Positions 1 to 20,000 of a stretch of DNA of 20,000 bases are shown here, piece by piece. The first letter of the stretch is position 1, and each line of letters starts with the position of its first letter. A program made the position numbers and the translations under genes. The notes under the pieces are model-generated. The model saw only the letters and a program-made list of their open reading frames with translations, was not told where the DNA came from and ran no database searches. This DNA is from an uncultured virus (IMG/VR IMGVR_UViG_3300044635_001663) (taxonomy: Duplodnaviria > Heunggongvirae > Uroviricota > Caudoviricetes): positions 106,337 to 126,336 of the IMG/VR virus record IMGVR_UViG_3300044635_001663. One strand, written 5' to 3'.

Positions 1-90
1 ATCAAATACTTGCCAGTGAGTCATCACATTTCTACTATAAAATCGGAAGTTCCCGACCAGTGGAAGATTTATTTTAAAGATTTTCAGTAA
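1..90 (+). CDS. 3' end of a hypothetical protein (partial; ...IKYLPVSHHISTIKSEVPDQWKIYFKDFQ*)
   Basis: Frame 1 is open from base 1 to TAA at 88-90, which overlaps the next ATG (TAATG). Confidence 0.6.
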   Translation: MKYLPVSHHISTIKSEVPDQWKIYFKDFQ

Positions 91-440
91 TGCCAACATA
101 TTCTTATTATTGTGACAAGTGTAAACTAGGATTTGAGTTATTCTCCCATATAAGAGATTATGTGGAATCACCCAAATGTGTTCAATGTGGAAAAACATCA
201 TGTACATATAGACAATATATCAAAGATATTAGTACACAAAATGTATCTGTTAAAAAATCAGATAGCGAACTCAAAACATTGGGAGATTTAGCAAACAGAA
301 ATAGAGATAGATTAAGCGAAGACCAAAAACAAGCATTAGATCAAAAACATAATGATTATAAAGAAATAGAATCTACCAAAGAATTGCCTAGTGGTATGTC
401 TAGGATGAAGAAAACCAAAGTTAAGAACAAGTGGACCTAA
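90..440 (+). CDS. FmdB-family zinc-ribbon protein (putative regulator)
   Basis: N-terminal MPTYSYYCDKC...FE...PKCVQCG matches the FmdB pattern MPxYxYxCxxC...CxxCG. Confidence 0.8.
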   Translation: MPTYSYYCDKCKLGFELFSHIRDYVESPKCVQCGKTSCTYRQYIKDISTQNVSVKKSDSELKTLGDLANRNRDRLSEDQKQALDQKHNDYKEIESTKELPSGMSRMKKTKVKNKWT

Positions 441-459
441 TAAATTAAGAAAGAAAATC

Positions 460-849
460 ATGACTATTTTTAATCCATCTAGCTGCTTTAAAGAAGACCC
501 ACTAAATGATTCATTAGAAGAGACTTATTACACTCTAATAGGATCAGAAGATAAACTTGATTCTGAAAATCTGCCTATTAGATCTAAGCTAGACAGTAAG
601 GTATACGCTAAGAAAATTATGAGAGCTGACCAAACGGTAAAGTATTTAATTAGATTAGATCGTAATGGAAAACTCTTCAACCCTATTTCTTTTTATGGCG
701 AAGAAAAGAATAATAATTTTTTGGATAGAGTCTGTAGGTCAAATGATAAATTCAAACAGGTTAGTCAGAAAACATTTAATTTGTATGCAGAATTTCTAAA
801 ATCAAAAAATCCAGCATGGCTTAATAATGCAGAAAGGGAGACTGAATAA
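460..849 (+). CDS. Hypothetical phage protein, paralogue of 2458..2814
   Basis: 129-aa ORF with TAATG coupling to the next gene; shares YAK, KLFNP and KQV..F..Y..FL motifs with 2458..2814. Confidence 0.75.
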   Translation: MTIFNPSSCFKEDPLNDSLEETYYTLIGSEDKLDSENLPIRSKLDSKVYAKKIMRADQTVKYLIRLDRNGKLFNPISFYGEEKNNNFLDRVCRSNDKFKQVSQKTFNLYAEFLKSKNPAWLNNAERETE

Positions 850-1193
850 TGTCAAGAATTAATAGAACACAATCATATGCAGCTCTATGGCTGAATCATT
901 TAGGTTGGCCAGTAGAAAAAATATCTAATGAACTAGAAATAACGGATAATCAGGTATTAGGGGTTATTAAAAAAGAAAAAGAAAAGGGTAGTTCTTCTGC
1001 AATCAAAACAGCTTCGTCCTCAACCAGTGCATCAAAATCAAAGCACTTGATGATAACAGACTCAGCTAATAACAAAAATAACGTAGCCATTATGACCAAA
1101 GAAGCATCTGCCTTAAATGATGATTTCAAAAAGCAAAATCCCCCAACAACTGAAAATAGATTTTCCAAGAATATTTTTAGGATTAACGAATAA
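849..1193 (+). CDS. Hypothetical protein with possible N-terminal helix-turn-helix
   Basis: LGWPVEKISNELEITDNQV resembles an HTH, followed by a Ser/Lys-rich linker; TAATG coupling at both ends. Confidence 0.6.
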   Translation: MSRINRTQSYAALWLNHLGWPVEKISNELEITDNQVLGVIKKEKEKGSSSAIKTASSSTSASKSKHLMITDSANNKNNVAIMTKEASALNDDFKKQNPPTTENRFSKNIFRINE

Positions 1194-1576
1194 TGAGCAA
1201 TATGCCACAGATGGATCCTAATCAAATCCAAGCAATGATTGTAATGTTACAGTCTATGCTTTCTCAACAAACAAATGTTTCAGATGCTCCTAGTGCCAAA
1301 CCTAAAAAACCTCGTTCTAAAAAGGCATCCAATCAATCTACCAGTAATGGTAGAATTAATAAATTTGATTCGATGACCGAGAAAAATTTACATAAAGAAG
1401 ACATAGAAATAGACCGTAAGTTAAGTCAGATACCGCCAGTTCCTAGGGCTCGTAAGTTTAGTACTTTAAATGTTCAGTGCAGAGTATGTGGTAAGAGAGA
1501 AGAGATTAACCCTACCTTATTATCAGATGCTCCGGATAGATACAAATGTAATAAATGTTCAGTAAGTCCTGGTTAA
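1193..1576 (+). CDS. Hypothetical protein with C-terminal C4 zinc finger
   Basis: CRVC...CNKC at the C-terminus; Gln/Met-rich N-terminus and basic low-complexity linker. Confidence 0.7.
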   Translation: MSNMPQMDPNQIQAMIVMLQSMLSQQTNVSDAPSAKPKKPRSKKASNQSTSNGRINKFDSMTEKNLHKEDIEIDRKLSQIPPVPRARKFSTLNVQCRVCGKREEINPTLLSDAPDRYKCNKCSVSPG

Positions 1577-1582
1577 AATATA

Positions 1583-1825
1583 ATGGAATATATAGAAGAA
1601 TTAGAATCTGGTACTATTTTCCGTTCAAACGAGGATCATTATTTTTTATTGACTTCTGATTTTAAACAAAACGGAAGCAGACTGTGTTACTCTATAAAGA
1701 ACGGCTTGCCCCAATGGTTCCCTTCCGATACTATAGTGTCAAGGGATACCGTTTATACTCTTGACAAAGACCATAATATATGTCCTATAAAACCTATACA
1801 ATCTCAATATCCAGAAAAATCTTAA
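1583..1825 (+). CDS. Small hypothetical protein (probably beta-rich)
   Basis: 80-aa ORF filling the gap in a co-oriented gene array. Confidence 0.6.
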   Translation: MEYIEELESGTIFRSNEDHYFLLTSDFKQNGSRLCYSIKNGLPQWFPSDTIVSRDTVYTLDKDHNICPIKPIQSQYPEKS

Positions 1826-2055
1826 CTTTTCTTAAGGCTTTATTCTGGCATATTAATGCAGGATTTCCCAAGGCTACCTCTGATGAAATAAGAGATAGAT
1901 TAAATATTTGCATGTCTTGTGAATATATGGAAAAAACTAAGTCTCAGTGTTTGATGTGTGGATGTAATTTGTCTAATAAAAAAGTTTTTATGAATAAACT
2001 AGCATGGGCAGATCAAGAGTGTCCTGTTCAGAAATGGAAGAAAATTAAAAGATGA
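1780..2055 (+). CDS. DUF6171-like Cys-rich small protein
   Basis: RLNICMSCE...CLMCGC...K...CPVQKW pattern typical of this phage family; ATGA coupling downstream. Confidence 0.7.
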   Translation: MSYKTYTISISRKILTFLKALFWHINAGFPKATSDEIRDRLNICMSCEYMEKTKSQCLMCGCNLSNKKVFMNKLAWADQECPVQKWKKIKR

Positions 2056-2465
2056 ACACAGAAGAATATAAGCCTCCGCTACCTCATGATATAGTATCTC
2101 AATATATATCAGAAGAAGAATTAGAGCTTTTACAAAAACTAGAAGGCAAACTTAGACAAGCTGAACAGGCGTTGTCTGAGGAGGCTCAAAAATTTTGTCA
2201 ATTCCAACAAGCTTGTGCCACAGATACAACAAACCAAGAGGAAGTATTGGGGCCTCGTCCATATATGGTGAACATACAAATAGTTTGCGATGTATTACAG
2301 GAACAGCCGGATATGACAGGATCTAATATGGTCGAAAGAATCCATAAAACATATATGGCAGATTTTATAACAGATAACTATAAAACAGTTATTGATACAT
2401 TATACAATAATATAGAGTCTTTGCTCACGGACACCTGTAAGAATACTATAAAAAACGATGAGTGA
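2052..2465 (+). CDS. Hypothetical acidic protein with N-terminal coiled coil
   Basis: 137-aa ORF with ATGA overlap; heptad-like EELELLQKLEGKLRQAEQAL. Confidence 0.65.
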   Translation: MNTEEYKPPLPHDIVSQYISEEELELLQKLEGKLRQAEQALSEEAQKFCQFQQACATDTTNQEEVLGPRPYMVNIQIVCDVLQEQPDMTGSNMVERIHKTYMADFITDNYKTVIDTLYNNIESLLTDTCKNTIKNDE

Positions 2466-2814
2466 GATTTGGTTTACTTCTCGTAGTCATAGCAACGGAT
2501 GTGATAAAAATAATAATTACATCACAGACGATTCTGCGAAAACTTATGCTAAAATTATCGTAGATAATAACTCTATAACTTTTTATATTAAAGGTGGTAA
2601 ATACGCCAAACTGTTTAATCCAAATGGTTTTTGGCTAAACAGCTCAGGACATTACGATAAACAAGAAAATTTTGATTTTTGGACATGGAAACAAGTTACA
2701 AAAGATATCTTTGATGCGTATTTATTGTTTTTACGCACAGAAAGCTATATTCATTTAGGACTAGCAGAGAAGCTGTATTTAAAATATGACAATGTATCCG
2801 TCGAAATACTCTAA
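2458..2814 (+). CDS. Hypothetical phage protein, paralogue of 460..849
   Basis: Motifs KTYAKII, KLFNP, WKQVTKDIFDAYLLFL and LAEK are colinear with 460..849. Confidence 0.7.
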   Translation: MSEIWFTSRSHSNGCDKNNNYITDDSAKTYAKIIVDNNSITFYIKGGKYAKLFNPNGFWLNSSGHYDKQENFDFWTWKQVTKDIFDAYLLFLRTESYIHLGLAEKLYLKYDNVSVEIL

Positions 2815-3214
2815 CGGAAAAACCGTTACAGCAGCACAGTATATTACAGAAATGATCTGTGAAAACCTAGCGAAGAAAAAAAATAAAGACCTGCATTATA
2901 GGTTCTGGTTAAATGTAGAATGGTGCAAATTTTATAAGTCGCAGATTTTTACTGCTCATAAACTACTTAAAAAACACACAGACAAGGCTATCATAGCTGC
3001 TCTTAAGAGTGAGAAAGGCAGAAAAATTTTCTCATTGAGGGCTCCACATTTGGAAGCTATCATTATACAGCAGCAAGTCGTCATAGATGCAAAAAATAAC
3101 GACATATCAAAAGAAATTATCCGGGTAGATAAGTCTATTGGTGGCGTAGCTAATAATAAAAATACGAAGAAATCTATCATAGAAAAATTAAAGGAACTAG
3201 ATAATGAAAATTAA
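2786..3214 (+). CDS. Hypothetical basic protein upstream of the recombinase
   Basis: 142-aa Lys-rich ORF overlapping both neighbours. Confidence 0.7.
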   Translation: MTMYPSKYSNGKTVTAAQYITEMICENLAKKKNKDLHYRFWLNVEWCKFYKSQIFTAHKLLKKHTDKAIIAALKSEKGRKIFSLRAPHLEAIIIQQQVVIDAKNNDISKEIIRVDKSIGGVANNKNTKKSIIEKLKELDNEN

Positions 3215-4223
3215 AGAGAGCGTTAAAAAAGATTTTGGAGATAATATTATTGTTAGTGCCGCCTCTGTTGTGGATAAAAAGTCTGTTATTATTCCTGTGA
3301 GTCCAGCTATAGATATGGTCTTAAATGGTGGTATCCCAGAGGGAAGCTTTGTGGTCTTGACAGGTCAACCAAAGTGTGGTAAAACCACCACATCACTAAC
3401 GTTTGCTGCAACAGCACAGAATCCTATATACGGTTCTGGTACGTTCAAAGATGGCAGGGAAGTGTACTACCTAAATATAGAAGGTAGATTGAAGAAACGA
3501 GACCTAGAAGGAATACCCGGATTAAATTTCGATAAGTTTCATGTTATCGGATCTCAAATGGGAAAGATATTACATGCTGAAGAATATTTACAAATAGCAG
3601 AAAGAATCATTAATGAAGAACCTGGATCAGTACTAATCATAGACTCATATTCTGCTTTATGTACGGAAGCAGAAATTACAAGTGATATGGATAAGATGCA
3701 AAGAGCAGATGGAGCAAAACTATTAGCAAAATTTTGCCGCAAAGTAGCTAATGTTATACCTGTTAATAAAAATGTTGTTATAGGCATTACACACTTAATG
3801 GGTAATCCAACAGGATACGGAGCAGAGTTCAAAGAAAAATCTGGTCAAGCAATAGCATATCAAACGGACATAAAATTAAGAGCAAAAACTTTTAAGCCTT
3901 GGCTAGTAGGAACAGAAAATACACAAATAGGTCAAGAGGTTGAGTGGCAAACTATTTGTTCTGCCTTGGGACCGCCGGGAGGGTCTATTACAAGCTATAT
4001 TAGATACGGATATGGAATAGATAGATACACAGAAATTATTACTATAGGTACTGATGTTGGACTGATATCTAAAGCTGGATCTTGGTATACCTTAGATTTC
4101 ATTAAGGATAGTACAACTAAGTTTCAGGGAACAGAAAAAATTCGCCAGTTTTTAATAGAAAACGAAGAAGCATATAATGAACTATATAAACAAATAAACG
4201 AAATTCTTGGACATAATAAATAA
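3204..4223 (+). CDS. recA: RecA/UvsX-like recombinase
   Basis: DMVLNGGIPEG, Walker A GQPKCGKTT, catalytic Glu in LNIE, Walker B LIIDS, C-terminal GLISKAGSWY; AAGGA RBS upstream. Confidence 0.92.
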   Translation: MKIKESVKKDFGDNIIVSAASVVDKKSVIIPVSPAIDMVLNGGIPEGSFVVLTGQPKCGKTTTSLTFAATAQNPIYGSGTFKDGREVYYLNIEGRLKKRDLEGIPGLNFDKFHVIGSQMGKILHAEEYLQIAERIINEEPGSVLIIDSYSALCTEAEITSDMDKMQRADGAKLLAKFCRKVANVIPVNKNVVIGITHLMGNPTGYGAEFKEKSGQAIAYQTDIKLRAKTFKPWLVGTENTQIGQEVEWQTICSALGPPGGSITSYIRYGYGIDRYTEIITIGTDVGLISKAGSWYTLDFIKDSTTKFQGTEKIRQFLIENEEAYNELYKQINEILGHNK

Positions 4224-4633
4224 TGGAAGTACAGGATCTTGATGGAAATTGGCACAACTGGAGTTTGCATGGACATATAGCAAAAGGTTCTTTAACTAAT
4301 AAATCTAGTTTACATTTACGTGCTAGACAAATATTAAAAGAACATTATCCTACTATGCAAATTCTAGAAGAGGTACCTATTACCGTTAGACGTTCTGAAA
4401 CTTTATATCTAGATTTTTATATTCCATTAATTAAAAAATGCATAGAGGTTCATGGAGAACAACATTATAAGTTTGTTCCTTTTTATCATACTAATAAACT
4501 GAACTTCTTAAAATCCAGAAAAAGAGATAAACAAAAACAGGAGTGGTGCTTTCTCAATAATATACAATATATTGAGTTTCCACATTTTGATACAGACAAA
4601 TGGAAAGACATTATAAATGAAAAAAACAGCTAA
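4223..4633 (+). CDS. DUF559/Vsr-like PD-(D/E)XK endonuclease
   Basis: EEVP...LDFYIP...IEVHGEQHY...RDKQKQEWC...NIQYIEF matches the DUF559/DUF2726-type pattern. Confidence 0.8.
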   Translation: MEVQDLDGNWHNWSLHGHIAKGSLTNKSSLHLRARQILKEHYPTMQILEEVPITVRRSETLYLDFYIPLIKKCIEVHGEQHYKFVPFYHTNKLNFLKSRKRDKQKQEWCFLNNIQYIEFPHFDTDKWKDIINEKNS

Positions 4634-5111
4634 AGAAGAATTACAGAACTGGGATAGTATCTTGGACGAATATGAGCATGGTCTCAATATTCCAAAATAT
4701 GCTGCTAATCCAGACTCATTACCAGAGGATGAACTCAATAATTATCTCACTATGGATAGAAAGTCTTTGGAAAGTCTATCTCCAGAAGATTGTGGACAAA
4801 TTGCATATAGGTTAGGCCAATATGCTTTTTATATACAAAGAACTATTAATAGAGAAACAGCAAGATATAATTGGGCAGATGAGACGATCAAGGAAGTAAT
4901 AGCTGATGAATTAAATAATTATAAAGGATATGGCTATGTTGAAAAATCAATTCAGGCTATTAAACACAACGACAAAGCTGAAGCCCTCAATGCTATAAAG
5001 AAATACGCTAAACAAAGAACAGATAGATTACTTTATATAGCCACATCAATTAAAAACTTATCTGATATACTATTATCTATTCAACGAAACAAAATCAAAA
5101 ACTTGAACTAA
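4617..5111 (+). CDS. Alpha-helical protein, possible recombination mediator (UvsY-like) or helicase loader
   Basis: 164-aa helical ORF between the recA/nuclease genes and dnaB; function inferred from context only. Confidence 0.6.
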   Translation: MKKTAKEELQNWDSILDEYEHGLNIPKYAANPDSLPEDELNNYLTMDRKSLESLSPEDCGQIAYRLGQYAFYIQRTINRETARYNWADETIKEVIADELNNYKGYGYVEKSIQAIKHNDKAEALNAIKKYAKQRTDRLLYIATSIKNLSDILLSIQRNKIKNLN

Positions 5112-5112
5112 C

Positions 5113-5143
5113 TTGACAACAACAGCCACGGACAGATTATAAT
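5113..5143 (+). promoter_or_regulatory. Putative sigma70-type promoter upstream of dnaB
   Basis: TTGACA at 5113-5118 and TATAAT at 5138-5143 (19-nt spacer) in one of the few intergenic gaps. Confidence 0.55.
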
Positions 5144-5146
5144 ATA

Positions 5147-6613
5147 ATGTCAAAAGAACAAATGATACTCTGCGATCCATCCGCAGAAAGAGCCGTATTA
5201 GCGATTCTGTGCCAATATGGTCGAGAATATTACTATGAAGTAGCCGATATCTTGTCGGAGGAAACATTTTATATAGACAGCAATATAGTTCTGTATAAAT
5301 GTATTAAGAATGTTTTTGAAAAGCAGGAAGTACAAAAACTAGACATAGCATCAATATACTCTGCTGCTAAGAGTCTAGATTTGGACTTTATCTTAAATAA
5401 AAAAGAAGAAACTCAGCATCTAAAAGCTATACTAGATTTTCCAGTTAATGCTGCAAATCTTAATTCTTTTACTAGTAAAATTACTAAACTGTCCATTGCT
5501 CGTAAGCTTTATAAAAAGCTTGACGAAGTAAAGAAGGGCTTATTAGACGTAAATGGGTCGGAATCTATATCAAAAATTCTAGGTATAGCCGAAGACCCTA
5601 TTCTCGGTTTTGCTTCATCTCTTAGCGATGGAGATAATAGGCCGGAACTAATTCATCAAAATATTGATGATTATATGGATAATCTGAAAAACAATCCTAT
5701 AGATCAGGTTGGTATATCCACAGGTTTTCCTGCATATGACTTTGCTATTGGTGGAGGTTTGCGTCGTAGCACCATTAATGTTATCGCTGCAAGACCTAAG
5801 ACAGGAAAAACATTATTGTCAGATAATATGGGTAGAAATATTGCTAAACTAGGTATACCAGTTTTAAACATGGATACCGAAATGACAAAAAATGACCATA
5901 TTCATAGATTACTAGCAATGATGACGGAAATAGATATATCAAAAATCGAAACAGGAAAATTTAATGAATCTCCAAACCTAAATACAAAAATAGAAAAAGC
6001 TATCTCTGAACTTAAAAGTACTCCAATCTATCACAAGTCTATTGCTGGGAAATCTTTCGATGAGCAAATGAGTATTATGAGAAGATGGATTGTTCAAGAG
6101 GTCGGACTGAATGACGATGGGTCTGCCAAGCCGTGTGTCATATTTTATGATTATCTGAAACTAATGGATACTCAGGGCATGTCTCAGGATATGAAAGAAT
6201 ATCAGGTTTTGGGATTCATGATGACATCTCTGCATAATTTTGCTACCAAATATCAGATTCCTATTGTAGCTTTTGTTCAGTTAAATAGGGATGGTATTAC
6301 GAAAGAAAGCACGGATACCGCGAGCGGATCAGATCGTATTATCTGGTTATGTAGTAATTTTACTATCTTCAAGCGGAAATCTGAAGAAGAGATGGCGGAA
6401 GATGGTCCCGATAATGGTAATAGGAAATTATTGCCACTAGTGAGTAGGCACGGAGGAGGATTGGACGATAACGATTACATTAATTGTTATATGAAGGGAT
6501 GGTGTGCAAAAATTACAGAAGGTAAAACAAGATTGGAGTTAGTCAATGGAAACGGCAGCAACGATGGATTCACCATACAAGAATCAAACTCAGAAGAAAT
6601 TCCGTTCAATTGA
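5147..6613 (+). CDS. dnaB: Replicative DNA helicase DnaB (true start possibly ATG 5162)
   Basis: N-terminal AERAVL...LSEETFY, TGFPAYD..IGGGL, Walker A ARPKTGKT, TEM, DYLKLM, QLNR. Confidence 0.93.
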   Translation: MSKEQMILCDPSAERAVLAILCQYGREYYYEVADILSEETFYIDSNIVLYKCIKNVFEKQEVQKLDIASIYSAAKSLDLDFILNKKEETQHLKAILDFPVNAANLNSFTSKITKLSIARKLYKKLDEVKKGLLDVNGSESISKILGIAEDPILGFASSLSDGDNRPELIHQNIDDYMDNLKNNPIDQVGISTGFPAYDFAIGGGLRRSTINVIAARPKTGKTLLSDNMGRNIAKLGIPVLNMDTEMTKNDHIHRLLAMMTEIDISKIETGKFNESPNLNTKIEKAISELKSTPIYHKSIAGKSFDEQMSIMRRWIVQEVGLNDDGSAKPCVIFYDYLKLMDTQGMSQDMKEYQVLGFMMTSLHNFATKYQIPIVAFVQLNRDGITKESTDTASGSDRIIWLCSNFTIFKRKSEEEMAEDGPDNGNRKLLPLVSRHGGGLDDNDYINCYMKGWCAKITEGKTRLELVNGNGSNDGFTIQESNSEEIPFN

Positions 6614-7718
6614 TCAGCAGCAACTCAAAGTAATTTGTGATGCTGCCTGTGATAAAATTACGGACCTATTTCATTATTTTAATTTAGAGTATCGTGAGAA
6701 CTCTAAGTTTTATAGTATGTGTTGTCCTATTCATAAGGGAGACAACCCGTCTGCTCTAAATATATATCATATAGGAGATTCTTATAGAGGTAACTGGAAA
6801 TGCAGAACTCATCAATGTGAAAAAATATTCAAAGGGTCTATTATTGGATTTATTAGAGGTATTATATCTCAACAAAAATATGATTGGCAAGAAGAAGGGG
6901 ATGATATAGCTTCGTTTAATGAAGCATTAGAATTTATACAAAAATTTGTCAACATAGATGCTGCTCATCTTTCTGTCGATCCTACTGTCAAAGATAAAAA
7001 TATGTTCGTGGCTAATATGTCTATTGTTAGCAAAACATCAAAAAATACATCACATCAATATCCAACTAGAGAATCTGTAAGAAATCTCTTAAATATTCCT
7101 AGTCCATATTTTTTACAAAGAGGATTTTCAGGTGAAATTTTAGACAAATATGATGTGGGAGACTGTACTGTTGTTGGAAAAGAAATGAATAATAGAGCAG
7201 TGGTTCCTATTTATGATACGACACATCAACATATGGTTGGGTGCTCTGGAAGAAGCGTATGCGACAAATGCGACTCATGCGGAGGACACCACAATGCCGA
7301 TATAAAGTGTGAAATAGGTAGGACATTCAGTAAATGGAGACATAGCAAGGGGTTTGCTACACAAACTTCATTATATAATTTATGGTATGCTAAAGAATAT
7401 GTTCAAAAAACAGGCTCTATTATCATAGTGGAGAGTCCTGGTAATGTTTGGAAATTAGAAATGGCTGGAATTCATAATGCTGTTGCTATTTATGGATCTT
7501 CGATGACAGATAAACAAAAAATGTTATTGGATATTTCTGGTGCTATGAATATATATTTATTATTGGATAACGACGAAGCCGGACATAGCGGCAGAAAAGT
7601 AATAGAAAGTAAATGTCATAAAACATATAATATATATAATATACATATCGATACAAACGACGTAGCCGATATGAGTGTGGAACAAATTCAGGAAGTTATA
7701 GGAAAACAAATACAATGA
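6546..7718 (+). CDS. dnaG: DnaG-type DNA primase (zinc-binding plus Toprim domains)
   Basis: CPIHKGDNPS...WKCRTHQC zinc domain, YFLQRG, RAVVPI..VGCSGR, Toprim IIIVE and LDNDEAG; GGAG 7 nt before ATG 6546. Confidence 0.9.
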   Translation: METAATMDSPYKNQTQKKFRSIDQQQLKVICDAACDKITDLFHYFNLEYRENSKFYSMCCPIHKGDNPSALNIYHIGDSYRGNWKCRTHQCEKIFKGSIIGFIRGIISQQKYDWQEEGDDIASFNEALEFIQKFVNIDAAHLSVDPTVKDKNMFVANMSIVSKTSKNTSHQYPTRESVRNLLNIPSPYFLQRGFSGEILDKYDVGDCTVVGKEMNNRAVVPIYDTTHQHMVGCSGRSVCDKCDSCGGHHNADIKCEIGRTFSKWRHSKGFATQTSLYNLWYAKEYVQKTGSIIIVESPGNVWKLEMAGIHNAVAIYGSSMTDKQKMLLDISGAMNIYLLLDNDEAGHSGRKVIESKCHKTYNIYNIHIDTNDVADMSVEQIQEVIGKQIQ

Positions 7719-8449
7719 CAAAAATTATAGGTTTTTCAGGTAAAAAACAATCTGGCAAAAGCAGCTGTGCTAATTTTTTATACGCTAATTTTTTAGCAAA
7801 TACGAATGCCTTTACTAAGGTAATTATGAATAACTTCGGACAAATAGAAGTTATTAAACCAGATAATTCTCAACATATTGTTGACGTATTTGATTATTAT
7901 CATCTTCGACCAAATATTGATACTTATATTTTAGATGTTATACAAAAATTGTCTGGATCAATTAAAGTCTATAGTTTTGCAGATATTCTGAAAAAACAAA
8001 TATGTATCGACATACTAGGATTAACATACGAACAGTGTTACGGCACAGATGAACAAAAAAATACAACGACCGATATGAGCTTAGACGGTCAGTCTCTAAC
8101 AGCTAGAGAAGTTATGCAAATTGTCGGCACAGACTTTTTTAGAAAAATCAAAGTAGATATTTGGCCAGAATCAACAATAAGAAAAATTTTAATGGACCAA
8201 CCACAAATTGCTCTTATTAACGACTGTAGATTTCCTAATGAAGTAGCTGCAATCAAAAATCATAATGGCTGTGTTATCAGGCTAACAAGAAATATTTATG
8301 GAGATGACTCATCTCATGAATCAGAAAATATTTTGAATCAAGATAGATACGATTGGAATAATTTTAATTATATATTGGATAATAGTAATCTAGATATACT
8401 TCAACAGTCAGAACAATTATTTCCAATTTTTATAGAAAACATAAAATGA
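7715..8449 (+). CDS. Deoxynucleoside monophosphate kinase (T4 gp1-like)
   Basis: IIGFSGKKQSGKS P-loop, SFADILK, TAREVMQIVGTD, DCRFPNE. Confidence 0.88.
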   Translation: MTKIIGFSGKKQSGKSSCANFLYANFLANTNAFTKVIMNNFGQIEVIKPDNSQHIVDVFDYYHLRPNIDTYILDVIQKLSGSIKVYSFADILKKQICIDILGLTYEQCYGTDEQKNTTTDMSLDGQSLTAREVMQIVGTDFFRKIKVDIWPESTIRKILMDQPQIALINDCRFPNEVAAIKNHNGCVIRLTRNIYGDDSSHESENILNQDRYDWNNFNYILDNSNLDILQQSEQLFPIFIENIK

Positions 8450-9486
8450 TTATTACTTATTTTCGTAGTTCATCTTTTAATGCTCACTCTATGTGTGAGC
8501 AACAATATTTTGGAGAATATGTATTAGGATGGAGAGGTCTTTCAGGTAAAAAAGCAGACAAGGGAACAATTGTACATAAAATTTTAGAGATTCTGGCTTT
8601 TATTAAAAAAGCAGAACAAAATAACCAGATCACTATTGTAGATGATGTTGTTGGAGAATTAGATGTTAATAACTACGATTTAGATACTATTATTGAACAG
8701 GTATATGATTATTATACAAACACAAACCAACATCATAAATGGATGCCAGTAGATAAAAAGGATTGTCGAGAATGGGTATATAAAACCTTAAATTATAATA
8801 ATGGGATGTTTGATCCTAGAAAAAGACATATAGTTGAAGCAGAACAGCACTTTGATTTTGAAATAAAAAAACCATGGAGCAAATACAGTTTTACTATAGA
8901 CGATCAAGAAATATCCGGTCATTTGGCACTAAAAGGTACTATTGATCTTATAACTAAGGTAAATGATAATACATTAGAAATTATAGACTGGAAAACAGGT
9001 AAAAGATTAAATTGGGCTACTGGTAAAACTAAAGAACAAGAAGACTTAGAAAAAGATCCACAATTAAGAATTTATCATTATGCTTTAACTCGCTTATATC
9101 CAGAAATTGATCATGTAATAGTTTCTATTAATTTTATTAACGATGGTGGGGCTTTCTCTATTTGTTTTGATAAAAAGGACTTAATAGCGACAGAAGACAT
9201 GTTGAGACAAAAATTTGAAATCATAAAAAAATCAAAGAAGCCAAAATTGACAAAATCGTGGATGTGTAGTAAGCTGTGTCATTTGGGAAAAACCACGTTC
9301 GAAAATACCGCAGTCCCCCCACTTGTTGAATACAGAGATGGTCAAATATCTCCTAAAGATAAGTATATGACTAAATGTGAACAAATCAAACACGATATTG
9401 AATTATATGATATTCAATTTGTTACACAGCAGTATAAACATCCTAATCATAATTTTGGCTTTTATAAACCACCGGGACAAACATGA
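8446..9486 (+). CDS. RecB/AddB/Cas4-type PD-(D/E)XK exonuclease
   Basis: SSFN...C, GTIVHKILE, AEQHF, KGTIDLI, IIDWKTG, QLRIY and C-terminal cysteines. Confidence 0.88.
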   Translation: MIITYFRSSSFNAHSMCEQQYFGEYVLGWRGLSGKKADKGTIVHKILEILAFIKKAEQNNQITIVDDVVGELDVNNYDLDTIIEQVYDYYTNTNQHHKWMPVDKKDCREWVYKTLNYNNGMFDPRKRHIVEAEQHFDFEIKKPWSKYSFTIDDQEISGHLALKGTIDLITKVNDNTLEIIDWKTGKRLNWATGKTKEQEDLEKDPQLRIYHYALTRLYPEIDHVIVSINFINDGGAFSICFDKKDLIATEDMLRQKFEIIKKSKKPKLTKSWMCSKLCHLGKTTFENTAVPPLVEYRDGQISPKDKYMTKCEQIKHDIELYDIQFVTQQYKHPNHNFGFYKPPGQT

Positions 9487-11357
9487 AAACATATATTCCT
9501 CTACATGTACACAGTCATTATTCCTTACTTGATGGTTTGTCAAAACCTGATCAAATAGCGGATAGGTGTGCAGAAATAGGTGTTGATACTTGTGCAATCA
9601 CTGATCACGGGACTATATCCGGTACTGTAAAGTTTCACAGCATAATGAAAAAGAAGGGCATTAAACCTATTCTTGGTTGTGAATTATATATTTGTGATCA
9701 ATCTCCATCTACTAAAACCCCAGAAAACAGATCTTTAGCTCATTTATTAGTATTGGCAAAAAACTATCAAGGATGGAAAACCCTAATAAAAATAGTTTCT
9801 GAATCAAACAATCCTGATTATTATTACTATAAACCTAGATTAGATATTCAAACATTAGGATCTCTGTTAGACGGTAATCTTATAGGCATATCTGGACACC
9901 TAGGATCGACTGTAGCAGATTGTATTGTTCGTGACGACAAAATAAAAGATGATTGGGAAACAGGGGCCATAAAACATATTGATCTATTACAGAATGCCTT
10001 TGGAAAAGATAATTTTTTCCTAGAAACACAATTAATGGATTCTCAGAATCTATTAATACAAAAACATCTCACAGATTGTGTTAGAAAAATAGCTCGTCAA
10101 AAAAATATTAAAGCAATTTGTACACCCGATGCTCACTACTGTAGAAAAGAAGATGCTGTTGACCAAAGGATTCTGTTGTGCAATAATTTAAAAACTACGT
10201 TACCAGCTATAAATACAAAAATTCTAAATAAAGACGATGTCCCTATGGGCACCTTCTTTCTTTCTGATAATTATCATATATTAGATCATCAAGAAATGTC
10301 TGCTTTACATTTTGAAGAAGAATTAGACAATACTCACTATATAAATAGTTTATGCGAAAACTATGATATAGTACACAAGCCAACTTTACCAGATTTTAAA
10401 TGTCCAAACCAAATATCTGAAGACGAGTATCTTAGAGAATTATGTAGGCATGGATGGAAAAATAAAAATCTCAATAGTCTGGAAGATAATGTCAAAAATA
10501 ATTATGTTGATCGTATAAAATACGAATTAGAGGTTCTACAGGGGGCTGGTCTGTCGAGTTATTTTCTTATCGTACAGGATATAGTTAATCATGTAAAACA
10601 AAATGACTGGCTTCCCGGCCCAGGAAGAGGAAGTGCGGCTGGATGTCTAGTATCATATTTAATAGGCATCACTAGTATAGATCCTATGCAATATGGACTA
10701 CTGTTTGATAGATTTTATAATGCTGGTCGAAATACTAAAGATCATATTTCTATGCCAGATATTGATATTGACGTACCTATCAACAAGAGAGAAGAAATTA
10801 TTCAATATATTAAAAATCAGTATGGTTCTAGCAAAGTGTCTCAAATGATTACTTTTAATACTATGAAAGGCAGAGGAGCTTTAAAAGACGTATTAAGAGT
10901 TTATGGTAATATTAGTTTTGATGAAATGAATATGATTACTAAAAATATACCAGATGAAGCAAAAATTGCGGACGAACTACAAGAAATGAAAGACGAGTAT
11001 GGGGAATCTTCGATTATTCGTTGGGCATTAGAAAATAATTCAGAAGGTCTTGAGCAGTGGTGCAAGATCGACGATGAAGGAAACTTGTCTGGCCCTCTGG
11101 CGAAGCGTTTCGAGCAGGCTATTAGGCTGGAAGGGACCAAAACCAACCAATCTAAACATGCGGCTGGTATCGCTATCAGTTCACAGGCTCTTGCCGAACT
11201 CTGTCCTATGGTTTATGATAGTAGGAACGAACAGACCATAGCCGGTATGGAGATGCAAGACCTAGAAAGTTTAGGTATTGTAAAATTCGATATTCTAGGT
11301 ATCGCTATGCTAGATAAGATTATGTGCATAAAAGATTTATTATCTCATCAGGTCTGA
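9483..11357 (+). CDS. dnaE: DNA polymerase III alpha subunit, N-terminal half (PHP, palm, thumb)
   Basis: HVHSHYSLLDG, TDHG, KPILGCE, DAHY (PHP); GPGRGSAAG, MPDIDID, KHAAG, KFDILG (all three catalytic Asp). Confidence 0.95.
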   Translation: MKTYIPLHVHSHYSLLDGLSKPDQIADRCAEIGVDTCAITDHGTISGTVKFHSIMKKKGIKPILGCELYICDQSPSTKTPENRSLAHLLVLAKNYQGWKTLIKIVSESNNPDYYYYKPRLDIQTLGSLLDGNLIGISGHLGSTVADCIVRDDKIKDDWETGAIKHIDLLQNAFGKDNFFLETQLMDSQNLLIQKHLTDCVRKIARQKNIKAICTPDAHYCRKEDAVDQRILLCNNLKTTLPAINTKILNKDDVPMGTFFLSDNYHILDHQEMSALHFEEELDNTHYINSLCENYDIVHKPTLPDFKCPNQISEDEYLRELCRHGWKNKNLNSLEDNVKNNYVDRIKYELEVLQGAGLSSYFLIVQDIVNHVKQNDWLPGPGRGSAAGCLVSYLIGITSIDPMQYGLLFDRFYNAGRNTKDHISMPDIDIDVPINKREEIIQYIKNQYGSSKVSQMITFNTMKGRGALKDVLRVYGNISFDEMNMITKNIPDEAKIADELQEMKDEYGESSIIRWALENNSEGLEQWCKIDDEGNLSGPLAKRFEQAIRLEGTKTNQSKHAAGIAISSQALAELCPMVYDSRNEQTIAGMEMQDLESLGIVKFDILGIAMLDKIMCIKDLLSHQV

Positions 11358-11381
11358 TTCCAAAAAGAAAGGGTTCTAAAT

Positions 11382-11561
11382 ATGTTAGAAAAACAGTTTA
11401 TTGATATTGAGGTAAATTCTGTATTCGTATTAGATGATTTAGAATATACAAAGATAGGAGAAGAAAGACTTAGTTGTTGCAAGGTGCTTAATGCCATTCG
11501 TAACGACACCAAAGAAAAAGTCATGATTCTTCCATTACAGCGAGTAAAGGTTTCAGCATGA
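11382..11561 (+). CDS. 59-aa hypothetical protein missed by the ORF track (MLEKQFIDIEVNSVFVLDDLEYTKIGEERLSCCKVLNAIRNDTKEKVMILPLQRVKVSA)
   Basis: ATG 11382 preceded by AAAGGG; TGA 11559-11561 forms an ATGA overlap with the exonuclease start; the ORF fills the gap. Confidence 0.75.
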   Translation: MLEKQFIDIEVNSVFVLDDLEYTKIGEERLSCCKVLNAIRNDTKEKVMILPLQRVKVSA

Positions 11562-12250
11562 AATTTAGTAACAAAATATGTATCTTTGATCTAGAAACAG
11601 ACGGAGTGAATCCTAATGTTTGTAGTGCAGTACAAATAGCTGCTGTGATAGTGGATCCAATAAAATTAGAAATAGTTAAGGATTCCGAATTTAATATAAT
11701 GCTTAAGCCAGAAAGCTTAGAACTCAATCCTAATCACGAATATGATAATGATATTCTAAATTTTCATGCCAAAGTTAGGAATTGTTCCAGAGATGATATT
11801 TTATGTTCGTGGAAAGAAGCTATGCCACAAAAACAAGCATGGTCCTTATTCTGTGGATATTTAGATAAGTATCATTCGAGAACTAGTAAGAAAAATGAAT
11901 TTTCTGCTCCTATAGCTTCTGGATATAATATCAACAGATTTGATCTAAAAATAGTTAATCGTATGGCTCAAAAATTTAATACAGTCAATAAAGAAAACGA
12001 TAGTAATATTTTTTACCCACGAGACGTAATAGATATTATGAATCTATTATATTATTGGTTTATGTATTTAGAAGATGTCAAATCAATATCATTAGATAAT
12101 GTTAGAGATTATTTTTCTATATCTAAAGATAATGCTCACGACGCTCTAAAAGATGTAAAAGATTGTGCTGATATCTTACTTAGATTTTTAAAGTTACATA
12201 AGAATTTATCACAAAAAATTAAATTTAAGGGTGCCTTTGGAGATGTTTGA
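11558..12250 (+). CDS. dnaQ: DEDDh 3'-5' exonuclease (DnaQ/epsilon-like)
   Basis: ExoI FDLETDG, ExoII GYNINRFD, ExoIII AHDALKDV. Confidence 0.88.
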   Translation: MKFSNKICIFDLETDGVNPNVCSAVQIAAVIVDPIKLEIVKDSEFNIMLKPESLELNPNHEYDNDILNFHAKVRNCSRDDILCSWKEAMPQKQAWSLFCGYLDKYHSRTSKKNEFSAPIASGYNINRFDLKIVNRMAQKFNTVNKENDSNIFYPRDVIDIMNLLYYWFMYLEDVKSISLDNVRDYFSISKDNAHDALKDVKDCADILLRFLKLHKNLSQKIKFKGAFGDV

Positions 12251-13793
12251 AGCAGATATATCTAAAATTGATTTGGCTTGTTCCAAAACCTGGAATTTAA
12301 TATCAAATGGAAATACTAAGGGGTGTTTTCAGTTGGAGTCCAGGCTAGGAAGGTCTTTGGCTAAAAAACTAAAACCATCAAATATAGAAGAATTAGCTGC
12401 ACTAATTTCTATTATGCGACCAGGATGTTTGGAGGCATATAGAGACGGAAAAAGCGTAACCAGTCACTATATCGACAAAAAGAATGGTGTCGAAGATATC
12501 GATTATTTTCATGAGTGTTTGGAGCCTATTCTGAATACTACATATGGTGAAATGGTATATCAGGAACAAGCTATGCAAATAGCTAAAGATATTGCTGGTT
12601 TCGATTTGCAAGAAGCAGACAATTTGCGTAAAGCTATTGGTAAAAAGAAACCAGAAGAAATGGCAAAACTTAAAATCAAATTTATAGACGGTTGTGCTAA
12701 TAGAAAATTATTAAATGCAGAACAAGCTGATCAGGTTTTCGGATGGATCGAAAAAAGTCAAAGATATTCTTTTAATAAATCGCACGCTATTAGTTATGCT
12801 ATGAATTGTTACTTATCAGCATATGCTAAAGCTCACTATCCTGTTTATTTTTTTACGGCTTACCTAAGATTTGCCAAAGATAAAATAGATCCTCAACAAG
12901 AAATTAAAGAACTGGTACAAAATGCTATAGAGATGGGAATTAGTATATGTAATCCAGATGTAAGAATGCTAAACGATCTTATAGAACTTAAAAACCAACA
13001 TATATATTTCGGACTAACAGATATTAAAGGTTTTGGTCAATCAGCATTTAAAAAACTAAAACACCTAATACATACAGACAATCTAGATCTTGCTAAATTA
13101 AAATGGACAGAATTTTTGATAGATGTTTTGTATGAATTGAATTCCACAGCTAGTAAAGCACTAATTCAATCCGGAGCATTGGATTATTTGAAGTTACACA
13201 GAAACAAAATGCTGTTGGATTACAGTATGTTATTAGAATTAACACCCAAAGAGGTCGCTCTACTTAAGAGTATATCTTTGAACACAGATGATCTATATAC
13301 TAGTCTGTGTCAATTAAAAGAAAAAATAACTTTGAATAAACGTAAAGAAATAGTCAATAATTTATGTAAAACAATGAAAAATCCTCCATTTTCCATTGAA
13401 GACTCTATAGAATGGCTTGTTGATACTGAGAACATGTTGTTGGGTTATTCTATCTCCTGTTCTAAAATAGACATGTATGATATTCACATGGTAAGTCATT
13501 CTTGTAGAGACATTAAGCATAATAAATGCAGCAACAATAATTTGATGGTGGCCGGTGAGATAGAGAATATCAATATAGTCAAAACAAAGAAGGGCAAAAA
13601 TGCTGGAGCCGAGATGGCTTTTCTATCCATAAATGATGGTACTGCCTGTTTGGATTCTGTGGTATATTTTCCAGAAACTTTTAGACAATACCGTAACCAA
13701 TTATTTGAAGGTAATATTATTATCATCAAGGGCAATATATCTAAAAATAAGGATTCGTTTGTTGCTGAAAAGACGTTTTTAGCAAAAACTTGA
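12231..13793 (+). CDS. dnaE: DNA polymerase III alpha subunit, C-terminal half (fingers, HhH, OB); start may be ATG 12243
   Basis: GCFQLES, RPG, YQEQAM, ADNLRKAIGKKK, YSFNKSHA..Y, GLTDIKGFG, LIQSGALD, E..LLG, OB fold with KTKKG..MAF...D. Confidence 0.95.
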   Translation: MPLEMFEADISKIDLACSKTWNLISNGNTKGCFQLESRLGRSLAKKLKPSNIEELAALISIMRPGCLEAYRDGKSVTSHYIDKKNGVEDIDYFHECLEPILNTTYGEMVYQEQAMQIAKDIAGFDLQEADNLRKAIGKKKPEEMAKLKIKFIDGCANRKLLNAEQADQVFGWIEKSQRYSFNKSHAISYAMNCYLSAYAKAHYPVYFFTAYLRFAKDKIDPQQEIKELVQNAIEMGISICNPDVRMLNDLIELKNQHIYFGLTDIKGFGQSAFKKLKHLIHTDNLDLAKLKWTEFLIDVLYELNSTASKALIQSGALDYLKLHRNKMLLDYSMLLELTPKEVALLKSISLNTDDLYTSLCQLKEKITLNKRKEIVNNLCKTMKNPPFSIEDSIEWLVDTENMLLGYSISCSKIDMYDIHMVSHSCRDIKHNKCSNNNLMVAGEIENINIVKTKKGKNAGAEMAFLSINDGTACLDSVVYFPETFRQYRNQLFEGNIIIIKGNISKNKDSFVAEKTFLAKT

Positions 13794-13818
13794 CATGCTG
13801 GTACACCACCAATACTAT
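13790..13818 (+). promoter_or_regulatory. Sigma70-type promoter for ssb
   Basis: TTGACA at 13790-13795, 17-nt spacer, TACTAT at 13813-13818. Confidence 0.75.
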
Positions 13819-13865
13819 ACTGTGCGTTTGCGTGATTTTTAACTTTTTACAAAGGAAATTTGAAT

Positions 13866-14234
13866 ATGAATATTGTATTACTTAGAGGTAATCTAACTCG
13901 TGATCCTGAGATTAGGAAAATCGAAGGCAGATCAAAGCCTGTGTCTGTGGTAAATTTCACCATTGCTGTATCTCGTGAATATACCAAGGCTTCTGGCGAA
14001 AAGGATAAGATTACCACTTTTGTTAATTGCGAAGCTTGGGATTCTGGAGCAGAGATTATAGCGGAATCCTTTAGGAAGGGTGACTTGGTAATGGTAGAAG
14101 GATCTCTTAGAAATGACTCGTGGGAAAAGGATGGGGTCAAGCATAGTACTCTACGTATTAGAGTAAACAACTTTTCTAAGATCACCAAGCTGTCTAAGTC
14201 TCAGTCAGTTGATACAGAGGCTGTGGCTTTCTAA
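13866..14234 (+). CDS. ssb: Single-stranded DNA-binding protein (bacterial OB type)
   Basis: MNIVLLRGNLTRDPEIR, FTIAVSR, KGDLVMVEGSL...SWE; AAAGGA RBS upstream of ATG 13866 (the track starts at TTG 13860). Confidence 0.95.
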   Translation: MNIVLLRGNLTRDPEIRKIEGRSKPVSVVNFTIAVSREYTKASGEKDKITTFVNCEAWDSGAEIIAESFRKGDLVMVEGSLRNDSWEKDGVKHSTLRIRVNNFSKITKLSKSQSVDTEAVAF

Positions 14235-14258
14235 GTTATCCCATAAACAGATTTAAAG

Positions 14259-14291
14259 ATGGGGCTGTTGAAAAAAGACAGCCCTATTTTT
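14259..14291 (+). terminator. Intrinsic terminator after ssb
   Basis: GGGCTGT (14262-14268) and ACAGCCC (14278-14284) form an inverted repeat followed by TATTTTT. Confidence 0.75.
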
Positions 14292-14309
14292 ATAAACACA
14301 CAAATTTTC

Positions 14310-15989
14310 ATGACTAATCAAAAACATAAAACTAGAATTTTAGTATGTTCAGAATCATCTAAAGTTTCTTCAGGCTTTGGAACATACAATAAAGCCTTGC
14401 TAAAAGGATTATTTGAAAGCAATAAATATGAAATTGCTGAGTTTGCTTCATATGGATTAATAGGGGATAAAGAAAAGTTTAATATCCCATGGAAGTACTA
14501 TCCAAATGCGATAGAAAAAGATGATAAAAGAGAACAGTTATATAATAGCTCTCCCGAAAACCAATTCGGCAAATGGCGTTTTGATAGAGTTGTTTTAGAT
14601 TTTAAGCCGGAAATAGTTATAGACATTAGAGATTATTGGATGTCTGCGTATCAGAGGTTTTCTCCTTTACGCAAATATTTTCATTGGATTCTTATGCCAA
14701 CCATAGATTCATTTCCTCAAAAAGAGGAATGGCTAGATACTTATATCAATGCTAATGCTGTATTTACATATAGTGACTGGGGAGCAGAAGTCCTAAAACA
14801 GCAAACAAGTAATAAGATTAAATATATATCAACAGCATCTCCAGCAGCTAATGCCTCAAGTTATCAGCAGGTTTCACTAGCTCAAAAACAAGAAATAAAG
14901 GGTTCATTAGCTCTATCAAAAGACAATATCGTCATTGGTACTGTAATGAGAAACCAAAAGAGAAAACTTTTCCCTGAATTAATCCAAGCTTTCGAAGCGT
15001 TAGTTGATCGTTTGCGTAATGAACAATCAGAAAAAAGCAATCAAATTATATTATATTTGCACACAAGTTATCCCGATGCTGGATGGGATATGTTTGAGTT
15101 AATCAAGAATAGTAAGGTTTCAAATAAAATATACTTTACATATTGGTGCAGAAGCTGCAACGCTATTTTTGCATCAAATTTAGCTGGCTTTACACAAAAA
15201 TGCTATAAGTGTAAACAAAAGTCTGCCATAATACCGAATGTTGGAAACGCTATAGGAGAAGCGGCATTAGGTAAAATAATGTCAATATTCGATGTATATG
15301 TTCAATATTCTATCTGTGAAGGCTTTGGTATGCCCCAGGTTGAGGCAAGCTACTGTGGGGTTCCTGTTTTAACCGTAAATTATAGCGCAATGGAGGACAT
15401 GATTAAAAAAATCAATGCCCAACCCATTAAGCTCGGATTAAAATTCAAAGAATTGGAAACAGGGGCTATCAGAGTATATCCAGATAAAGATGATACTGTA
15501 GATAAATTATATTCTTTGATCCATAAACCTCAGAATATATTAGCTAAAATAGGTTTTACTAATAAAAATTTAGCAACCAATGAGTACTCCTGGCAGGATA
15601 CTGTTCAGAAGTGGATGGATTATATAGACACTGTTGATACGGATTACTATCGTAGTCGATGGGAAAATATGTCTTATCAACAAATTCCAACTATAAATAT
15701 TAATCCAGAAATAAGAGATAAAACAGTTTATGAACAAATTTATAGTCTACATAATCAATTTAAATCAACAGGACTAGATATGTCTACCTATTGGTTATTA
15801 AAAAACATATATTTTGCACAAAACTCAATGCTGTACGACGGAGCGTCTGTTGTGTCGTACTCTATTAATAATATTATCAAAGATATCAATAGTATTATTA
15901 CTAACTATAATAATGTAGAATATGCTAGATGTAATCCGTCATTGTTAACTAGTGAAGATTTTATAGATTATGCAAACAAAACAACCTAA
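14310..15989 (+). CDS. GT-B (family 4-like) glycosyltransferase with zinc-ribbon insertion
   Basis: SGFG near the N-terminus, FKPEIV, GTVMRNQKRK, EGFGMPQVEA (Ex7E) ..CGVPV; CRSC...CYKC insert; start moved to ATG 14310, downstream of the terminator. Confidence 0.88.
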   Translation: MTNQKHKTRILVCSESSKVSSGFGTYNKALLKGLFESNKYEIAEFASYGLIGDKEKFNIPWKYYPNAIEKDDKREQLYNSSPENQFGKWRFDRVVLDFKPEIVIDIRDYWMSAYQRFSPLRKYFHWILMPTIDSFPQKEEWLDTYINANAVFTYSDWGAEVLKQQTSNKIKYISTASPAANASSYQQVSLAQKQEIKGSLALSKDNIVIGTVMRNQKRKLFPELIQAFEALVDRLRNEQSEKSNQIILYLHTSYPDAGWDMFELIKNSKVSNKIYFTYWCRSCNAIFASNLAGFTQKCYKCKQKSAIIPNVGNAIGEAALGKIMSIFDVYVQYSICEGFGMPQVEASYCGVPVLTVNYSAMEDMIKKINAQPIKLGLKFKELETGAIRVYPDKDDTVDKLYSLIHKPQNILAKIGFTNKNLATNEYSWQDTVQKWMDYIDTVDTDYYRSRWENMSYQQIPTININPEIRDKTVYEQIYSLHNQFKSTGLDMSTYWLLKNIYFAQNSMLYDGASVVSYSINNIIKDINSIITNYNNVEYARCNPSLLTSEDFIDYANKTT

Positions 15990-17088
15990 AAATATATTAT
16001 ACATAGCTCCATATAGACAGCATGATGGTTGGGGACTAGCGTCTAGAGATTATCTATTAGCTTTATTAAGCACACACCATAATGTGGTTCCCGTCTCTTT
16101 CTATACTAATAGAGGAGCTAAATGTGTTATAGATAATAAACAAATACTTAATGCGGAAAAACAATCCTATACTTATTATGATTATGTTATACAAAAATCT
16201 ATGCCTCAGTCTTTTGTGTATAATGGAGATTTTGGGAAAAATATAGGATTAACAGTTATAGAAAACAATAGATTCTTTTCCTCCGGAATAGCATCTATTA
16301 ATATTATGGATCAGTTATTAGTCCCGTCTTTAAAAGAAAAAAATGCACTGATAAATTCTGGTGTTCGTATACCAATATCGACTATTTCTCAACCCATCGA
16401 TACTAATCTAATAAAAAATCATTCAAGTAAAGTATTAGATATGGGCTTATCCTCTAATACGTTTAAATTTTATTTTATTGGAGAATATATTCAAAGAAAA
16501 AACATAAAAGATATTATTATTGCTTTTAATTTAGAATTCGATATTAACGAACCAGTAGAACTAATAATAAAAACATCTATGCCGGGATTAACAAGCGAAC
16601 AAGCTAAACAACATATAGAGCAAGATATTGTAAAACTGAAAACACGCTTCAGAATTAAAAATAAATATAAGACAGAAACCATAATTACTAAACGACTATC
16701 AGATTTAGAGATGCAATCATTACACAAAACGTGCGATTGTTTTGTTGCCGTATCCTATGGAGAAGCATTTTGTAGACCAGCGGCAGAAGCGGTTTGTTCT
16801 GGCAACACGGCTATCCTATCAGACGGTATTGGTATCTCAGAAATGTTAGACACTGATGACTTTTATTATGTGCAAAGCTCTGAGCAACCAGTACTCATGG
16901 AAGACACAACATATGTAAATGGTCTAGATTTTTATAATGCAAATGAGACATGGTTTATTCCAAGTATTATGCATTTAAGACAACAAATGAGATCTGCTTT
17001 TAATGATAAAAAAACTGTTTCTGATACTAAATATTTAGAGAGATTCAGTTACAATAATATAGGACAACAAATATGTCAATCAATTTAA
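15970..17088 (+). CDS. GT-B (family 4-like) glycosyltransferase
   Basis: DGWGLASR, FYFIGE..QRKN, CDCFVAVSYGEAFCRPAAEA (Ex7E). Confidence 0.85.
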   Translation: MQTKQPKNILYIAPYRQHDGWGLASRDYLLALLSTHHNVVPVSFYTNRGAKCVIDNKQILNAEKQSYTYYDYVIQKSMPQSFVYNGDFGKNIGLTVIENNRFFSSGIASINIMDQLLVPSLKEKNALINSGVRIPISTISQPIDTNLIKNHSSKVLDMGLSSNTFKFYFIGEYIQRKNIKDIIIAFNLEFDINEPVELIIKTSMPGLTSEQAKQHIEQDIVKLKTRFRIKNKYKTETIITKRLSDLEMQSLHKTCDCFVAVSYGEAFCRPAAEAVCSGNTAILSDGIGISEMLDTDDFYYVQSSEQPVLMEDTTYVNGLDFYNANETWFIPSIMHLRQQMRSAFNDKKTVSDTKYLERFSYNNIGQQICQSI

Positions 17089-17960
17089 TGAAAAATATTA
17101 TTCATAAATATAATTCTATAGATACTAATATATTTTGTAGTTTTAATACCAGAAATTTATATCTAGATAGTTTGATTTTACCGACAGAAAAGACATCCTA
17201 TTTCAGTACTCAAAATAATGGTAATAATGCTATAACTCAAATTAATGATATTCAATTTTTTAATTATGATTTTATCTTAACTAATTATCTAAACGAACAG
17301 ATCATTAATTTGTCTAATACGTCAGAAATACCTTTAGTATTAGTGACACAGACAACCGCCTCTGATATAAATCTAGAATTACTAAATAGCATAGATAATT
17401 TATATTATTTAACAATAGCTGATTCTGAACACAATGTTGCTGACAAATATAAAGACAGGGTTTTACAAATACCTCTATGTTCAAGTACGGAAGCTCCAGT
17501 AATTAAAGATATAGATAAAATTAAAGATATTGCGATTATCAATTATAATACAACCAAAATTAATCCTAGCATAATTGCTTTATTAAAAAACAATCAATTG
17601 AGTTGCGATACACTAGACATATATCCTGCTTCTATAAACGACCTGATTACCACATTGTCTCGTTATAGGTACTGTATAGATTTTTCTAATGCATCCCCTC
17701 TGGAATGTTTTGCTAGCATCATAGCAAAAGCTTTTTATATCAGCACAGGCAAAAATACTATATTGTATAATAATCTATTTAATACTGTTTCTATCTCTAA
17801 TGAGGATGAACTAGTTAAAGTTTTGAATAAAACTATTAATACAATTTCATGTTCTTTATTTGGTCAAGATAATAATGTTTTGTCTAACCTAATATCGGAT
17901 GATAGAAATGATAAACTACAACTTTTTTTTGACAAACTAACAGCTACAAGGTATTATTAA
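17073..17960 (+). CDS. Hypothetical protein, possibly a degenerate GT-B-fold protein
   Basis: 295-aa ORF in the glycosylation cluster; weak resemblance to a GT-B C-domain (LSRYRYCIDFS..SPLECFASII) but no Ex7E. Confidence 0.55.
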   Translation: MSINLMKNIIHKYNSIDTNIFCSFNTRNLYLDSLILPTEKTSYFSTQNNGNNAITQINDIQFFNYDFILTNYLNEQIINLSNTSEIPLVLVTQTTASDINLELLNSIDNLYYLTIADSEHNVADKYKDRVLQIPLCSSTEAPVIKDIDKIKDIAIINYNTTKINPSIIALLKNNQLSCDTLDIYPASINDLITTLSRYRYCIDFSNASPLECFASIIAKAFYISTGKNTILYNNLFNTVSISNEDELVKVLNKTINTISCSLFGQDNNVLSNLISDDRNDKLQLFFDKLTATRYY

Positions 17961-17962
17961 AT

Positions 17963-18382
17963 ATGCTCAAGAATAAAAGTATTAATCTATATATTACAGA
18001 AAATCATATTGTTAGTGATTTTACTCCTGTACACGTTAGTGAACTACAAAAAGTATCCAATGGATCTGTAGACACTATGATTTGTAATTTTTTAGATGAA
18101 TTAACATTAGAGCAAAGAAATGCTATTTTTCTAGAAATGTCTCATAAGCTGAAAAAAGATGGATTATTAAAGTTACGATTTATAGATTTAGACACATTCG
18201 GTATAGACCTCTATCGTAATAGAATAGATTTTGAAAATTTTAATCAAATATTAAATGCACATAAATCCATGTGGGATCAATCATTTATAGTTCATGTGTG
18301 TTCTCAGCTACCTAATTTACGTATTTTAGAAAATAATATTTCTGGTTTATTTAAAATTTTAACAGTTCAAAGAATCAAATAA
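17963..18382 (+). CDS. Truncated class I SAM-methyltransferase-like protein
   Basis: NGSVDTMICNFLDEL...EMSHKLKKDGLLKLRFIDL resembles the methyltransferase C-terminal half; no GxGxG motif I. Confidence 0.6.
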   Translation: MLKNKSINLYITENHIVSDFTPVHVSELQKVSNGSVDTMICNFLDELTLEQRNAIFLEMSHKLKKDGLLKLRFIDLDTFGIDLYRNRIDFENFNQILNAHKSMWDQSFIVHVCSQLPNLRILENNISGLFKILTVQRIK

Positions 18383-18387
18383 TTATT

Positions 18388-19158
18388 ATGAAGACAAAAT
18401 GTAACAAATGCATATTTAAAATTACAGACGAAAACAATAAACAAACATCCTGTCAGCTGGGGGTAACGGAGAGAATTGTTAATAAGCTACAGCTGTTATA
18501 CAATAAAGACAACCTGGAAGTTGACGAGACAACAAATAGCTATATTATTAATGATTTTTATTGTCCTTATGCAAGATTGGCTGAGTGGGCATCTGTTGTA
18601 CAAGACAATAATCCAACAGACGAATCTTTAGAAAACATTGTTCTTAAAGAATCTACTATAAACTACTACTTATTAGTGTTCTTGTCATCATCTGATAAAA
18701 ACTATATTAATAAGACATTAGACAATATTAATAACTTAGTTTCAAAACCAAGATTAATATCATTTATTATTCGTAAAACAAATACTAATATCAAAGACAA
18801 TGTTGCAAAATACATAGAAGAATATAATCTCCCAATCAAATGGAAGATTCACTTTGTGGTCGATGATACCAGCGACAATATGATATTAGATAGCGTCCTT
18901 AGAACTGGTCTACCTCCGATAGCAGCACTGATTTTTGTCATTAAAAATGATTTCACAACAGAACAAATTGATTCCTCTCAAGAAATATTCAAGCATTGCA
19001 TAAATAAAAAAATTATTGTATCAGAACAGCTTACGGATAGGGATTTTCAAAAATTAGCTATTCCAACATCTTTTTATACGGCGATGGATAAGAATATAGA
19101 TTTCGTGATAGATGAAATACATCGAGTAACAGATCTATACAACATAGAGATTATATGA
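18388..19158 (+). CDS. Hypothetical protein with Cys-rich N-terminus and possible degenerate GT-A-like domain
   Basis: CNKC...C...CPY N-terminus; YINKTLDNI....PRLISFII resembles the start of a GT2 domain. Confidence 0.55.
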   Translation: MKTKCNKCIFKITDENNKQTSCQLGVTERIVNKLQLLYNKDNLEVDETTNSYIINDFYCPYARLAEWASVVQDNNPTDESLENIVLKESTINYYLLVFLSSSDKNYINKTLDNINNLVSKPRLISFIIRKTNTNIKDNVAKYIEEYNLPIKWKIHFVVDDTSDNMILDSVLRTGLPPIAALIFVIKNDFTTEQIDSSQEIFKHCINKKIIVSEQLTDRDFQKLAIPTSFYTAMDKNIDFVIDEIHRVTDLYNIEII

Positions 19159-19835
19159 TTAATATCGTTATTTTAGCTTGTGAAATACCAAAAGGTATGA
19201 AGTCCTATGGGCCCAAAGCTATTCTGACAATAGATCCCAAAAATAAAAAACCGTTGATAGTGAAGCAAATAGAGTTACTACAACATGCTTATAAAGGACA
19301 TAAGCATCAAATACATATAGTGTTGGGATTTCATGCTGATAAAGTATTAGAGATTCTAAAAACATTTAAAGTATTAAACAGTAGTATTAATATTATTTAT
19401 AATGATAAATTTGAAATAACTAATCAGTTGTATAGTTTTACTAGATGTTTAGACCATATAAAAGATGGGTCTATTATGGTATATTCCAGCGGTATAGTCT
19501 CATCATATAAACCTAAAAATTTAGAAGAATCTAGTTTGATTGCACTAGCTAACAACGATAAAGAAAATCATTTCGATATAGGCATAGGACACAATCAGAT
19601 GAAAGCCGAATACCTGTGCTACGACCTCGATTTACTGTGGGCAGAGATGTGCTATTTTTCACACAAAGATATCCAAAATATTAAAAATATTACACAACGT
19701 ATGGCTGGTATTAAAATACAAAATATGTTTTTATTTGAATATATAAATTTACTTATAGAACATAATATTGTATTCAATATAGATAAAGTAAACCCTGTAA
19801 AAATTAAAAAAATTATTAATCATAAATCCATATGA
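19155..19835 (+). CDS. Nucleotidyltransferase-like protein (NTP_transferase/LicC-like), divergent
   Basis: IVILA...GMKSYGPKAILTI, PLIVKQIELL, IHIVLGF..DK, IIYNDKFEITN.LYS. Confidence 0.75.
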   Translation: MINIVILACEIPKGMKSYGPKAILTIDPKNKKPLIVKQIELLQHAYKGHKHQIHIVLGFHADKVLEILKTFKVLNSSINIIYNDKFEITNQLYSFTRCLDHIKDGSIMVYSSGIVSSYKPKNLEESSLIALANNDKENHFDIGIGHNQMKAEYLCYDLDLLWAEMCYFSHKDIQNIKNITQRMAGIKIQNMFLFEYINLLIEHNIVFNIDKVNPVKIKKIINHKSI

Positions 19836-20000
19836 ACATATATTCTAATAATAATCCTTCTAGAACCAATCTTTTGTTTTATAAAAACATCTGTAATATT
19901 ACAGGTGTTGTGTCTATGAATTTATTTAATCCAGATAATATTTACGAAATAATTTTACATTATAAGCCTAAATATTTATTATTAGATAATTATGTATTAT
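19832..20000 (+). CDS. 5' part of a hypothetical protein (partial, MNIYSNNNPSRTN...)
   Basis: ATGA overlap with the previous stop; frame open to the end of the window. Confidence 0.65.
   Translation, partial: MNIYSNNNPSRTNLLFYKNICNITGVVSMNLFNPDNIYEIILHYKPKYLLLDNYVL

Follow-up and report, generated by a model that had tools for sequence, protein, structure and literature searches.

A family-C DNA polymerase gene divided at the palm/fingers junction around a DEDDh exonuclease gene in aquatic phages

Gene layout at the split dnaE locus

The window (the whole stretch of DNA that was analyzed, 20,000 nt) belongs to a metagenome-assembled viral record of an uncultured lake phage. Four plus-strand ORFs lie in a row in it (Table 1): the N-terminal part of a Pol III alpha gene (dnaE-N), a 59-aa ORF, a DEDDh exonuclease gene and the remaining part of the Pol III alpha gene (dnaE-C). 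They form part of a replication module with the gene order RecA, DnaB, primase, dNMP kinase, nuclease, split dnaE and SSB, and the nuclease and SSB flanks are syntenic in relatives with split and with fused dnaE alike.

Table 1 Features at and around the split dnaE. Window coordinates of the helicase and primase are the coordinates of locus L103 minus 1336
Feature	Position	Strand	Details
DnaB-like helicase	5147-6613	+	Pfam DnaB_C 1.6e-27; replication module shared with split dnaE
Toprim primase	6546-7718	+	Pfam Toprim_4 2e-9; replication module shared with split dnaE
PD-(D/E)XK nuclease gene, upstream flank	8446..9486	+	Pfam PDDEXK_1 9.8e-17
dnaE-N, PHP/palm/thumb of Pol III alpha	9483..11357	+	624 aa, stop TGA; Pfam PHP and DNA_pol3_alpha
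59-aa ORF	11382..11561	+	12 orthologues at equivalent position; all-beta AF2 model
DEDDh (DnaQ-like) 3'-5' exonuclease gene	11558..12250	+	230 aa; Pfam RNase_T, PHROG 192
dnaE-C, fingers/HhH/OB of Pol III alpha	12231..13793	+	520 aa from GTG 12231, or 516 aa from ATG 12243
SSB gene, downstream flank	13860..14234	+	Pfam SSB 1.4e-25

A preliminary description of this DNA had reported a split dnaE with a nested exonuclease, about 870 nt separating the halves. The four-ORF layout, the Pfam domains and the related loci (see below) bear this out. The gap measures 873 nt (11358-12230) and holds the 59-aa ORF and an intact exonuclease gene. There is no single continuous DnaE polypeptide, as dnaE-N stops at 11355-11357 and two other genes precede dnaE-C. 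The end of the 59-aa ORF overlaps the start of the exonuclease gene by 4 nt (ATGA), and the 3' end of the latter overlaps the start of dnaE-C. Because the gaps are short or the stop and start codons overlap, the four genes probably share a transcript and are translationally coupled. The length of 520 aa given earlier for the C-half holds for the ORF but less well for the protein. ATG 12243 is the more likely start, since it gives an 8-nt overlap with the exonuclease stop (TGA, 12248-12250) and agrees with the start of the L005 orthologue.

Domains and catalytic residues

The Pfam domains are partitioned exactly between the two DnaE ORFs. In dnaE-N, PHP was found at residues 7-183 (2.6e-37, 129 bits) and the complete DNA_pol3_alpha model (positions 1-260 of 260) at residues 315-606 (1.5e-73, 248 bits). 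This half thus has the PHP domain and the palm with three catalytic aspartates of a DnaE-type family-C polymerase, as stated in the preliminary description. The aspartates are D426 and D428 within PDIDID (425-430) and D603 within KFDILG (601-606); the two motifs align to MPDIDTD and KMDFLG of the Taq enzyme, and the residues are kept in 160, 161 and 161 of 161 clade members, respectively. The stop codon follows KFDILG after 18 aa (about 20 aa in the earlier estimate).

The fingers, HhH and OB regions of a DnaE-type polymerase are found in dnaE-C, with matches to DNA_pol3_finger (model positions 19-165 of 166; 8.6e-48, 162 bits) and HHH_6 (31.5 bits, cut-off 25.6) and a marginal OB match (27.7 bits, cut-off 27). 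YSFNKSH, which we take, following the preliminary description, to be the site of the cyanobacterial split intein, is unbroken at residues 179-185. Only 13 residues follow the OB fold, so that the C-terminal tau-binding region is absent; no clamp-binding motif was seen in dnaE-C.

The 230-aa ORF matches Pfam RNase_T (37.4 bits, cut-off 24) and PHROG 192, 'DNA polymerase exonuclease subunit' (9e-19). It carries the DEDDh motifs DxE (Exo I; D11, E13), D (Exo II; D129) and Hx4D (Exo III; H194, D199), and all five residues are invariant in 41/41 aligned exonuclease homologues, among which a C-terminal KxKF..AF tail is also conserved. As dnaE-N has all nine metal-ligand positions of the PHP domain, it is conceivable that the PHP domain could proofread alone, leaving the DEDDh enzyme another task. 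In many relatives these PHP positions are degenerate, while the DEDDh residues are invariant.

Position of the cut

Alignment of the dnaE-N product extends to residue 625 of Taq alpha and, with its own residue 613, to residue 565 of E. coli alpha; the dnaE-C product begins to align at residue 642 of Taq alpha and covers 585-933 of E. coli alpha, starting with its residue 9. The cut therefore falls at about 576/577 in E. coli alpha and 639/640 in Taq alpha. When the halves were compared with fused relatives, they abutted. In L014, the match to residues 3-623 of the N-half ends at nt 2795 and that to residues 3-504 of the C-half begins at nt 2799. In P0146, residues 4-623 of the N-half align to 3-613 and residues 6-513 of the C-half to 618-1141. 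From the LDK to the TW motif there are 36 residues in the window (N tail plus C head) versus 34 in P0146. Because the fused relatives are colinear across the cut, nothing is lost or duplicated there, in agreement with the earlier claim, and the alignments place a clean cut at the palm/fingers junction.

Distribution and gene order in relatives

The preliminary description had suggested that the arrangement may occur in other metagenomic phages and had proposed a database search for the breakpoint and gene order. When this search was carried out, the N-half ended within 20 aa of the cut site in 141 of the best 150 representatives of 50%-identity clusters. The best 120 homologues of near-equal length are all 610-645 aa long and contain only PHP and PF07733. 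A fused query retrieved 80 IMG/VR loci, of which 62 are split and contain both halves, 12 contain just a closed N-half, four are fused and two are cut by the end of the locus. The exonuclease gene lies between the halves in all 62 of these split loci and in 9/9 other loci, i.e. in 71/71 split viral loci holding both halves. The split layout is thus not rare; it prevails within a very large clade of phages from lakes and oceans.

The insert between the halves spans 0.74 to 6.9 kb. In the L105-L109 lineage, metabolic genes separate the halves by 6.85 kb, so that neither adjacency nor tight co-translation is a requirement. Inserts in other lineages also hold methyltransferase, cytidylyltransferase or formyltransferase genes; the nested gene set is not a fixed unit.

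In fused relatives the exonuclease gene is located upstream of dnaE. The order is [small gene-exonuclease]-dnaE in the fused form and dnaE-N-[small gene-exonuclease]-dnaE-C in the split form, and the sole difference is a swap of two adjacent blocks, which offers a concrete and testable pathway between them. In the dnaE-N tree, rooted with seven distant outgroup sequences, fused forms occupy three separate places inside the split clade, and monophyly of the split members was rejected (delta lnL 112.7, p-AU 0.0076). On this tree, changes between fused and split dnaE occurred at least three times, a pattern that recombination could mimic. The cut is old, and most of the clade has it. A full-text literature search found no paper on this layout. 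New here are the range of the insert, the subclade-specific 59-aa gene, the upstream exonuclease gene in fused relatives and the state changes.

Integrity of the locus and separate translation of the halves

As the window comes from a metagenome-assembled record, the split might be an assembly artefact or a decaying pseudogene, but we consider this scarcely credible. Two contigs from independent lake-water runs not flagged as the source, X14 (2262 nt, covering 10506-12767) and X17 (1621 nt, 10903-12523), bridge the whole insert with 0 differences and 0 indels. The identical sequence is found in three other IMG/VR records and in 20 DNA runs, eight of which are not flagged as a possible source (none of the runs listed with the sequence is an RNA run), and the cut is common to nearly all cluster representatives mentioned above. 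Decay is contradicted by the median pN/pS values (dnaE-N 0.21/0.73, exonuclease 0.22/0.71, dnaE-C 0.26/0.71). All three genes are under purifying selection, with dS saturated and the dN/dS values being rough, upper-bound style estimates. Among the objections raised in the preliminary description, misassembly and relaxed selection do not hold.

It is also highly improbable that the halves are rejoined to a single-chain DnaE through ribosomal bypass, trans-splicing, an intron or a short split intein that escaped recognition. Cyanobacteria and marine 'fractured genes' provide known cases of split inteins in dnaE (available text of PMC2677866), and other relatives of the phage carry dnaE inteins at different sites. 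However, neither half matched Hint, Intein_splicing or LAGLIDADG (Pfam, E<=0.01), which agrees with the earlier statement that intein motifs are missing from both ends, while the same search detected the split intein of the relative L065 (Hint 2e-7, Intein_splicing 3.9e-5). The junction lengths of the window and P0146 leave no space for intein parts, and the gap is filled by two complete, conserved and selected genes in other frames, the insert growing to its full 6.9 kb in L105. No homing endonuclease was found between the halves, the nested genes being the DEDDh exonuclease and the 59-aa ORF, which has no endonuclease family match. In an Rfam search of 9000-14500 (E<=1) no group I or II intron was found, only two weak sRNA matches, both past 14264. 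The dnaE-N stop codon varies among six orthologues (TGA, TAA, TAG), which argues against recoding. Because the cut is clean, conserved and maintained by purifying selection, shows no intein or intron and always has the exonuclease gene between the halves, no reading fits other than that of two separately translated DnaE pieces.

Proposed two-piece polymerase

We consider it probable that these genes encode a two-piece family-C replicase which assembles into a non-covalent complex, with the exonuclease as a proofreader in trans and no splicing; both assembly and activity are inferred. The replicative polymerase of the phage would be a DnaE-type enzyme whose gene is cut into two independently translated genes. 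The dnaE-N product would supply the PHP domain, the three catalytic aspartates and the thumb, and the dnaE-C product the fingers, the HhH/beta-binding region and the OB fold. A working complex of separate pieces is the most likely form of the enzyme because the pieces are separate and there seems to be nothing to splice them. Their non-covalent contact would use the surface that lies within the molecule in single-chain DnaE, neither protein nor RNA splicing taking part, and the exonuclease would act like E. coli epsilon. Binding of the halves to each other or to the exonuclease is suggested by colinearity with single-chain DnaE and by co-inheritance. For a putative contact of the exonuclease with the PHP domain, the relevant observations are the linkage of the genes and the conserved KxKF..AF tail.

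Pfam scans of 214 ORFs of the 126-kb record, the remainder being covered separately, detected neither PolA nor PolB and no clamp or clamp loader; the split DnaE appears to be the only recognizable DNA polymerase of the record. The record is 91% complete (CheckV), so a further polymerase gene may lie in the missing part.

Alternatively, the two products could have separate roles or meet just transiently on DNA. It would fit with the halves lying up to 6.85 kb apart, with an N-half lacking a C-half within 5 kb on some fragments and with another split Pol III alpha whose genes are far apart in jumbo phages (available text of Iyer et al. 2021, PMC7824862). The halves nevertheless co-occur in all 71 loci long enough to show both, are under similar constraint and have no other recognized polymerase beside them in the record. 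In solved Pol III alpha structures the fingers contribute to the active site, which also counts against separate roles, and we regard these as unlikely. Replication by the host Pol III, with the split products as repair or accessory factors, is less likely still: the failure to find a clamp, clamp loader or tau-binding C-terminal domain and the incompleteness of the record would suit it, but the genes lie inside a complete replication module (RecA to SSB), this module is syntenic across the clade and the catalytic residues are invariant.

The two-piece replicase could be taken further in a joint reading that we find rather doubtful, in which the exonuclease docks across the palm/fingers seam as a structural bridge, the two-piece state is ancestral and at least three re-fusions expelled the exonuclease cassette upstream. 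It would explain why the exonuclease gene is located within the cut in all 71 split loci yet outside dnaE in fused genomes; if true, the polymerase cannot assemble without its proofreader.

Comparison with known systems

To our knowledge, family-C polymerases have been treated as single-chain enzymes, with the only natural splits being repaired by inteins. In PolC, which is a single chain, the exonuclease forms a domain within PHP. The window resembles this family-C enzyme (Geobacillus 3F2B, matched by alignment), with a proofreading exonuclease 'inside' the polymerase, at the level of gene order only, its exonuclease being a separate gene between palm and fingers. Single-chain DnaE (E. coli 2HNH and 5FKU, T. 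aquaticus 2HPI and the fused DnaE of other phages) has the same domain order (PHP, palm, thumb, fingers, HhH, OB), and its catalytic aspartates and a separate DEDDh exonuclease gene (epsilon) are shared with the window. It differs in being uncut, with no exonuclease gene within; the window, for its part, is without the tau-binding region, and the phage record yielded no gene for a clamp or clamp loader.

Among split systems, the cyanobacterial dnaE (Wu et al. 1998 and Caspi et al. 2003, as cited in PMC2677866) likewise consists of two genes. However, according to the available text, it is cut at another site and an intein part on each half ligates the chain, whereas the window has no detectable intein part. 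In the fractured genes of marine metagenomes (Dassa et al. 2009, PMC2677866; available text), a replication gene, dnaE included, is in two pieces with another gene nested, as in the window, but there the break carries split inteins and the nested gene encodes a homing endonuclease. Here there is neither, and a DEDDh exonuclease gene and a small ORF are nested instead. The relative L065 is a true example of a fractured gene, its dnaE being broken at another site by a Hint domain followed by a NUMOD3/DUF559 endonuclease gene and the remaining dnaE.

Two further comparisons concern intein-free phage polymerases. In PhiKZ, the B-family polymerase consists of two separately encoded proteins, DNAP-N and DNAP-C, in a stable 1:1 complex (available text of the Basu et al. 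2026 preprint, PMC13648687). This is a phage replicative polymerase made of two intein-free polypeptides, and such a complex is the mechanism proposed here; it belongs to family B, not family C, hence differs in fold and cut site from the predicted enzyme of the window, and is biochemically characterized. For T4-like jumbo phages an intein-free two-protein Pol III alpha catalytic module was predicted (Iyer et al. 2021, PMC7824862). As described in the available text, it is minimal, without PHP and other domains, and its genes are far apart and accompanied by a family-B polymerase, while the window has the full-length architecture, a single cut and no other recognized polymerase.

Most members of this very large phage clade have a clean, intein-free cut at the palm/fingers hinge. 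If the pieces assemble, the hinge would be a natural site for protein engineering in Pol III alpha, and the system would be a model for gene fission and re-fusion without loss of an essential function and would show a minimal Pol III core working with no clamp, clamp loader or tau-binding domain of its own.

The 59-aa protein

The 59-aa ORF has no Pfam or PHROG match. Its 12 orthologues share invariant F6, F15, C32, C33, N37 and V55 and were found solely in the subclade of the window; other split clades have an unrelated family of about 75 aa or no small gene. The idea that the protein is a general component of the polymerase was therefore dropped. Theta is a small helical protein, and a theta/HOT-like Pol III core subunit was rejected as the AF2 model is all-beta and not helical. 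The model (pLDDT 94.9) has five strands, and its sole match in a fold search, a weak one, is domain I of eIF5A/EF-P.

Gene layout and domain partition

The DnaE architecture was found with Pfam to be partitioned exactly between the first and the last of four ORFs (see the table), all of them on the + strand and in agreement with the preliminary description. That description had placed the end of dnaE-N about 20 aa after the KFDILG motif; the motif occupies residues 601-606, so the protein ends 18 residues further on. Its statements that YSFNKSH is uninterrupted (dnaE-C residues 179-185) and that the DEDDh exonuclease is intact were likewise borne out, with D11, E13, D129, H194 and D199 invariant in 41 aligned homologues. 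The three palm aspartates are kept in 160, 161 and 161 of 161 clade sequences.

Positions and content of the four ORFs of the split polymerase region
Feature	Position	Strand	Product and domains
dnaE-N	9483..11357	+	ORF, 624 aa; Pfam PHP and complete DNA_pol3_alpha model
59-aa ORF	11382..11561	+	ORF
DEDDh exonuclease gene	11558..12250	+	ORF, 230 aa; RNase_T above cut-off; PHROG 192 'DNA polymerase exonuclease subunit'
dnaE-C	12231..13793	+	520 aa from GTG; DNA_pol3_finger (from model position 19), HHH_6, OB fold

The genes are tightly packed, with a gap of 24 nt between dnaE-N and the 59-aa ORF and an overlap of 4 nt between the latter and the exonuclease gene. The dnaE-C start is probably the ATG at 12243 rather than the GTG at 12231, judging from its 8-nt overlap with the exonuclease stop (20 nt from the GTG) and its match to the start in the related locus L005. 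The dnaE-C genes of four close relatives (L007:6047-6140, L008:8676-8770, L009:8745-8830 and L010:5984-6060) carry about 25-30 extra N-terminal residues with a conserved YPCGCSF motif, an extension that the window and L005 do not have. Exonuclease residues 218-230 (window 12210-12247) form a C-terminal tail, KxKF(K/E)x(A/S)F, in which F223 and F227 are nearly invariant in both split and fused clades; this tail might serve to dock the exonuclease onto the polymerase or onto a clamp.

Cut site and colinearity with single-chain DnaE

When aligned with E. coli alpha, dnaE-N residue 613 corresponds to residue 565 and dnaE-C residue 9 to residue 585, which places the cut at about 576/577 (about 639/640 in Taq alpha numbering). 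In L014, a gut-phage gene fused across this palm/fingers site, the dnaE-N match stops at nt 2795 and the dnaE-C match begins at nt 2799. The closest fused protein, P0146 (57 % identity to the N-half and 43 % to the C-half), aligns through its residues 3-613 with dnaE-N 4-623 and through 618-1141 with dnaE-C 6-513. The span from LDK to TW is 36 residues summed over both window pieces vs 34 in P0146. Thus, the claim that nothing was lost or duplicated at the break was upheld by colinearity with both fused forms, and nothing was added either.

Another dnaE in pieces is that of Bacillus phage vB_BceM_WH1 (LC597490.1; L015:2911-7109), annotated as three CDS (gp235, gp236 and gp237) with gaps of about 725 and 400 nt at positions that differ from the window's cut. 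Our guess is that these gaps are introns.

Splicing, assembly and read-through

Neither protein or RNA splicing into a single DnaE chain nor an assembly artefact accounts for the interruption. Neither half had a Hint or intein match at E ≤ 0.01 (Pfam), in agreement with the intein-free reading, and the same search picked up Hint and Intein_splicing in the relative L065 as a positive control. An Rfam scan found no intron, and the stop codon of dnaE-N varies between orthologues (TGA, TAA or TAG). Identical DNA is present in three further IMG/VR records, and 20 DNA runs from lake water contain it as well (12 of these are possibly source runs), with no RNA run among the runs listed for the window sequence. 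Misassembly, also raised in the preliminary description, was countered by two contigs (2262 nt and 1621 nt) from runs not flagged as source, with 0 differences and 0 indels, both of which cover the dnaE-N end, both inner genes and the dnaE-C start. The read/contig comparison also yielded nine 'joints', each from one contig of other depth with sides of 21-42 nt and 90 % likeness. None of the nine connects 11357 to 12231; they were rejected as evidence of a fused form and read as patches of similarity from relatives' contigs. Finally, the reading frame runs from the dnaE-N TGA into the 59-aa ORF without a further stop (window 11355-11384). Read-through joining these two products was rejected and the frame relation is probably accidental, since it is conserved in neither L005 nor L042, two related loci.

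Spread of the split arrangement

A nucleotide search of GenBank phages gave no match, and the best protein matches among them had at most 35 % identity. The 120 best near-length homologues of dnaE-N, found in JGI, ENA, Logan, NCBI and Tara Oceans data on contigs that reach 217 kb, are all 610-645 aa long and contain PHP and PF07733 only. From the 50 %-identity clusters, the 150 best representatives were examined; 141 of them terminate no more than 20 residues from the counterpart of position 624, so the breakpoint does recur in other genomes, as had been supposed. The others are fused (4), fused across the palm/fingers site and broken near dnaE-C residue 183 (2), extended by longer tails (2) or truncated (1).

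The gene order recurs as well. When 80 IMG/VR loci were fetched using an alignment of fused proteins, 62 were split with both halves present, all 62 with the exonuclease gene in between; the same holds for 9/9 of a separate set of window-related loci. Twelve further loci have a closed dnaE-N with dnaE-C beyond the locus, four are fused at the palm/fingers site and two are cut by a contig end. The short fragments L087 and L080 lack dnaE-C. A scan of IMG/VR with the fused protein P0146 as query gave no matches.

Content of the insert

The inserts of 56 distinct split loci were compared. Their gene sets differ, consisting of the exonuclease gene only or of a small ORF and the exonuclease gene, with further additions of a 161-166-aa ORF, a TylF-like methyltransferase, a cytidylyltransferase-like gene or a formyltransferase. 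The halves lie 6.85 kb apart in loci L105-L109 (L105:2806-9681), where a block of glyoxalase-like, aldehyde dehydrogenase, DDAH-like, class-III aminotransferase, UDP-glucose-dehydrogenase-like and saccharopine-dehydrogenase-like genes is found and the exonuclease gene remains immediately upstream of dnaE-C.

The 59-aa family (12 sequences; invariant F6, F15, C32, C33, N37 and V55) was found in the window's subclade only. A homologue search with the protein returned 3 clusters, and the ESM Atlas held viral hypothetical clusters only. The protein is confidently modelled (pLDDT 94.9) as a small barrel of five strands, with weak resemblance to eIF5A/EF-P domain I (best Foldseek match, E 8.5e-3). 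A theta-like identity was rejected on this predicted fold. The predicted complex of the exonuclease and the 59-aa protein scored 0.14 (mark, 0.32). In other clades, the same place is taken by a family of about 75 aa with the motif LSIC.IND...YQVH...FS.LY..EA..F.EI.RK (L084:4941-5192, L065:6058-6309, L039:8913-9143 and 18 more). Its gene is always directly upstream of the exonuclease gene or downstream of dnaE-N, in split and fused genomes alike. Homology between the two families was rejected (hhalign probability 0.5 %).

Evolution of the fused and split states

The fused DnaE proteins of phages share 42-57 % identity with dnaE-N, which puts them nearer to it than certain of the split relatives (L011, for example, at 45 %). 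The fused loci L016/L060, L084 and L065 share their flanks with the split ones (PD-(D/E)XK upstream, SSB and glycosyltransferase downstream) and have the exonuclease gene upstream of dnaE, preceded in L084 and L065 by the gene of the 75-aa family. Fused and split forms therefore differ in the order of two adjacent blocks.

Phylogenetic trees were drawn with FastTree (168 dnaE-N rows, with 7 bacterial or unassigned DnaE sequences as the root; one truncated representative excluded) and with IQ-TREE (PMSF; 69 rows, comprising 45 split, 17 fused at the palm/fingers site and 7 outgroups, with 97 split and 2 odd-tailed rows excluded). Split forms occupy the deepest phage branches of either tree, and fused forms turn up at three separate points; the junction linkers of these three fused groups are unlike in length and sequence. 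Constraining all split rows to group together lowers the log-likelihood by 112.7 units (p-AU 0.0076). From these comparisons, the most parsimonious reading would be a single ancient fission followed by three or more re-fusions. We give true re-fusion about an even chance; the same tree pattern could result if fused and split phages had recombined or if the root were wrong. Duplication of the [small gene-exo-dnaE-N] block and subsequent loss of the redundant copies is a possible route from one order to the other that needs no non-functional intermediate.

The dnaE of L065 (L065:6995-11681) is fused at the palm/fingers site but broken further on, past the fingers domain, where alignment with the window dnaE-C is interrupted at about residue 183, in the YSFNKSH region. 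An 894-aa piece with a Hint/intein N-part at its end is followed by the gene for a 295-aa endonuclease, NUMOD3/DUF559 (Vsr-like), and then by a 373-aa HhH-OB piece, which makes it a 'fractured gene' of the type described by Dassa (2009).

Selection

Nei-Gojobori estimates were made for 11 genomes of the window's subclade (55 pairs; 45 for dnaE-C). Median pN was 0.21 for dnaE-N, 0.22 for the exonuclease, 0.26 for dnaE-C and 0.40 for the 59-aa ORF, and median pS was about 0.7 in all four genes. The median dN/dS values (pairs with finite dS) were 0.11, 0.13, 0.16 and 0.35 in the same order, and are rough because synonymous sites are saturated. With that reserve, both halves and the exonuclease gene are under purifying selection, not the relaxed selection for which a ratio near 1 had been named as the sign.

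Replication module and proposed enzyme

The window is the terminal part of a 126,336-bp viral record (91 % complete by CheckV), with the gene order RecA, DnaB, primase, dNMP kinase, PD-(D/E)XK nuclease, dnaE-N, 59-aa ORF, exonuclease, dnaE-C, SSB and glycosyltransferases. No family-A or family-B polymerase, beta clamp or clamp loader was found with Pfam among 214 further ORFs of at least 60 aa in this 91 %-complete record. The dnaE-C product stops 13 residues past the OB fold and so lacks the tau-binding end that cellular alpha has. A simple pattern search, which is a weak test, gave no clamp-binding motif in dnaE-C. Promoter and terminator counts equalled the shuffled expectation, with no terminator-like site within the insert.

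We consider it likely that dnaE-N and dnaE-C are translated as separate chains and join non-covalently as a Pol III alpha-like enzyme, as first proposed, for which the DEDDh protein would proofread in trans. All four genes would probably be on one transcript with translationally coupled starts. The nine positions that we take to be PHP metal ligands are all present in the window dnaE-N (9504-10139; residues 8-218), and many of the 161 clade sequences have other residues at such positions (e.g. H8 replaced in 65/161 and D17 in 61/161), which suggests that PHP activity may be lineage-specific. The DEDDh protein is favoured as the general proofreader since its active-site residues are invariant while the PHP ligands degenerate in many relatives.

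Split dnaE genes known so far depend on split inteins (PMC2677866, PMC3919608). For T4-like jumbo phages, PMC7824862 predicts a different, minimal two-gene Pol III alpha, and PMC13648687 reports an intein-free two-piece family-B polymerase of PhiKZ as a stable complex. The PhiKZ enzyme is thus of family B with its complex demonstrated, whereas the window's is a DnaE known here from its genes. A full-text literature search of main articles found no paper on this DnaE cut.

Elsewhere in the record, L099:14075-15073 (59075-60073 of the whole record, outside the window) encodes an actin-fold protein with a full-length Pfam Volactin match (1.3e-63), next to genes for a RuvB-like ATPase, a trypsin-like protease and a thioredoxin. 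Sugar-modification genes are unusually numerous at window 14259-17088 and at about 62-102 kb of the record, including several GT1/GT2 glycosyltransferases, RgpF, DegT aminotransferases, FdtA, a pyruvyl transferase, a cytidylyltransferase and many methyltransferases. One glycosyltransferase lies downstream of SSB in all relatives.
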